From assembly GCA_043100965.1 (NCBI GenBank), contig JBICHR010000001.1:159278-223277 (forward strand): DNA of 64,000 bases, given 5' to 3'. The notes under the pieces are model-generated. The model did no database searches. It was not told where the DNA came from and saw only the letters and a program-made list of their open reading frames with translations. This document shows, piece by piece, positions 1-64,000 of the stretch. How positions within the stretch are numbered: the first letter of the stretch is position 1; the number at the start of each line of letters is the position of its first letter. The translations under genes were made by a program, and so were the position numbers. The DNA comes from Phycisphaerales bacterium JB052 (GTDB taxonomy: Bacteria > Planctomycetota > Phycisphaerae > Phycisphaerales > UBA1924).

Positions 1-239
1 CAACCGGCAAGATCGAGGACGCGAAGTTCAAGTGCTTCGGCTGCGGCTCGGCGATCGCAAGCTCCTCGCTGGCGACCGAGTGGCTCAAGGGCAAGAGTCT
101 CGAAGAGGGGCTTGAGATCAAGAACACCGAGATTGTTGAAGAACTCTCCCTGCCGCCCGTGAAGATCCACTGCTCGGTGCTCGCCGAGGACGCGATCAAG
201 GCCGCAATCGCCGATTACCAGGGCAAGAACAGCAACTGA
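1..239 (+). CDS. iscU: Fe-S cluster assembly scaffold, IscU/NifU N-domain family (3' part only; start lies outside window)
   Basis: Absent from the ORF track because it has no start in the window. Frame 3 reads without stops: ...GKIEDAKFKCFGCGSAIASSSLATEWLKGKSLEEGLEIKNTEIVEELSLPPVKIHCSVLAEDAIKAAIADYQGKNSN, stop TGA 237-239. FGCGSAIASSS and PPVKIHCSVLAEDAI are the conserved Cys motifs of IscU. An IscA-type gene follows. Confidence 0.8.
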   Translation, partial: TGKIEDAKFKCFGCGSAIASSSLATEWLKGKSLEEGLEIKNTEIVEELSLPPVKIHCSVLAEDAIKAAIADYQGKNSN

Positions 240-319
240 GCGATCCACATCGCCCGATGGAGCGTATAGAATCCTGACCCGAATGGGCAGGATACGAAGT
301 GTGAAGGCAAGGAGCGACC

Positions 320-676
320 ATGAGCACCGAAACAAGCCAGGAACAGTCCGTTATTCTCAGCGAGACCGCGGCTCGCGAGATCAAGTCAATTATTGAGGCC
401 CAGGAACTCGATGCGGAAAGCGTGCGTCTGCGCGTGGGTGTCAAGGGCGGCGGCTGCTCCGGATTCAGCTACCTGCTCGACCTGACCGAGACCCAGAAAG
501 AGACCGACGAGGTCTTTGAGCAGCACGGGATCAAGATCATCATCGACCCCAAATCCCTGCTGTACCTGGGCGGTGTCACCGTCGACTTCAAGGACGAGCT
601 CATGGGACGCGGCTTCGTGTTCAACAACCCGAACGCCACCAGCAGCTGCGGCTGCGGTTCGAGCTTCGCGGTTTAA
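320..676 (+). CDS. iscA: Iron-sulfur cluster insertion protein, IscA/ErpA/HesB family
   Basis: 118 aa. GGGCSGFSY motif and C-terminal SSCGCGSSF (the three conserved Cys of A-type carriers). Located next to iscU. Confidence 0.85.
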   Translation: MSTETSQEQSVILSETAAREIKSIIEAQELDAESVRLRVGVKGGGCSGFSYLLDLTETQKETDEVFEQHGIKIIIDPKSLLYLGGVTVDFKDELMGRGFVFNNPNATSSCGCGSSFAV

Positions 677-824
677 CCTGACTCATCTGAATGACCGTCA
701 ATCGCCCCGACACAATCGGGGCGTTTTCGTGTTTCTGGGTTGCAGAACAGGGCCTGATACTGTTGAATAGACTTCTGTCCCTTTCCATGCTGCGACCATT
801 GCCCACGCCGAGGAAACCTGATCT

Positions 825-1298
825 ATGACAGAAACACCTGTCCCGCTCGACACCACTCAGGGGTATTGCCCACCGACGGCAGTGCAGTTCAGTGTGTTTC
901 TTTCCAACAAGGTCGGCAAGATGCTCGATCTCACGGAGCACCTCGACGAGGCCATTATCGAACTCTGTGCCCTCTCGGTGCACGAAGCATCCGATCATGC
1001 CGTTGTTCGGATTATCACCAACAATGCCGCCGAAACGCGACGCATGCTCAAAGAGACAGGATTCCCGTTCGCTGAGCGTGAGGTCCTATTGGTTGAGCTG
1101 AGCGAGGGTCACTCGATCTCAAAGCTCTGCCTGTTCCTCCTCGGCGCGGAGATCAATATCGCCTTTGCCTATCCGCTCATGCATCGTCGAGGCGACAATC
1201 CCAGCATTGCGATCGCGGTTGATGATCCCACCCTCGCGGGCCAGATCCTCTCTCGCAAGGGCTTCGATATGCTTGGCGAGTGCGATCTGCACTGCTGA
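825..1298 (+). CDS. Hypothetical protein, possibly tandem ACT-like small-molecule-binding domains
   Basis: 157-aa ORF with protein-like composition and two repeats of a beta-alpha-beta-like pattern (FSVFLSNKVGKM...; LVELSEGHSISKL...). No catalytic motif recognised. Confidence 0.4.
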   Translation: MTETPVPLDTTQGYCPPTAVQFSVFLSNKVGKMLDLTEHLDEAIIELCALSVHEASDHAVVRIITNNAAETRRMLKETGFPFAEREVLLVELSEGHSISKLCLFLLGAEINIAFAYPLMHRRGDNPSIAIAVDDPTLAGQILSRKGFDMLGECDLHC

Positions 1299-1422
1299 AA
1301 CCTCTCGAAAAACACACTTCTAGGCCCTTGTTTGGGCGTTTTCTCAGCTTCAGGTCAACCTTGACCCCGCTGGCGCGGTACTGTCAAGTGAAGAGACACA
1401 TGCCCATAAGGAGCAATCACAC

Positions 1423-2460
1423 ATGAAATGCACGATCCCCGCAATCGCCGGCCTCTGCGCTGGACTGACGCTGCTCGCTTCGCCCGCACTCGCCGGCCCC
1501 GAGCACAAAGAGCACAACCACGCCGACAAGGCCGCCGAGCCCAAGCTCGAAGACTTCGCTGAACCGGTCCAGATCCCCGAGTTGTTCATCGGTTCCAAGG
1601 CCCCCGAACTCCAGATCGCGAAGTTCGTCAAGGGCGACTCGGTCCAGAGCTTCGAGCCGGGTCAGGTTTATGTCGTTGAGTTCTGGGCAACCTGGTGTGG
1701 ACCGTGCATCGCGGCCTTCCCCCACCTCTCGGAACTCCAGGAAGAATACAAGGGCAAGGCCCAGTTTATCGGCGTCAACATCTGGGAAGGTGTTGATGAT
1801 CAGGCCGAGCGCATTGAGAAAGTCGAGGGCTTTGTTGCCGACCAAGGCGACCGCATGAGCTATACCGTCGCCGTCGAGAACGGCAGCGCCATGGCAGACA
1901 CCTGGATGAAGCCAGCCGCCCAGAATGGCATCCCCGCCGCGTTCATCGTCGACGGCACCGGCACCATTGCCTGGGTCGGACACCCGATGAATATCGACAA
2001 GTCGCTCGAGCAGGCCGTCAGCGGCGAGCTCGACACAGCCAAGGCCGTCGAGAACTACAAGCGTGACGCGATGGTCATGTCCGCCGCCAACCGGTTCGCT
2101 CAGGGCATCCAGACCGGCAATCTCGAAGAACCGACCGTGATCGCCAATCTGCTGGTTGACAAGTACATCAACGAGGACCAGCGCATGCTCAACGCGGTCT
2201 CGTGGATGCTCATCAACGCCGACGGTGCGGGTGAGGCCCAGTACAAGACCGGCTACAAGGCCATCAAGAAGGCCTGTGAGCTGACCGAGTGGGAAGACTG
2301 GTCGATCCTGGACACCTACGCCATGGCCGCCCACAAGCTGGGTAAGAATGACGAGGCAGTCAAATGGCAGTCCAAGGCCGTCGAACTCGTCCCCGCAGAC
2401 AACTCGGAAGCCAAGACCGAGCTGCAGGCCCGCCTCGATGAATACAAAGCCGCCGGCTGA
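1423..2460 (+). CDS. Secreted thiol-disulfide oxidoreductase (TlpA/ResA-like redoxin) with helical C-terminal extension
   Basis: N-terminal signal peptide (MKCTIPAIAGLCAGLTLLASPALA). Thioredoxin-fold active site WATWCGPC. The C-terminal ~130 aa is helical and TPR-like. Confidence 0.75.
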   Translation: MKCTIPAIAGLCAGLTLLASPALAGPEHKEHNHADKAAEPKLEDFAEPVQIPELFIGSKAPELQIAKFVKGDSVQSFEPGQVYVVEFWATWCGPCIAAFPHLSELQEEYKGKAQFIGVNIWEGVDDQAERIEKVEGFVADQGDRMSYTVAVENGSAMADTWMKPAAQNGIPAAFIVDGTGTIAWVGHPMNIDKSLEQAVSGELDTAKAVENYKRDAMVMSAANRFAQGIQTGNLEEPTVIANLLVDKYINEDQRMLNAVSWMLINADGAGEAQYKTGYKAIKKACELTEWEDWSILDTYAMAAHKLGKNDEAVKWQSKAVELVPADNSEAKTELQARLDEYKAAG

Positions 2461-2496
2461 GACCCGAGCTCTTTCAGTATTTTGTCAATAAGAAAA

Positions 2497-2525
2497 GCAC
2501 CCCGCGATTCGCGGGGTGCTTTTTT
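2497..2525. terminator. Rho-independent terminator between convergent genes (bidirectional)
   Basis: Perfect hairpin gcaccccgcg-att-cgcggggtgc. Followed by TTTTT on the + strand and preceded by an A-rich run (T-rich on the - strand). Confidence 0.8.
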
Positions 2526-2556
2526 GTTCATCATGCGGTGCCGATCGGCGCCGTGA

Positions 2557-3567
2557 TCAGTGCAGCCCGCGCTCGCCGAGCCAGTGCTCGGCATCGATCG
2601 CCGCCTGACAGCCCATGCCCGCGGCGGTGATCGCCTGGCGGTACTTGGCATCGGCGACATCGCCCGCGGCAAACACCCCCTCGAAGTTGGTCTTGCTCGA
2701 GCGCGACTTCAGTTCGATGTAGCCCGCGTCGTCAAACTCCAGCCCCGATTCCCGAAGGAACTTGGTCGCGGGGGTATGCCCGATCGCGACGAACATCCCC
2801 TTGGCTTCGAGCACCGACTCTTCGCCCGTGACCGTGTCCTTGAGCTTCACACCGGTGAGCTTCTCATTGCCCATCGCATCCGGTGCGCTGAGGCAATCCA
2901 CCACGGTCTTGTTCCAGATCACTTCGGCGTTGGGCTTGCTCAGGAATCGTTCCTGCATCACTTTCGATGCGCGAAGCGTGTCGCGTCGGTGGATCACATA
3001 GACCTTGGAGGCGAAAGTCGTCAGGTAAGTCGCTTCCTCCATCGCGGTATCTCCGCCGCCGATAACCACAAGGGGCTGGTCCCTGAAGGCCGGGAGGGCG
3101 CCGTCGCACACGGCGCATGCGCTGACCCCTCCACCGGTGGTTGCCAGACGCATCTCGCTCTCAAGCCCGAGCCAGTTGGCTGTGGCGCCCGTCGAGATAA
3201 TCACCGCGTGGGCCTGTATGGTATCGCCACCGGAGGTATGCAGTGTGTGCGGCGAGCCGTCACTGCTGAACTCGCATCGCACGATGTCTTCGCCCACGAC
3301 CTCGGTACCGAAGCGTCGTGCCTGCTGCTCGAACTTCATCATCATCTCTGGTCCCGCAACACCCTCGGGGAATCCGGGGTAGTTCTCGACATCGGTGGTC
3401 AGCATGAGCTGCCCTCCGGGGAGGATCGGGCCTGGGTCTTGCTTGGCCACGCCGACATACACGACCGGATTCAGGTTCGCACGAGCCGCATAAATCGCGG
3501 CTGTCCAGCCCGAAGGCCCCGAGCCGATGATGACTACCTTGTGCACACTGTTCTCGCTGTCTGACAA
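2557..3567 (-). CDS. trxB: Thioredoxin-disulfide reductase
   Basis: FAD motif IIGSGPSGWTAAIYAARA, redox-active CAVCDG, NADPH motif VIGGGDTAMEEA. The ORF extends to 3648, but a TTG at 3567 preceded by GAGGAG gives a normal-length protein (M-SDSENSVHKVVIIGSG). Confidence 0.9.
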   Translation of the reverse strand: MSDSENSVHKVVIIGSGPSGWTAAIYAARANLNPVVYVGVAKQDPGPILPGGQLMLTTDVENYPGFPEGVAGPEMMMKFEQQARRFGTEVVGEDIVRCEFSSDGSPHTLHTSGGDTIQAHAVIISTGATANWLGLESEMRLATTGGGVSACAVCDGALPAFRDQPLVVIGGGDTAMEEATYLTTFASKVYVIHRRDTLRASKVMQERFLSKPNAEVIWNKTVVDCLSAPDAMGNEKLTGVKLKDTVTGEESVLEAKGMFVAIGHTPATKFLRESGLEFDDAGYIELKSRSSKTNFEGVFAAGDVADAKYRQAITAAGMGCQAAIDAEHWLGERGLH

Positions 3568-3690
3568 GACTCGCTCCTCTGCCTGCGTACCTGCCCACGC
3601 GTACGGGTCTGTGAGAACCCATACTGCCTGCGCGTTATTCCCACACATCGTCGTGATCCGGGTGAGGATCCTAGCGCCACAGGATGCCCG

Positions 3691-3723
3691 AAAAAACCGA
3701 GCACGCCTTAGCGGCGTGCTCGG
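3691..3723 (-). terminator. Rho-independent terminator downstream of the sigma factor gene
   Basis: On the - strand, ccgagcacgcc-gctaa-ggcgtgctcgg followed by TTTTTT. Confidence 0.75.
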
Positions 3724-3761
3724 TCGATTGTCCAGAGTGAAGATTGTGCTACGAGGCCCGC

Positions 3762-4745
3762 TCAGCCTGCCTTTATGCCCTGTTGGTCGCCAGCAGCCCC
3801 GCGCAAGCTCGGTGGACGCTGTTCACGCTCGCCAAGATCCTCGAACGCCGGCTCGTCGCGGCGGAAGAAGCGGCTGGGCTTGGCATCGTTCAGACGCTCA
3901 TTGAGTCGATCCAGCGACTCCTCGATGATCTGACGCACACGCTCACGCGAGATGCCGACTTCGGCGGCGATCTCCTTGAGTGTCAGCGGCTCAGACCCAT
4001 CGAGCCCGAAGCGCAGGCGAAGGATCTCTGCTTCGCGGTCGTCGATCGTCTCCATGAGACGACGCAGGATCCCGAGTTCTTCGCTGTGCAGCGACTGGCT
4101 GTCGGGCGTCCCACTGCGGTAATCCTCGACGAGGCCCTCCAGTCCGACGGCCTCACCATCGATGTCACGCGGGGCCTGGTTGGGGGCGTTAAAGGCCTTG
4201 ACCGCACGCTTGATAATCTGCACCTTCTTTACGGGCAGATCCATCGCCTCGGCGAGTTGTTCCATGCTCGGTTCGTGACCGAGTTCGGACTGGAGCATGC
4301 GAGAGTGCATCTTCCATTTGGCGATCAGCTCAACCATGTATGCGGGGATGTGGATGGGCTGGTTGGCGTTCATCAGGGCACGCTTGATGCCCTGCTTGAT
4401 CCACCAGCTGCCGTAGGTACTGAACCGGGCGCCCTGCGCCGGATCAAATCCCTCGACGGCTCGCATCAGACCGATATTGCCCTCTTCGATCAGATCCGTG
4501 ATCGGGAGCCCTCGGTTGGTGTATTTCTTGGCAATCGCGACCACGAGGCGGAGGTTGCTTTTGATCATGCGATCGCGTGCCTGAGGGCACTGCTCATTGA
4601 TGATCTTCCAGCCAAGCTCCCGCTCTTCTTCAGCGGTCAGCAATGAATAGCGATTGATCTCCTGCAGGTAAGTCTGCAGTGAAGATTTGACGCTGGACGA
4701 CGACCCGCGTGAACGGGACACGGACGAACCAATAGATGTACTCAC
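3762..4745 (-). CDS. RNA polymerase sigma factor, sigma-70 family (regions 1.2-4, RpoD/RpoS-like core, no long region 1.1)
   Basis: [21 protein letters not shown] (region 1.2), [39 protein letters not shown]...[17 protein letters not shown] (region 2), [20 protein letters not shown] (region 4.2 HTH). Confidence 0.9.
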
Positions 4746-5034
4746 TTTCCTACCCTACCCTTTCCGCGACGAGCGTCGCCGGAAAAAAAACAGATGGTTG
4801 GGGGGACATAGATCCCTCCCCTACTCCGTTCGTCAGTGTAACCGAATGGTTCCATCGACGGAAGCTCAAAAGCCCTGAAGCATGGGGAATTTCTTGAGTT
4901 CATCACATGCAGATACCTGCACGATTGGGCCGGTTAGGGTGATCAATCGACTTTTTTGAGAATATGATCGGTCCATCCCAAACTTTATTGGCATCACGCC
5001 AGATCAGGCGCACACTGCGGCCCAAACGACCGAT

Positions 5035-5883
5035 ATGGGGAGAAGCATGGATCGCGACCTCACAGAGCTACTAGAAGAATGGCCCTTCGAAGCGGGAAAA
5101 ATCTCCGTCCGAGTGATCGAAGGAAAGGACGGCGAACCCCGAATTCAGGTGCGTCTCGATCTGGGTCTGCTGCAGATGCATGTCGCCGGCCGCCCCGACG
5201 GCAAGCACCCCGAAGGTTTCGATTCGCTGCTGGAGTACCAGGAGTCCCAGATCGATCAGATGCAGATGGATGAGATCAGCGAGGAAGAGGCCCAGGAAGC
5301 TGGAGCTTCGACCGAGTTCAGCCAGAGCGACGAGGACGAGCAAGAAGAGAACGCTCGCCCAGAACGGTTCCTTACCCCCGAAGAATGCAAGGCCCTTCGC
5401 GAAGAAGCCCAGCAGTACTACCACCGCTACATCGCCCTGCTCGTGCTCGAGGACTATGAGGCCGTCGTGCGGGACACCTCACGCAACCTGCGGGTACTCG
5501 ATCTGTTCCGGGACTACGCGATCGAAGAGGAAGACCGCAACGCCATGGAATCGCACCGCCCGTACATCATGATGATGCGAGCAAGAGCGCTGGCGAGCCA
5601 GGCCATGCAGGTCGAAGAGAATAAGGCCGCCATCTTCGCAATCGACGAGGGGCTCGAATCACTCAAGACCTATTACGAATCCATCGACCGACCAGAGCTC
5701 TTCGAAGAATCGGGCGAAGTCCAGATGCTCCGAGATATGCGGGACGCGCTGGTGCCCAAGCTCCCCGTGAGCCAGAAGGCCGAACTGCGTCAGCGACTCG
5801 ATGCCGCGATCGCTTCGGAGAACTTCGAGCTGGCCGCGATCCTCCGCGATGAGATCCGCATGCTCGGCGGCGACGCGAGCTGA
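5035..5883 (+). CDS. Hypothetical protein with C-terminal UVR (UvrB/UvrC-type) motif
   Basis: 282 aa with an acidic central linker. The C-terminus ASENFELAAILRDEIRMLG matches the UVR helical hairpin motif. Confidence 0.55.
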   Translation: MGRSMDRDLTELLEEWPFEAGKISVRVIEGKDGEPRIQVRLDLGLLQMHVAGRPDGKHPEGFDSLLEYQESQIDQMQMDEISEEEAQEAGASTEFSQSDEDEQEENARPERFLTPEECKALREEAQQYYHRYIALLVLEDYEAVVRDTSRNLRVLDLFRDYAIEEEDRNAMESHRPYIMMMRARALASQAMQVEENKAAIFAIDEGLESLKTYYESIDRPELFEESGEVQMLRDMRDALVPKLPVSQKAELRQRLDAAIASENFELAAILRDEIRMLGGDAS

Positions 5884-7797
5884 TTAGCCCGCCCCCGCGC
5901 GTGCGGCCCGCTCCCGCTTGACCAGCACACTCAGCAGCGTGATATCCGCCGGGGTGACGCCCTCCAAACGCGAGGCCTGCCCGAAGGTGGTCGGCTTGAA
6001 CTTCGACAGCGCGTTCTTGGCCTCGGTGCGCATGGATACGAGCCCCTGATAGTCCATCCACTCGGGCAGCGGGCGGTGCTCCAGTTCGCCGCTGCGGGCG
6101 ATCTCACGCCTTTGGCGTTCGACATACGGCTGGTACCGGGCGTCTGAGTGCAGCGTCAGCCAGATCCCATACGCCTGCGCTCCCAGATGGGGCTCGAGTG
6201 CCCCACGGAGATCATCGATCGTGTACCCCGGCTCAAGGGTGCGCTGTTCAAGCGTCTTTTCGCCATCACGCAATGTCTTCATCAGCTCACACCCACGCTC
6301 AAGGGTTGCTCGCCGGCTCTGGAAGCGGGCCCAGCGCTCCTCACCAAGGTCGCCCGTGCTCAGCAGGCCCAGCTGGTGTGCGACGGGTGTGAGCCGATCC
6401 GGCGCATTGTCGGCCCGAAGCAGCAGGCGATGCTCTGCTCGGCTGGTAAACATGCGGTAGGGCTCTCTGGGTGTCTTCGTGACCAGATCGTCCATGAGCA
6501 CCCCGATATACGCCTGCTCACGACCCAGCGTGAACGCCTCGGCAGCATCCCCATCACGGGCGAGCAAGGCCGCGTTGATGCCCGCGACGAGCCCCTGAGC
6601 CGCTGCTTCTTCGTAGCCGCTGGTCCCGTTGATCTGACCCGCAAGGAACAGTCGCTCCACCGATCGCGTCTGCCCCGTCGTCAGGATCTGGTGCGGACGG
6701 ACCATGTCATACTCGACGGCATAGCCATACTGCAGGATCTCGGCATTCTCGCAGCCGGGCATATCCTTGACGATGACATCCTGGATATCGCTGGGGAGAC
6801 TCGTGGCGATCCCGTTGCAATAGATCCAATCGCTCTCCAGCGATTCCGGTTCGAGATAGATCCCATGCGACTCCCGCTCGGCGAATCGCACGACCTTGTC
6901 CTCGATGCTCGGGCAGTAGCGTGGCCCCTGGGCCAGATTCCCCGAGTACATCGGGGCCCGGTGCAGGTTCGCTCGGATCAGCTCGTGGGACTCCTGCCCG
7001 GTATGCGTTCGCCAGCAGCCCACCTGCTCGATGAGCGGAAACCGATCACAGCAGACCTGCCCCACCGTCCAGCCGGCGGGTGTCATCTCTGAGAACGCAA
7101 CCGGCTCCTGATCCCCAAACTCGAGATCGAGCTGGTCGGCTTTGATGCTGTCGCGGCGCAGCCGAGGCGGCGTCCCCGTGCGCAGGCGTCCGAGCTCAAA
7201 GCCAAGCTCGTTGAGCGACTTGGAGATCCCATTCGCGGCCGCCTCACCGCGTCGCCCGCCCGGGACCTTCTCCTCGCCCGTGTGCATCAGGCCCCGCATG
7301 AAGGTGCCCGTGGTCACCACCAGGGACGGGGCGTGGAGCTCGAACTCCTCATCGCCGGCTTTGATCAGCACGCCGGTCGCACGCGGTGTCTGCCCGCCCT
7401 CGGTCAGGATCGCCTCGACCGTGCCCTCGATGATGTCGATCTCAGGGCGTGCCTCGAGCATCGCCTGGGCGGTCCGGGCGTAGGCATGTTTATCAGATTG
7501 GCACCGGGGGCCGTGCACTGCTGACCCCTTCGAGGTGTTGAGGACCTTAAACTGGATCCCGGTGGCGTCAGCAATGAGCCCCATGAGCCCGCCCATCGCA
7601 TCGATCTCTCGGACGAGTTGTCCCTTGGCGAGTCCGCCGATCGCCGGGTTGCAGCTCATGACCCCGATCTTGGCCCGATCGATGCTGATGAGGGCCACCG
7701 TGCCCTGCCCGCCCAGCAAGTTGGCAGCCGCCCACGCGGCTTCCATTCCCGCGTGCCCGCCCCCGACCACGATGACCCTGTACTGCTTTGGCATCAC
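5884..7797 (-). CDS. mnmG: tRNA uridine 5-carboxymethylaminomethyl modification enzyme MnmG (GidA)
   Basis: 637 aa. N-terminal FAD fold [14 protein letters not shown], then [23 protein letters not shown]-type and [11 protein letters not shown] motifs. Confidence 0.95.
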   Translation of the reverse strand: [637 protein letters not shown]

Positions 7798-7920
7798 GGA
7801 TTTTACGCAAGATCCTGAGAAATCAAGCGTTCTTACCCCGTTCGTATCTTGGCAGGCATGAATCGATCTGGTATGCTGCCAGAGCCAGTTCTGGTTTGTT
7901 CTTTGTGTCCCTGAAGGAAG

Positions 7921-9255
7921 ATGATGATGTCAATGAATCGTTCACGCCGTACTTGTATCAACCTGCTGGCAATCGCCGGTGCAGTCCTGGCCACGGCTTC
8001 GATGTCGTTGGGCGACGAGGTCATTCTCCGCGACGGCACGATCCACACCGGGAAGGTCATCTCACAAAATCGACGCACCGTGACGATCGATACCGAGATC
8101 CACGGCATCAGCACAAGACTCGAGCTTGATCGACGCTCCGTCAAGTCTGTGGTCATCAGCGATGACGATGCACCCGCAACCACGACATCGATCCCGACGC
8201 CCAGCAGCGCCCCCTCCATCCCGAGCATCACCAATGAAGCCGGTGAAGCCGATCTGGAAGCTGGCAACAAGGTTCTTAAGCGTGATGGGTACAACCTGAT
8301 CCTTGAAGTCCCGCTCAAGGGGACCTTCGGTCAGGACATCTACCCGCTCGGTGTGGCAAACTCGCTCGAGTACGCCAAGGAAGTCGGCGTCACTGATGTG
8401 GTCTTCCGCATCAACTCCGGCGGCGGCGAGGTCTGGTGCGCCACCGACATGGTCGAGATCATGAACGAGTACCGGGGCGAGTTCAAGATGCACATGCTCA
8501 TCGAATCCGCGATCAGCGCTTCGATCTGGCCGAGCTTCACATGCGACACCATCACCATGGTTCCCGGCTCTGATTTCGGTGGTGCGGTTGTCTACCGCAT
8601 GAACACGGGCAACCTCGAGGTCGACAAGAAGATGAACTCGATCTACGCCAACAAACTCTCGTCAGCCGCTGAAGCGAACGGGCACTTGGGAATCCTTGTC
8701 CCCGCGATGATCGTCTCTGACAATGCCGTATACGCCTATAAAGACGAGAACGGCGAGTGGGCCTTCACGGACAACGCTGAGGGACTCACCGGCGGCTACG
8801 AGATCATCGACAGCCCCGACACGATCCTCACGCTCAAGCACAGTCAGGCCAAGAAATACGGGCTGACTTACACACTCGAGGAAGGCAGATCGCTCGAAGA
8901 GTTCTGCGAGGTCCATGGCATCGAGAAGTGGGACAACGCGGGTGACTTCGGGCATGAAACCGTGGAAGAAGCAGTCGACGACTGCAAACGCATCCGCGAT
9001 CGCCTCGAAGCCACGATCGCGGGCTTCCGCACCGGCCAGGTCGACTTCAACAACGCACAGTACATCCGGTACGCGGGTTCGGCACTCAATGACATGAACA
9101 AGTACCTCGGGCAGTACAAGCGGCTGCTCAGGGACGCCGAAGAGATGCACATGCCCTCTATCGTGGACAGCTTCGGTGAAGCGATTGATGTCACCTACTG
9201 GCAGAACTGGATCCAGGACACGAAGCGTGACCTGCGCAACCGGTTCCGCCCCTAA
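7921..9255 (+). CDS. Secreted protein with ClpP/NfeD/SppA-like (S49/S14 fold) domain
   Basis: Signal peptide (INLLAIAGAVLATASMSLG), a small beta domain, a Pro/Thr/Ser linker, then VTDVVFRINSGGGEVWCATDMVEIM, which resembles the TPGG/SPGG oxyanion region of NfeD/ClpP-type proteases. Confidence 0.5.
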   Translation: MMMSMNRSRRTCINLLAIAGAVLATASMSLGDEVILRDGTIHTGKVISQNRRTVTIDTEIHGISTRLELDRRSVKSVVISDDDAPATTTSIPTPSSAPSIPSITNEAGEADLEAGNKVLKRDGYNLILEVPLKGTFGQDIYPLGVANSLEYAKEVGVTDVVFRINSGGGEVWCATDMVEIMNEYRGEFKMHMLIESAISASIWPSFTCDTITMVPGSDFGGAVVYRMNTGNLEVDKKMNSIYANKLSSAAEANGHLGILVPAMIVSDNAVYAYKDENGEWAFTDNAEGLTGGYEIIDSPDTILTLKHSQAKKYGLTYTLEEGRSLEEFCEVHGIEKWDNAGDFGHETVEEAVDDCKRIRDRLEATIAGFRTGQVDFNNAQYIRYAGSALNDMNKYLGQYKRLLRDAEEMHMPSIVDSFGEAIDVTYWQNWIQDTKRDLRNRFRP

Positions 9256-9321
9256 ACAACCCGATTCCGACGCCAAACGACAATCAACGCGCCTAAGAAC
9301 GCGCGTACGAATCTGTCGATG

Positions 9322-9345
9322 AAAAAGCCCCGTCCGAAGACAGGG
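9322..9345 (-). terminator. Rho-independent terminator after the first DUF1559-type gene
   Basis: On the - strand, ccctgtc-ttcg-gacgggg (tetraloop) followed by cTTTTTc. Confidence 0.65.
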
Positions 9346-9390
9346 TCCATGGATGGAGTCATATTGGAGGCATCACGCTGATGCCCTGTA

Positions 9391-10515
9391 TTATCGCGTG
9401 CAAGGAGGGTTCTGAGGGAGCCCGTACTGTTCCCGCCCGATGTCTTTGCCGCCATAGTCGATGCCGCGAAGACCGAGGCGGGTCCAGCGGTAGCGTTGGC
9501 AGTACTCTGTCGTTTCCCCCAACCCACTCTTGGGCAAGGGGAAGGTATCGATCGGGACATAGCGCTGCAGCCAGTTCTGATCCGGGAACTCAGGACTCCA
9601 GCCGGGGTTGGCATCGCTCGTCAGTTCGCTCCGCACCGAGCCGTCGAAGAACGCGAGATTGCACTTGGCTTCGGGGTACGCAAAGTACAACCCGTTCTTG
9701 TTGGTGAACCGATCGAACTCCTCGAACATCATGACCTTGCCTGACGGGTGCGCCACATGGCTGAACTTCCGTTTGCCTAGCGGCACCTGCCGGTCCATCC
9801 CTTGCACCCCGGTTGGCCTGAACAGGTTCGGCGTGTCTTCCACAGGGGCGAATGTGGGCTGGCCCGGCAGGCCATCGCTGGTCCATGCCGCGGGCACCAT
9901 CTGGTAGCTGCTCGCGAAAGGCCAGCGTTGACGCACAGCGATCTGAGTCCAGTCCGGATCGTCGTCGTAGCCCTCGGGGATGCCGTCGGCGTAAGGCACG
10001 CCCGAGCCCGCCCCGTACTCAAGTGGGTTCTCCTGCCACAGGATCTGATTCCGATCGAGCGGGCTGGCCGCGATCGGTTCTGGCTGAACATCGGTCAGGA
10101 AATCGAGCAGCACCAGGTGCGAGTATCGCCGATGGGGCAGACGATCCCGGAAGTTGCGGATCTTTGTCAGCCCGCTGATGCGACCAGTGACCCGCATCAG
10201 AATCTCCTGATGCTGATCAGATGCGGCTTCCTGGTCTGTTGTGGGTGTTCGAATCTGCCCCGAGGGCAGCACATAGGTCTCGTTGGCTCTCCATGTATAG
10301 CTGAAGATCCGGCCCGCGTTGTCTGCCGCATAGTTCGCAGCCCCAGCATTGAGCGAACGCAGATTTGCTTGTGACCGAATATTCTTGGCCGAAGCCGTGG
10401 CCTGTGACAACGCCGGCAGAAGGATCCCAACCAGCAGCGCGATGATCGCGATCACGACGAGTAACTCGATCAATGTAAAGCCACGCGAATCGGAACGATG
10501 GATGCGAGTCGTCAT
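9391..10515 (-). CDS. Prepilin-leader (type IV pilin/T2SS pseudopilin-like) protein, DUF1559-type, paralog 1
   Basis: Leader MTTRIHRSDSRG|FTLIELLVVIAIIALLVGILLPAL (class III signal peptide, N-methylation site). C-terminal AFFDGSVR motif. ATG 10515 is preceded by GGAGG (10521-10525). The track ORF starts at TTG 10527. Confidence 0.85.
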   Translation of the reverse strand: MTTRIHRSDSRGFTLIELLVVIAIIALLVGILLPALSQATASAKNIRSQANLRSLNAGAANYAADNAGRIFSYTWRANETYVLPSGQIRTPTTDQEAASDQHQEILMRVTGRISGLTKIRNFRDRLPHRRYSHLVLLDFLTDVQPEPIAASPLDRNQILWQENPLEYGAGSGVPYADGIPEGYDDDPDWTQIAVRQRWPFASSYQMVPAAWTSDGLPGQPTFAPVEDTPNLFRPTGVQGMDRQVPLGKRKFSHVAHPSGKVMMFEEFDRFTNKNGLYFAYPEAKCNLAFFDGSVRSELTSDANPGWSPEFPDQNWLQRYVPIDTFPLPKSGLGETTEYCQRYRWTRLGLRGIDYGGKDIGREQYGLPQNPPCTR

Positions 10516-10823
10516 AAAGACCTCCAATCGTTTGGTGCATGCACCACCACACCCGAAACCGGACGGGTGGCATGCATGCAGAAATCACATTGTGCTTTGT
10601 ACGGGTGCCCCTGCTGGGAGAGGTGGCGCTCCAAGACGGAGGGCCACACAACCCGTTGACCATCGGACGCGAACGCAAGCATTCGGCTGACTCCGACCTG
10701 CAGCATCGCATGCATCGCGAGTCACAATACACGGCCGCATACTCATATACTGGCCTGGATCGAGTATGGTTCCGTGTTAAGACCAAGCTCTCTTGATGGA
10801 ACCTGGTGATCGAGGCGAGACAG

Positions 10824-10847
10824 AAAAAAGCCCCCGAGTTCGGGGGC
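10824..10847 (-). terminator. Rho-independent terminator after the second DUF1559-type gene
   Basis: On the - strand, gcccccgaactcgggggc followed by TTTTTT. Confidence 0.8.
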
Positions 10848-10882
10848 TTTGAAAGTCAACCAGGATGACGCAAGAGCAATGC

Positions 10883-11998
10883 TTACTGCGTGCAGTCGGG
10901 TTCATCGGGCAGGCTAGCATGCTGCCTGCGACCGACATCTTTCCCGCCGTAGTCAATGCCCTGAAGGCCGTGGCGAGTCCAGCGGTAACGCTGGCAGTAG
11001 CGCACATTGCTGTCGAGCCCGTCCTTGGGTTCCGGGAAGGTATCGAGCGGCACATAGGTCTGCAGCCATTCCGTGTCAGGCTCAGCGGGGTTCCAGCCGG
11101 CATTCGAATCAGCAGTCTGCTCATTGCGAACCGAGCCGTCAAAGAACGCGAGGTTACACTTGGCTTCGGGGTAGGCAAAGTAGAGCCCGTCCTTATCGCT
11201 GAAGCGGTCGAACTCTTCGAACATCATGACCTTGCCCGATGGGTGAGCCACTTGTGTGAACTTACGACGACCAAGCGACGGGGTTGCGGTGTTGTCGCTG
11301 GGAGTCATCAGGTGAGGCGTATCTGAAACCGGGATGTAGGTCAACTTACCTGCGATACCGTCGGTGTTCCATGCAGCCGGAACCATCTGGTAGGTCGAGG
11401 CGAATGCCCAGCGCTGACGAACTGCAGCCAGCGGCCAGTTCGCGTCGTCGTCATACCCATCGGGGCTGCCATCAGCATACGGGACACCTGAGCCCGGGCC
11501 GTATTCCAGCGGGTTCTCCTGCCACTGAATGAGGTTCCGGTCGAAGGGGCTTGCCGCAATCGGCTCGGGCTGGACATCGGTGAGGAAGTCGAGCAGCACG
11601 AGGTGCGAGTAACGACGGTGAGGCAGACGCGCTGAGAAGTTGCGAATCTTGGTTGTACCAGTGATACGACCGGTCACACGCATCAGAATCTCTTGGTTCT
11701 GGTCTGCGGCTGCGTTCTGGTCTGAGCCGGGAACACGGACCTGGCCCGAGGGGAGCGTGTAGACCTCACCCTTACGCCATGTGTAGCTGAAGATACGGTC
11801 CGAGTTGTCTGATGCGTAGTTGGCGGCACCGGTGTTGAGTGACCGGGCGTTCGACTGCGACAGCACGTTTTTCGCGGAACGCTGCGCCTGACCGAGTGCG
11901 GGCAGCAGAATCCCGATGAGCAGCGCGATGATCGCGATGACCACCAGCAGCTCAATGAGTGTAAAAGCGTTCTTTCGTCTTTCCACGACGACCTCCAT
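10883..11998 (-). CDS. Prepilin-leader protein, DUF1559-type, paralog 2
   Basis: ...ERRKNA|FTLIELLVVIAIIALLIGILLPAL. Collinear with paralog 1 over the full length, with long identical blocks (RLPHRRYSHLVLLDFLTDVQPEPIAASP, VAHPSGKVMMFEEFDRF, YFAYPEAKCNLAFFDGSVR). An alternative GTG start at 11986 sits behind GGAGG. Confidence 0.85.
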   Translation of the reverse strand: MEVVVERRKNAFTLIELLVVIAIIALLIGILLPALGQAQRSAKNVLSQSNARSLNTGAANYASDNSDRIFSYTWRKGEVYTLPSGQVRVPGSDQNAAADQNQEILMRVTGRITGTTKIRNFSARLPHRRYSHLVLLDFLTDVQPEPIAASPFDRNLIQWQENPLEYGPGSGVPYADGSPDGYDDDANWPLAAVRQRWAFASTYQMVPAAWNTDGIAGKLTYIPVSDTPHLMTPSDNTATPSLGRRKFTQVAHPSGKVMMFEEFDRFSDKDGLYFAYPEAKCNLAFFDGSVRNEQTADSNAGWNPAEPDTEWLQTYVPLDTFPEPKDGLDSNVRYCQRYRWTRHGLQGIDYGGKDVGRRQHASLPDEPDCTQ

Positions 11999-12360
11999 CC
12001 GTCATGTCTTGGAACTCATTATCGCCATCCGGGCGATCGTTCGCTCTAAGACACAGACTTGTGTTCAATGCGGGCACCGTGCTCCCCAGTTTGGGTGTGT
12101 ATCGCAACGGCGGTCCTGTTTCTATACGCACGCATTCGTGCGTGGTTCCAGTGTGTCCCCGGTCACTTTGACGCTGTCCACGAGGGCGAACCCCGTGCAA
12201 TCGTACCGGCACCGATCGATATAGACCACAACAATGCGGTCTTGACGATTCCGGTACTCCTTTATACGACTTTGACGCAGATTTCGCAACCCCGGCGGCG
12301 TGTACTCAAACAAAATTCAGAGCAATCACGACAGAAACCGCCCGTTCTGGTCTTGTTCGG

Positions 12361-13827
12361 CTACATCGCGTTTGGGTGCACAAAGCCACGCACAATCGTC
12401 AGCATCAGGATGCGTACATCGAACCAGATGGACCAGTTGCGAATGTAGAACAGATCATACTGCAAGCGTTTTCGCAGGCTTGAATCACCCCGGAGTCCGT
12501 TCACCTGCGCCCACCCGGTCATGCCCGCCTTGACCTGCTGACGCAGCATGTAGCCACGCCAATCCTCCCTGAACCGATCGATCAGCTCGGGACGCTCGGG
12601 ACGCGGCCCCACAAGGGCCATGTCGCCTCGGAGCACATTAAAGAGCTGTGGCAGCTCATCCAGACTCATGCGTCGTAAAAACGCCCCGATGCGGGTGATG
12701 CGAGGATCATCACGCGTGGTCCATGCCGCACTGGCCGAGTCCTGCTCGTCCTGAACTGCTCGCATCGTCCGGAACTTCCAGATCCAGAAAATATCTCCCC
12801 CGAGACTCACCCGCTGCTGCTTGAACAGCACCGGGCCAGGGCCGCTGAACCGGATCAGGCAGGCGATCAGCAGCATCAGCGGCGAAAATACCAGGATCCC
12901 CACCAACGCCCCGACGATATCAAGCATGCGTTTGAAGACGCCACCAAGCCCCGCCATCGGGCTTTCGCGATAGCTCAGGATCGGCATGCCCTCCAGCTCG
13001 GATACGACCATGTTCTGAGGCAGGTATCGGGGGTGCACATCGGGCACGATGCGGACATCGACCGCGTATCGCTCGAGTCGCTTGAGCATCATGGGGAGCT
13101 GCGCCGACATGGCGCTGGGGATCGCGAGGTAGACCGCATCGACCCGGTTGTTCTCGAGAATCTTCTCCAGCTCGCGCACCCCGCCATGGACCGGCAGGTT
13201 CAGGCACCGATCACGCATGGTCTGTTCGTGGTGCGAGATGAAGTACTCGACCCGCAGCCCGGTCCATGAGTTTCTCGATAGTGTGCGTGCGGTGATCTGT
13301 CCGAGGCGACCAACGCCGACGATCGCCACGTGACGCATGTTCCAGCCCCGTTTCCGCATAAATCGCAGGGCCAGTCGCATCGCGACGCGCTGCCCCCCCA
13401 TCAGCACGGGGAGCAAGACCGTGAACATCGCAAGCTGGAAACGCAGCGGATCGGTCGCCAATCGCCAGCCGGGGTACTGCTGCTGGGGCGGACCCACAGG
13501 GTTCAGCTGGCTCGAGCCCAGCGCCCAGAGCGAAACGATGATCAGCATCGAGGAAACAAAGGTAACTTTGATAATCTGCCCGAGCTCACCCACCAAGGCC
13601 CGATCTCGGCGTGGCTTATAGAGCTTGAACACAATCAGGTTGAAGAGCACAATCGGGACCGCGTAGAGCACGAGCGAGCCCTTGAAGTACTGCTCCCATT
13701 CGGTTGGCCACGATTGATTGAAGCGGTGCACACGCAAGACCCACGAGCCGAATGATGCAGCAGCGATGGCCCCGACATCCAGCAATGCAAACAGCGTGAC
13801 AAATAAGTTGTGCTTCTGCTTGAGCAC
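12361..13827 (-). CDS. Polyprenyl-phosphate glycosyl-1-phosphate transferase (WbaP/EpsB-type exopolysaccharide priming enzyme)
   Basis: 488 aa. N-terminal TM helices, a central NAD-like fold ([10 protein letters not shown]), and the C-terminal bacterial sugar transferase domain ([28 protein letters not shown] ... MTGWAQVNG). Confidence 0.85.
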
Positions 13828-13897
13828 GATTCCCCCGGTTCAGCTCGTCCCTTCATGAGTGTACGCCATAGACCGAATCTTCGCACCTGATACGGTG

Positions 13898-14821
13898 CTA
13901 TTCGCCGACGGGTTCTTTGGTACTGAGCTTCTCGAGCTCTGCACGCAGGGATTCGGTGATCTCCGCGCCGGAGGGAGGCACGATGCGAACCTTTGCGTAG
14001 AGGTCCCCCCGCTCACCATGTGGGCCGGCCAAACCGTGCCCGCCGATACGGAAACGGGATTCGGAGACGGTCGAGGGTGGAACTGTCAGCGTAACGACTT
14101 TGCCGTCGATCGTGGGCACATCGACCTTGGCCCCGAGGGTGGCCTCAGCAATGCTCAACGCGAGATCAGCAACAAGATCCAACCCATCATCAACCCGCTG
14201 GAAGCGTGGGTCACGCTCGACCTGAATCGAAACAAACAGGTCGCCGGGACGACCGCCCTGCATCGGGCTCGGGAGCCCTTGACCCTGGAGGCGGAGCTTT
14301 GCGCCCGATTTCACGCCCCTGGGGACCTTCACTTCGATTGATCGATACCCGTCGCCGCGTGGAACGCTGATCGTTTTGGTCGCCCCCACATGCACATCAT
14401 GCAGCGAAACACGCAGCCCCAGGCGGAGGTCCTTCCCCTTGGGAGCAGGGCGACGATGATGTGTACGCGGCCCAGCCGCTTGCCCCCCGAAGCCACCGAA
14501 TCCGCCTCCCCCACCGCCGCCAAACATGGCGTCGATGATCGATCCCAGATCGCCGAAGTCGACATCCTGAGCCCGCACATGCTGCTCGGGCATGCCCGAG
14601 ACATAGCGTTCATGACCGAGCCGATCGTACTTCGATCGCTTCTCGGGATCGGAGAGCACCTCGTATGCTTCATTGAGTTCGGAAAACTTCTTGCCCGCGT
14701 CGGGGTCCTTGGAGACATCGGGGTGCAGCTTTCTCGCCTTGGCGCGAAACGCTTTCTTGATGGCGTCATCGTCGGCGTTCTTCTCAACACCAAGCACCCG
14801 GTAGTAATCGCTTGTGCTCAT
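13898..14821 (-). CDS. cbpA: J-domain co-chaperone without the DnaJ zinc finger (CbpA/DnaJ-like)
   Basis: DYYRVLGVEKNADDDAIKKAFRAKARKLHPDVSKD (J domain with HPD), a Gly-rich linker GGGGGGFGGFGG, and C-terminal beta domains. No CxxCxGxG repeats. Confidence 0.8.
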   Translation of the reverse strand: MSTSDYYRVLGVEKNADDDAIKKAFRAKARKLHPDVSKDPDAGKKFSELNEAYEVLSDPEKRSKYDRLGHERYVSGMPEQHVRAQDVDFGDLGSIIDAMFGGGGGGGFGGFGGQAAGPRTHHRRPAPKGKDLRLGLRVSLHDVHVGATKTISVPRGDGYRSIEVKVPRGVKSGAKLRLQGQGLPSPMQGGRPGDLFVSIQVERDPRFQRVDDGLDLVADLALSIAEATLGAKVDVPTIDGKVVTLTVPPSTVSESRFRIGGHGLAGPHGERGDLYAKVRIVPPSGAEITESLRAELEKLSTKEPVGE

Positions 14822-14876
14822 GAACTCATGACTCCCTATTGCTCTGTGTGCGGCTGATCGCCGCTCAGGAGATCAT

Positions 14877-14907
14877 AGAAAACGGGCCGCACACTGTGCA
14901 GCCCGTT
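14877..14907 (-). terminator. Weak rho-independent terminator after the FKBP gene
   Basis: Hairpin aacgggc...gcccgtt, followed on the - strand by a short T run (TTTTCT). Confidence 0.45.
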
Positions 14908-14940
14908 CAAGAAGAAACAACTCGATATCAGCGTGGCCGA

Positions 14941-16038
14941 TCAGTCGTGATCCGGGCCTTCGTGTACGGTGCCGTCATCATGGGTGTGGGTATGGCCTGA
15001 AGTAGGGTTGGCTTGGAGCGGCTCGATGTGGGCCATCCAGACATTAAACACCAGCGTCGCGTTGCCGGGGATGTTCGCACGCGGGTTGCCCATGTCGCCG
15101 TAGCCGAGGTATCCCGGGATGATCAGCTTGCGGTGGCTGTCCTTGTCGAACCCCTCCATGCCGATACCCCAGCCCGTGATCGCACGCGTCCCGGGCGGGT
15201 ACTGGAACACGAATGGCAGGTCGCGGCTGTAGCTCGAATCAAAGCGGGTGCCGTCGAGCAGGTAGCCGTCGTAATGCACATGCAGCTCGTAACCGTCCTG
15301 CGGCTCGACCTCGTTCTCCGGGCCGTAATCGACAATGATCATGCCGTCCGGGCGACGATCAACGGATGCGTATGAGTTGGTCCGCTTGAACTCAACAGCG
15401 CTGTCCGCATCGGCACCCCAGACGATGCTGCCGTCGGCACCGTATCCGCGGTCAGCAACGCTCAGGGTGTCGCCATCAAGAGTCATGCTGCTGGTCATTT
15501 CAACGGCACCACCCACACCCGTGGGGTATGGGTACGGTGTGGAGCCAACAAATCCGTTCTGGGTCGTTTCAAGCTCGACATCGAGTGTCGCGATCAAATC
15601 GTCGGCACTGATCTCCGGGAAGTACTCTGTCGCGGCCCACATACCATCGAAGAGACCAGCCGAAACCGAGCCAACGGCGAACTCATAGGTCCGCAGACGG
15701 ATCTCACCCTTGTAGCGGTACAGCTGGAACATCGCTCGGCGATACGGGGCCCACGGCGTGTCAGCCCGAACGCTTTCGACATAGAGTGTGTCACTCATGC
15801 CCTCAACCGGCGCGGGGGCGACGGCCATCATGAGCTGGCTTCCACCAACACTGCCACTGGAAGCCCAAGTGCCTGTGAGTTTTTTGGCGACCTGCGCGAT
15901 ACCGTCGTCCGACCAATCGGGCGCGAAGAGCGAAGGTGCCTCAAATGCCGGCTGCGTGGTATCTTCGGACTGTGCGCCCGCGACCCCACTCATCAGTCCG
16001 GCACACATCACGGTGCTGAGCAAACAAACTCTGAGCAT
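14941..16038 (-). CDS. Secreted two-domain protein: N-terminal beta-barrel-like domain plus C-terminal FKBP-type peptidyl-prolyl isomerase
   Basis: Signal peptide (LLSTVMCAGLMSGVAGA). The C-terminus YDGYLLDGTRFDSSYSRDLPFVFQY..ITGWGIGMEGF..KLIIPGYLGYG...IPGNATLVFNVWM is an FKBP_C signature. The N-terminal ~230 aa is unassigned (weakly CpcT/DUF1001-like: LTGTWASS ... FQLYRYKGEIRLRTYEF). Confidence 0.75.
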   Translation of the reverse strand: MLRVCLLSTVMCAGLMSGVAGAQSEDTTQPAFEAPSLFAPDWSDDGIAQVAKKLTGTWASSGSVGGSQLMMAVAPAPVEGMSDTLYVESVRADTPWAPYRRAMFQLYRYKGEIRLRTYEFAVGSVSAGLFDGMWAATEYFPEISADDLIATLDVELETTQNGFVGSTPYPYPTGVGGAVEMTSSMTLDGDTLSVADRGYGADGSIVWGADADSAVEFKRTNSYASVDRRPDGMIIVDYGPENEVEPQDGYELHVHYDGYLLDGTRFDSSYSRDLPFVFQYPPGTRAITGWGIGMEGFDKDSHRKLIIPGYLGYGDMGNPRANIPGNATLVFNVWMAHIEPLQANPTSGHTHTHDDGTVHEGPDHD

Positions 16039-16254
16039 GCTGTATTCTCCTCAAGTTGCGTTGTTATCGGTTTGGGCATTCTAGACACCCAAGCAGGCGG
16101 CTCCAGCCCCCGGAATTGGCATTATCGAACCGATCCGATCGCCCCAACGCACAGAAGAGTATGAAATTGCATGCTTCGTCGCATCAGGATATCGCTTTTG
16201 CCCGTATTCTGGATAGGGATCGTTGGAGTTGGCCGATCGTGAGGGCAGGGGCGA

Positions 16255-16872
16255 ATGATGAAGAATCACCCAAGGAAAACTACGAAGGCGATGAACGACG
16301 AAACCCACGAATTGGATACGAGTACATTTCTGGGCCATCCTGCCTCCCCCTCCGATGACACCGCCGAGTCACTCTTTGAGCATTACGAACGCCGTTCGTT
16401 AAAAACGATCATCCGCCAACAGCAGATCTACCGCGAATCGCAAGCAGCCATCGCCGCAAAGGTGATTCTCGATGGTGCGGTGATCCCCGAGATCGAGGAT
16501 CTCGAAGATCAAGTTGTTGATTACCCCGACTATAACGACGAAAGCGACCGACAGCCCCGGTTCCATCGGATCCGGGTTCAACGCACCCACAACGTTGGGC
16601 GCCTGACCAGCCCCGGTGCCCAGATCATCTATGTGCTCCTGACCATCGCAGCGCTGGGAGGCACATTGGGTCTCGCCTACAGTTCCGATTCGCCTCAGCT
16701 GCTGCTCTTGGCCGGCATCGCCACACCGATGCTGCTCCCGATCTGCGTCTGGCGGTGGTTCTGCTGGCTCGACTCGGCCCCCTACTACTACCGCCTGCTA
16801 ACCACGCTCGGCGAAGACGCACGCAACCTGCTCGAGTACCGACTGCTTTGGAAGAAGAGCAGCCGCGGCTGA
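16255..16872 (+). CDS. Hypothetical membrane protein (acidic N-terminal part, two predicted TM helices)
   Basis: 205-aa ORF. Hydrophobic segments IIYVLLTIAALGGTLGLAY and LLLLAGIATPMLLPICVW. No recognised domain. Confidence 0.4.
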   Translation: MMKNHPRKTTKAMNDETHELDTSTFLGHPASPSDDTAESLFEHYERRSLKTIIRQQQIYRESQAAIAAKVILDGAVIPEIEDLEDQVVDYPDYNDESDRQPRFHRIRVQRTHNVGRLTSPGAQIIYVLLTIAALGGTLGLAYSSDSPQLLLLAGIATPMLLPICVWRWFCWLDSAPYYYRLLTTLGEDARNLLEYRLLWKKSSRG

Positions 16873-16997
16873 GCCCCCACCGTCGTTTCCGTCGCGTTCC
16901 CGAAACAACTGCACCATCTGGCTGATCCCGCTTTGTGAGTTCGGGCTTCACTACGCGCCCATGTGATCCGGAGCACAATCGGACATCAGCCCAAATG

Positions 16998-17022
16998 AAA
17001 AACACCCACTGTGAGGCGGGTG
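16998..17022 (-). terminator. Rho-independent terminator after mdh
   Basis: On the - strand, cacccgc-ctcaca-gtgggtg followed by TTTTTCATTT, 30 nt after the mdh stop. Confidence 0.6.
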
Positions 17023-17051
17023 CTTTGCACTTGTTTTCGATTTGAATCGAA

Positions 17052-18017
17052 TCAGGCGAGTTCAGGGAAGCGTTCCTTGACGACCTTCACGAGGTCTTCT
17101 ACATGCGATGCCGATTCGTCGAAGAGCTTCTGCTCCTCGTCGGTGAGCTTGAACTCGACAATCTTCTCGACGCCGTCCTTACCCAGCAATGCTGGGACAC
17201 CCACGAACAGTCCCTTGTGGCCAAACTGGCCGTCGAGGTAGGCCGCACTGGGGATGATGCGCTTCTTGTCCTTGATAATGGCCTCGGCCATCTGGATCGT
17301 GCCCAGTGCGGGTGCGTAGAACGCGCTGGTGCCCATGAGCTTGACGATCTCGCCGCCACCGACCTTGGCACGCTCAACACATGCGGTGATCTTCTCTTCA
17401 GAAAGCATGTCTGAGACCGGGATGCCGTGGACGCTGGTGAGGCGCGGGAATGGGACCATGTCGTCGCCATGACCGCCCAGGAGCATCGCCTGCACATCCT
17501 CAACGCTCACGCCCAGTTCCCACGCGATGAAGGCGCGGTAGCGGGCACAGTCGAGCGCCCCCGCCTGCCCCATGATGCGGTTGGTCGGGAATCCGGTTGC
17601 CTTCCACGCGGTGTAGACCATCGCGTCAAGCGGGTTGGACACCAGAATCACGATCGAATCCGGTGCGTGCTGCTTGATGTTTTCGCTGACCGACTTGACG
17701 ATCTTGACATTCGTCTCGATCAGATCATCGCGGCTCATGCCCGGTTTACGCGGGATACCCGCGGTCACGATCACGACATCACTGCCTGCGATGTCCTTGT
17801 AGTCGAATGTGCCGGTCAGCGTCGAATCAAACCCCTCAATTGGGGCACAGCAGCCCAGGTCAATCATCTTGCCCTTGGGCATATGCTGGTCGGGTGCGTC
17901 GGGGCGCGGGATGTCCAGCAGCACGATGTCGCCCAGTTCTTTCTGAGCGGCCCAATGGGCACAAGTTGCGCCGACATTGCCGGCTCCGATGATCGAGATC
18001 TTGGCTCGCTTTGGCAT
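17052..18017 (-). CDS. mdh: Malate dehydrogenase (LDH-like type)
   Basis: KISIIGAGNVGATCA (NAD fold), TAGIPRKPGMSRDDL (Arg-containing substrate-specificity loop typical of MDH), catalytic GGHGD. Confidence 0.9.
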   Translation of the reverse strand: MPKRAKISIIGAGNVGATCAHWAAQKELGDIVLLDIPRPDAPDQHMPKGKMIDLGCCAPIEGFDSTLTGTFDYKDIAGSDVVIVTAGIPRKPGMSRDDLIETNVKIVKSVSENIKQHAPDSIVILVSNPLDAMVYTAWKATGFPTNRIMGQAGALDCARYRAFIAWELGVSVEDVQAMLLGGHGDDMVPFPRLTSVHGIPVSDMLSEEKITACVERAKVGGGEIVKLMGTSAFYAPALGTIQMAEAIIKDKKRIIPSAAYLDGQFGHKGLFVGVPALLGKDGVEKIVEFKLTDEEQKLFDESASHVEDLVKVVKERFPELA

Positions 18018-18236
18018 CTGATTCGTCCTCGAGTATGTTGTCTAGGCCGTGAGAAACTGCTTCCAAGGTGGCCACACGAAGCCACTCAGGCAGGGTCTGC
18101 ATGCTAGGAGTGGCCAACTCGCTCCGGCAAAGACTTTGCGCATCTCTGAACGAAGAAATTATGCCTCCAATCCATCCATCCGGTGTATAATCTATGCAGA
18201 GACCCGATACAGACCACAAGTCCTAAGGAGGGATAG

Positions 18237-19034
18237 ATGAGAAACACACTGATTATGACAACGATCGCACTCGCAGCGGGCAGCACACTCGCAGGAGTGA
18301 CACCAACGTTCCTCGCGACCAACGGTGACCAGCTCTACCGCTACGACGGCGGCGGCGTCGATACCTTCACCATGGCTGACAGAATCATCGGCATGACTGT
18401 CGATGCTTCCGGCAATGTTGTTGGCAGCTCACCGAGTACTGCAGGCAATGTTGGCCTGTACAACCTCAATAACCCCTTTGGGACGCCGTCCCTCTCCTTC
18501 GTTTCAGCCACCGCGGGCAACAGCTACACCTCGCTGACCTATGTCGATGGCGACCTGTACGGCTTCTTCGACGGCTCGCAGCGGATCTACAACGTCGACA
18601 CAGGGACCGACCTCGGCCCCATCGGCGTGAACAACACCACCTTCGGCGGTTCGGCATATGACGCCGACAACGGTGTCTTCTACGCACTCGGCCGCAACAC
18701 CATGGACGACAGCGTTTCACTCTACACCGTCTCCGGCTTCGGTGGCGGCTCGCTGAGCTCAACACTCGTCGGTTCAATCGGCGTGCTCGGAGACGGCATG
18801 TCGCTCGAGTTCTACGACGGCACGCTCTACGCCGCCATCCAGAATATTGACAATGGCCATTTCGAACTCGGCTCGCTCGACCTCGGCAATGGCTCGTTCA
18901 ACTTCATGCAGACCCTCGCAACCTCGTTCTCGCCAGAAGGCGACCCCACGAGCCTTGCGATCGTCGTCCCCGCACCCGCGTCGATGGCGCTGCTGGGCAT
19001 GGGTGGTCTGATGGCATCACGCCGTCGCCGCTAA
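18237..19034 (+). CDS. Secreted PEP-CTERM sorting-domain protein
   Basis: Signal peptide (LIMTTIALAAGSTLAG), a Gly/Asp/Tyr-rich beta-repeat body, and the C-terminal VPAPASMALLGMGGLMASRRRR (PEP-like motif + TM + Arg cluster) at 18966-19031. Confidence 0.8.
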   Translation: MRNTLIMTTIALAAGSTLAGVTPTFLATNGDQLYRYDGGGVDTFTMADRIIGMTVDASGNVVGSSPSTAGNVGLYNLNNPFGTPSLSFVSATAGNSYTSLTYVDGDLYGFFDGSQRIYNVDTGTDLGPIGVNNTTFGGSAYDADNGVFYALGRNTMDDSVSLYTVSGFGGGSLSSTLVGSIGVLGDGMSLEFYDGTLYAAIQNIDNGHFELGSLDLGNGSFNFMQTLATSFSPEGDPTSLAIVVPAPASMALLGMGGLMASRRRR

Positions 19035-19063
19035 GCGATCAGCATCCGAATCCAGAACACCAA

Positions 19064-19089
19064 GCCGGCCCATCTGGGTCGGCTTTTTT
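19064..19089 (+). terminator. Rho-independent terminator
   Basis: gccggccc-atct-gggtcggc followed by TTTTTT. Confidence 0.75.
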
Positions 19090-19909
19090 ATTCCGATTCC
19101 CCCGAGACCTCTTCCTCGAGCCACTCCACTCGCACCATATCCAGCGGCTTGCTCGCCCGCTGAGGCAACGGGACCGCGCAGCTCGCCCCACCGCTGACCA
19201 CCGGGATCAACAGCGGCTGCCCCGATTGCAGATCCCCCGTCACCGGCGCGACCACATCCTTCTGCGCCCCGCCGGCAAGAAAATCAAACTGGCGGTATAC
19301 CTGACACACCGGGCGGATGATCTGCGGGTGATCGACCTCCCCGTCGCATGCGTGCAGGTACGCGTCGATCATGCCTGCGATGTCGGGACCGGGCTCGCCG
19401 CCGAAGTTTTCACGGCAGGTCGCCACGGGTGCTCCATGGAACATCTCGATACCCGGTGTCGCGATCAACACCTCGCCGATAAACCCCGCGTCCAGAAGCA
19501 TCTCGATGAGTTCGCCGGGATGGAAAGTCTTCAGCCGCTCGGACTTGACGATCCAGACCACACCCTCGTGCAGCGCCGCCTCCCACGCATCCTTCGCGTC
19601 CTGGATCAACTCGCTGATCGACTCGGGCATCGGCTCACCCCGCCAGATCTGGTTAAGCGCTCGCGCGTGCTCCTTAATGCTCAGCTCGGACTTGTCCATC
19701 GCCAACGCCCGCTCGTCGGGCGCGACCTTTTCGATCTCACCCAACGCCATCGCGTGGGCGTGCAGCGCGATGGTCGGAGCGACCGAGTCCTTCCAACGCT
19801 GGCCCTCAGCCGTGTCCGGGAGCGCCACGGCGCTCTGGGCATAATGCACCCAACCGGCGAGCAGGGTCGCCCAGGTGGTTGTGTCATGGGTCGATGGTGG
19901 TGTACTCAT
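19088..19909 (-). CDS. Hypothetical cytoplasmic protein (no recognised domain)
   Basis: ORF with protein-like composition. ATG 19909 (MSTPPSTHD...), and the track ORF extends to 19939. Its 5' end overlaps the CPBP gene stop, which suggests co-transcription. Confidence 0.45.
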   Translation of the reverse strand: MSTPPSTHDTTTWATLLAGWVHYAQSAVALPDTAEGQRWKDSVAPTIALHAHAMALGEIEKVAPDERALAMDKSELSIKEHARALNQIWRGEPMPESISELIQDAKDAWEAALHEGVVWIVKSERLKTFHPGELIEMLLDAGFIGEVLIATPGIEMFHGAPVATCRENFGGEPGPDIAGMIDAYLHACDGEVDHPQIIRPVCQVYRQFDFLAGGAQKDVVAPVTGDLQSGQPLLIPVVSGGASCAVPLPQRASKPLDMVRVEWLEEEVSGESE

Positions 19910-20756
19910 GACCAATCGTAGCCGCTGGACGCTTGCCAAAGACCCGCAGCCCGACCACGCACAGGACGACCAATCCGACCGATGCGATCCTTGATCCGGT
20001 CGCGCCCCAGTTGCCCAGCGGGGTCAGGGTGAGGTCGAACATATCCCACCACAGGTTCATGCCCGTGTGCAGCGCGATCACCAGCCAGAGGTTCCAGCCC
20101 GATTCCCAGTACAACCACGCGTACATAAACCCGCCCAGCGCAATCATTCCGATCCAGGGCCCCAGTTGCCCCATGATCGTCTCTCCCGCGTTGGGCGTGA
20201 GATCCACATGGGCCAGCCCGAACACGATGCCCGTGATGACCGCCGTCGCCCACATCGGGCAGCGCCCCACCTGCACCAATAACCCGAACATGAACGCACG
20301 ATAGAAGATCTCCTCGGTGAGGCCCGGCGAGAGACCGGTATACAGAATCTCGTAATGCGAGGGCGTGTACGAACTGCTCATCAGTCCCACATACAGCATC
20401 GGCAGGGTGCACACCAGCCCGACGCCGATCCCTTTGAGCGCAGGCACCCACCCGATTACCAGCCCCATCGTCGCCGACGCCCCCACCCGTTTCAGTCGCA
20501 ACACCAGCAGCCAACCCACAAGCACAAGCACCATGCGCAACACTGGGTGAATCAGGAACTGCACATCGATGGGCCACGAACCCACCAGGTTCGCGTACTC
20601 CGCGTTCATCCACAGCAGCTTTGGCCCCAGAATACCGACGAGCGTAACGCCCGCAATCAGTCCGACCACCACCCATCGGATCTCCCGCGTTTCGCTGCTT
20701 GCCAGTTCTGTACCCATCGCCCCTCCAGGTTCATGCCCTGATTCTGAATCGGGCAT
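19884..20756 (-). CDS. CPBP (CAAX/Abi) family intramembrane glutamic endopeptidase
   Basis: Multi-pass membrane protein with LTEEIFYRAFMFGLL (EExxxR motif) and FGLAHV (FxxxH motif). Start set at ATG 20756 (MPDSESGHEPGG...). The upstream 61 codons of the track ORF look non-coding. Confidence 0.75.
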   Translation of the reverse strand: MPDSESGHEPGGAMGTELASSETREIRWVVVGLIAGVTLVGILGPKLLWMNAEYANLVGSWPIDVQFLIHPVLRMVLVLVGWLLVLRLKRVGASATMGLVIGWVPALKGIGVGLVCTLPMLYVGLMSSSYTPSHYEILYTGLSPGLTEEIFYRAFMFGLLVQVGRCPMWATAVITGIVFGLAHVDLTPNAGETIMGQLGPWIGMIALGGFMYAWLYWESGWNLWLVIALHTGMNLWWDMFDLTLTPLGNWGATGSRIASVGLVVLCVVGLRVFGKRPAATIGHEYTTIDP

Positions 20757-21201
20757 CGTGCATTTCACCGTGCACAACTCACCGCGCACAAAAATCCCCC
20801 GGGCCGTGGTGGGCGTGCCCGGGGGCGGGAGGCGTAAGACCGGGGTTGAGGTGGCAGGGATGATGCCCCCCGATCTTCGCAAGTGGGATCGTGTGATCCG
20901 CAGATGTCCGCACTTCCAAACACGCGTCGCAGCGCCCAACTGGGCCTTTGCCGATCGGCGTCTCGTTTGCCCTGTTGCCCATCGCTCCCTGGCGCGAGGC
21001 GCCGCGGATGAGCTGTGCAGAGCCGGTGAACGGCCGGGATCAGTCCGTGACCCCGGTACCGCGGGGGGCTATCCGTCAGCCCGCCGACCGTTCGAGACGC
21101 TCGCGTGCACCAGCCGAGTCGAGGGCTGCCTGCCGCGTGCCTGTCTGATGTGCGTCCAGTCCTCCTTTGTGAATCAGGTCATCCGCAAATATTCAGCAAC
21201 C

Positions 21202-24200
21202 TCAGCTACAACCCAGCGAGTTGCCACAGTTCAGGCACTTGTAGCATGTCCCGCTGCGGACCGTGATCGTCCCGCACACATCGCAAGGCGGCGCATCGCC
21301 CGACGACTCGAGCGCCTTGCTCAGGGTCGCGCTGGCCGAGGTCTGCGTCACCGTCTCGGTCACGGTGACACGGGTGTTCTTACCCGTCTCAATGGCGGTC
21401 TCGGACACATGCGCCTCGCTGTGACGCTCGTCGCGGATCGTCACGCGTTCAACCTTGGCCTCCTCACGAGGTGCGGGCTTGGCTTCAACCTCGCCACCGG
21501 TGATTCGACGCGTCACCACATTGGCGCTGCTGGGGGTCTCGCTGCTCTCGGGCCGCTTGGGCGCGTTGGCATCGCGGTACCCCTCGATGAACTCCATGCC
21601 CAGCCACCTGAAGATGTAATCCACCAGCGACTTGGCGAACGGGATATCCCGGTTCGTCGTCATGCCCGAGGGCTCGAAACGCTGATGGGTGAACTTCTTG
21701 ACCAGGCTCTCAAGCGGCACGCCGTACTGCAACGCCACCGAGGTCGAGGTCCCCAGCGAGTCCATGAGCCCGCCGATGGTCGACCCCTCCTTGGCCATGG
21801 TGATGAACAGCTCGCCGGGCATGCCGTCGTCGTAGATCCCACAGGTGAGGTATCCCTCGTGCCCCGCGACATTGAACTTGTGCGTGATCGATCGGCGTGT
21901 ATCGGCAAGGCGTCGACGCATCGGGCGATGCACGATCTCGACCTCCTTCTTCACCACCACACGCACATTCTCGTCAGCCACCGCACCCGCCAACTCCGCG
22001 ACATCCGAGCTGATCTCCTCGATCATCGATTCCGCTTCCAGCTCGTCGCTGAGCTCCCCCGCATCCGCAAGCTCCTCCTCCTCGGTATCGCTCTTGGAGT
22101 TCAAGGGCTGGCTCAGCTTGCACCCGTCGCGGTACAGCGCGTTGGCCTTGAGCCCCAGCTCCCAGCTCAACCGGTACGCATCTTTGATATCCTCAACCGA
22201 CGCGTCGTGCGGCAGGTTGATCGTCTTGGAAATCGCACCGGAGATGAACGGCTGGGCCGCGGCCATCATGCGAATATGACCACCGGCTTCGATGAACCGC
22301 TTGCCGGTCTTGCCGCAGGTATTGGCGCAATCAAAGACCGGCAGGTGCTCGTCCTTCATGTGCGGCGCCCCCTCGATCGTCTGCGTGCCGCACACAAGCC
22401 CATTAAGCTCTTCAATCTGAGCGTTCGTCAGGCCGAGATGCTTGAGGGCATTGAACGACGGGTCGGCCTTGGCCTCTTCCGGATCAACCCCAATGCGGGC
22501 AAGCGTCTCGTCGCCGAGCGTCCAGGCACTGAACGCGAAACCGAGCTCGAACATGCCGGGCAGCGAATCGGTGATCTTCTTGAGATCATCGCTGTTCATC
22601 CCGTGCTCTTCGAGCCAGCCCGACAACGAGAGCCCCTCGCTATTGAGCACGCCCTCTGGCATCGGCACATGCAGGTTGAGCGTGCCGAGGATGAACTGCA
22701 CGATCTCGCGACGCTGATCGTCGTCATACCCGAGCGCCTTGAGCGCAGGGTTCACCGACGCGTTGACAATCTTGAAGTACCCACCGCCGGCGAGCTTCTT
22801 GAACTTCACCAACGCAAAGTCCGGCTCGACACCCGTCGTATCGCAATCCATCAGCAGCCCGATCGTGCCCGTGGGTGCGATGACCGTTGTCTGGGCGTTG
22901 CGGTAGCCGTGCTGCTCTCCAAACTCGAGCGCCTCATCCCACGCCTTGGTGGCACGCACGAGCAGCTCCATCGAGTTCTCGATCGGGACGCGGTGATCGC
23001 GGATCAGCCCATGATCGATCGGGACCGGCGTGATGCGCAGGTCTTCGTACTCGCCGCTGTCACGCGAAACGCCCATCGCCGCACGGCGGTGGTTGCGGAT
23101 CACACGCAGCATGTGCTCCTTCTCGGGCTCGTAGCCCGGGAAGGCGCCGTGCTCCTTGGCCATGAGCGCACTCATACGGTAACTGCGCCCGGTCAGGATC
23201 GCCGTCAGGCAACCACACACCGCCGTCGCCTCTTCCGAGTCGTACGGGATCCCCGCCTGCATGAGCATCGCGCCCAGGTTAGCGTAGCCCAGACCCAGCG
23301 TGCGGTAGGTGTAGCTCAGCTCGGCGATTTCCTTGCTGGGGAACGCCGCCATCAGCACCGAGATCTCCAGCACCATCGTCCACAGATCGATCCCGTGCTC
23401 GTACCGCTCGTAATCAAACTCGCGTGTTTCGCTATCGTAGAACTTCAGCACATTGAACGACGCGAGGTTGCACGCCGTGTTATCGAGGAACATGTACTCG
23501 CTGCACGGGTTGCTGGCGTTGATCCGACCGGCACCGGGGCAGGTGTGCCACGCGTTGATCGTCGAATCGTATTGGACACCCGGGTCCGCACAACGCCACG
23601 CGGCATACGCGATGTCGTCCCAGAGCTTGCTCGCATCAAAGGTGTTCGCGACCTCGCCCGTGGTACGGTAAGTCGTCTGCCAATCACCGCTCGCATCGAC
23701 GGCATCAAAGAACGCGTCTGGGATGCGGACGGAGTTGTTCGAGTTCTGACCCGCGACGGTGCCGTACGCCTCCCCGTTGAAGTCGTAATCGAGCTTGAGG
23801 CCCAACCGCTCGGCGGTCTCCCCCACCGTCTCGGTATCGAGCTCGGAGGTCTTCTCGCCAGCGATCGCCTTCATACCCTCAACGAGGGCCGCGACCTTGA
23901 TCTCCTCGCGGACCTTCCAGTTCACAAAGTTGTGGATATCCGGGTGGTCCATATCAAGACAGACCATTTTCGCGGCCCGGCGGGTCGTGCCGCCAGACTT
24001 GATCGCACCGGCAGCGCGATCGCCGATCTTCAGCCACGACATGAGCCCGGAGGACTTGCCGCCGCCCGAGAGCATCTCGTTCTCGGCCCGCAGGTTCGAG
24101 AAGTTCGTGCCCGTGCCCGAACCATACTTGAACAGGCGTGCCTCGCGCATCCACAGGTCCATGATCCCGCCCTCGTTCACCAGCGAGTCATCGATCGACT

Positions 24201-24774
24201 GGATAAAACAAGCATGCGGCTGCGGGTGTGTGTACGCATCGTCCGCCAGCTCGGGCACGCCCTTGGCCGGGTCCACAATCCAGTGCCCCTGCGCCGGGCC
24301 CGAGATCCCGTACGCCCAGTTCAAGCCCGTGTTGAACCACTGTGGCGAGTTGGGCGCACACACCTGGTGCACAAGCATGTACACGATCTCGTCGTAGAAC
24401 GCCTGGGCGTCCTCAGCGGTATCAAAGTAATCATGCGTCTCACCCCAGTGACGCCAGCACCCAGCCAGGCGATGGATCACCTGACGCGCCGAGCGTTCCG
24501 GACCGGTCTTGGTGGACCCGTCCTCGTTCTTGAGCTCTTTGCTCTGCCCGGGCAGCGCGAACTTGTCCTCAAACTGAGGGACCCCCGCCTTGCGGAAGTA
24601 CTTGGACACCATGATGTCCGTCGCCAACTGCGAGAACCCAACCGGGACCTCGGCATCGGGCATCTCAAAGACGACCGAGCCGTCGGGGTTCGTGATTCGA
24701 CTCGAACGCGTGGTCCACTGCGTGGATGCGAACGGGTCAGTACCTTCCGTGGTGAATCGACGAGTAATCTTCAT
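21202..24774 (-). CDS. nrdJ: Adenosylcobalamin-dependent ribonucleoside-diphosphate/triphosphate reductase (class II)
   Basis: 1190 aa. The N-terminal MKITRRFTTEG..., ATDIMVSKYFRKAG, active-site SNPCSEYMFLDNTACNLAS and C-terminal CDVCG...CYKCLNCG Cys pairs are typical of long NrdJ proteins. Confidence 0.9.
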   Translation of the reverse strand: MKITRRFTTEGTDPFASTQWTTRSSRITNPDGSVVFEMPDAEVPVGFSQLATDIMVSKYFRKAGVPQFEDKFALPGQSKELKNEDGSTKTGPERSARQVIHRLAGCWRHWGETHDYFDTAEDAQAFYDEIVYMLVHQVCAPNSPQWFNTGLNWAYGISGPAQGHWIVDPAKGVPELADDAYTHPQPHACFIQSIDDSLVNEGGIMDLWMREARLFKYGSGTGTNFSNLRAENEMLSGGGKSSGLMSWLKIGDRAAGAIKSGGTTRRAAKMVCLDMDHPDIHNFVNWKVREEIKVAALVEGMKAIAGEKTSELDTETVGETAERLGLKLDYDFNGEAYGTVAGQNSNNSVRIPDAFFDAVDASGDWQTTYRTTGEVANTFDASKLWDDIAYAAWRCADPGVQYDSTINAWHTCPGAGRINASNPCSEYMFLDNTACNLASFNVLKFYDSETREFDYERYEHGIDLWTMVLEISVLMAAFPSKEIAELSYTYRTLGLGYANLGAMLMQAGIPYDSEEATAVCGCLTAILTGRSYRMSALMAKEHGAFPGYEPEKEHMLRVIRNHRRAAMGVSRDSGEYEDLRITPVPIDHGLIRDHRVPIENSMELLVRATKAWDEALEFGEQHGYRNAQTTVIAPTGTIGLLMDCDTTGVEPDFALVKFKKLAGGGYFKIVNASVNPALKALGYDDDQRREIVQFILGTLNLHVPMPEGVLNSEGLSLSGWLEEHGMNSDDLKKITDSLPGMFELGFAFSAWTLGDETLARIGVDPEEAKADPSFNALKHLGLTNAQIEELNGLVCGTQTIEGAPHMKDEHLPVFDCANTCGKTGKRFIEAGGHIRMMAAAQPFISGAISKTINLPHDASVEDIKDAYRLSWELGLKANALYRDGCKLSQPLNSKSDTEEEELADAGELSDELEAESMIEEISSDVAELAGAVADENVRVVVKKEVEIVHRPMRRRLADTRRSITHKFNVAGHEGYLTCGIYDDGMPGELFITMAKEGSTIGGLMDSLGTSTSVALQYGVPLESLVKKFTHQRFEPSGMTTNRDIPFAKSLVDYIFRWLGMEFIEGYRDANAPKRPESSETPSSANVVTRRITGGEVEAKPAPREEAKVERVTIRDERHSEAHVSETAIETGKNTRVTVTETVTQTSASATLSKALESSGDAPPCDVCGTITVRSGTCYKCLNCGNSLGCS

Positions 24775-24862
24775 GAAACTGTCTTTCAGTGGAGTGGATC
24801 AAAGAAACAGGATCATCACGCGAAACATCATGCGTGCATGCATTCAATATTTGTGAGGCCAA

Positions 24863-25447
24863 TCAGTCGACACGGGGCAAGGTCAGCCCGCCCTGATCCT
24901 GATACTTCCCCGCCTTGTCCGCATAGCTCTGCGCACAGATCTGGTCGCCCTTGAGGAACACGAACTGGGCGACGCCCTCGTTTGCGTAGACCTTCGCGGG
25001 TAGCGGGGTCGTGTTGGAGATCTCGAGGGTCACCTTGCCGCGCCACTCGGGCTCCAGCGGGGTCACATTCACGATCAGGCCACAACGGGCGTAGGTGCTC
25101 TTGCCGACGCAGAGCACGAGGATGTCGCGGGGGATATCGAACCACTCGACGGTCTCGCACAGCGCGAAGCTGTTGGGCGGGATGATCACATGGTCGGTTC
25201 CCTGCTCGGCGGTATCGACGGTGACCATCAGCTCATCGGTGAACTTCTTGGGATCAACAACCGTGATCCCGCCGGTCTTGGGGGTCGGGGTGAAGATCTT
25301 GAAGACCGTCCCGACACGCACGTCGTAGCCATAGGACGACACGCCGTAGGAAATGGTGCCATCACGCTTGATGGCCTTCTCAAACGGCTTGATGTCGACG
25401 AGTTGTTCGATCTGGGTATCACACAGTACTGCCACGGTTCGCTCCAT
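24863..25447 (-). CDS. dcd: dCTP deaminase
   Basis: 194 aa. [57 protein letters not shown]. Sits directly upstream of nrdJ on the same strand. Confidence 0.9.
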
Positions 25448-26493
25448 CCCTGCGACACTCGCTGCGCCTCTTCGCGTGCGGGCCGCTGATTTGACCGGGG
25501 CTTCCCTTGCCCCGTGTGTCTCTTCTTCTCCAGCCCCTTGATTCCCACGCCCACGCGGGAGTTGGGGCTCACAAAGTGCACACCGATCGCCCAGCGGTGC
25601 TTGAACACCGCCAGCGCCAGGCGCTGAAAGTCAGTTGGTCGCGTCCTCGGCAGGTGAACGAAGTGCCGAGACAAGTTGTTGCCGGTGGAATGCCGACCCC
25701 ACCGAAGGGTCCCGATTGATCCCGAACACCATTTCCCCTGGCTGCCCCAGCAGTCCTGCTGGCAGTCCCCGTTGGTCAGCCCATCATGCCGTGTGTGGCA
25801 TGGAAAACCAGAATCAAACATACGCCGAACAACGCTCGCTGTTCAGGTTGTTGTCACGCTTGCGTCAGATTCGTGTTACCGGACCATACCGCCCCGGTGG
25901 CATGCCATTCCCTCGGGTGAATGTGAACAACCTGTCGGTTGCTTCCAAACCCCTTGAAGACAATGACTTCTCCTGCTGAACAAGCGTGCGTTTTGTACCC
26001 CAAGACCACCATATCTGGTTCATCGGTCGGGCCCTGAGCATATCACCACACAATCTGTTGGGTATGACACACTCTTGATTTTTTGGACATTTTTTCGTCC
26101 AGCTTGCCTGGTTTCACACAACGCAGGGTCGGGTCAGTTCTGAACAGTTTCGCGCCCCACCGCACCGAGCGCACAGGGTCACAACAACTTGCGCCAAAAC
26201 CGACAACCCCGCCTGGTGAAAAGTGCCTGCAATCAAAGTCCGTTCATAAGCCGAACACTACGCGGGCCCCGTCCGTTTGGGTTTTCCACATTCTCGTCGC
26301 CCTTGAGCCACCATGCACCAGCTCCAACCGCCAAGCTCACAACAACACGCACAATCGTGCATACAAACCACACTTCCCTGCGTATCGCTCTACGATGCTT
26401 GAGGCGACCCTGCGTGTACACACACCACGCCCCATCGCGATGCGATGTGCCTCAGTCCAGCCACACGACCAACACCTCCGAGGTCCCGAGCCG

Positions 26494-28548
26494 ATGCCCC
26501 ATCGCCAGAACGCCTTGTTTTCAAGACTCATTACGCACGCGCTGCTCTTTTCAGCACTGCTGATCGCCACCTCACTCTTCACCGGATGCCAGCGCTGGCG
26601 CGATCGCAACAAGCCGATTCCCAAGCCCACCATCACAGCGCCACGCATCAGCAACGACATCCCCACCCCGCTGCGGGGGACCATCGGCTCCGAAGCCACC
26701 ATCACGGGCACCGAGCGCACGCTCGTATCGGGCATCGGCTTCGTCGTCGGGCTCAACGGCACAGGTGGCCTCACCATCCCCGAGCAGTACGCCGCACACC
26801 TTGAGCGCCAGATGGGCCTCAACGGCATCGGCATCGGCAACGACCAGGGCAACAACGCCGTAACAGGCCGGACCCCCTCCGAGCTGATGCGGGACCCCAA
26901 CACCGCCGCCGTGATTGTCCAGGCCGCCATCCCCCCCGGCGCCCGCGAGGGCGAGAGCTTCGACCTCTATGTCCGAGCCATCAACGCCACCAGTCTGGAG
27001 GGCGGACGACTCTGGAGCACCGAGCTCCGCATCGGCCCCCCCAGCGCCTTCGGCGACCCCCAGGCCCGTATCATCGGCAACGCCAAAGGGCCCATCTTCC
27101 TCAATCCCTTCGCAGAACCAGGCGGACAGTACGACGGCGTCACACGCGACATCGGACGCATCCTCGACGGCGGGGTCGTGACCTTCCCCACCAAGGTCGA
27201 GATCATCCTCAACAACCCCTCCCATCAACGCGCCCGCCAGATCGTCAGCGCCATCAACACCGCCTTCCCCATGGCACCGGGCGAGCGTGAGCCCACAGCA
27301 CGGGGCAAAGATGAATCGCTGATCCTGGTCCAGATCCCCACCAAGTACCTCGATGACCGCTCGCATTTTCTCGATCTGCTCTCCCATGTCACGATCGACC
27401 AGTCCTACCCCGAGATCTACTCACGCAAGTACGCCCAGACACTCGTCAGCCAGCCCTACCTCGCCGGCGATATGTCGCTGTGCCTCGAGGCCCTCGGCGA
27501 CCGGGCCCTGCCCTTCATCAGCGACCTCTACGACCACCCCGAAGCTGGCCCCCGACTCGGTGCCCTTCGTGCGGGCGCAGCCCTCGGAGATGCACGCGTC
27601 GTCCAGCATCTGCGGGCCATGGCCCTCGACACCGACTCGAAGTTCCGGACCGACGCGATCGCGCTGATGAGCCTGATCGACGACTCGATCCTGGTCGATA
27701 CCACACTGCGCAGCCTGCTCGAATCCCCCCAGCTCACCGTGCGTGTCGAGGCCTACGAACAGCTCATGGATCGCGCTCTGCGTGCCCGCCGCAAGCGGCT
27801 GGCCCAGGTGCTCGCGGCCAACAACGACGGGCTGCTCGTCTCGGGCACGCAGCTTGAAGCCCTGTCGCGTGCATATGTCCCACCGGACCGGCTCCGTGGC
27901 GTCAGCCGTGTACTCGTCGAAGACTCATTCTTCCTCGACATCATCCCCTACGGCGAGCCCCTCATCTATATCACGCAGCAGAATGAACCCCGCATCGCCC
28001 TCTTTGGCGAACAGCTCAACCTCACCAAGCCACTGCTCGCAAGCGCGTGGTCCGACCGGCTCATGCTGATCGCTGAGGACTACTCTTCGCCCGTGCGTCT
28101 CTACTACCGAGACGACCAGACCCGCACCACCTCGACCATGAACGAGGTTCCTGAGTCGCTCCCAGAACTCATCGAACTGCTGGCCCATGCGCCCTCGCCC
28201 GAGGACCCGCGTCCCGGGCTCGGTTTCTCATACGCGCAGGTTGTGGGCGCCCTCTATCAGATCTCAGAGGATAAAGGCGTAAACGCCTCCTTCACGACTG
28301 AACAGGACCGCTTGCTCGCCGATCTGCTCGGCGCGGTGCGGAACGATGAGATCGCGATGCGACCCGAGAGTGAACGCGCCGATGAGGTCCTCGTCCCGAT
28401 CGATGACCCCACCAGCCCAGTGGTTGGCCAGAACGAAGCCCTGCGTCGTGAACGCAGAACACTGCTCGTCCCGGTGGTTCGTACCGACGAGGTCAACGAG
28501 CAGGGCGAGGTACCCAGCAGCGAAGAACCGCCCGCGCGTGAGGAGTGA
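26494..28548 (+). CDS. Lipoprotein with flagellar P-ring (FlgI)-like fold interrupted by a HEAT/ARM-like repeat region
   Basis: Start at ATG 26494 gives a lipobox leader (LLIATSLFTGC). SGIGFVVGLNGTGG, NTAAVIVQAAIPPGAREGESFDLYV..NATSLEGGRLW and IILNNPSHQRARQIVSAINTAF parallel the FlgI motifs GYGLVVGLxGTGD, NxAAVMVTAxLPPFxxxGxxxDVxVSSxGDAxSLxGGxL and LxNPDFxxAxRIxxxINxxF. The repeats LGDRALPFISDLYDHPEAGPRLGALRAGAALGDARVVQHLRAMA look HEAT-like. Confidence 0.6.
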   Translation: MPHRQNALFSRLITHALLFSALLIATSLFTGCQRWRDRNKPIPKPTITAPRISNDIPTPLRGTIGSEATITGTERTLVSGIGFVVGLNGTGGLTIPEQYAAHLERQMGLNGIGIGNDQGNNAVTGRTPSELMRDPNTAAVIVQAAIPPGAREGESFDLYVRAINATSLEGGRLWSTELRIGPPSAFGDPQARIIGNAKGPIFLNPFAEPGGQYDGVTRDIGRILDGGVVTFPTKVEIILNNPSHQRARQIVSAINTAFPMAPGEREPTARGKDESLILVQIPTKYLDDRSHFLDLLSHVTIDQSYPEIYSRKYAQTLVSQPYLAGDMSLCLEALGDRALPFISDLYDHPEAGPRLGALRAGAALGDARVVQHLRAMALDTDSKFRTDAIALMSLIDDSILVDTTLRSLLESPQLTVRVEAYEQLMDRALRARRKRLAQVLAANNDGLLVSGTQLEALSRAYVPPDRLRGVSRVLVEDSFFLDIIPYGEPLIYITQQNEPRIALFGEQLNLTKPLLASAWSDRLMLIAEDYSSPVRLYYRDDQTRTTSTMNEVPESLPELIELLAHAPSPEDPRPGLGFSYAQVVGALYQISEDKGVNASFTTEQDRLLADLLGAVRNDEIAMRPESERADEVLVPIDDPTSPVVGQNEALRRERRTLLVPVVRTDEVNEQGEVPSSEEPPAREE

Positions 28549-28568
28549 TCCACCACGCCGATCGGCGC

Positions 28569-29237
28569 TCATCGCATCGATTCGGCTTTCTGCTTCAACT
28601 CGATCACGCGATCCCGCAGCGTGCTCAGCGCCGCATCGGCACCATCCTTCATCAGCTCGTCGGAGCTGATCGGCTCCCCGAAACACACGACGATCTTGTC
28701 GCGGAACGGGATGGGCAGCTTGCGCCGACGCGGCCACGCCTCGTAAGCCCCGGCCACGCCCACGGGCACGATCTGACAGTGCGCCCGCTTGAGCAGCACC
28801 GCGACCCCGCGCTGGAACTGCTGGACCTCGCCGTCCTCGCTACGGGAGCCCTCAGGGAAGACCAGCATGAGACGTCCCTGTTTCATCTTCTCGATCGTCG
28901 CCTTCATCGCACCCGCATCGCCTGCCCCCTGCTTGATGGGGGTCGAGTTGAGCATCGTGATCAGCCACCCGAACGGCTTGAACTTGAACAACGACGCCCG
29001 AGCGAGGTAGTCGGCATGGCGATGGCGAATCCCGCTGCCCACGGCGGGCGGGTCATAGAACGACGCGTGATTCGCCACGAGCAGCACCGGCCCGGTGCGT
29101 GGGACATTGAGCACATCGACACGGCGGTGACGGTGCACGATTCGAAAGAATATGAGAATCGACTCACGCCAAAGGTCATAGAACAGAAGCCTCGGGAGTG
29201 AAGTGCCGGCATGACGCATGCGATATCGATCAAACAT
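28569..29237 (-). CDS. plsC: 1-acyl-sn-glycerol-3-phosphate acyltransferase
   Basis: HX4D motif (VANHASFYDPP) and VFPEGSRS motif. Start placed at ATG 29237; the track ORF extends to 29303. Confidence 0.8.
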   Translation of the reverse strand: MFDRYRMRHAGTSLPRLLFYDLWRESILIFFRIVHRHRRVDVLNVPRTGPVLLVANHASFYDPPAVGSGIRHRHADYLARASLFKFKPFGWLITMLNSTPIKQGAGDAGAMKATIEKMKQGRLMLVFPEGSRSEDGEVQQFQRGVAVLLKRAHCQIVPVGVAGAYEAWPRRRKLPIPFRDKIVVCFGEPISSDELMKDGADAALSTLRDRVIELKQKAESMR

Positions 29238-29273
29238 GCGAGAGTCTATGCCTCCATGCCGTATGATCGTTGC

Positions 29274-30038
29274 ATGCTCCGCATTGATCGAACCCGAGCT
29301 CAACGCCTCGCACGCCGGAGCAGCCTCATGCTCCTGCTGGGCCTGATCATCAACTTCCTCGTTGCCTGGGGCCTCTCATTTGTCCCCCATATGCTGGGCC
29401 CCGCCAACACAAAATCAGTGCAGCTGTCGTGGAACCAGAACGAGGGCGACCGGAGGGTCGTGTACCTCCTCCGCCATCAGTGGTTCGGCGTCATCGAGAA
29501 TCAGTACCACCAAACACCACGCAGCCGATCACACGATCGCCCGAATCAGATCAGCATCTGGTGGTCATGGACACCCCTGGACCGGTTCGAGCCCAATCCC
29601 ATCGAGCAGTCCCAGGCACTCACAAACCTCTTCCAACCCCAGAACCCGGACGCGACCGTTCTCTCTCGTGTCCGGTACGGGTTTCCGGCCCTCTCGGTGC
29701 AGGGACGCTCGATGATCGACGACAGCGCCCCACAAGCCAACGGCACCTACGAAACCCAAACCCGCGGCATCTTCTTCGACCGCATCGATGCCAACAACAC
29801 CCTCGGCAAACCCGAGGTCTGGCCTCATGCCCAGCACCTCTGGTTCCCCTACCACCCAATCTGGGGCGGGCTCATCGTCAACACCATCTTCTACGCCATA
29901 CTCGCCGCCATCGCGATCTACCTCTTCCTCCGCGTGCGAAACGCCCGCCGCATGCTCCGGGGGCGATGCCCCTACTGCGCCTATGAGATGCACCACGACT
30001 TCTCCCTCGGCTGCCCCGAGTGCGGCTGGCGCTGCTGA
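29274..30038 (+). CDS. Membrane protein (TM - extracytoplasmic-looking domain - TM) ending in a CxxC...CPECG zinc ribbon
   Basis: MLRIDRTRAQRLARRSSLMLLLGLIINFLVAWGL (TM1), IWGGLIVNTIFYAILAAIAIYLFL (TM2), then RNARRMLRGRCPYCAYEMHHDFSLGCPECGWRC. The start is uncertain (ATG 29256 or 29274; the track ORF starts at 29211). Confidence 0.6.
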   Translation: MLRIDRTRAQRLARRSSLMLLLGLIINFLVAWGLSFVPHMLGPANTKSVQLSWNQNEGDRRVVYLLRHQWFGVIENQYHQTPRSRSHDRPNQISIWWSWTPLDRFEPNPIEQSQALTNLFQPQNPDATVLSRVRYGFPALSVQGRSMIDDSAPQANGTYETQTRGIFFDRIDANNTLGKPEVWPHAQHLWFPYHPIWGGLIVNTIFYAILAAIAIYLFLRVRNARRMLRGRCPYCAYEMHHDFSLGCPECGWRC

Positions 30039-30147
30039 TACACAGTTCTGGTGTTATCGGCTCCTCCATCTTCGCCCACCGGTACACGCCACGACTAAGA
30101 CCACCCGAATATTGGTCACACCCCCGCTCGCTTTCGACATTCCCAAT

Positions 30148-30939
30148 ATGAGCAGCTACTCCATCAATGGGACCGGGTCCTTTCTGGGCCCCATCGCCAC
30201 GAATCAACAGCAGGCCATGCATACGCTGGAACGCATGGCCACGGGACGCGCGATCAACCGTGGCAGCGATGGACCCGCAGAGCTGATCGCCAGCGAGAAC
30301 TTTGCCGCTCGCCTGAGTGCCAACAACGCCCAGATCCAAGCGATCCAGCGCAACGAATCCTTCCTGAACATCCGAGATGGGGCGTTGGGGTCGCAGCTGA
30401 CCAACCTGAGCGATCTCGACGGGCTGGTCGTCCAAGCCGCCAACGGGGGCGGGCTGAGCAGCGCCGAGATGGGCGCGATCACCACCCAGGTCGGGGGCGT
30501 GCTCAATGGCATCGAGCGGGTCCTGCCCGCTACGGGCATCGACATCATGCGCGATGTCACCACCGAGATGCAGGTCGGCACCGATGAAGTCACGGGCGAT
30601 CCCATCTACGAGGAGGTCTCGCTGAGCGACCTGTCCCGCGTGATCGAACAGGACCCTGAAGCCGCCCAGCGCCTGGTGGATGGTGCCCGCGACGCGGTGC
30701 TACAGGAGCGTGCCAAGATTGGTGCCGATCAGCGAGCCGCCGAATCAGAACGGCGTGTGCTCGAAGAGGAGCAGATCAATGTCGCCCGGGCCTACTCGTC
30801 GATCAGAGATGCCGATTACGCCCGCGAAAGCTCGAGCCTGGTCCGTTCACAGATCCTGGGGCAGGCATCGATTGCCGCCGAACTGGCCTCCCGCGCCTCG
30901 TCCGCCGCCGTATTGCAGTTGCTTGATATCCGGGCCTGA
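30148..30939 (+). CDS. Flagellin-superfamily protein (short, flagellin/FlgL-like)
   Basis: 263 aa from ATG 30148. LERMATGRAINRGSDGPAELIASENFAARLSANNAQIQAIQRNESFLNIRDGALG...LVVQAANGG parallels the flagellin N-domain (ERLSSGLRINSAKDDAAGxAI...). The C-terminus AYSSIRDADYARESSSLVRSQILGQASIAA...VLQLL parallels the flagellin C-domain (SRIxDADxAxExxxLxxxQILQQA...VLSLL). Confidence 0.7.
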   Translation: MSSYSINGTGSFLGPIATNQQQAMHTLERMATGRAINRGSDGPAELIASENFAARLSANNAQIQAIQRNESFLNIRDGALGSQLTNLSDLDGLVVQAANGGGLSSAEMGAITTQVGGVLNGIERVLPATGIDIMRDVTTEMQVGTDEVTGDPIYEEVSLSDLSRVIEQDPEAAQRLVDGARDAVLQERAKIGADQRAAESERRVLEEEQINVARAYSSIRDADYARESSSLVRSQILGQASIAAELASRASSAAVLQLLDIRA

Positions 30940-31102
30940 ACCGCCCGCACAACCCCACCCCATGCCGAAAAATACCCTTGGCAAGAGGGGATTCTCGTCG
31001 ATTCGCATCGCATCTTACAGGCAGTCCCAGCGGGTGTGGATGCGTCGAGTGGGCCCCGGCAATCCCGAGCGAGCCGAACCCCCACTTGCATCCCCTGCAC
31101 AG

Positions 31103-31139
31103 GCCCCGCGCCATACCCCCGGCGCGGGGCTTTTCTTTG
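31103..31139 (+). terminator. Rho-independent terminator after the flagellin-like gene
   Basis: 10-bp stem gccccgcgcc/ggcgcggggc followed by TTTTCTTTG. Confidence 0.8.
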
Positions 31140-31186
31140 CGCAGACTGAACGACACCCTGCCCACCCCGCAACAATCATCCCACAG

Positions 31187-32389
31187 ATGAACTCAACTCC
31201 CACATCGTTGCCAACACGCGTGCTCAAGTTCACCGACACCCTCGCCGACATCAACGGCGTCTGCCGGTTCATCCAGAACACCGCCCAGACCGCACACGAC
31301 ACCGGCCACGATCTACAGGTCTTCACATCGACCCGGCTACCCATGCCCGAGGTCGACGGCGTACGCAACTTCACCCCCGTATACGCACGCGCCATGCCCG
31401 GCTACGAAACCCTCGAACTGGCGATCCCGCCCGCGGTCGAGATGATGCGCGCCGCCGAGGACTTCAACCCCGATGTCATCCACATCTCCACTCCGGGCCC
31501 GGTGGGCACCGTGGGCTTCATCGCCGCCCGATTGATGCGGGTCCCCATCGTCGGCGTCTACCACACTGACTTCCCCGCCTACATCGACGAACTCTTCGAC
31601 AACGCCCTGTGCTCAGCGATGTGCCGGGGCCATATGCGGTTCTTCTATCGCCGGTTCAAGTATGTCTTCTCCCGCAGCGCCGACTACGCCCATCGACTCG
31701 TCTCCCTCGGCGTCGACGAGGACAAGCTCGTTCGGCTCCGGGCCGGCTTCGACAACACACGCTTCGATCACACCTTGCGCGACCCGAGCATCTGGTCCCA
31801 GCACGCAATCAAAACCGACTCCATCAAGGCCGTCTTCTGCGGGCGCGTCAGCACCGAGAAGAATCTGCCGATGCTCGTCAAGATGTGGCCCACCATCCGC
31901 CAGCAGGTCCAAGACCAGGGACGCGCCATCGAACTCATCATCATCGGTGACGGGCCATACCGCACCGAGATGGAGCAGCGACTGGCCGATCAGGGAGCGC
32001 ATTTCCTGGGCTTCCGCCACGGCGAGGAACTGGCCACCCTCTACGCCTCGTGCGATATGTTCGTCTTCCCCTCGACCACCGACACCCTCGGGCAGGTCGT
32101 CATGGAATCACAGGCCTCGGGTCTGCCCGTTATCGTCACCGATCAGGGCGGCCCCAAGGAAATCGTCCACGACCAGCACACGCAGCACCCCACCGCCTTC
32201 GTGCTTCCGCATGACGATGAACCACAATGGATCGAGACCATCGTCAAGCTGGCATGCGATGATGCCTTGCGTGCATCACTGGGACGCAACGGCATCGAGC
32301 TGATGAAACAGCACACATTCAGCGCATCATTCGAGCACTACTGGCAAATCCACGAAGCCGCGGCCGCTCAGGCACCAAGCTCAACCTGA
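31187..32389 (+). CDS. Glycosyltransferase, GT4 (GT-B, family 1-type)
   Basis: 400 aa from ATG 31187. C-terminal GRVSTEKN, FLGFRHGEELATLYASCDMFVFPSTTDTLGQVVMESQASGLPVIVTD (EX7E-type nucleotide-sugar binding region). The upstream 169 codons of the track ORF are Pro/Arg-rich and unlikely to be coding. Confidence 0.8.
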   Translation: MNSTPTSLPTRVLKFTDTLADINGVCRFIQNTAQTAHDTGHDLQVFTSTRLPMPEVDGVRNFTPVYARAMPGYETLELAIPPAVEMMRAAEDFNPDVIHISTPGPVGTVGFIAARLMRVPIVGVYHTDFPAYIDELFDNALCSAMCRGHMRFFYRRFKYVFSRSADYAHRLVSLGVDEDKLVRLRAGFDNTRFDHTLRDPSIWSQHAIKTDSIKAVFCGRVSTEKNLPMLVKMWPTIRQQVQDQGRAIELIIIGDGPYRTEMEQRLADQGAHFLGFRHGEELATLYASCDMFVFPSTTDTLGQVVMESQASGLPVIVTDQGGPKEIVHDQHTQHPTAFVLPHDDEPQWIETIVKLACDDALRASLGRNGIELMKQHTFSASFEHYWQIHEAAAAQAPSST

Positions 32390-33315
32390 CCCACGAGCGA
32401 GCCGATCCCGCTTGCCCCCTGCGAGCGAACCCACTTGGCCAGCCCCTTACGGAGTTTGACCGAGGCTCGTGGCGAAGCGAAGCTCCCTGCGCCCACCTGC
32501 ACCGCACTGGCACCAGCCAGAACGAACTCCGCGGCATCTTCCCACCGCGTCACCCCGCCAGCGGCCACGATCGGCACGCCCGCGTCCTTGGCAACGCCCC
32601 GATACACCAGGTGCACCAGCCGCACCACGATCGGGTGAATCGCCGGGCCGCTCAATCCGCCCGTCACATTGGCCAGGACCGGCTTGCGGGTTCGCACATC
32701 GATCCCCATCGCCGGCACCGTGTTCGTGAGCGTCAGCCCCCTGGCGCCCGACTCGATCGCCACCCGCGCCAGATCCACAATCGTGTGCGGCGTCCCCACC
32801 GTCACCGGCGAGAGCTTGACGAACATCGGCAGATCCCCCACCACAGACGACATCGCCGTAAGCAGTTCTTTCAGGGCCCCGGGGTCGCTTCCGAACTCGA
32901 GCCCGGAGTGGACATTGGGGCACGACACATTCGCCTCGATGCCCGCCATGCCCTCGATCGATGCGAGCTTGCTCGCCACCTCGAGATAGTCGTCGATGCG
33001 ATCACCCGCGACCGAACCCACGATCGGGCACTCCATTGACTTGACCTTGGGCCCCTCGTCGCGCACGAAGGCGTCGATACCCGGGTTGGCCAGCCCGATG
33101 GCGTTCATCATCCCCGCACGGGCAAAGGTAATGCGAGGGAAAGCGTTCCCGTGGCGTGGATCGCGAGTGATGGATTTGGTGACGATCCCGCCGAGTTGCC
33201 CCGGGTCGAGCACATCACGCATCTCACCCAGCACACCCGCCGTGCCCGCGGCCAGCAGCACCGGGCTCCGCAGCGCGATGCCGGCGATGGTCGTCGAAAG
33301 CAACTCTTCGCTCAC
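32368..33315 (-). CDS. pyrD: Dihydroorotate dehydrogenase, class 1 catalytic subunit
   Basis: LLAAGTAG, NAIGLANPG, VKLSP, LTLTNT, GGLSGPAI and AAGGV motifs in the canonical order. Confidence 0.85.
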   Translation of the reverse strand: MSEELLSTTIAGIALRSPVLLAAGTAGVLGEMRDVLDPGQLGGIVTKSITRDPRHGNAFPRITFARAGMMNAIGLANPGIDAFVRDEGPKVKSMECPIVGSVAGDRIDDYLEVASKLASIEGMAGIEANVSCPNVHSGLEFGSDPGALKELLTAMSSVVGDLPMFVKLSPVTVGTPHTIVDLARVAIESGARGLTLTNTVPAMGIDVRTRKPVLANVTGGLSGPAIHPIVVRLVHLVYRGVAKDAGVPIVAAGGVTRWEDAAEFVLAGASAVQVGAGSFASPRASVKLRKGLAKWVRSQGASGIGSLVGQVELGA

Positions 33316-34067
33316 AGGTCGTCCAGCCGCTCGCGCACCACGCGCTCCATCTTGTCGATCACCGCGTCGATGCTCATCGAGGAAGTATCAATCACCACCG
33401 CGTCGTCAGGACAAACCAATGGCCCATCGCTGCGGGTTGAATCGATCCGGTCACGCTCGAGAATCCGCTCGCTCATTTCTTCGACGCTCACGCTGCCATC
33501 AAGCCCCAGCTGATCGATCCTTCGTTCAGCCCGGACCCGCGGATCGGCATCGAGATAGAACTTGATCGGCGCATCGGGGAAGGCGACCGACCCCTGATCA
33601 CGCCCCTCGGTCACCAAGCGCGGGTGCTGGGCAAAGATGATGCGCTGCTTGCGAACCATGTGGCTGCGCAGCTCCGGGATTGTTGCGACGAAGGACACCT
33701 TCTTGGTCACATCATCACACCGAATGCGATGATCGATCGGGGTGTCCCATGCCAAAATCGTGGGCGGGTCCTGGGACCAATCAAAGTGCAGATCCGCACC
33801 CAGCACCGTCGAGACCAGCTCACCGATCTCCTGCTCATCGATCTTTCGATCGATCAGGATCGCCGCCGCCGCCCGGTACATCGCCCCGGTATCAAGAAAA
33901 TCGAGCCCCAGACGCTGCGCCAGACGACGCGCCACCGTGGACTTTCCAGTCCCCGCAGGCCCGTCGATGGTAATGATGATCTCTTTGGTGCTCGGCACCG
34001 TGAACCCCGTCTTTGTCGCGTCCGGCGTGGTCTGGGTTACGGGCACGGCTGCCCCCTTCTGCACCAT
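33312..34067 (-). CDS. cmk: Cytidylate kinase
   Basis: ITIDGPAGTGKSTVARRLA (P-loop), LDTGAMYRA, EGRDQGSVAFPDA, R..RR motif. 4-nt overlap with the pyrD start. Confidence 0.9.
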   Translation of the reverse strand: MVQKGAAVPVTQTTPDATKTGFTVPSTKEIIITIDGPAGTGKSTVARRLAQRLGLDFLDTGAMYRAAAAILIDRKIDEQEIGELVSTVLGADLHFDWSQDPPTILAWDTPIDHRIRCDDVTKKVSFVATIPELRSHMVRKQRIIFAQHPRLVTEGRDQGSVAFPDAPIKFYLDADPRVRAERRIDQLGLDGSVSVEEMSERILERDRIDSTRSDGPLVCPDDAVVIDTSSMSIDAVIDKMERVVRERLDDL

Positions 34068-34088
34068 CCTGGCGCGTGGGTCCGCTGC

Positions 34089-34979
34089 TCAGGACTCCGC
34101 CAGCGACACCAATGCCGCCTCAATCGCGTCCTTCGTCTGCAGTACACCCAGTGTACCATCACCATCCCCCCTGTAGTCAAGCGCGATATTCCCGCTAAAC
34201 CCGACCGCTTTGATCGCGGAAACCATGGGTTCAAGCTCGTATCCCACATGAACCGGGGGGGCTGAATCATCCATCGCTTCAAGCTCTGCGGCCAAGGCAT
34301 CAAGCCCACTGAGGCCCTCAGCGGCCTGCATCGCCTCGTCATCGGGCTCCGCTTCCACAAAGCCGAGTGTCGAGGCGTTCACCACCGTTGCGTACGGCGT
34401 CAACCGACGCAGATAATGGGTGGCATCACCCGATTCGTGCGCCGCGACGAAGTCAGGGAGCGTCCCGATCCGGAACCCGCCGATCGCCTTAACCAGCTCG
34501 GTCGTGCGATCTGGGTCCTGCGTCAGCCCTGAAGTTGGCGAAATCAGCACATTGATATCAACCTGGTCTGCCGATTCAAGCACTTGCTTCATGCGCTCGG
34601 ATACCAGCTCGAACACATCGTCCGAATCCTTGGCGTTGATCGACATCGACACCGCGTTACAACCCAGCACGCTGCCCGCAACAATCACGCGGGACATGCG
34701 ATCGATCGCCGCATCGCCCTTGTTCTCGTTCGAGTTGCCCAGATCGAGCGCCTCGGGCTCGCTGAGCATCAGGCAGGTGCACCCGACCTTATCGCCATTG
34801 TCACGGATCCGGGTAATCTCGCTGCGCCCCATCCCCTTGAGCAGATCGGTCGACAAATTCAGTGCACGCAGACCAAGGTGCTCGTGGGTATAACGGGGCA
34901 AATCCTGAACGCTCAGGGCGTTCTTGCCGCGCTTCTTGAGCAGCGAACGAATCGAGTTCACATTCAGCGAATACATCAT
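34089..34979 (-). CDS. Putative sugar phosphate isomerase/epimerase (xylose-isomerase-like TIM barrel)
   Basis: 296 aa with an alternating beta/alpha pattern and general resemblance to AP-endonuclease-2/TIM-barrel proteins. No decisive motif seen. Confidence 0.4.
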   Translation of the reverse strand: MMYSLNVNSIRSLLKKRGKNALSVQDLPRYTHEHLGLRALNLSTDLLKGMGRSEITRIRDNGDKVGCTCLMLSEPEALDLGNSNENKGDAAIDRMSRVIVAGSVLGCNAVSMSINAKDSDDVFELVSERMKQVLESADQVDINVLISPTSGLTQDPDRTTELVKAIGGFRIGTLPDFVAAHESGDATHYLRRLTPYATVVNASTLGFVEAEPDDEAMQAAEGLSGLDALAAELEAMDDSAPPVHVGYELEPMVSAIKAVGFSGNIALDYRGDGDGTLGVLQTKDAIEAALVSLAES

Positions 34980-35037
34980 GCGTCAGACTGTAGGCACAAG
35001 ATACCGACCGCCCCACGAGCCGACCTAGAATCAGGGC

Positions 35038-38000
35038 ATGGCATCGCCCAGCGGCATCTCGTTCAAAGGTATCGGTCTCATCACCGCGGGATTGCTCGCG
35101 CTGATCTTCATCGCCATCATCGTCGTCTCGATGCTGATCGCCCCGCCCGCAGCACCCACCAGGGGCTCGGACTTGTTCTCTGAGAACCCCGATGATTTCA
35201 TCGACATCGAGGACACCCAGAGCGGCGGGGCCATGCTGGTCACCATGGTCGATCAGAACGACCCCACCCGCATCGCCTCAACACTCCGGGCCGACCGCTT
35301 CGAGCCCATGGGCGAGGGGCGACGGCGACTCGATCAGCCCGAGTCGTGGATCTACCTCAAGGACGGGCGAGCCCTCCGCGTCAACGCCGATTTCGCGACC
35401 ATGCTCATGCCCGACCCGAATCAGCCTCCCGAATCAGGGACGCTCGAGGGCAACATCCTGCTGCGGGCGTATGACTCAATCCCAGCCCCGGGCACACCCG
35501 CACCCGACGACCAGCAACCCACACTCACCGCGCGTTTCGAGGAACCGGTTGAGTTCGAACGCCGGTACCTGCGACTGAGCAGCCCCGGGCGTTTCGAGAT
35601 CGAGTCCGCCCAGGTCGATTTCGCGGGCACCGACCTCACCGTGATCCTGAATGATCTGCGAAACCGCATCGAGATGATCGATGTTGCCCAAGGCGACACG
35701 CTGGTCATCCACACCGACGCGGTCAACGACCGATCGCCACAAGAAACATCGACCAACGAGCGGTCGGCTTCAGCCAAACCAAAGCCCGCAACCCCTGAGA
35801 CCACAGAGATCACCGATACAGAAACCGAAACCACCACGACCACCACCAGAGTCGCACAAGACAAACCACGCATCACCACGCCCAAATCTACACCGCCCGC
35901 CACACCTCCGGCAGCACCCGACACGCAGCGCTACATCGTCTCGCTCGATCGCGATGTCTCTGCATCGGTCCCCGGCTCGGGCACCGTCAATGCCGACACC
36001 CTGGAACTCTGGGCCGCGTTCATCGATGGCCAGCTCCCTGACGATGCGATCAGACGCATCGCCATCGCCCAGAACGAACCCCGGGTATCTCAGCAGAAGC
36101 AGGCGAAAAACACGCCCCCAAACACCGCAAAGGAAACTCCACCACCGGCATCTGCAAACTCCCCCAGCAAGCAGATGCCCGAGCCAACCGCAACCGCAGC
36201 CGCCGAGGGGAATGACCTCGTGATCAACTGGTCGGGCCCCATGCGTGTGCGCCCCATCGATGCCGAGATTCCCCGCCAGCTGCAAAATGACCACCTGGCC
36301 CTCCGCCTCAGCAGCGACGAGGGCTCCGGCATCACCATGAGCGCCCCGGATCGCGGGTTCACCGGTCAGGCCAAGGAACTCACCTACTTTGCCACCCGCG
36401 CTGTCGTTCGCATGGTGGGCGAGCAGACCGAGACCGGCATCGTCAAGATGGAGGTCGAAGAGGGCGGGACCCTCTATGCGGGCGCCTTGAACATCGATCT
36501 CATCACCGGTGAACTGGACATGCCCCAGCGTGGGTCCATCACCACCATCCATAAAGACCCCGAGCAGATCGCCGCGGTGCGATGGACCAACAAGGCCCAG
36601 ATCGCCTTCGCCCTCAACGAGCAAGGAGCCATCACGCAGCGTCTCCGCCACGCACGCTTCGAGGGAGCCGCGATCGCTGAGCAGGCGGGGAACTCAGTCG
36701 GCGCCCGTGTGATCCACGCAACCCTCGACCCCAAGCTTCCTCCCGCTTCCGCGTTGACCACGCTCACCCTGACCGAGGGCGTGATCGCCAGCGCCGACAA
36801 ACAGACCCTGACAGGCCGGGACCTCACGATCGATTTCGTCCCCGATGAAATCCCGGGCAACCCCCCACACCCGGTCCGGATCACATCGATCGGTTCGTCC
36901 ATGGGACGCACACCCGACGCGATGCTCCGCGCCAACGAACTGCACGCCGAGCTCTTCCGGGATGAATCGGGCCAGACCCGCCTGCGCACCGCCCGCGCCG
37001 TGGGCGAGGTGAACTACCGCGATAGCAACCGGACCACCGCCAAAGCGAGCGATCTCGATGCCAACGCCCTTGAGGAAATCATCGTCCTCACGGGCCCCGA
37101 CAGCAGCGTCACCCAGGCGGGCTCGACCATCGCCGGTGAGCACATCACCCTCCGGGCCAAACGCCGGAGTGTTGAGGTCCTGGGGCCCGGGACCTTTGAC
37201 CACGACATCGCCCTCGCTCAGGACGCCGGGGCTCACCCAGGGCAACTCGGGCACATCAGCACTCGCTGGTCTGAATCGATGAAGTTCGATGACACGCTGG
37301 GCTCGATCGAATGCGTCGGCGGCGTACGCATGATCTCGACCCCCGACGCGCTCACACGCGACACGCTCAACGCAGACCGTGTCACCATCAACCTGACCCC
37401 GATGCCCAGCAGCGACCCGATCGGCGGCGGGCGGGATCGACAACGCGAGCTGCTCAACGCCCGCGCCAGCGGACGAGCCGAGCCGGGCAAAGCACCACAG
37501 CCCGCCTCGATCGAATCGCGCAGCTACGCAGCCGATGATCCCGAACTGGCGACCGGGGTGCTCTATCTCGAAGGCGCCCAGATCCTTGCCGATAATCAAA
37601 GGCAGACCCTTAGCGTCCCGGGCGAGGGCACGCTGCTCCTGCTCGATCGTGAGCAGGACCCCAACCAGCCCGAAAGCGACCGCTCTCTCGATGGCTCAGG
37701 GCTCACCCGCTTCACCTGGAAATCACGCATGATGCTCGATCGTGCTGATGCCCAAGGCACATTCAATGGCGGGGTCAAGGTCGATCACAAGTCGCTCACC
37801 AGCAACGAGGTCGCGACGCTGACCACCGACACCCTCGTCGCCCGCTTTGAGCCAGAGCGATCCGGTACAGATCAGAGCACCATCAGCACGGGCATGACCC
37901 TGCACAGCGCCACGGCAACGGGCGATGTGCGTTTCCTCTTTAACAATGGTGAGCTGCTCTGCGACGAGGCGATCTACGACGCGATCGCCGATTCCTTATT

Positions 38001-38157
38001 CGCCCAATCGCTCGGGGATACACTCGTCACCTACTACGACAACACACAGCCCGCCCCCTTCTCGGCACGCACCATGCGTTGGGACCTGAGCAAGGACGGC
38101 CGTGATCGAATCGAGTTTAATGCACCATCCCCGATCCGCACCACACCAGGCGGGTGA
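35038..38157 (+). CDS. Large membrane-anchored, repetitive beta-rich protein (possibly LptC/LptA-OstA-like or AsmA-like periplasm-spanning protein)
   Basis: 1039 aa. N-terminal TM anchor (GLITAGLLALIFIAIIVVSMLIA). Pro/Thr/Glu-rich low-complexity linkers (about 35740-36230). Then many short amphipathic beta segments of the type 'L.A..L.I.L....' (TLYAGALNIDLITGELDM, LTGRDLTIDFVPD, LNADRVTINLTP, ATGDVRFLFNNGELLCDEAIYD). Confidence 0.45.
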   Translation: MASPSGISFKGIGLITAGLLALIFIAIIVVSMLIAPPAAPTRGSDLFSENPDDFIDIEDTQSGGAMLVTMVDQNDPTRIASTLRADRFEPMGEGRRRLDQPESWIYLKDGRALRVNADFATMLMPDPNQPPESGTLEGNILLRAYDSIPAPGTPAPDDQQPTLTARFEEPVEFERRYLRLSSPGRFEIESAQVDFAGTDLTVILNDLRNRIEMIDVAQGDTLVIHTDAVNDRSPQETSTNERSASAKPKPATPETTEITDTETETTTTTTRVAQDKPRITTPKSTPPATPPAAPDTQRYIVSLDRDVSASVPGSGTVNADTLELWAAFIDGQLPDDAIRRIAIAQNEPRVSQQKQAKNTPPNTAKETPPPASANSPSKQMPEPTATAAAEGNDLVINWSGPMRVRPIDAEIPRQLQNDHLALRLSSDEGSGITMSAPDRGFTGQAKELTYFATRAVVRMVGEQTETGIVKMEVEEGGTLYAGALNIDLITGELDMPQRGSITTIHKDPEQIAAVRWTNKAQIAFALNEQGAITQRLRHARFEGAAIAEQAGNSVGARVIHATLDPKLPPASALTTLTLTEGVIASADKQTLTGRDLTIDFVPDEIPGNPPHPVRITSIGSSMGRTPDAMLRANELHAELFRDESGQTRLRTARAVGEVNYRDSNRTTAKASDLDANALEEIIVLTGPDSSVTQAGSTIAGEHITLRAKRRSVEVLGPGTFDHDIALAQDAGAHPGQLGHISTRWSESMKFDDTLGSIECVGGVRMISTPDALTRDTLNADRVTINLTPMPSSDPIGGGRDRQRELLNARASGRAEPGKAPQPASIESRSYAADDPELATGVLYLEGAQILADNQRQTLSVPGEGTLLLLDREQDPNQPESDRSLDGSGLTRFTWKSRMMLDRADAQGTFNGGVKVDHKSLTSNEVATLTTDTLVARFEPERSGTDQSTISTGMTLHSATATGDVRFLFNNGELLCDEAIYDAIADSLFAQSLGDTLVTYYDNTQPAPFSARTMRWDLSKDGRDRIEFNAPSPIRTTPGG

Positions 38158-38204
38158 TCGTGCGGCCGATGCCAGTGCAATACGAGATGAACGCCACAGT
38201 TGGG

Positions 38205-39083
38205 TCAGGGAGCGGTCGTAGCCTGTGGGCCGATATGGGCATGTGAGTGCTCGATCCACGAGTGCCCCACGGGGACTCCGATCAACGCGCCGGCAATCCA
38301 AGCCGTCGGCGACACGATCAGGTACCCGGGCAGCGATCCTTTATACACCAGTTCGGCGAGCGATTCTGCGCCCGGCGTGATGATCCCCACCAACGGTACG
38401 AGCACGCCGCAGAGCATCACACCCAGCATCACGGGGGCGAAGGGTGTGCCCGAGTGCCCGCCTTTTTCTTCGCTCATCGATCCCGCGATCATTGCACCGA
38501 CGACGCCGGCCATGATCCCTGCGAGGAAGCCCACACCAATCGATTGACCGGGCAGATCCGATCGACCGAAGAGCCAGGCGACGGCTCCGGACGCCGCCAG
38601 CGCACCGACCATGGCCCCCAGCATCGCCTTGTTCTGCAGCCAACCACGCAGTCGATCGGGCTTGAAACTGGAGATCGGATCTGATTCGTCGTTTCGACTC
38701 AACAGGGCCCCAACCACCAGCACGATCAGCAGCAGGACGAGGGCCTCCACGGCGAGCATGATCAGGGTGCTTGAATCGGGAGACAACTGGTAGACACGCC
38801 CAAGCCGACCCGAGGTCCATGCGACCCAGCCCAGCACGAAGCCCATGCCCAGCAGCGATTCGCGTCGTCCGCCCAGCGCTGCACCCAGAAACCCCATCAA
38901 TGCAACCAGCAGCCCGACGCTCAGGAGCGCCATGATCCCCGCCCCCAGCGACGCCCCGCTCAGGAGCGTGTGCTGTTTTGAGCCGTCCGGCGCGACCACC
39001 CGCCCAGCGAGTTCCGCGGCGATCGGCCCGATCACGCCCAGCGCAACTGCGCGGCTGATCCACTGTCGTATGGCATGCATCAT
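38205..39083 (-). CDS. Hypothetical polytopic membrane protein
   Basis: Gly/Ala/Leu-rich with at least 7 hydrophobic segments. Start placed at ATG 39083 (MMHAIRQW...); the track ORF extends to 39122. Confidence 0.5.
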   Translation of the reverse strand: MMHAIRQWISRAVALGVIGPIAAELAGRVVAPDGSKQHTLLSGASLGAGIMALLSVGLLVALMGFLGAALGGRRESLLGMGFVLGWVAWTSGRLGRVYQLSPDSSTLIMLAVEALVLLLIVLVVGALLSRNDESDPISSFKPDRLRGWLQNKAMLGAMVGALAASGAVAWLFGRSDLPGQSIGVGFLAGIMAGVVGAMIAGSMSEEKGGHSGTPFAPVMLGVMLCGVLVPLVGIITPGAESLAELVYKGSLPGYLIVSPTAWIAGALIGVPVGHSWIEHSHAHIGPQATTAP

Positions 39084-39141
39084 GACCGTATCATCGACAC
39101 AACACCGCGCCGGGGCAAGCAAACTCGTGTACCATCAGCCC

Positions 39142-40287
39142 ATGAGCCCCTCTCACAGCCAGAAAAAGTCCGATGAGCATCATTCTCAGCCATCCCTGCG
39201 TGAGCCCAGGTTCATGCTGAGCGACCTCTTCGATGAACTCATCTGGCCCCGGGTCCTGCGGGCGCCCGCCCTGGCGCTCTCGCCAAACCGCATGCTGAGC
39301 GGCTGTGTTGCAGTCTTCCTCGTCTCACTCGTCCTGCGACTCTACGACCTGCTCCGAGGTGCGCCCAACGACGACTCCCTCAATACCAGCAGGGCGATCT
39401 CCATATCGCTGGGCCAAATCGGGGATCAGACGCTCGATGGCATCACCTCACTCAACCCCGTCGCCTTCAGTTCCGCCGCGACAAGCACCGCGACCCTCGT
39501 GCGCGACAGCGTCATGCACAACCCCCTGCTCTCGATCCTGCTGGGGATCCCCATGGTCGCCATCATCGCACTGGCCGGCGGTGCCATCGCTCGCTCGGCC
39601 GCGTTTGAGTTTGCCCAAGGTCGATTTGCATCGCGTGAAGAGACCCTCTACTTCACCCTGCAACGCGCTCGCCAGTTCGTGACCGCGGTTCTGGGCCCGG
39701 TCGCGTTCTCGATCCTCGTGCTGATGCTCATCGCACTGGGCGGGCTGCTCCTGAGCGTCCCCATCGTCGATATCCTTGGGGCCGTGCTTTACGGCATCGG
39801 GTTGGCGATGGGCATCATCGCGACCGTGGTCCTCATGCTGCATGTGATCGCGATCCCCATGATCATCCCCGCTCTGGCGATCGAAGGCACCGACGCTTTC
39901 GACGCGATCCAGCGCAGCTACGCCTATGTCGTGGGACGACCGCTGCGATACCTCACTTATATCGTGCTCCTCACCCTGCTGGGAGTGCTTGCTGTCACCA
40001 TCTTCGCCCTCGTGGCCCGCCAGAGCGTCGAGTGGACCAACTGGGCCGCGACCTTCCTGGCCAACGACGCGACAGACCGGGCCCTGACCGGCAGCGGCGA
40101 ACTCGGTGCGACAAAGAAACTCGCCCACAGCACGATCGCGTTCTGGCGAAGCATCATCGACATCATCGTCGCCGGGTACATCGTCTCGATTTTCTTTACC
40201 AGCGCCTCACTGCTCTACCTCTCGGTGCGTCGCATCTGCGACGGGCAGGGCGTCAGCGAGATCTGGGAACCGGTCGCGCACGATTAA
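39142..40287 (+). CDS. Hypothetical polytopic membrane protein
   Basis: 381 aa from ATG 39142 (MSPSHSQKKSDEHH...) with several long hydrophobic helices. The track ORF start at 38845 overlaps the divergent gene. Confidence 0.5.
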   Translation: MSPSHSQKKSDEHHSQPSLREPRFMLSDLFDELIWPRVLRAPALALSPNRMLSGCVAVFLVSLVLRLYDLLRGAPNDDSLNTSRAISISLGQIGDQTLDGITSLNPVAFSSAATSTATLVRDSVMHNPLLSILLGIPMVAIIALAGGAIARSAAFEFAQGRFASREETLYFTLQRARQFVTAVLGPVAFSILVLMLIALGGLLLSVPIVDILGAVLYGIGLAMGIIATVVLMLHVIAIPMIIPALAIEGTDAFDAIQRSYAYVVGRPLRYLTYIVLLTLLGVLAVTIFALVARQSVEWTNWAATFLANDATDRALTGSGELGATKKLAHSTIAFWRSIIDIIVAGYIVSIFFTSASLLYLSVRRICDGQGVSEIWEPVAHD

Positions 40288-40293
40288 TGCGGC

Positions 40294-41025
40294 TCAGGTC
40301 GCCCGGAACCGCTCGGGATCAAGCGTCTGCGACCACGGGTCCATCGGGTCGGGCAACTGATCGAGCGTCACCGCCTCGTCAATCGTGAACCGCCCGACGC
40401 GTGTTCTTCGCAGGGCGGTCAGCACCCCACCAACGCCAATCTCCGCACCGATATCGCGCCCCAGCGACCTGATATAGGTCCCCTTGCCGCATGTGATTTC
40501 GAGCGTGAGCATGGGCCATTGGTAGGAAAGTATCTCAATGGCGTCGATCTGCACGGGGCGTGCCTTTAACTCAACCGTCTCTCCACGGCGAGCCATCGCG
40601 TACGCACGCTGGCCGTCAACCTTGATCGCCGAATACATGGGCGGCGTCTGCATGACCTCGCCCGTCCATCGATCGCAGGCCATGCGTACTTCTTCGAGCG
40701 TGGGCTCACGCTCGACCTCAACCCCGGTCATTTCACCCTCAAGATCATCGGTGCTTGAAAGGCGCGAGAGATCGATGGTGGTCTCGTATTGCTTTACGCC
40801 CACCATAACCTGATCGCATCGCTTGGTCGCCTTACCCATGAGGACAACCAGCACACCGGTCGCGAGTGGATCGAGCGTTCCGCCGTGGCCAACCTTGACA
40901 CGCTTTGGAGCCCCACCCGCTTTGAGCTTGCCTCTGATCTTGGCGCACACCTGCATCGAGGACATCCCCAGTGGCTTATCGACCACGATCACGCCCTCGA
41001 TCGGTTGTTGTGGCTGCTCGGTCAT
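40294..41025 (-). CDS. truB: tRNA pseudouridine(55) synthase
   Basis: VVDKPLGMSSMQV, catalytic GHGGTLDPLATGVLVVLMG, GTYIRSLGRDIG. Confidence 0.9.
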   Translation of the reverse strand: MTEQPQQPIEGVIVVDKPLGMSSMQVCAKIRGKLKAGGAPKRVKVGHGGTLDPLATGVLVVLMGKATKRCDQVMVGVKQYETTIDLSRLSSTDDLEGEMTGVEVEREPTLEEVRMACDRWTGEVMQTPPMYSAIKVDGQRAYAMARRGETVELKARPVQIDAIEILSYQWPMLTLEITCGKGTYIRSLGRDIGAEIGVGGVLTALRRTRVGRFTIDEAVTLDQLPDPMDPWSQTLDPERFRAT

Positions 41026-41054
41026 CCCACCACTCTAGCCCTTTTCCACTATAC

Positions 41055-41086
41055 AAAAAACCGCACCGCCCGAAACACTCGGGCGG
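41055..41086 (-). terminator. Candidate rho-independent terminator about 170 nt downstream of the AhpD-like gene
   Basis: On the - strand, ccgcccga-gtgtt-tcgggcgg, then tgcggTTTTTT. Confidence 0.5.
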
Positions 41087-41259
41087 CGCGGCGCAGGAAA
41101 TGGGGTGATCCTGTTGACTTGCTCTGTAGTGAACAAGCCGGTATTCGGTTGGCCGGGCTCCGGACCCGGGGCCCGGCCACGATGCCTCGGAGAGGGAATA
41201 CGAGGCATCGCTTTGCTGTCAGACCCAGTCAGGTTGTTGCCTGGGCCCGTGTTCGCTCG

Positions 41260-41808
41260 TCAAACCGCTGCCGATGCAACGAGTTCGACTTCTGGGAAAT
41301 CATTTTCTGTCTCGATCACGTGGTTCATGTAGTTCGTGAATAGGTTGAAAGTTGTGATCGCGACGACTTCCAGGATTTCTTCTTCATTCAACTGCGTGCG
41401 TGCCGACTCGAGTGCCTCGTCGCCAACGAAACCGCGATTCTCGACGATGGCCTTGGCCAAGTCGATCGCCGACTGGGTCTTGGGATCACCCGATCGCCCG
41501 TTTCGGTTCAACTCACGCTCCTCCTCGCTGACGCCGACCATCTTGCCGATGGCGTTGTGTGCCGAGGCGCAGTAGCCACACTTGGAGAAGTTCGCGATGG
41601 CGATGGCCAGTGATTCGCCAAACTTGTCCCCAAGGGTCCCCGTCGCGAGGGCTTCCTTTTGTTTGACATAGCTGTTGAGTGCCGCGGGCGATTTCCCCAG
41701 CGTCCCAAGCAGGTTGGGAACCATCCCGAGCTGCTGTTTCATCTGCTCAAGCGTCGACTTGGTCGATTCTGGGGCGTTTTCGATGCTGGTTGGTTCAATG
41801 CGAGGCAT
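41260..41808 (-). CDS. Carboxymuconolactone decarboxylase/AhpD-like peroxidase family protein
   Basis: 182 aa. FSKCGYCASAH contains the CxxC of the AhpD/CMD family. Confidence 0.75.
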   Translation of the reverse strand: MPRIEPTSIENAPESTKSTLEQMKQQLGMVPNLLGTLGKSPAALNSYVKQKEALATGTLGDKFGESLAIAIANFSKCGYCASAHNAIGKMVGVSEEERELNRNGRSGDPKTQSAIDLAKAIVENRGFVGDEALESARTQLNEEEILEVVAITTFNLFTNYMNHVIETENDFPEVELVASAAV

Positions 41809-41893
41809 GCTTCAGTACTCCATCAAGGTCTTTTGGGGATTTCCGTGTCATTCACTTGCGGAATCAACCGCCACACAGTAGAATAGACCAACC

Positions 41894-41932
41894 TGTCTGT
41901 TTATTTCCACTGTTTTCACAAAATGACAGACA
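41894..41932. promoter_or_regulatory. Candidate TetR operator (imperfect inverted repeat) in the divergent AhpD-like/TetR intergenic region
   Basis: tgtctgtttattt-N13-aaaatgacagaca. The tgtctgt/acagaca cores are perfect and the arms match 10 of 13. The region is locally AT-rich. Confidence 0.4.
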
Positions 41933-41953
41933 AATCCCGCTTCCGATAAGGTA

Positions 41954-42577
41954 TTGCCCATGCCCTCTCCCAAAAAAGCCAAACTCCTCGCCTGCGCCCG
42001 ACATCTCTTTGAAACCGAAGGGTTCCACACCACGGGCATCGATCGCATCCTCGACGAAGCCGGGGTCGCCAAGATGACCCTCTACAACAACTTTGGCTCC
42101 AAGGACATGCTCATCGTCGCGGTCCTCAACGATGCCAGCAGCGACATGATCCGCCAACTTCAGCAGGCGATCGAACACATCAATGACCCCTATGAGCAGA
42201 TACTGGGTGTCTTTGATGCCTTGGCAGACTGGCACAGCTCCGATCAGTTCTGTGGCTGCATGTTCCAAGCCGCGGTCGCGGAGTTTCCTGACCCGGAATC
42301 TGCGCCAGCAATCGCCGCACGCGAGCATCTGCTGCGACTCAATGCGCTCTTCCAGGAGATGTGCCAGCGCGCTGAGCTCAACAGCCCCGAGGTACTCGGG
42401 AGCATGCTCTCGATGCTGGCCAGCGGGGCCAACTGTACCGCACGCCAGATCCGGACCCGCGTCCCAGCAGACCAAGCCCGCCAGATCGCAGAGATCCTGC
42501 TGGAGCGGGCCTGCGCTCGTCCGGGCCAGTCGGCCCATCCGATCGCGCCACCTTCCCGCACCGCGCCGGTTTTTTGA
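41954..42577 (+). CDS. TetR/AcrR family transcriptional regulator
   Basis: N-terminal HTH LLACARHLFETEGFHTTGIDRILDEAGVAKMTLYNNFGSKDMLI. Confidence 0.9.
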   Translation: MPMPSPKKAKLLACARHLFETEGFHTTGIDRILDEAGVAKMTLYNNFGSKDMLIVAVLNDASSDMIRQLQQAIEHINDPYEQILGVFDALADWHSSDQFCGCMFQAAVAEFPDPESAPAIAAREHLLRLNALFQEMCQRAELNSPEVLGSMLSMLASGANCTARQIRTRVPADQARQIAEILLERACARPGQSAHPIAPPSRTAPVF

Positions 42578-42683
42578 TGTTCACACTCCGGCAACCGGAA
42601 TAGACTGGACGGTCTAGGAGTTTGCCTGCTTGAACGCGACTATGCTCAACACAAGAACCACCCAAGTCCATAGGAGGCACCCC

Positions 42684-43001
42684 GTGGCCACACAGACCGT
42701 CATCGAAATCACCGATCAGAACTTCGACACCCTGATCAACAGCAGCAGCCCCACGCTCGTCGACTTCTGGGCACCTTGGTGTGGCCCATGCCGTGCGTTG
42801 GGACCAACGATCGAAAAGCTCGCAGATGATTATGAGGGCAAGGCACAGGTCGGCAAGCTCAACATCGACGAGCACCCGCAGCTGGCCGCCAAGTTCGGGG
42901 TTGCATCGATCCCGACCGTGATCGTCTTCAAAGACGGCCAGGCGACCAAGCAGTTCGTCGGCTTGCGTCAGTACGACGAATACGCCGAAACGCTCGGCTG
43001 A
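42684..43001 (+). CDS. trxA: Thioredoxin
   Basis: VDFWAPWCGPCRALGP active site. GTG 42684 preceded by AGGAGG (42672-42677) gives a 105-aa protein. The track ORF starts at 42630. Confidence 0.9.
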   Translation: MATQTVIEITDQNFDTLINSSSPTLVDFWAPWCGPCRALGPTIEKLADDYEGKAQVGKLNIDEHPQLAAKFGVASIPTVIVFKDGQATKQFVGLRQYDEYAETLG

Positions 43002-43029
43002 GCCCCGACATCACCATGAACGACACATC

Positions 43030-43050
43030 ACCCGCGCAAGCGGGTTTTTT
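43030..43050 (+). terminator. Rho-independent terminator after trxA
   Basis: acccgc-gcaa-gcgggt followed by TTTTTT. Confidence 0.7.
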
Positions 43051-43083
43051 CGTGCGCTTCATTCGATACAATCGCTCCCTGCG

Positions 43084-45819
43084 ATGAGTACCAAAGCCGC
43101 CAAATCGAGCAAGAAAGCACCCAAGGACCCCTGGGACACGCCGGGCATGCGCCAGTGGCGCAAGATCAAAGAACAGCACCCCAACTGCGTGCTCTTCTTC
43201 CGCATGGGCGATTTCTACGAACTCTTCGGCGAGGACGCAGAGAACCTCTCGCGTGATCTGGGGCTCACCCTGACCACGCGGGGCAACGCGATCCCCATGG
43301 CTGGAGTCCCCCACCACCAGAAATCGAACTACATCGCCCGCGCCATCGAGATGGGCTACCGCGTCGCGGTCGTCGATCAGCTCCAAGACCCCAAGGAAGC
43401 CAAGGGTGTCGTCGACCGCGGAGTCACCCAGGTTGTTACGCCCGGCACGCTGGTCGATGAATCGCTGCTGCGTGACGAACAGACCGTCACGCTCGGTTCA
43501 ATCGTGATCCATGATGATTCACACGCGGGGATCGCGATCGCGGAGCTCTCGACCGGGGCGTTCACGCTGTTCGATGGCGATCTGGCTCAGTGCGGCGACG
43601 AGCTAGCCCGCGCCGGGGTGCGCGAGCTGATCTTCGCCGCCCCGATCAGCGGCGACCCACCCAAACGGGTGACCGAACTGGCACAGACCATCAACGCATC
43701 GCCGACCCCCCGCCCGGGGTGGCAGTTCGGGCAAAGCGAAGCGATCGAGGCGCTTGAGCAGCAGTACCGCATCGGGACACTCGAGGGGCTGGGGCTCGAC
43801 GACTCATCCCCGAGCGTGCATGCCGCGGGGGGAATCATTCGGTATCTGAGCGAGACGCAGGCGATCGACAACTCCCAGAACACGCGTGGCCCGGACCAGC
43901 AGCAGGCCACGCTTGCCCACCTGCGTCCGCCCACGCTGCTTCGGCGTGAGTCGCACTGCCTGATCGACCGGGTCTCGCTGAGATCGCTGGAGATCGAGCA
44001 GACGATCCGGGAGCAGTCGCTGGTTGGCTCGCTGGCGGGCGTGTTCCTTGCCAGTCCTGTGGGCACCAAGTGCGTGCTGCACACGCCGATGGGCAAGCGT
44101 CTGGTGCGACAGTGGCTCTCGTCGCCGCTGATCGAGGCTGATGCCATCAACGCGCGTCTGGATGCCGTCGAATCACTCTCGATGAGCAGCACCCTGCGCG
44201 AAGAGCTGGGCGAGGTCCTGGGCGATATCTGCGACCTGGCCCGCATCAGTGGTCGAATTGCGCTGGGGCGGGCCACGCCCCGAGACTTGGTGGCCCTGGG
44301 CGGTGCGAGCGTGCAGATCGATGCGTTGATGCAGGCGGTGGCTCGCTGTGATGCGTTGCGGGTGCAGCATGAAGCGCTGGCCCAGATCAAGGACGGCGTG
44401 CTCCCGCTGGGCGAGGAAATCACCCGGTGCTGTCAGGAGGATGCACCGGCCCACCTGCGTGAGGGCGGGCTGATCAACGACGGCGTCGACCCGCAGCTCG
44501 ACGAGGCACGCTCGCTGCAACGCGATGCGGGCAAATGGCTCAGCGATTACCAGCAGCGTCTGATGGGTGAGCATGACCTGCCCTCGCTCAAGGTCGGATA
44601 CAACAAAGTCTTCGGCTTCTACATCGAGCTGCCCGCGGCTCAGGCCAAGCGGGCGCCCGATGTCTTCACCCGCAAGCAGACGCTCAAGAATGCCGAGCGG
44701 TACATCACGCCCGAGCTCAAGGAATACGAAGAGAAGGTGCTGACCGCGGGGGACCGAGCCAATGAGCGAGAGCGGATCATCTTCGACCAGCTCTGCGAAC
44801 GCGCCCGTCAGCATCTGGACGCGCTGGCCGAGTTCAGCGATATCGTGGCCACGATCGACTGCCTGCTGGGCTTTGCCACCAAGGCCTCGGCCCGCGGCTG
44901 GGTTCGCCCCAAGATTGTCCAAGAGCCCACGCTGGAGATTGTGCAGGGGCGTCACCCCGTGCTCGACGAGACGCTCGGGCACAGCTTTGTCCCCAACGAC
45001 TGCACGCTCGCCCAGGAACACGCGCCGGCGACGCTGGCGCTGATCACCGGGCCGAACATGGCCGGTAAGAGTACCTACATCAGGCAGAATGCGCTGCTGG
45101 TGGTGCTGGCGCAGGCGGGGAGCTTTGTCCCGGCCGCGGGCGCGACGGTTGGGATCGCCAGTCGCATCTTCACCCGCGTCGGGGCCGACGATGCACTGCA
45201 CCGGGGTCAGTCGACCTTTATGGTTGAGATGATCGAAACGGCCAACATCCTCAATCATGCCGACGAGCGCTCGCTGGTGATTCTCGACGAGATCGGGCGG
45301 GGCACCTCGACGCTCGACGGGCTCTCGCTGGCGTGGGCGATCAGCGAGTGGCTGGCGGAGCACCAACCCCGCACGCTCTTTGCCACGCACTATCACGAGA
45401 TCACCGAGCTGGAAACGCGACTCGAGGATCAGGTCAAGAACCTGCATGTGGCCGTGCGCGAGTGGACGACCGAGGACGGGCAGCAGGAGATCGCCTTCCT
45501 GCACAGCATCCGATCGGGGCGTGCCGATCAGTCCTATGGCATTCATGTGGCCCAGCTTGCGGGCGTGCCCAAGACAGTCACGCAGCGGGCCAAGGCGGTG
45601 CTTGAGTCGCTGAGCGTCGAGCACGCCGGGCGGGTGGATACCAAGCAGGTGCAGGCTGCCAACACCGCCTCGGCGAGCTCACAGATGAGTCTGTTCACCG
45701 AGTTCGTGCAGCACCCGGTGGTCGACTCTCTGCGCGAGATGAAACTCGATGAGATGACGCCAATGCAGGCGTTTGATGCACTGCGTGCGATGCAGTCGAC
45801 GCTCAAGGATCCGAGCTGA
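43084..45819 (+). CDS. mutS: DNA mismatch repair protein MutS
   Basis: 911 aa. N-terminal TPGMRQWRKIKEQHP..LFFRMGDFYELF, Walker A ITGPNMAGKST, DEIGRGTSTLDG, THYHEI. Confidence 0.95.
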   Translation: MSTKAAKSSKKAPKDPWDTPGMRQWRKIKEQHPNCVLFFRMGDFYELFGEDAENLSRDLGLTLTTRGNAIPMAGVPHHQKSNYIARAIEMGYRVAVVDQLQDPKEAKGVVDRGVTQVVTPGTLVDESLLRDEQTVTLGSIVIHDDSHAGIAIAELSTGAFTLFDGDLAQCGDELARAGVRELIFAAPISGDPPKRVTELAQTINASPTPRPGWQFGQSEAIEALEQQYRIGTLEGLGLDDSSPSVHAAGGIIRYLSETQAIDNSQNTRGPDQQQATLAHLRPPTLLRRESHCLIDRVSLRSLEIEQTIREQSLVGSLAGVFLASPVGTKCVLHTPMGKRLVRQWLSSPLIEADAINARLDAVESLSMSSTLREELGEVLGDICDLARISGRIALGRATPRDLVALGGASVQIDALMQAVARCDALRVQHEALAQIKDGVLPLGEEITRCCQEDAPAHLREGGLINDGVDPQLDEARSLQRDAGKWLSDYQQRLMGEHDLPSLKVGYNKVFGFYIELPAAQAKRAPDVFTRKQTLKNAERYITPELKEYEEKVLTAGDRANERERIIFDQLCERARQHLDALAEFSDIVATIDCLLGFATKASARGWVRPKIVQEPTLEIVQGRHPVLDETLGHSFVPNDCTLAQEHAPATLALITGPNMAGKSTYIRQNALLVVLAQAGSFVPAAGATVGIASRIFTRVGADDALHRGQSTFMVEMIETANILNHADERSLVILDEIGRGTSTLDGLSLAWAISEWLAEHQPRTLFATHYHEITELETRLEDQVKNLHVAVREWTTEDGQQEIAFLHSIRSGRADQSYGIHVAQLAGVPKTVTQRAKAVLESLSVEHAGRVDTKQVQAANTASASSQMSLFTEFVQHPVVDSLREMKLDEMTPMQAFDALRAMQSTLKDPS

Positions 45820-46351
45820 GATCATCGATACTGGCCCCGCGGGCTCTCCACGCAGCACCGCACTTGTTGCAGACGCAACAACCGTCGGGGTACTCGGGGC
45901 CGTGCATCGAAGCCCAGCACGAGGCGCAGTGAAATGGGAGCGATTTGATCCGCTCTCGCGCGTCCTTGTAGACCGGCTGTTTGGGTTTAGCGATGGCCAT
46001 CGCGATGATGAGGGGTACGACGACGATCGCGATTATGGTCAATAGGAGTTTCAGCAGGAACAACTCACCCTCAAGCACGACGAAGGACCAGTAGATCAGG
46101 CCTCCGATCAATGCCAGCCCGAGGATGATCGCCCAGGCCCATTTTCGTTTCTCACCCTTGGCGGCTGCGCGGGGCGCTTTGGCGACGGTGGCGATCGAGC
46201 GACGCATCAGCACCGCCTGTTTGGTGCGTTGATATTTCTCATCCTTGGGAGCCGCGGAGACATACATCTCAACCCCCATGATCTTCTTGCTTCGAGCCGG
46301 ATCGAGTCGTGCTTGAACGATCAGGTTCCGGTCGTCATAGATATAGCTCAT
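45803..46351 (-). CDS. Zinc-ribbon membrane protein, tandem paralog 4 of 4 (most divergent)
   Basis: 182 aa. YDDRNLIVQARLDPAR, two hydrophobic helices (WAWAIILGLALIGGLIYWSFVVL, LLLTIIAIVVVPLIIAMAIA), and C-terminal HCASCWASMHGPEYPDGCCVCNKCGAAWRARG. The 3' end overlaps the mutS 3' end by 17 nt (convergent). Confidence 0.6.
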   Translation of the reverse strand: MSYIYDDRNLIVQARLDPARSKKIMGVEMYVSAAPKDEKYQRTKQAVLMRRSIATVAKAPRAAAKGEKRKWAWAIILGLALIGGLIYWSFVVLEGELFLLKLLLTIIAIVVVPLIIAMAIAKPKQPVYKDARERIKSLPFHCASCWASMHGPEYPDGCCVCNKCGAAWRARGASIDDLSSDP

Positions 46352-46396
46352 TTGCCCCCCGGTTCACCGCGAGGGTAATCAATTGCGAAACCGGAG

Positions 46397-46960
46397 TCAA
46401 GGCGACGATTCAGGCTCGGTGATTGTTCCCGGATGCACCCGCCACGCACCCCCACATTCGGGGCAGATGGTGCAGCCGTCGGTTTCGACCGTGCTGCCCA
46501 ATGGGTACCAGCATGCGGCACAGTGAGGCGGGTTGGCATCGAGCACGGCGCACAGTTCGTCGTACTTGGAATCGCTGCGTCTCCAGTTCCACCATTGCCC
46601 TGCGATGCAGATCAAGACCAGCACGATGTAGGTGATCCCGATCGCGGGCCAGTTCCATGGCCCGAAGAAGTCCTTGAGCATGGTGCCGTAGATCATCGCT
46701 GTGAATGCCATGCTATAGACAACCCACATGACCCAAACCCACATCGCGCCCGCACGGGTGTCTGGCCGCATGTCAAGCCCCTGAAGCTCGCGCATCGCCA
46801 GCACGAACACCACGCGGGGGTGCTTGCTGAATCGCCGATGCGAGGGGCCCATCTGCAGGCGGAAGCTGCCCCGCCCCTTCCAGACCCCCTCGGGATCCAG
46901 GCGAAGTGGAAGCGACTGCCCGCGGCAATCCCATACGACAGTTTCACGGTGACTCAGCAT
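46397..46960 (-). CDS. Zinc-ribbon membrane protein, tandem paralog 3 of 4
   Basis: ATG 46960 lies one nt after the upstream stop (46962-46964). WDCRGQSLPLRLDPEGVWK, two hydrophobic helices, PPHCAACWYPLGSTVETDGCTICPECGGAWRVHPG. The track ORF extension to 47041 is an alternate-frame read of the upstream gene. Confidence 0.65.
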   Translation of the reverse strand: MLSHRETVVWDCRGQSLPLRLDPEGVWKGRGSFRLQMGPSHRRFSKHPRVVFVLAMRELQGLDMRPDTRAGAMWVWVMWVVYSMAFTAMIYGTMLKDFFGPWNWPAIGITYIVLVLICIAGQWWNWRRSDSKYDELCAVLDANPPHCAACWYPLGSTVETDGCTICPECGGAWRVHPGTITEPESSP

Positions 46961-46961
46961 G

Positions 46962-47429
46962 TCATTCGAGTCTCCAAGCGGCGCCGCATTCGGGGCAGAC
47001 GGTGCAACCATCGGGATCCATAACCAGTCCATCGAGGGCATACCTGCAGACCATGCATGTCTGATCGGTTCGACGGATTAACTCCAGTTCCTTGCCAAGT
47101 CGGTTGATCTCTCGGCGTAGGGTCTTTGGTCGAGTAATGCCGGCCAAAAATAGCATTACACCAAACACACCCACCACGAATGGAACAAGTAAGTATCCAA
47201 ACGACCATGATGAGCGGAGCCCCTGCACGAGCCCGTACCATCCAAAGAGGAACGGCACCGAGAGCAGCAGCATCCCGATCGTTTCGGTGAAGACGACATT
47301 CTTCATGGTCTTCTTCTCGAGCTGCCGCATGATCTCGTGCCTGCGATCTGCGCGGTTGATCAGTTCGGCGGGCAGCGCCGTCAATCGTGAGACTTCGTGT
47401 GTGCATCCGCGATCGTCTGTGATTTTCAT
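46962..47429 (-). CDS. Zinc-ribbon membrane protein, tandem paralog 2 of 4
   Basis: ATG 47429-47427 overlaps the upstream TGA 47428-47426 (ATGA coupling). MKITDDRGCTHEV, two hydrophobic helices, CMVCRYALDGLVMDPDGCTVCPECGAAWRLE. Confidence 0.65.
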   Translation of the reverse strand: MKITDDRGCTHEVSRLTALPAELINRADRRHEIMRQLEKKTMKNVVFTETIGMLLLSVPFLFGWYGLVQGLRSSWSFGYLLVPFVVGVFGVMLFLAGITRPKTLRREINRLGKELELIRRTDQTCMVCRYALDGLVMDPDGCTVCPECGAAWRLE

Positions 47430-47974
47430 CCATGCACCCTCCACGCGCCGCCGCATTCGGGGCAGACGGCGCAGCCATCTTCATCAGCCTGATCTGCGAG
47501 CGGATACCAGCACCCTGCGCAATGGGGCGGTAGTTCTTTGAGCTTCTGCATCATCTGGTGTGCTTTGCGCCTCTGCCTTGGAGTTTCGATCAAGTTGACC
47601 ACGAGACGCACCATGTATCCTGTCGCAAGCAGGATCAGGAGTGTGTATATCGTGGGAAGCACCTGAAACTTGCTTGTATCGCCAAAGACTGTCCCCGCGA
47701 GGGATCCGGAAATCATCACAAGGACGAACACAATGGCCAGAAGATTGAAGAACCTCCAAAGCGCCGATCTTGGCTCATGTACATCTGAAGCCAACGCTCG
47801 ACGATAAAGCACTGAGCAAATGCGTGGATCGGTTTGATACTGCTTGAGGCGTTTGTGTGAGCGCATGCGCAAGTCCACAGGCTTGTGGATCCCCTCGGGG
47901 TCCTCCCGCAGCGCGACCTTCTGCCCACGATCATCAAGCTTGGCCAACAAAGAGCCACCACTCCTTCCGCCCAT
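47426..47974 (-). CDS. Zinc-ribbon membrane protein, tandem paralog 1 of 4
   Basis: 182 aa. LDDRGQKVALREDPEGIHK, two hydrophobic helices (FFNLLAIVFVLVMISGSLAGTVF, LPTIYTLLILLATGYMVRLVV), PPHCAGCWYPLADQADEDGCAVCPECGGAWRVHG. Confidence 0.65.
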   Translation of the reverse strand: MGGRSGGSLLAKLDDRGQKVALREDPEGIHKPVDLRMRSHKRLKQYQTDPRICSVLYRRALASDVHEPRSALWRFFNLLAIVFVLVMISGSLAGTVFGDTSKFQVLPTIYTLLILLATGYMVRLVVNLIETPRQRRKAHQMMQKLKELPPHCAGCWYPLADQADEDGCAVCPECGGAWRVHG

Positions 47975-48039
47975 CCACCACTTTCTGCCACGCGAACATC
48001 ATGACTACCATCTCCCGAGGAAACCAACTGGAGCATCCT

Positions 48040-49128
48040 ATGTCACTCACAGACTACCGCACGCTGGGCAACTCCGGGCTGCGTGTCTCGCCGTTCTGCC
48101 TCGGGACCATGACCTTCGGCGACGACTGGGGCGTGGTGGGCACCACCATCGAGGAATCGCTCGATGTCCTCGGGGCCTACCTCGATCGGGGCGGCAACTT
48201 CCTTGATACCGCCAATGTCTACACCAAAGGGCACAGCGAGAAGATCATCGGGGACTACTTCAAGGACCACCCCGCACGGCGCGACCGCACCGTCATCGCC
48301 ACCAAGTTCTGCGGCAACATGCACCCGGGTGATCCCAACGGCGGCGGCTCGGGGCGCAAGGCAATCATGCATCAGGTCGAGGATTCGCTCCGGCGACTCC
48401 AGACCGAGTACATCGACCTGCTGTGGGTGCACTTCTGGGATCGCCACACGCCGCTGATCGAGACGATGAGTACGCTCAACAATCTGGTGCGGTCAGGCAA
48501 GGTGCGCTACATCGGGTTCAGCGATCACCCCGCGTGGGTGTGCACCGAGGCGATCAACATCGCCAAGCAGCACGGCTGGGAATCGCTCATCGCCTTGCAG
48601 ATCGAGTACTCGCTGCTGCAACGCACGCCCGAGGACGCGTTGCTGCCCATGGCCCAGTATCAGGGGCTGGGCGTGACGCCCTGGTCGCCGCTGCGGGGCG
48701 GGGTGCTCAGCGGCAAGTACACCCGAGACGGGCGGCCATCGCCCGAGGAGACCCGGGCGGCCGTGGACTCGCCGTACCTCAACGAGCGGACCTACACGCT
48801 GCTCGACGAGATGGTCGAGATCGCCAAGGAGCACGATGCCACACCGGCCCAGGTGGCGCTCAACTGGGTGCAGGGCAACAGCGCGATCACCTCGACGATC
48901 ATCGGTGCCAAGCGGCTCTCGCAGCTGGAAGACAACCTCGGGGCGCTGGACTTTGAGCTCAGCCAGGAACAGCGGCAGCGGCTGGAAGCCAAGTGCGTCT
49001 ACGATAAGCACTTCCCCCACAACTTCCTCGATCGCATTACCCCGGCGATTCAGAACGGGACGAGCATCAACGGCACACCCAGCGAGCCGTGGCCGCTGAG
49101 CCCCAAGGATGACAGCGAGCGACACTGA
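48040..49128 (+). CDS. Aldo/keto reductase family oxidoreductase
   Basis: MSLTDYRTLGNSGLRVSPFCLGTMTFG, FLDTANVYTKGHSE (catalytic D/Y/K region), YIDLLWVHFWD, IGFSDHPAW. An alternative in-frame ATG lies at 48001. Confidence 0.85.
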   Translation: MSLTDYRTLGNSGLRVSPFCLGTMTFGDDWGVVGTTIEESLDVLGAYLDRGGNFLDTANVYTKGHSEKIIGDYFKDHPARRDRTVIATKFCGNMHPGDPNGGGSGRKAIMHQVEDSLRRLQTEYIDLLWVHFWDRHTPLIETMSTLNNLVRSGKVRYIGFSDHPAWVCTEAINIAKQHGWESLIALQIEYSLLQRTPEDALLPMAQYQGLGVTPWSPLRGGVLSGKYTRDGRPSPEETRAAVDSPYLNERTYTLLDEMVEIAKEHDATPAQVALNWVQGNSAITSTIIGAKRLSQLEDNLGALDFELSQEQRQRLEAKCVYDKHFPHNFLDRITPAIQNGTSINGTPSEPWPLSPKDDSERH

Positions 49129-49288
49129 CGCCCGATCTGGACTCCCGCCCACCGTCCCGTCCTCGATGCCCTCAGCGGGGTGCGTGTCTGTTTGGCGTGT
49201 GCCGATTATGCGATCTGGGCAAGGGCAAAACGCACAGTGTCGCGTGAGTTGAGTGACACCGCGGACGGGGATTTTCGATGATTGGGGC

Positions 49289-50116
49289 ATGAACCGACCA
49301 GCCCGATCAACAGCCCTACTCCTGACCCCTGTGCTCCTGATGACACTCGTTGGCTGCGCCAGCTCCAGCCAGCGTGCATCAACGCCCAGTGAAGCCAGTA
49401 CCGGGTTGGCAAGCAACTCAGACAGCCCAGCCTACTCCACCATCAGCGCCGAACCGGCCGGGCACGATGAGTTTGTGCTGGGCGAATCGTTCGATGCAGA
49501 GTCCGTGCCGCGGTACCACGAGCCAATCAGTCGCTACACGCTCGATGAGATCCGCATCGAGCTCGAATCGATGTACAACCAAGACGGTGAGCTGGTTCAT
49601 GCCGCGTACAGCAACACGTTGGATCCACAGACCGCCACGACCATTCAGGCCATCGATCAAGCCCACAGTGATCGGCTCAAGGAGATCGTGGACCACATTG
49701 GTTGGCCGACCCGCGACCTTGTTGGTCTCAAGGCGACCCAAGCCGCGTACATGGTGATCCAGCACGCGGGGCACGATATCGAGTTCCAGAACCGCTGCCT
49801 TGGGCTCATGGTTGATCTCGTCGCTCAGGGCGAACTGCCTGCGTCGTATGTTGCGTTGCTGACCGACCGGATCCGGGTATTCCAGAATCAGCCGCAGGTC
49901 TTCGGGACCCAGATGACCATGAAGCGGAACGAGATGGGTGTGATGGTTCCAACACCCACGGTGCCGATTGAGGACGAGCAGCACCTGGACGACCGACGCG
50001 CATTGATGGGCATGGCCCCGCACGGGCAGTTCGTCGAGGCGATCCAGATCGCGTATGAGGCATCGCTGAACGACCCGGGGACCGCCTTCGCCGAGGTCCC
50101 ATCGTACGAGGACTGA
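49289..50116 (+). CDS. Hypothetical lipoprotein
   Basis: Lipobox leader MNRPARSTALLLTPVLLMTLVGC from ATG 49289. The helical body has no motif I can assign. Confidence 0.5.
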   Translation: MNRPARSTALLLTPVLLMTLVGCASSSQRASTPSEASTGLASNSDSPAYSTISAEPAGHDEFVLGESFDAESVPRYHEPISRYTLDEIRIELESMYNQDGELVHAAYSNTLDPQTATTIQAIDQAHSDRLKEIVDHIGWPTRDLVGLKATQAAYMVIQHAGHDIEFQNRCLGLMVDLVAQGELPASYVALLTDRIRVFQNQPQVFGTQMTMKRNEMGVMVPTPTVPIEDEQHLDDRRALMGMAPHGQFVEAIQIAYEASLNDPGTAFAEVPSYED

Positions 50117-50150
50117 TGGCCGCATCTGGCTGGCACCGAACAGAACCCAA

Positions 50151-50185
50151 CCCCTCCTGCGAGATGGAGGGGTTTCCGCTTTTTG
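50151..50185 (+). terminator. Rho-independent terminator
   Basis: cccctcc-tgcgagat-ggagggg followed by TTTCCGCTTTTT. Confidence 0.7.
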
Positions 50186-50385
50186 CTGCAACAGCACAGA
50201 GCGAATTGGCCGTATAGTGATACAGCCCATTCGGGCGGTTTTGTTTGTACCGATGGTCGTTCTGACCGAACGAGAAACTATACGAGTTACCCGCGTACAC
50301 CGGTTCGGACTTGGGCAGTGCCCAATGTGATGTGCGGGATCAAAGCAGACGTTTTTCGTCTATCCACAACTTGAGGTCTCACCAC

Positions 50386-51615
50386 ATGCTTACCACCAGC
50401 ATCGCTGCCGTACTCACGCTCACCGGGCTTGCCGCCGTGGGCCCTGGGCATCAAATCGAACCACAACCAAAGCCGGACACGAATACCGACAGCTCGTTCG
50501 TCGTGATTTCGGATACCGAGATCATCGCCGACGGCGTGACCTACCACTCGTGGCAGGAACTGGCCGAGTCGGGGTACCACCACAACGACGAGACCCGATG
50601 CGCCACCGACAGCTTCGTCGGCGCGGATCACGCATGGGTTGCTCGGGGCGGTGCAGACTGCTCGTCTTCAAGAACCACCATTCGACCGGAGTATGACCCC
50701 TCGGTCGAGAAGTACCGCATCCCGGTCGTCGTGCACATCATCGAGTCGAGTAACGGCACGGGGAGTATGCCCGATTCGCGCGTCTACTCACAGATCGAGA
50801 TCCTCAACGAGGATTTCCAGGCCATCGCGGGCACCAACGGTGCGCCGGGCACCGATGTCCAGATCGAGTTCTACCTAGCGACAGAAGATCCCGACGGCAA
50901 CCCCACCACGGGCATCACCCGCTCCACCAACACCACCTGGTTCAATGATGGCGGCGGCTACTACAACACGCTGGCGTGGGACACCGACCGCTACCTCAAC
51001 ATCTACACCAACAACGGCGGTGGCGCCCTGGGCTATGTCCCCGCCCTCCCACAGAGCGGTATCGCCGGCTCCAACAACGACCGCGTCGTGATCCTCTACT
51101 CGACCTTTGGACGCAACGCGCCCTATTCACCCTTCAACCTCGGTCGTACCGTCACCCATGAGGTGGGCCACTACCTCGGGCTCGAACACACATTCAGCGG
51201 CGGGTGCAGCAATAGCTACACCAGCGGCGACCTCATCGTCGACACCAACCCCGAGAGCAGCCCGACCTACGGCTGCCCTGGCAGCCGGACCTCGTGCGGC
51301 TCGCAGGCACCCATCCATAACTACATGGACTACAGCGACGACATCTGCATGAACCAGTTCACGCCCGAGCAGTCCAACCGCATGCGTTGCTCGCTGCTCA
51401 GCTACCGCCCCGACCTGTTCGAACTTGCCGGCCCCAGTGGCTGCAACGATGCGGACATTGCCGAACCTCTCGGCCAGTTGGACTTCTTCGATGTCTCGGC
51501 CTTCCTGACCGCATTCAACGAAGGTGACAACATCGCCGACTTCGACGGGAACGGCTCGTTCGACTTCTTCGATATCTCGCTGTTCCTGGGCACCTATAAC
51601 GTCGGCTGCCCGTAA
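50386..51615 (+). CDS. Secreted zinc metalloprotease, M43 (pappalysin/ulilysin-like), with C-terminal dockerin-like module
   Basis: Signal peptide from ATG 50386 (MLTTSIAAVLTLTGLAAVG), zincin motif HEVGHYLGLEHTF, downstream NYMDYS (Met-turn region), and a 57-aa Cys-bracketed tail. Confidence 0.8.
   Translation: MLTTSIAAVLTLTGLAAVGPGHQIEPQPKPDTNTDSSFVVISDTEIIADGVTYHSWQELAESGYHHNDETRCATDSFVGADHAWVARGGADCSSSRTTIRPEYDPSVEKYRIPVVVHIIESSNGTGSMPDSRVYSQIEILNEDFQAIAGTNGAPGTDVQIEFYLATEDPDGNPTTGITRSTNTTWFNDGGGYYNTLAWDTDRYLNIYTNNGGGALGYVPALPQSGIAGSNNDRVVILYSTFGRNAPYSPFNLGRTVTHEVGHYLGLEHTFSGGCSNSYTSGDLIVDTNPESSPTYGCPGSRTSCGSQAPIHNYMDYSDDICMNQFTPEQSNRMRCSLLSYRPDLFELAGPSGCNDADIAEPLGQLDFFDVSAFLTAFNEGDNIADFDGNGSFDFFDISLFLGTYNVGCP
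51442..51612 (+). other. Cys-bracketed twin dockerin/EF-hand-like C-terminal module (copy in the M43 protease)
   Basis: CNDADIAEPLGQLDFFDVSAFLTAFNEGDNIADFDGNGSFDFFDISLFLGTYNVGCP. Two repeats, each an acidic loop followed by FFD(V/I)S(A/L)FL, bounded by Cys...GCP. Confidence 0.7.
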
Positions 51616-51643
51616 TCGGACCGACACAAGCCATTCGTCAACA

Positions 51644-51675
51644 GCCCCGCTGCCTTGTGCACGGGGCCGTTTTTT
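51644..51675 (+). terminator. Rho-independent terminator
   Basis: gccccg-N12-cggggc followed by cgTTTTTT. Confidence 0.65.
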
Positions 51676-51762
51676 CATCCGGAAACCGCTGTTGGCTTGG
51701 CGTGGTTGACGCGCGTCAGGATGCGTATACTCTTTGCCCGATGACCCCGAAATCGGGTCGAT

Positions 51763-51835
51763 GCCACCTTAGCTCAGTTGGTAGAGCGAAGCTTTCGTAA
51801 AGCTTAGGTCGCGAGTTCAAGTCTCGCAGGTGGCT
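51763..51835 (+). tRNA. tRNA-Thr (anticodon CGU)
   Basis: Cloverleaf read by eye: acceptor gccacct/aggtggc, D arm gctc-agttggt-agagc, anticodon stem aagct/agctt with loop ttCGTaa, variable loop aggtc, T arm gcgag-ttcaagt-ctcgc, discriminator t. CCA is not encoded. Confidence 0.9.
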
Positions 51836-52008
51836 CTTTTCAGCACCGATAATGCCGCCGTTCCTGCTGGCGATGATGCTGAAACCCAAGATAACTCGGA
51901 GGCACATTGATGCCGCGTCCGATCGTATCCGATACTGGTGCGAGCAGGGAGCGTAACAGTTCCCACGAGGCGACTTGCAGATACTACCGAGCCAGCAACG
52001 GGATTCCT

Positions 52009-52434
52009 ATGGACTACGAATCGAGCAACTCCATCCTACTTATCGAGGATGATCAGCATCACTCTGAACTGATCGAACGAACGCTCAGGCGTGCTTGCCC
52101 CAATGACGAAACAGAAGTTCGGCATGTCAAGGATGGTGAAGCCGCGGTACGCTACCTCGGGAACCAGCGCATGACGCTCCCCAAGCTCATCATCCTCGAT
52201 CTCAAGCTCCCGAAACTCAACGGACACGAGGTCCTCCGCTTTATCAAGTCATCAGAGCGATTGAAGGTGATCCCGGTGGTGATCCTGAGTACCTCGCTGT
52301 CCGAGAGCGACCGCCAGACAGCGCTGAAGCTGCAGGCGAACAGCGTGTTGACCAAGTCGGTCAACTTCAAAGAGTTCCAGAACATGCTCGGCGACATGGT
52401 CAAGTACTGGCTCGGCTGGAACCGGGGCTACTAA
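52009..52434 (+). CDS. Single-domain response regulator (CheY-like receiver)
   Basis: ILLIEDDQHHSELI (acidic pocket), LIILDLKLPKLNGHEVL (phospho-acceptor Asp), VVILSTS, conserved Lys in LTKSV. Start placed at ATG 52009; the track ORF begins at 51907. Confidence 0.85.
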   Translation: MDYESSNSILLIEDDQHHSELIERTLRRACPNDETEVRHVKDGEAAVRYLGNQRMTLPKLIILDLKLPKLNGHEVLRFIKSSERLKVIPVVILSTSLSESDRQTALKLQANSVLTKSVNFKEFQNMLGDMVKYWLGWNRGY

Positions 52435-52452
52435 GCACCGCTGTAAGGACGC

Positions 52453-54213
52453 ATGATGCAAGCGCAGCCCGATGATATCCGGACCAAGCTTGAACGGGCC
52501 ACGAGCCTGCACCTAATCCATTGGCAGGTCATCCTCGGCTCGCTCCTGCTCACACTCTTCGCCTGGCACATGGCCAAACGCCAGGTCGAAGAACGCATCA
52601 GCAAGCAGTTCGAGCGTGAATCCTCGCAGGTCGTGGAACTCGTGCAAGAGCGCATGCAGAAATATGAAGATGCGCTCTGGGCCGGCGTGGCGCTGTATGA
52701 GACGCTCGGTGGCGAAGTCTCGCACCAGCAATGGGTCAACTACACCAACAGCATCACGATCGAAGAGAAGTACCCGGGCATCAACGGCATCGGCGTGATC
52801 CACGCGATCGATCCCGCAGACCTCGAAGCATTCAATGAATCGCAGCAGCAGGCACGCCCTGATTTCAAGGCTTATCCTGAGCACGATCGCCCCATCGCCT
52901 ACCCCATCACCTACATCGAGCCGGTCGAACTGAACCGAAAAGCGGTTGGGCTCGACATCGCCCATGAGATCAACCGATACACCGCTGCCGAGAAAGCCCG
53001 CCTGACCGGGAAGGCCCAGATCACCGGCCCGATCGTGCTCGTCCAGGACTCGACCAAGACGCCGGGGTTTCTTTTCTACGCCCCGTTCTACAAGGACTAC
53101 GGTCGCGAGCACAACCATCATCATGCCCAAGACATGCAAGGCCTGATCTACGCACCGTTCATCGTCAAGAAGCTGATGGAAGGCGTGCTCTCGCAAGAGA
53201 ACCGGCATGTCAACATTCACCTGATCGATGATGGGACGACGCTCTACTCCGAACTCGATGAGCGCAATCCAGACTACGACCCGGATCCTCAGCACACGCA
53301 GACCGCGATGCTCAGCATTTATGGGCGAGACTGGGTCTTTGAGATCGAATCGGGGCTCTCGTTCAGGGAGGCCCAAGGGTCAAGCCAGCCATTGATCATC
53401 CTGCTCGGTGGCATCCTGATCGACGCGATGATCTTCGCGTTGTTCACTCTGCTGGCCAGGGCGAACCGGCAGGCGCTGCATTACGCCGACATGGCCAACA
53501 TCGAGCTTCAATCGAAGAACTCCGAACTCGAGCAGTATGTCTATACCGCGTCGCACGATCTCAAATCCCCGCTCTTCTCGATCCAGGGCTTTGCGAACCT
53601 GCTGCGTGAAGATCTCGATGCGGGGAACTTCCAGAATCTCAGCGAGTATGCTGACTGCATTATCACCGGCACCGATCGCATGCGAACGAATATCGAGGTC
53701 CTGCTCGAGCTCAGCCGCATCGGCAGATCGGATGAGGACTTCTCGATGATCTCCTGCCCGGGGCTCATCAACGAAACCATCGCGGATCTCAGCGATCAGA
53801 TCGAGGCGGCGAACGCCACGGTCCGGACCCACGGCAGCATCCCGAACATCAACGCCGACACGGTGCGACTGCGGCAGGTCTTCGAAAACCTGATCGTCAA
53901 TGCGATCAAATACGCCAGTGAAGACACTCCGCTCGTGCTCGATATCGAGTACAAGAATCTGGGTGATCGCGTCCGGATCAGCTTCACCGACAACGGTCCC
54001 GGCGTGCCCGAGCAGTATCGCGAACTCATCTTCCAGCTCTTCCAACGCTTGGAAACCGATATCCACGGGACCGGTGTCGGACTCTCCATCGTGCGGCGTG
54101 TGGTCGAGATTCATGGCGGGAAGGTCTGGATCGAGGACGGGCCAGACGGTGGTGCACGGTTCTGTATCGAACTGCCCGTGCATATGGTATTATCCGACGC
54201 ACGCGCCGCGTAA
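52453..54213 (+). CDS. Sensor histidine kinase with extracytoplasmic CHASE-like domain
   Basis: TM1 (WQVILGSLLLTLFAWHMA). CHASE-like segment (YPGINGIGVIHAI...YPITYIEPVELNRKAVGLDIAHE...TGPIVLVQDSTKTPGFLFYAPFY). TM2. H-box YTASHDLKSPL, N-box NLIVNAIKYA, G-boxes DNGPGV and GTGVGLSIV. Confidence 0.85.
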   Translation: MMQAQPDDIRTKLERATSLHLIHWQVILGSLLLTLFAWHMAKRQVEERISKQFERESSQVVELVQERMQKYEDALWAGVALYETLGGEVSHQQWVNYTNSITIEEKYPGINGIGVIHAIDPADLEAFNESQQQARPDFKAYPEHDRPIAYPITYIEPVELNRKAVGLDIAHEINRYTAAEKARLTGKAQITGPIVLVQDSTKTPGFLFYAPFYKDYGREHNHHHAQDMQGLIYAPFIVKKLMEGVLSQENRHVNIHLIDDGTTLYSELDERNPDYDPDPQHTQTAMLSIYGRDWVFEIESGLSFREAQGSSQPLIILLGGILIDAMIFALFTLLARANRQALHYADMANIELQSKNSELEQYVYTASHDLKSPLFSIQGFANLLREDLDAGNFQNLSEYADCIITGTDRMRTNIEVLLELSRIGRSDEDFSMISCPGLINETIADLSDQIEAANATVRTHGSIPNINADTVRLRQVFENLIVNAIKYASEDTPLVLDIEYKNLGDRVRISFTDNGPGVPEQYRELIFQLFQRLETDIHGTGVGLSIVRRVVEIHGGKVWIEDGPDGGARFCIELPVHMVLSDARAA

Positions 54214-54242
54214 TCACGCGTTTTTCTGCGCGTTGGGTCTCC

Positions 54243-55472
54243 TCATGATTGGGCGATGTCACACTGCATGGTCAGGCACCATGGTGTCGCGGGATACTCC
54301 AGCTCACTGCGGTACCCCCGGAACGCGTCGATCGATTCCCATCCAGCTCTTCCGAGCGCGTACTCGACCAATCGTGGTTGTTCGCCGAAGCGGTTCGACT
54401 GCATAATGGCGGGTTGCCCGAGGCGCATCGCATCTTGCGGGGGCATGATCGGTCGATCGTGCGATTTGCCCACGCCGACTCCGGGCCGGTCTTCCAGCAG
54501 CCCGAACACGCTGTACTTGAAATCGCTGAAGTGACTCAGGTCCTCGTGCAGGTAGATATCGAACAGGACCGATTCGACCGGTGTGCGGAGCACCAACTCG
54601 TAGCGTCCGAAGGTGTTGTCCGGTGAGCGATGCAGGGGGATCGCCCCGGTGTACAACTCACCGGTGATGCAAGTCACGCTGCCGTGCTTCCCCACCGCTC
54701 CGGGTGCGATCTCATCGTAAATCACGCCGTTGTTGCCCTTGAACTGGTTGATGTCAGGCAGCGGCTGTGTGCAGAACTCGGGCACAAGGGGCAGGGCGTT
54801 GCCCGTTGCCGCCTCCGGGCATAAAGGCGACCGCTTGAAGTTGGTATCACCCTTCGATTCGGTGTCCGATGTCCACAGGCGTCGGATAATCCAGGGCACA
54901 TCGGCACGCAGGCGTTCGAAATCGAGGAAGCCGCTGAGCTGGAGCACATCGATCCGGTCGGGCATAGTTGTTGAGGGCCGCAGGCAGAGCGTGAGCATCT
55001 GCATCCTGGCCCGCACGCCCCATATGGCTGATCCGGATTGGTAATACGCCTTGCGTTCTTCGAGTTCGATGCGCTCATCGTGTCCACCAGCCGCGAGCAT
55101 GGCTTCAAACGAGCGCCGATCGCCGGCACGCTGACGCACAAACTCCCGAAACGCCTGATCGGCGCGACGCACCGCGTCGATGCGTTCCTTCCCAACCCCC
55201 GCGTCCTGAGCGGCTTTGAGCATGATTTCGACACCGCCCGGGCCGGGGATGTGCTTGACCGCCTTGATCAGGTCAGCGGACTCTGAGAAGCGCGACATTT
55301 TCCAGGCGAGGGTCTTATCGACGCCGAGGATCCGCCCCACTTCGGTCGGTCGGGCACCGCCGAGTCCGGCCCCAGTGAGCAGATCTGAGACCGCGGCTTG
55401 GGCCTGACGCACGCAGATCACGGCCTCATTGGAGAATGTGGAGTGTTCAGTTTGTGCGTTGGGGCGGACCAC
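54243..55472 (-). CDS. Hypothetical protein, possible N-terminal HTH, otherwise unassigned
   Basis: 409-aa ORF with ordinary composition. RPTEVGRILGVDKTLAWKMSRF resembles a helix-turn-helix. I see no motif in the remaining ~330 aa. Confidence 0.45.
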   Translation of the reverse strand: MVRPNAQTEHSTFSNEAVICVRQAQAAVSDLLTGAGLGGARPTEVGRILGVDKTLAWKMSRFSESADLIKAVKHIPGPGGVEIMLKAAQDAGVGKERIDAVRRADQAFREFVRQRAGDRRSFEAMLAAGGHDERIELEERKAYYQSGSAIWGVRARMQMLTLCLRPSTTMPDRIDVLQLSGFLDFERLRADVPWIIRRLWTSDTESKGDTNFKRSPLCPEAATGNALPLVPEFCTQPLPDINQFKGNNGVIYDEIAPGAVGKHGSVTCITGELYTGAIPLHRSPDNTFGRYELVLRTPVESVLFDIYLHEDLSHFSDFKYSVFGLLEDRPGVGVGKSHDRPIMPPQDAMRLGQPAIMQSNRFGEQPRLVEYALGRAGWESIDAFRGYRSELEYPATPWCLTMQCDIAQS

Positions 55473-55652
55473 ATGCTGATTCTAACGCAAGAATCGTGGA
55501 TGTGCGGCATGAATCTCAATTGCGGGCAAATTCTTTCAATATTTCTCTAGAGAAAACTGTACATGGGCTATGCGCTGCGATATCTTCGAGAAACAGGGCC
55601 ATCCCACGAATCGTCCTGCGTACAGACTTCCGAAACCACTGAGGAGAAGAAC

Positions 55653-56429
55653 ATGAGGTCCCCAATCACCACACTGCTGATCTGCACCCTGGCGGGCGTT
55701 GCCAGCGCAGACACCATCAGCACCCAGACCAGCTTCGACATCGACGGGTTCGCAGGCGGTGTTATCGCTTTCGATCGCTTCGATGACATGGGCGGTACCC
55801 GTCAGCTCACCGGCATCTCGTTCGATTACGACCAGACCATGGAGTTTGATCTCACGATCGAGAGCAACGGCTACACCGCACTCAGCGCGGGTGACTGGCT
55901 GCTCGATGCTGGGTACTACACCATTCACCAGATGGGCGTTTACACACGCGGCGGTGACGGCGGCCCGAGCTACCCGGCTTTCGGCGCTGGTGGCGTCTTC
56001 AGCGACCCCATCACCGGCGATCTGGGGATCTCTGACGGCTACAACCAGTCGGGCCCAGACACCATGCAGACCACGATCGGGCAGAGCTTCCTGTTCAATC
56101 AAACATTCGACAACTCCAACGACTTCGGGCAGAGTGTGCTCAACGCCGTCACTGGCAGCGGGGAACTTGAGACCTTCATGGGTGGGATCTCCGAACTGCT
56201 GTTTGAATGGGTCAACGACCCCAACTGGGTTGTCGATCCCGACAATCCACCGGACGGTCCATTCGATGGTCCGTTCGTCGATCCCTACTACGGGATCTTC
56301 GTTGGCTTCGATCGCATTCAGCATAGCGGGACCCTGACCGTCACCTACGAGTACAACACAGTGCCCGCCCCCTCGGGCCTGCTCGTGCTCAGCGGCGCAG
56401 GACTCATCGCGACCCGGCGTCGTCGATAA
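55653..56429 (+). CDS. Secreted PEP-CTERM sorting-domain protein
   Basis: GAGGAG then ATG 55653. Signal peptide MRSPITTLLICTLAGVASA. C-terminal VPAPSGLLVLSGAGLIATRRRR (56361-56426). Confidence 0.8.
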   Translation: MRSPITTLLICTLAGVASADTISTQTSFDIDGFAGGVIAFDRFDDMGGTRQLTGISFDYDQTMEFDLTIESNGYTALSAGDWLLDAGYYTIHQMGVYTRGGDGGPSYPAFGAGGVFSDPITGDLGISDGYNQSGPDTMQTTIGQSFLFNQTFDNSNDFGQSVLNAVTGSGELETFMGGISELLFEWVNDPNWVVDPDNPPDGPFDGPFVDPYYGIFVGFDRIQHSGTLTVTYEYNTVPAPSGLLVLSGAGLIATRRRR

Positions 56430-56454
56430 GCAAACCGCTGAAGCTCGAAAAAAA

Positions 56455-56481
56455 GCACTCGGGTCATCCCGGGTGCTTTTT
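56455..56481. terminator. Bidirectional rho-independent terminator between convergent genes
   Basis: gcactcggg-tcat-cccgggtgc flanked by AAAAAAA upstream and TTTTT downstream. Confidence 0.8.
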
Positions 56482-56515
56482 CAATGTATTCATGCTCGGT
56501 TGCGGGTGGCACCGG

Positions 56516-57394
56516 TTAACCGGGGATCGCAAGGAGCGGCACACGCGAACGATCGGAGACCACCACCCCGCCGGGGCGTTCAACGGTCACGGCGAAAGCC
56601 ACGCCCTGCTGCACCAGCAGCTTGGCATCGATCGGGATGACGACCTCGCCCGTGTCAGTGATATCAAAGACGCCGCCGTCGATCGGACGCTGGGTCAGCA
56701 AGCCACCGAATGCGTCTCCGTGCTGTGGCAGTTCACCGAGCGGACGCGTGGCATCGAAGATCCAGAGCTGGTACTGGAACTCCGTTGGGTCGTTGACTTC
56801 AAGGCCCGAGATGGTCATGTAGCCCTGATCGGTCGCCTCGTCCCAGATCAGCTCGCCACCGACCTCCCCCACCACCGCGGGGTCATCGGTCGGAGTCCAG
56901 CTGTATCGGAGCAGTGCATCGGGATCGGTCTGCTCGATGAGCTGATCACGCTGCTGCGCCAAGCTTGGCGGCACTGGGTTTGGCAAAACCGGGCTCGGCT
57001 GGGGTCGGAGCAGCATCACCCCTACGATCGCGACCGAAGCGGCGGCCACGAACCACGGTACCCATGCGGTACCACTCGGAGCTGGCGCGGGGGCTGCAGA
57101 AACCGGTTGAGGCGGGTCGGTCAGTTTGAGTTCCGGGCTCGTTTGCGCGATCTGACCGGAAGGGATCGCCGCAAAGAGGCGATCTTCGAGTCCCTCGGGC
57201 ATCTCGACCGGGTCGAGCTCGGCATAGGCCGCGTCGATCTCTGCTGCGACGGCTTCGAACGCCTCGCGTGCCATCGCGTCTGTATCCAGACGCTGCAACT
57301 CGCTAAGTTGATCCATATCAGACTGGCCAGCCGCGTAATCGGCACTGAGGTCGACCAGTCGCTCGCTGAAATCTTGTCGTTGCCGGTCACTCAT
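56516..57394 (-). CDS. Anti-sigma factor, RskA (anti-sigma-K)-like
   Basis: Helical cytoplasmic N-domain, a single TM (VPWFVAAASVAIVGVMLL), and an extracytoplasmic C-domain ending FAVTVERPGGVVVSDRSRVPLLA, typical of the RskA C-terminal domain. ATGA overlap with the sigma gene. Confidence 0.75.
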   Translation of the reverse strand: MSDRQRQDFSERLVDLSADYAAGQSDMDQLSELQRLDTDAMAREAFEAVAAEIDAAYAELDPVEMPEGLEDRLFAAIPSGQIAQTSPELKLTDPPQPVSAAPAPAPSGTAWVPWFVAAASVAIVGVMLLRPQPSPVLPNPVPPSLAQQRDQLIEQTDPDALLRYSWTPTDDPAVVGEVGGELIWDEATDQGYMTISGLEVNDPTEFQYQLWIFDATRPLGELPQHGDAFGGLLTQRPIDGGVFDITDTGEVVIPIDAKLLVQQGVAFAVTVERPGGVVVSDRSRVPLLAIPG

Positions 57395-57975
57395 CGCGAC
57401 ACCTCCTTGGATTCAGCAGGGAGTTGCGATGCTAATAGTGTGCGGACCTCATCGAGTCCGCGGCGAAGGTGTGCCTTCACGGTGCCCAGTGGCATGCCGG
57501 TTGATTCGGCGATCTGTGAGTGCGAGAGGCCGTGCACGATCGACAGCTCGATAGTCTGTCGACGCTCGGGGCGAAGCGAACGAAGTACGCCCATCACGCG
57601 GCCCGCGTTGCTGGTGTTGTCGAGTTGCTCGTTGTCCTGGGTCTCGCTGCACGCGCTCTGGGCGTTTGGTGCTTCGAGGGTCACCTGCGTCGGGGTTCTC
57701 CCGATACGCCGGATCTGGTCGATGATTCGTCTACGCGTGATCATGGCTACAAACGTGTCTTCCGATCCAACGCCGGCGTCGTACCGGTGAGCGCTCTTCC
57801 ACACATCGGCAAAGATCTCCTGAACCAGATCCTCTGCATCGCTCTGGGAACGGATCTTGCGACGCACGAGCGACCACACCAAACCGGAGTACCGCTTGAT
57901 AAGCGCACGCATCGCGTCCTGATCCCCATCAGCGACGCGCCGGAGCAGCGGTGCGGGTTGGTCAGTTGCGGTCAT
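57391..57975 (-). CDS. ECF (group 4) RNA polymerase sigma factor, SigK-like
   Basis: Region 2 ([31 protein letters not shown]) and region 4 HTH ([24 protein letters not shown]). Start placed at ATG 57975; the track ORF runs to 58083. Confidence 0.85.
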
Positions 57976-58384
57976 ACGGTTGCGTGTCCTGTGCCCGGTT
58001 AGCGTTCGTGGTTGCGATCGCGATGTGTGTCTTGGTCGCGGGAGCGTCGGTGCGTACTCAATCATAGCCAGCCCCTTCACCACACGGTGCTCGTCGGCAA
58101 ACGACTGCGATGGGCTCGGTAGAAAGGGTTCGGCGCATGCGTCTGATTTCGTTGCGCTTCCACATTCAGACGCGGATATTCGCAGAAGAAATCGGCAGTA
58201 TCAGCCGCTGGGAACGATCGCGTTATTTTCTCGGCTGCGTTGCATCGGGATCGATTCACCCCCCGAACCCAAGCCCGACTCGCCGCGATGTCCGGACCGC
58301 CCCACGATGTGCATCAAAGGGCTGCAATCAAAGCGAGCCACACTCGACCCGAACAACACACTCCAGAACGAGGAGGACCAACCA

Positions 58385-59356
58385 ATGAATCACAAAGCCA
58401 TCACCATCGCAGCGGGCACCGTACTCGCCACCGCACTGACCACCACACTCGCAGGCCCTGGCTCGAGTTGCTCGAGCGATAGCTCAGCAACCAAGCAGGC
58501 CAACACCACCGCTGAAATGACGCGTGTCAGCTACACGGCCAAGAAGGACATCATCGGTACGGCCGTCGCAGCGGGCAGCTTTAATACCCTCGCGGCTGCG
58601 CTCACCGAGGCCGACCTGATCGGCGCACTCAAGGGCAAAGGCCCCTTCACGGTGTTCGCTCCGACCGATGAGGCGTTCGCCAAGCTGCCGAAGGGTACTG
58701 TCGAGTCGCTGCTCAAGCCCGAAAATCGCGACATGCTCATCAGCATCCTTACGTACCATGTTGTCCCGGGCGAACTCGACGCGGGTGAGGTACTGGGCAG
58801 CGCCACGCTCACCACACTCAACGGACAACGCGTTGATATCAGCAAGAAGGATGCCTCGATCGACGGGGTCAGTATCGTCAAGACAGACATCGAATGCACC
58901 AACGGCGTCATCCATGTCATCGATGAGGTGATCCTGCCCCAGAGCGATTCAATCCTCGAGATCGCCTCCTCAGCAGGATCCTTCAACACCCTCGCCGCAG
59001 CGCTCGAAGCCGCCGACCTGATTGACGCGATCAGTGGCGATGGCCCGCTGACAGTCTTTGCCCCTACGGATGAAGCTTTCGCAGCGCTCCCAGATGGGAC
59101 GCTGGACATGCTGCTCCAGCCAGAGAACAAAGACAAACTGCGTTCGATCCTGCTTTACCATGTCGTTGAAGGGCGTGTGTACGCCGACCAGGCGATCGAA
59201 GCGGGCGAAGCCGCCACACTTCAGGGTGGCGAAGTGAAGATCAAGAAGAGCTGGGGCGATGTCAAGGTCAACGACGCCAAGGTCGTCACCCCGGACCTCG
59301 AAGCCAGCAACGGCGTTATTCATGTGATCGACCGTGTGATCCTGCCCAAGGGCTGA
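58385..59356 (+). CDS. Secreted tandem fasciclin (FAS1) domain protein
   Basis: AGGAGG then ATG 58385, with a signal/lipoprotein-like leader ([13 protein letters not shown]). Two FAS1 repeats, each with FNTLAAAL, G(P)(F/L)[11 protein letters not shown], LxYHVV and NGVIHVID. Confidence 0.85.
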
Positions 59357-59395
59357 TCGCACAACTAGACCCCTGTGTGTGGGGAGTTGCCAGTG

Positions 59396-59431
59396 CCGAC
59401 GGCGTTCATGTGAACGCCGTCGGTCGTTTTT
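59396..59431 (+). terminator. Rho-independent terminator after the fasciclin gene
   Basis: Long hairpin ccgacggcgttca/tgaacgccgtcgg followed by tcgTTTTT. Confidence 0.75.
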
Positions 59432-59510
59432 GTATGTGAACACAGTCCTACTCATGATCACGGGAATTGCCCGTGGAATGCACAGCACGCACCGTGGAAC
59501 TCGTTCCGGC

Positions 59511-60935
59511 TCAGCTCTTGATCTGCTCCAACGCCGCGAGCGCATCCAGCCGTGCCTGTTTGTGATCGACCATTGGCTCGGGATAGTCTTCACCAAGCGT
59601 GATACCCGCGGCCATAAGCTCCATGGGCTCGGCCTCCCAGGGCGCATGGATCGAACGCTTGTCGAGCTTGGACAGCTCTGGGCACCACCGTCGCACATAA
59701 TCCCCGTTGGGATCGAACTTCTGGCCTTGTGTCACCGGGTTGAAGACGCGAAAGTACGGGGCCGCATCGGCACCGCATCCCGCCGTCCACTGCCAGCCGA
59801 GCGTGTTGCTGCCCAGGTCCGCATCGACCAGCGTGTCCCAGAACCATTCCATCCCCTCTTTCCAGCTGATGCGGAGATCCTTGCACAGGAATGATGCGAC
59901 GATCATGCGAGCACGGTTGGGCATCCAACCCTCAGCCCACAGGTTCCGCATCGCGGCATCGACAACAGGGTATCCCGTCTGCCCCCGCTTCCAGCGATCG
60001 AAGGCCTTCGTATCGCTGACCCATGGGAACTTCTGGAACTGTTCACGCAACGGCTCGTCGACCGTACGCGGGAAGTGGTTGATCAGGTGCTGGGCAAACT
60101 CACGCCAGCCGATCTCACGCAGGTAGTGCTCTTTCCCCTTGACCTTGGCCCAGTTCGGATCCTGCGTGATGGTGTTCCAGACGCGCCGCACCGAGATCTC
60201 ACCAAAGTGCAGGTGCGGAGACATGGCGCTCCAGCCCGGGATGTCCAGTCGGTTGCGGTCCTCGGCATAGTCATCGATGCGCTCCTCAACGAAGGCATCG
60301 AAGCGCTCGTGGGCACCCGTCTCGCCGGGCGTCCAGCGTTCATCCATCTGCGAATACCACTCGATGGCCGGCAAAAGCTCGAGTTCATCGATCTCGAGCG
60401 ACTTGGTATGCCTGTCGGGCGCGCTGAGTCTGCTCGGCGCATCGAGTGGCTGGGCAACCTCGGCGGTCTTGAGCGCCATCTTCCAGAATGCGGTGAACAC
60501 CTGGTAGGGATTCCCATCCTTGGTCATCACCGACCCGATGTCCCAGAGCAGATCCATTGCAAACCGTTCGACCTCGATGTCATGCCGGCCGAGTTCGTGC
60601 TCGACCTCCTCATTCCGCATCTGCAAATCGGGCTCGATCGATTCGCAGAACATGACGCGATCGGCCCCCACCGCATTGGCCACCTTTCGCAGTTCCGTGG
60701 CCGGATCACCCGTTCGCACGATCAGCGGCGATCCCAGTGTCTCCAGCTGCTCGCTCAGAGCCTGCAAGCTCCGATGGACCCACCATTTGGTGGCCCCGCC
60801 CATCGCTGACGGTCCCGTATATTCAGTCTCAAGCACATACACGGGCACAACATGGCCCCGCTGTGCGGCCGCGTGAAGCGCGGGATGATCGTCGGTCCGG
60901 AGGTTCTGTGTATACCAAACGATCGTTGTGCCCAT
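59511..60935 (-). CDS. phrB: Deoxyribodipyrimidine photolyase (cryptochrome/photolyase family)
   Basis: 474 aa. N-terminal IVWYTQNLRTDDHPAL. FAD-binding C-domain TGYPVVDAAMRNLWAEGWMPNRARMIVASFLCKDL...WFWDTLVDADLGSNTLGWQW. Confidence 0.9.
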   Translation of the reverse strand: MGTTIVWYTQNLRTDDHPALHAAAQRGHVVPVYVLETEYTGPSAMGGATKWWVHRSLQALSEQLETLGSPLIVRTGDPATELRKVANAVGADRVMFCESIEPDLQMRNEEVEHELGRHDIEVERFAMDLLWDIGSVMTKDGNPYQVFTAFWKMALKTAEVAQPLDAPSRLSAPDRHTKSLEIDELELLPAIEWYSQMDERWTPGETGAHERFDAFVEERIDDYAEDRNRLDIPGWSAMSPHLHFGEISVRRVWNTITQDPNWAKVKGKEHYLREIGWREFAQHLINHFPRTVDEPLREQFQKFPWVSDTKAFDRWKRGQTGYPVVDAAMRNLWAEGWMPNRARMIVASFLCKDLRISWKEGMEWFWDTLVDADLGSNTLGWQWTAGCGADAAPYFRVFNPVTQGQKFDPNGDYVRRWCPELSKLDKRSIHAPWEAEPMELMAAGITLGEDYPEPMVDHKQARLDALAALEQIKS

Positions 60936-61047
60936 CGTGAATCACCTGCTGAGGGAGTTTGCGTATCCAGCACATCGCTGGGACCAGACACTTGGATGCA
61001 TGAAAGTCGGAACTGTAGAGAAACAACCATAACAGGAGCGAGACCCC

Positions 61048-61722
61048 ATGAACAAGTTCACCACCATCACCGCCCTGCTGCTCGCCAGCACCATCGCCCA
61101 GGCCGACACGACCCAGAACGGGCCCAGCAACTACACCATCGATGAGGGGGTCAGCTTCTCGCTGGGCAATCTTGGCCCGAACGATTGGCTGTTCAGCTGG
61201 AGCGATAGCTCGGGCACCTTCACCGAAGTTGCCGACCCGACGATCACCCTGACCGCCGGCCAGACCTACATCTTTGACAATCTCACGACCATCCACCCAT
61301 TCGTCATCACCGATGACACACTGGTGGTCAACGGCACCGACGGCGATTTCAGCCGAGAAACATTCGATGGCCCGGTCATCGACGCCGCAACGCTCCAGCC
61401 CATGGCGGACTTTACCGCCGATCCCGAACCGGCCGACGATGTGATCTCATGGACGCCTAGCGACAGCGACGCCGGCGAGTACTGGTACACATGCCGCATT
61501 GCCGGGCACGCGGGGATGACGGGCAAGCTGGTGATCGTCGAGGCCCCCGCCTCGTGCCCGGCGGACCTGACCGGTGAGGGCGAGCTGAACTTCTTCGATG
61601 TCAGTGCCTTCCTCGCCGCGTTTGCTGCCGGCGACCCAGCCGCCGATTTCACTGGCGATGGCATGTACAACTTCTTCGATGTCAGCGCGTTCCTTGGCGC
61701 CTTCGCTGCTGGCTGCCCCTGA
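61048..61722 (+). CDS. Secreted cupredoxin-like (type-1 copper) protein with C-terminal dockerin-like module
   Basis: Signal peptide MNKFTTITALLLASTIAQA. HPF...YWYTCRIAGHAGMTGKLVIV supplies a His...Cys-x4-His-x2-Met ligand pattern. 55-aa Cys-bracketed tail. Confidence 0.65.
   Translation: MNKFTTITALLLASTIAQADTTQNGPSNYTIDEGVSFSLGNLGPNDWLFSWSDSSGTFTEVADPTITLTAGQTYIFDNLTTIHPFVITDDTLVVNGTDGDFSRETFDGPVIDAATLQPMADFTADPEPADDVISWTPSDSDAGEYWYTCRIAGHAGMTGKLVIVEAPASCPADLTGEGELNFFDVSAFLAAFAAGDPAADFTGDGMYNFFDVSAFLGAFAAGCP
61555..61719 (+). other. Cys-bracketed twin dockerin/EF-hand-like C-terminal module (copy in the cupredoxin)
   Basis: CPADLTGEGELNFFDVSAFLAAFAAGDPAADFTGDGMYNFFDVSAFLGAFAAGCP. Same organisation as 51442-51612. 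Confidence 0.7.
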
Positions 61723-62029
61723 TCGTCGCGATCAATTCGGACACCGAATCAGGAGCCGAGGGGGCTCCCGTACGCATCCCAGGCACTGCCTGGGGTGTTT
61801 TTTGGCGCTTACACACCGATTCCGGGTGGATGCAACCTCAGCCGGTCCTTGTGCGTACCGATAGCTGTCGGGTAGACTGGTCGATGACAACCGCCCCGAC
61901 GCGACGCCCGATGCTGGTGGAGTGGGATCCACACCAGACATCGCGGGGCAGACGCAGCTCGATTGGCATTCGCTGGGGCATGCCGACGAAGCGACACACA
62001 CCGATCCATACACCGGGAGACTTGCTCAT

Positions 62030-62959
62030 ATGACGCTCAAACCTCGCGCTCGAACACTGACTTCACTCGCATGCGCGGCCCTCACTGGCGCAGGCTTGCC
62101 GATGATCGCGACCGCAGCGATTTCCTTGAGCAGCACCTCCCTGATCGCCCAGGTCTCAACCAAGACTGATGACCATGAGTCGCGAAAGACCAAACGCGAC
62201 TTGCTGATCAAGCTTTCGAAACCGATCACCGTCGATGTCGAGAACCAGCCCATCACCGACCTCTTCGATTTCATCGCTGATGTGACGGGGGCTGAGCTGG
62301 AACCGATCTATCTCAATGACAACATCTCAGCCGACGGCATCGACCCCGAGACCGAGATCACCATCAAGGTCACCGAAGTCGCTGCCCTGACCGTTTTGGA
62401 ACGCATCCTGGCCCGCGCCCAGCGCAGCGCCGGGCTTGGGCAGGAGTACACCTGGCAGTTCACCGAATACGGGACGATCGAGTTCGGCCCCAAATCAGAG
62501 CTGAACCGGAACAAACGCTTGGAGCTCTATGAGGTGGCCGACCTGCTCTATGTCGTGCCAGACTTTACCGGCGCGCCGGACTTCGACCTGCAGAGTGCCG
62601 TGCAGGCCGCCGGCGGGGGCGGGGGCGGAACCAGCAGCCCATTCAGCGGCGGCGGAAACAACGACGCTGATTCCAAAACACTTGAAGAACGCGCCCAGGA
62701 ACTCTCTGACTTGATCACTTCCGCGGTCGAGCCAGACCAGTGGGCCGAGCTCGGTGGCGACGGTGCCACGATCCGATTCTACAACAAGTCCTTCATTATC
62801 ACCGCCCCGGATTACATCCATCGCCAGATCGTCGGCTACGACTTCTGGCCCAGCAAGCTCCAGCAGGTCAAGAAGGTCGACGGGCGTCAGACCACCGTCA
62901 TCAAGCCGTACACAAAGACCGGCTCAAAGAGCCGTTCGAAGACTTCTTCGCAGCCCTGA
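62030..62959 (+). CDS. Hypothetical secreted protein
   Basis: 309 aa from ATG 62030. Signal-like leader (LTSLACAALTGAGLPMIATAA), a Gly-rich segment (AAGGGGGGTSSPFSGGGNND), and a basic Ser/Lys tail. KPITVDVENQPITDLFDFIADVTG weakly recalls secretin/STN N-domains. Confidence 0.45.
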   Translation: MTLKPRARTLTSLACAALTGAGLPMIATAAISLSSTSLIAQVSTKTDDHESRKTKRDLLIKLSKPITVDVENQPITDLFDFIADVTGAELEPIYLNDNISADGIDPETEITIKVTEVAALTVLERILARAQRSAGLGQEYTWQFTEYGTIEFGPKSELNRNKRLELYEVADLLYVVPDFTGAPDFDLQSAVQAAGGGGGGTSSPFSGGGNNDADSKTLEERAQELSDLITSAVEPDQWAELGGDGATIRFYNKSFIITAPDYIHRQIVGYDFWPSKLQQVKKVDGRQTTVIKPYTKTGSKSRSKTSSQP

Positions 62960-63009
62960 CCCCGCTCAGCCACACTCTCTTGAATCAACTCCATAACGCT
63001 CCTCTCTCG

Positions 63010-63039
63010 CAGTCGACCCACACCGTCGGCTGTTTTTTT
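63010..63039 (+). terminator. Rho-independent terminator
   Basis: cagtcgac-ccacacc-gtcggctg (one mismatch) followed by TTTTTTT. Confidence 0.7.
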
Positions 63040-63087
63040 GCGTATGAGCAACCAGACACCCGACGATGAGGTACATTCAAATATCCA

Positions 63088-64000
63088 ATGAGCACGGCCC
63101 AGATCAAAATCATGACCGATCGCGAATGTGATCACTGTGGTTACAACCTCAAAGGCCTGCCCGTTGAGGGCAAATGCCCCGAGTGCGGGGCCCCGATCAG
63201 GCGGCTCTCGTTGCGCACATCGGGCACGATGACCGACGAGGCCCCCACCCGCTTCGTGCGAAAAATGAGAATGGGCTTTGCCTTTGCCAGCGCCGCGATC
63301 ATCGGCAGTCTCTTGGTCAAAGTCTTTTCGCTCTACCCCCTCCTGAACATCCCGCTCGCATGCCTTTGGGTTGCGGGCATTTTCATCATCACCTCCCAGC
63401 GCCCGGGCAAGGGGCACATTCGGCCAGACAAGGTCCTCGACAATGATCGCCTGCGATTGATCGTGCGTGTCGCCAATCTCACATGGCCCGCACGCACCCT
63501 GATTACGGCCGCGATCTTTGCCCTCCAGAGCAACCCAGCCGGGGGCAGCGTCAACGCCATCAACGCCTTGGCCGTCCTCGGCACGATTGTTCAGATCGCT
63601 TCGTGGATCTGCATGATCCCCACCAGCATCTACCTTGCCGAACTCGCATACTGGGCTTCGCACGACAACCTCGCGTACCGCATGCGTGGGGCGGCGTGGA
63701 TCCTTGCCGTCATCGGCACACTCGTTGCCGTCATGACCGGGCTGGGGATCGTGCTCAGCAGTCCACTCATACTGGCGCTCACCTTCCTCCCGGCTGTGAT
63801 CGTGCTGATCACCATTCTGGTATACAACTTCACATTCATCCAGATGACCCTGGTGATGCATCATGTGATCTACCACCAGCACCTCGTCGCGACCTCGTTC
63901 GAACGCAAAGAGGAGCGCCGAAAGAAAGAAGAACAATACAAAGGCCGCATCGTGGACGACATGCCGTGCGATCGGTGCGGGTACAACCTGATCGGGCTCG
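63088..64000 (+). CDS. Polytopic membrane protein with N-terminal CxxCGYNL...CPECG zinc ribbon and a second ribbon starting at the window edge (3' end outside window)
   Basis: Absent from the ORF track (no stop in the window). I translated frame 1 from ATG 63088 (in-frame TGA at 63067) to 64000 with no stop: MSTAQIKIMTDRECDHCGYNLKGLPVEGKCPECGAPIRRL..., then at least 5 hydrophobic helices, then ERKEERRKKEEQYKGRIVDDMPCDRCGYNLIGL... The opposite-strand 349-aa ORF (62887-63936) is Asp/Glu/Gly/Arg-rich antisense noise. Confidence 0.7.
   Translation, partial: MSTAQIKIMTDRECDHCGYNLKGLPVEGKCPECGAPIRRLSLRTSGTMTDEAPTRFVRKMRMGFAFASAAIIGSLLVKVFSLYPLLNIPLACLWVAGIFIITSQRPGKGHIRPDKVLDNDRLRLIVRVANLTWPARTLITAAIFALQSNPAGGSVNAINALAVLGTIVQIASWICMIPTSIYLAELAYWASHDNLAYRMRGAAWILAVIGTLVAVMTGLGIVLSSPLILALTFLPAVIVLITILVYNFTFIQMTLVMHHVIYHQHLVATSFERKEERRKKEEQYKGRIVDDMPCDRCGYNLIGL

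What the first reader, a model, noticed from the sequence alone, without database searches (positions are those of the whole stretch)
45803..47974. Four tandem, translationally coupled paralogs: 2-TM proteins ending in a CxxC-x(11-13)-CxxCPECGxxW zinc ribbon
Four consecutive minus-strand ORFs (47974-47426, 47429-46962, 46960-46397, 46351-45803) share one architecture.
- An N-terminal soluble stretch carries a recurring motif: LDDRGQKVALREDPEGIHK / ITDDRGCTHEV / WDCRGQSLPLRLDPEGVWK / YDDRNLIVQARLDPAR.
- Two hydrophobic helices and a basic linker follow.
- The C-terminus is a four-Cys ribbon: PPHCAGCWYPL..DGCAVCPECGGAWRVHG / CMVCRYAL..DGCTVCPECGAAWRLE / PPHCAACWYPL..DGCTICPECGGAWRVHPG / HCASCWASM..DGCCVCNKCGAAWRARG.

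The junctions are an ATGA overlap (47426-47429), TGA-n-ATG (46960-46964) and a 45-nt spacer, so the four genes look like one operon. The last gene overlaps the mutS 3' end by 17 nt in convergent orientation.

Outside the ribbon the copies have diverged strongly, and the block looks less GC-rich than its neighbours. I do not recognise the family or any described function. Tandem amplification with fast divergence of small membrane proteins that keep a conserved metal-binding tail fits a receptor, immunity or adaptor-type family. This is my best candidate for an undescribed system in the window.
Basis: partly seen in the sequence, partly recalled or inferred. Interest (0 to 1): 0.7.

Follow-up and report, generated by a model that had tools for sequence, protein, structure and literature searches.

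The report
Tandem membrane zinc-ribbon paralogs, function unknown
Four back-to-back genes encode small inner-membrane hairpin proteins whose two cytoplasmic ends (a D-x-R-G beta-hairpin and a zinc ribbon) appear to clasp together; they belong to a very large, unnamed protein family seen almost only in Phycisphaerae, whose function is unknown but which most likely forms mixed membrane-tethered adaptor complexes.

Summary
Four minus-strand paralogs (A 47974-47426, B 47429-46962, C 46960-46397, D 46351-45803) share one architecture, with ATGA, 1-nt and 45-nt junctions and a 17-nt convergent overlap with mutS. One correction: five Cys are conserved, not four. The zinc ligands are most likely CxxC-x15/16-CPxC (99-100% conserved), and the "DGC" Cys (86%) is an extra.

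No Pfam, NCBIfam, PADLOC or PHROGs model reaches threshold. No PDB or BFVD fold matches, and no paper describes the family. It is nevertheless large: 5,924 50%-identity clusters, with every named source in Phycisphaerae/Planctomycetota. Members form same-strand arrays of 1-11 copies at conserved housekeeping positions (AKR|array|mutS; purF|array|mqnA). Junctions are tight (median gap 6.5 nt) and units are often fused into two- or three-unit proteins.

The genes are under purifying selection (dN/dS 0.15-0.30). Topology is N-in/C-in with a very short outer loop. Coevolution links the N-terminal hairpin tip to the ribbon.

Best reading, inferred: hetero-oligomeric membrane-tethered cytoplasmic adaptors. 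Defence, holin and anti-sigma readings lack contextual support. This is a real, uncharacterised family rather than a demonstrated "system".

The parts
47426..47974 (-). Paralog A (182 aa; NCBI calls a start 27 nt downstream). D-x-R-G hairpin aa 13-23 (47906-47938); TM1 aa 77-99 (47678-47746); loop aa 100-108; TM2 aa 109-131 (47582-47650); basic linker aa 132-151; ribbon aa 152-179 (47438-47521).
   Evidence: AF2 model: pLDDT 83, pTM 0.72. Ortholog P0002 87% identical, L081 63%, dN/dS 0.30.
46962..47429 (-). Paralog B (155 aa; ATGA overlap with A). Hairpin aa 3-14 (47388-47423); TM1 aa 45-67 (47229-47297); TM2 aa 79-104 (47118-47195); ribbon aa 125-153 (46971-47057).
   Evidence: Orthologs starting MKITDDRG (P0007 92% identical, P0010 79%) support this start. 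dN/dS 0.15.
46397..46960 (-). Paralog C (187 aa; 1-nt spacer after B). Hairpin aa 9-20 (46901-46936, motif DCRG); TM1 aa 72-94 (46679-46747); TM2 aa 106-126 (46583-46645); ribbon aa 147-174 (46439-46522). Sister paralog of A.
   Evidence: Orthologs P0005, P0006 and P0012 are 38-46% identical.
45803..46351 (-). Paralog D (182 aa; 45-nt spacer after C; 17-nt convergent overlap with mutS). Hairpin aa 4-15 (46307-46342, motif DDRN); TM1 aa 71-93 (46073-46141); 3-residue loop; TM2 aa 97-121 (45989-46063); ribbon aa 142-169 (45845-45928, CNKC instead of CPEC).
   Evidence: Ortholog P0003 86% identical; P0004 matches over its 147 aa and is labelled Phycisphaerales bacterium JB047.
47975..48036 (.). 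62-nt divergent intergenic region between A and the aldo/keto reductase gene (48037-49128, +). It presumably holds the array's promoter.
   Evidence: No sigma-70 consensus site was found, which is uninformative for this phylum.
43084..45819 (+). mutS, the convergent downstream neighbour. It is a conserved synteny anchor, not part of the array.

Best explanation
Shown. The four genes are one tightly coupled array of an uncharacterised protein family seen essentially only in Phycisphaerae. Each unit is a small inner-membrane hairpin protein with both ends in the cytoplasm:
- an N-terminal beta-hairpin with an invariant D-x-R-G tip;
- a short helical region;
- two TM helices joined by a very short outer loop;
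- a basic helical linker;
- a C4 zinc ribbon (CxxC-x15/16-CPxC-G-A-A-W-R/K) with a frequent fifth Cys.

Inferred.
- The hairpin tip docks on the 'D-G-C' strand of the ribbon, so the two termini form one composite cytoplasmic domain held at the membrane surface.
- Neighbouring paralogs assemble into mixed (hetero-)oligomers through their TM hairpins and/or hairpin-ribbon contacts.
- The conserved composite domain binds a conserved cytoplasmic partner, protein or nucleic acid, and tethers or sequesters it at the inner membrane.
- The fast-diverging helical and TM parts tune assembly or specificity.

In short, this is a combinatorial, membrane-anchored zinc-ribbon adaptor with a housekeeping role specific to this lineage. 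My confidence in the descriptive part is about 0.85 and in the mechanism about 0.35.
For: Real genes:
- dN/dS is 0.15-0.30, against 0.09-0.20 for flanking housekeeping genes.
- The family has 5,924 clusters at E<=1e-3 and 2,509 at E<=1e-10.

Architecture and topology:
- Two hydrophobic segments occur in nearly all members.
- K/R are enriched before TM1 and after TM2 and are sparse in the loop.
- AF2 gives pLDDT 83 and pTM 0.72, with hairpin E11-13/E19-21, TM helices 71-97 and 106-147, and ribbon strands 168-170/177-179.

Conserved ends: D 100%, R 94%, four Cys 99-100% and W 100%, while the rest is 19-28% identical.

Hairpin-ribbon coupling:
- DCA top pairs include 13-150, 13-148, 13-159, 17-135 and 18-135.
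- Loss of the tip Arg goes with loss of the DGC Cys: 19/27 against 64/420, p=1e-9.

Oligomerisation and co-expression:
- Same-strand arrays of 1-11 copies occur in 80 loci.
- The median junction gap is 6.5 nt; 23 of 62 junctions overlap, 11 of them by ATGA.
- 18 of 165 ORFs are two-unit fusions, and most top-scoring representatives are two- or three-unit fusions.
- A two-unit fusion folds with pLDDT 77 and pTM 0.59.

Housekeeping rather than accessory role:
- Arrays sit at two conserved positions, AKR|array|mutS in about 25 loci and purF|array|mqnA-FAH in about 15.
- In L085 the family genes overlap the flanking core genes.
- No viral copies were found.

Functional precedent: CdpC is fast-evolving and membrane-associated, and its conserved zinc ribbons bind FtsZ1 (bioRxiv 10.64898/2026.07.16.738847).
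Against: - No partner has been identified, and no conserved neighbour suggests one.
- There is no experimental or expression data.
- The hairpin-ribbon coupling statistics are not corrected for phylogeny, and I could not inspect the AF2 coordinates. The contact is therefore inferred, and cis cannot be told from trans.
- Copy number (1-11) and composition vary even between close relatives: A-B-C-D here, X-B-A in L081. That argues against a fixed-stoichiometry complex and would equally fit a diversifying family involved in some conflict.
- The low GC3 of A and B suggests low expression or relaxed codon selection.
Confidence: 0.4

Rival explanations
1. Conflict or defence effector. The two-TM hairpins oligomerise into a pore or membrane-disrupting assembly (like abortive-infection 2TM effectors or holins) when the cytoplasmic zinc-ribbon/hairpin sensor is triggered. 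Arrays of divergent paralogs would broaden recognition.
For: - There are weak sub-threshold matches to a PADLOC '2TM effector' (E 0.046) and to holin models.
- Copy number and composition turn over quickly between relatives.
- A evolves faster than its neighbours: 63% identity against 84-92%.
- GC3 is low in A and B.
Against: - All those matches fall far below the cut-offs and lie in the TM region only.
- No defence, toxin, endolysin, integrase or other mobile genes occur next to the arrays in any context inspected.
- Arrays sit at positions conserved across many species, sometimes overlapping core genes.
- The family is absent from viral contigs.
- dN/dS is well below 1.
Confidence: 0.12
2. 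Membrane-bound regulator. The protein holds a transcription factor (for example an ECF sigma factor) or another regulator at the membrane through the zinc-ribbon domain and releases it on a membrane or redox signal, in the manner of an anti-sigma factor.
For: - The cytoplasmic Cys-rich metal site sits next to the membrane, and the fifth conserved Cys could be redox-sensitive.
- Planctomycetota encode many ECF sigma factors (own knowledge).
- Thioredoxin-fold genes lie within about 3 kb in both synteny types, which may be coincidence.
Against: - No sigma factor or regulator gene is adjacent in either conserved synteny type.
- There is no match to zf-HC2/ZAS or RskA models.
- The ZAS motif HxxxCxxC is absent.
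- The periplasmic loop is too short to sense anything outside.
- This is really a special case of the adaptor model.
Confidence: 0.12
3. Small channel, or accessory or assembly subunits. Oligomers of two-TM hairpins form an ion or metal-conducting pore (CorA/ZntB-like in principle), or act as small subunits or chaperones of larger membrane complexes, with the ribbon as a gating or docking domain.
For: - Two-TM oligomeric channels are common.
- There is a weak profile match to the ZntB TM region (E 0.58).
- Gly-rich TM helices are compatible with tight helix packing.
- Fusions give four- and six-TM proteins.
Against: - The match is not significant.
- There are no conserved polar or charged pore-lining residues in the TM helices; the TM columns have low information content.
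- The most conserved parts are cytoplasmic, not in the membrane.
- There is no consistent neighbouring complex.
Confidence: 0.1
4. The ORFs are not functional genes (spurious ORFs or decaying duplicates).
For: GC3 is low in A and B. There is no expression data.
Against: - dN/dS is 0.15-0.30.
- Thousands of homologs share conserved motifs.
- AF2 models are confident.
- Synteny is conserved.
Confidence: 0.01

Closest known systems
Generic C4 zinc ribbons (Pfam Zn_Ribbon_1 PF13240, DZR PF12773, DUF7129 PF23455; haloarchaeal CPxCG micro-proteins such as the HVO_0758 family)
   Same: Two CxxC/CPxCG knuckles about 15 residues apart on short beta-hairpins. There are weak sub-threshold matches (HVO_0758 E 0.04-0.17; DZR in a few homologs).
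   Different: - No model reaches its cut-off.
- This ribbon has its own signature: Y-x-L-x-G ... D-G-C-x-V-CPECG-A-A-W-R.
- It has a fifth Cys, sits next to the membrane after a two-TM hairpin, and co-varies with an N-terminal D-x-R-G hairpin.
CdpC, the haloarchaeal membrane anchor of FtsZ1 (bioRxiv 10.64898/2026.07.16.738847)
   Same: It is membrane-associated and evolves fast outside its conserved zinc ribbons, which mediate protein-protein binding. This is the best functional analogy for a zinc-ribbon membrane tether.
   Different: CdpC is archaeal, has two ribbons joined by a long disordered linker, and binds the membrane through an amphipathic helix rather than a TM hairpin. It is neither tandemly arrayed nor shown to be homologous. 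Planctomycetota lack FtsZ (own knowledge).
PqiA/LetA-type transporters (zinc ribbon plus TM modules, internally duplicated; Nature 2026, PMC13017536, seen)
   Same: Cytoplasmic zinc ribbons are attached to TM modules, and the modules are duplicated in tandem within one protein, like the two- and three-unit fusions here.
   Different: In PqiA/LetA the ribbon precedes a four-TM module. There is no Pfam PqiA match, and Foldseek against a PDB copy current to April 2026 found nothing. There are also no MCE partner genes nearby.
Two-TM abortive-infection effectors and holins
   Same: They are small proteins with a TM hairpin. Matches are weak and sub-threshold.
   Different: There is no sensor, cyclase or endolysin context and no viral copies. 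The conserved part here is cytoplasmic, and the arrays sit in housekeeping synteny.
The ~415-aa Phycisphaerae ribbon/multi-TM/ribbon family (window 63088->end; P0265) and L086_11023
   Same: They carry the same kind of juxtamembrane cytoplasmic ribbon (CxxCGYxLxGL...CPECG) on membrane proteins of the same lineage. This points to a shared lineage-specific module.
   Different: They have different TM cores, no D-x-R-G hairpin, no DGC or A-A-W signature, and are single-copy. They are also uncharacterised, so they give no functional information.

Membership tests
C4 zinc ribbon (structural class) | Four metal ligands in two CxxC-type knuckles, each at a beta-hairpin turn | tested here: met
   C152/C155 and C171/C174 are 99-100% conserved over 151 units and invariant in A2 and A3. 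AF2 places the CPEC knuckle between strands 168-170 and 177-179, with pLDDT 91-95.
C4 zinc ribbon (structural class) | Actual zinc binding | not testable with these tools
   Requires ICP-MS or PAR assay on purified protein.
Pfam DZR (PF12773) / Zn_Ribbon_1 (PF13240) | Score at or above the Pfam gathering threshold | tested here: not met
   There is no hit for A-D at E<=10 except unrelated TM noise. P0121 scores 13.6 bits against DZR, cut-off 27.3. Only 1 of the 120 listed homologs carries a precomputed PF12773 hit.
HVO_0758 family zinc finger protein (NCBIfam NF041912 / Pfam PF23137) | Score at or above the curated cut-off (70 bits); a small soluble protein | tested here: not met
   11.8-13.9 bits for A, C and D and 19.4 bits for P0017. 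These proteins are membrane-anchored.
Prokaryotic RING finger family 1 (PF14446) | Cross-brace site with eight ligands and two zinc ions; score at or above 29.1 bits | tested here: not met
   14.3 bits for B only. Only five Cys are conserved.
Zinc-binding anti-sigma factors (ZAS, zf-HC2) | N-terminal HxxxCxxC motif, a single TM helix, and an adjacent co-transcribed ECF sigma gene | tested here: not met
   There is no model hit. The ribbon is C-terminal after two TM helices. No sigma gene is adjacent in either synteny type.
Two-TM defence effectors (PADLOC) | Significant model match and association with a sensor or signal-generating defence gene | tested here: not met
   PDLC00667 matches at E 0.046 (11.2 bits) for A only. 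No defence genes lie within +/-10 kb in L081-L086.
Holins | Phage or prophage context with an endolysin; a holin family match | tested here: not met
   Pfam and PHROG holin matches have E 0.09-0.14 and fall below cut-off. None of 44 viral-contig pattern matches is a relative. The flanks are housekeeping genes.
PqiA/LetA | PqiA domain (zinc ribbon followed by a four-TM module, twice) with an MCE partner | tested here: not met
   There is no PF04403 hit and no structural match in the PDB. The domain order is the reverse, and no MCE genes are nearby.
Operon / translational coupling (of the four genes) | Same strand, overlapping or near-abutting stop and start codons; a single transcript | tested here: inconclusive
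   The sequence part is met: gaps of -4, +1 and +45 nt, and a family-wide median of 6.5 nt. The single transcript cannot be tested here. No internal terminator was found on the minus strand.

The most novel reading that the evidence does not exclude
The units polymerise head-to-tail. The D-x-R-G hairpin of one unit docks in trans on the zinc ribbon of its neighbour, as natural two- and three-unit fusions and coupled translation would favour. This would build chains or a lattice on the cytoplasmic face of the inner membrane: a Phycisphaerae-specific combinatorial membrane skeleton or organiser, for example a positioning or division scaffold in a clade that lacks FtsZ. Paralog diversity would set the geometry or the clients.
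Probability: 0.08. Interest if true: 0.85.

Novelty: new variant of a known kind. Interest (0 to 1): 0.5.

Why it matters
The family has at least 5,900 sequence clusters, is often present in many copies per genome, and sits inside core-gene neighbourhoods of a widespread marine and soil bacterial class. It still has no name, no domain model, no structural relative and no proposed role.

Defining it gives annotators a new domain family, made of a D-x-R-G hairpin, a two-TM hairpin and a DGC-CPECGAAW ribbon. It also gives experimentalists a tractable target, since the protein is small and has clear point-mutant predictions.

If the composite zinc-ribbon module proves to be a general membrane-tethering handle, it would expose a lineage-specific way of organising the cytoplasmic membrane face in Planctomycetota, whose cell biology is unusual and poorly understood. 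The related juxtamembrane ribbons on other Phycisphaerae membrane proteins hint at this. If it is only a structural oddity on minor membrane proteins, the impact is limited to annotation.

Tried and rejected
- **Curated libraries.** Pfam, NCBIfam, PADLOC and PHROGs were scanned for A-D and for multi-unit or long homologs. Only sub-threshold TM or ribbon noise came back.
- **PDB by sequence profile**. The only hit at or below about 1e-3 is Otopetrin, through TM composition, and I rejected it.
- **Foldseek.** The one-unit model was searched against the PDB and BFVD, and the two-unit model against the PDB. No match had E below 0.1.
- **Literature**. Nothing describes the family. CdpC and LetA were kept only as analogies.
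- **Viral contigs**. No relatives were found, which weakens the phage, holin and superinfection-exclusion ideas.
- **Conserved partner genes**. Recurrent neighbours are housekeeping genes: AKR, MutS, PurF-like, MqnA-like and FAH. A TPR gene follows the array in only 6 loci and is absent here. The idea of a multi-gene system was rejected.
- **Extra N-terminal domain of about 280 aa** in the 620-650-aa homologs. It has no known domain, so it gives no functional lead.
- **Recent tandem amplification or gene conversion.** Rejected, because ribbon DNA is 60-71% identical and each copy has its own orthologs.
- **Horizontal island, suggested by lower GC.** Rejected, because the position is syntenic in about 25 species. 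Low GC3 is confined to A and B.
- **Promoter and terminator scan**. It was uninformative.
- **Organism names for multi-unit forms** via cluster look-up. Few names came back. The only organism name given is Phycisphaeraceae, and P0258's longest contig has the same length as the Phycisphaeraceae contig behind L008.

Full report
**1. Observation**

The four minus-strand ORFs are present exactly as described:

| Copy | Coordinates | Length |
|---|---|---|
| A | 47974-47426 | 182 aa |
| B | 47429-46962 | 155 aa |
| C | 46960-46397 | 187 aa |
| D | 46351-45803 | 182 aa |

All run from ATG to TGA.
- The junctions are an ATGA overlap (A/B), TGA-C-ATG (B/C) and a 45-nt spacer (C/D).
- D overlaps the 3' end of mutS (43084-45819) by 17 nt in convergent orientation.
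- The copies are 25-33% identical overall. The ribbon is 45-70% identical and the remainder 19-28%.
- An HMM of the four finds only these four in a six-frame scan of the window, at E 1e-47 to 1e-87, with the next hit at E 0.014. The similarity is not chance.

Three corrections apply.
1. Five Cys are conserved, not four. Over 151 units, the first CxxC and the CPxC pair are 99-100% conserved, while the Cys of 'D-G-C' is 86% conserved. In the two-unit alignment only the former four are invariant. A related protein in the same window has just CxxC-x12-CPECG. The metal site is therefore most likely C152/C155/C171/C174 in copy A numbering, and C168 is an accessory residue.
2. The start codons of A, B and C have alternatives. 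NCBI starts A 9 codons later (P0001), and upstream ATGs exist at 47456 and 47041. The upstream extensions are only out-of-frame read-through of the previous copy's ribbon. The peptide 'APSAPNAA' corresponds to CPECGAAW read in another frame, and it is also seen at the N-termini of database entries P0015 and P0022.
3. The lower GC is real but small: 0.58 against 0.645 for the flanks and 0.61 for the window. At third codon positions only A and B stand out (0.63-0.65 against 0.75-0.88).

**2. What it is**

No curated model reaches threshold in Pfam, NCBIfam, PADLOC or PHROGs. A profile search of PDB sequences gives only TM noise.

The AlphaFold2 model of A, built with a 65-sequence alignment, is confident (pLDDT 83.3, pTM 0.72). 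It shows:
- an N-terminal beta-hairpin (residues 11-13 and 19-21) with D-D-R-G at its turn;
- helices 40-65;
- TM helices 71-97 and 106-147, the second continuing as the basic linker;
- a ribbon with strands 168-170 and 177-179.

Foldseek finds no similar structure in the PDB (best E 1.3) or in BFVD (best E 0.17). Three full-text literature searches found nothing on the family.

The family is nevertheless very large.
- A word-indexed search returned 483 hits, all 'hypothetical', and every named source is Phycisphaerales, Phycisphaerae or Planctomycetota. The window matches 'Phycisphaerales bacterium JB052' at 99% identity.
- An exhaustive profile search of 1.84 billion cluster representatives returned 5,924 proteins at E<=1e-3, 2,509 at E<=1e-10 and 134 at E<=1e-30.
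- In one genome per GTDB species, 295 stretches encode relatives. The 80 best loci come almost entirely from Phycisphaerae-type MAGs.

**3. Anatomy across the family**

The hydrophobicity pattern and the motifs recur in nearly all of the 120 listed hits. Column statistics over 151 full-length units give:
- D 100%, D 72%, R 94% and G 83% at the hairpin tip;
- low-information hydrophobic, Gly-rich TM columns;
- K/R fractions of 0.3-0.65 just before TM1 and 0.3-0.58 just after TM2, but about 0.1 in the inter-TM loop;
- a strongly conserved ribbon: C-P-x-C-G-Y-x-L-x-G-L-x-P-E-x-D(95%)-G(93%)-C(86%)-T-V-C(100%)-P-E-C(99%)-G-A-A-W(100%)-R/K(87%).

By the positive-inside rule both termini are cytoplasmic. 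The only external part is a loop of 3-11 residues in the window copies. That makes an extracellular receptor role unlikely.

**4. Genomic organisation and evolution**

An HMM scan of the 80 loci finds 205 units, almost always in same-strand tandem arrays of 1-11 copies.

Clustering of flanking ORFs shows two recurrent positions:
- Type 1: aldo/keto reductase (divergent) | array | mutS (convergent), as in the window, in about 25 loci.
- Type 2: purF-like | array | mqnA-like, followed by a FAH-family gene, in about 15 loci.

In L085 the family genes overlap both purF and mqnA at their start and stop codons. Other arrays sit next to beta-oxidation or ATP-synthase/PGK genes. No defence, mobile-element, toxin or regulator gene recurs. 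A TPR gene follows the array in only 6 type-1 loci and is absent here. No relative exists in 2.9 million viral contigs.

Each window copy has its own orthologs elsewhere:

| Copy | Orthologs |
|---|---|
| A | P0002 (87%), L001_3 |
| B | P0007 (92%), L028_1 |
| C | P0005 (46%), L002_2 |
| D | P0003 (86%), L003_1 |

A and C are sister paralogs. A close relative, in which MutS is 84% and AKR 92% identical, carries X-B-A-TPR instead of A-B-C-D. The array therefore evolves by old duplication followed by birth-and-death and rearrangement at a fixed locus.

Ribbon-coding DNA is only 60-71% identical between copies. Ribbon conservation is thus due to selection on the protein, not to gene conversion. 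dN/dS against the relative is 0.30 for A and 0.15 for B, compared with 0.09-0.20 for five flanking genes.

**5. Evidence on mechanism**

*(a) Coupled expression and physical association of neighbours.* Of 62 junctions between separate adjacent units, 23 overlap (11 by ATGA) and 11 more lie within 10 nt; the median gap is 6.5 nt. In the GTDB loci, 18 of 165 family ORFs are natural two-unit fusions. Most of the 150 best representatives are two- or three-unit fusions of about 300-550 aa. By the Rosetta-stone argument this points to interaction between adjacent units. A two-unit fusion folds with pLDDT 77 and pTM 0.59, with ribbon pLDDT of 94-98.

*(b) A composite cytoplasmic domain.* I ran mean-field DCA on 452 non-identical units (Meff 420). 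After setting aside artefacts from invariant columns, the strongest couplings include:
- hairpin-ribbon pairs: tip Arg with the DGC Cys, with D148 and with A159, and hairpin strand 2 with the residue inside the first CxxC;
- intra-ribbon and linker-ribbon pairs.

Units lacking the tip Arg lack the DGC Cys in 19 of 27 cases, against 64 of 420 for units that keep it (Fisher p=1.3e-9, not corrected for phylogeny). Together with the high pLDDT (about 92) of an otherwise isolated N-terminal hairpin, this suggests the hairpin tip docks on the D-G-C strand of the ribbon. Whether the contact is in cis or in trans is unresolved.

*(c) A recurring ribbon type.* The same juxtamembrane ribbon (CxxCGYxLxGL...CPECG) occurs on other Phycisphaerae membrane proteins:
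- a family of about 415 aa with ribbon, multi-TM core, ribbon and an acidic tail, starting at window 63088;
- a 251-aa protein with TM, periplasmic domain, TM and ribbon, placed next to an array in L086.

This hints at a shared lineage-specific handle on the cytoplasmic membrane face.

**6. Best explanation and rivals**

The best-supported reading is a family of hetero-oligomerising, membrane-anchored adaptors. A conserved composite zinc-ribbon/hairpin domain binds a conserved cytoplasmic partner, and the divergent helical and TM parts set assembly or specificity. The identity and architecture are shown. The oligomerisation, the clasp and the tethering role are inferred. CdpC of Haloferax is a functional precedent for fast-evolving, membrane-associated proteins whose conserved zinc ribbons bind a partner, in that case FtsZ1.

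The rivals are:
- a two-TM defence or holin-like effector, supported only by turnover and sub-threshold TM matches, and contradicted by context and by absence from viruses;
- an anti-sigma-like sequestering regulator, for which no adjacent sigma gene and no ZAS motif exist;
- a small channel or accessory subunit, which is unlikely because the TM helices lack conserved polar residues and the conservation is cytoplasmic;
- non-genes, which selection and the breadth of the family exclude.

**7. Comparison with known families, and novelty**

The building blocks, a C4 zinc ribbon and a TM hairpin, are ordinary. The family itself fails every membership test I could run: DZR/Zn_Ribbon_1, HVO_0758, Prok-RING_1, ZAS, PADLOC 2TM, holins and PqiA/LetA.

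Its distinguishing features are:
- the D-x-R-G hairpin coupled to a DGC-CPECGAAW ribbon;
- tandem, fused and translationally coupled units;
- a massive expansion seen almost only in Phycisphaerae, at housekeeping loci.

I class it as a new variant of a known kind, membrane-anchored zinc-ribbon proteins. It is an undescribed domain family of unknown function, not a demonstrated new system.

**8. Verdict**

The family is real and uncharacterised, but it is old and widespread rather than a local fast amplification. It is unlikely to be a receptor and has no support as an immunity system.

Interest is 0.5. This is a solid, large 'dark' family with a testable structural hypothesis, but no function or link to an open question has yet been shown.

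Noticed in passing
window 63088-63999 (+), runs off the window end: This is a different membrane protein; its full-length relative P0265 is 414 aa and 93% identical. It carries a related ribbon (CDHCGYNLKGLPVEGKCPECG) at the N-terminus, then a multi-TM core, a second ribbon (CDRCGYNLIGL...CPECG) and an acidic tail. It defines a separate, also uncharacterised family: 46 hits, every named source Phycisphaerae. Some members hit DZR or DUF7129, and JGI labels some 'predicted Zn-ribbon and HTH transcriptional regulator'.
   Followed up: partly
L086 11023-11778 (+): A 251-aa gene directly after a two-copy array has a different architecture: TM, a domain of about 170 aa (presumably periplasmic), TM, then RRSRRRA-CEHCGYDLTG...CPECG. 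The juxtamembrane ribbon therefore appears to be a reusable module on several Phycisphaerae membrane proteins.
   Followed up: partly
P0142, P0179, P0192, P0233, P0245 (homologs, 618-649 aa): These two-unit family members carry an extra conserved N-terminal region of about 280 aa (TM plus a soluble domain) that matches no Pfam or NCBIfam model. It may be a functional clue that I could not decode.
   Followed up: partly
window 50311-51615 (+) and 61048-61722 (+): An M43-type metallopeptidase and a 224-aa cupredoxin-like protein both end in the repeated 'FFDVSAFL...GCP' motif. It matches NCBIfam NF041540, the GC-type dockerin domain anchor (E 2e-7 and 2e-14), which is a known feature.
   Followed up: yes
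L001/L081 11055-11996 (+); also L002, L012, L027, L043, L048: In 6 type-1 loci a secreted TPR-containing protein of about 313 aa sits on the same strand between the array and mutS. It is absent from the window, where copies C and D occupy that space.
   Followed up: partly
window 42630-43001 (+); L085 12203-13438 (-): Thioredoxin-fold genes lie within about 3 kb of the array in both conserved synteny types (thioredoxin beyond mutS; an AhpC/Redoxin/Thioredoxin fusion beyond mqnA-FAH). This may be coincidence, but it is worth remembering because of the fifth conserved Cys.
   Followed up: no
window 47430-47456 and 46961-47041 (-); P0015, P0022 N-termini: Upstream in-frame extensions of B and C, and the annotated N-termini of some database homologs, read 'APSAP(N/S)A...G'. 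This is the previous copy's CPECGAAW ribbon translated out of frame. It marks mis-called starts and shows that those homologs are also preceded by a tightly abutting family member.
   Followed up: yes
window 46962-47974 (-): Copies A and B have distinctly lower third-position GC (0.63 and 0.65) than C and D (0.77 and 0.72) and than nine other window genes (0.75-0.88), even though the locus is syntenic across species. This could reflect low expression or relaxed codon selection, and remains unexplained.
   Followed up: partly
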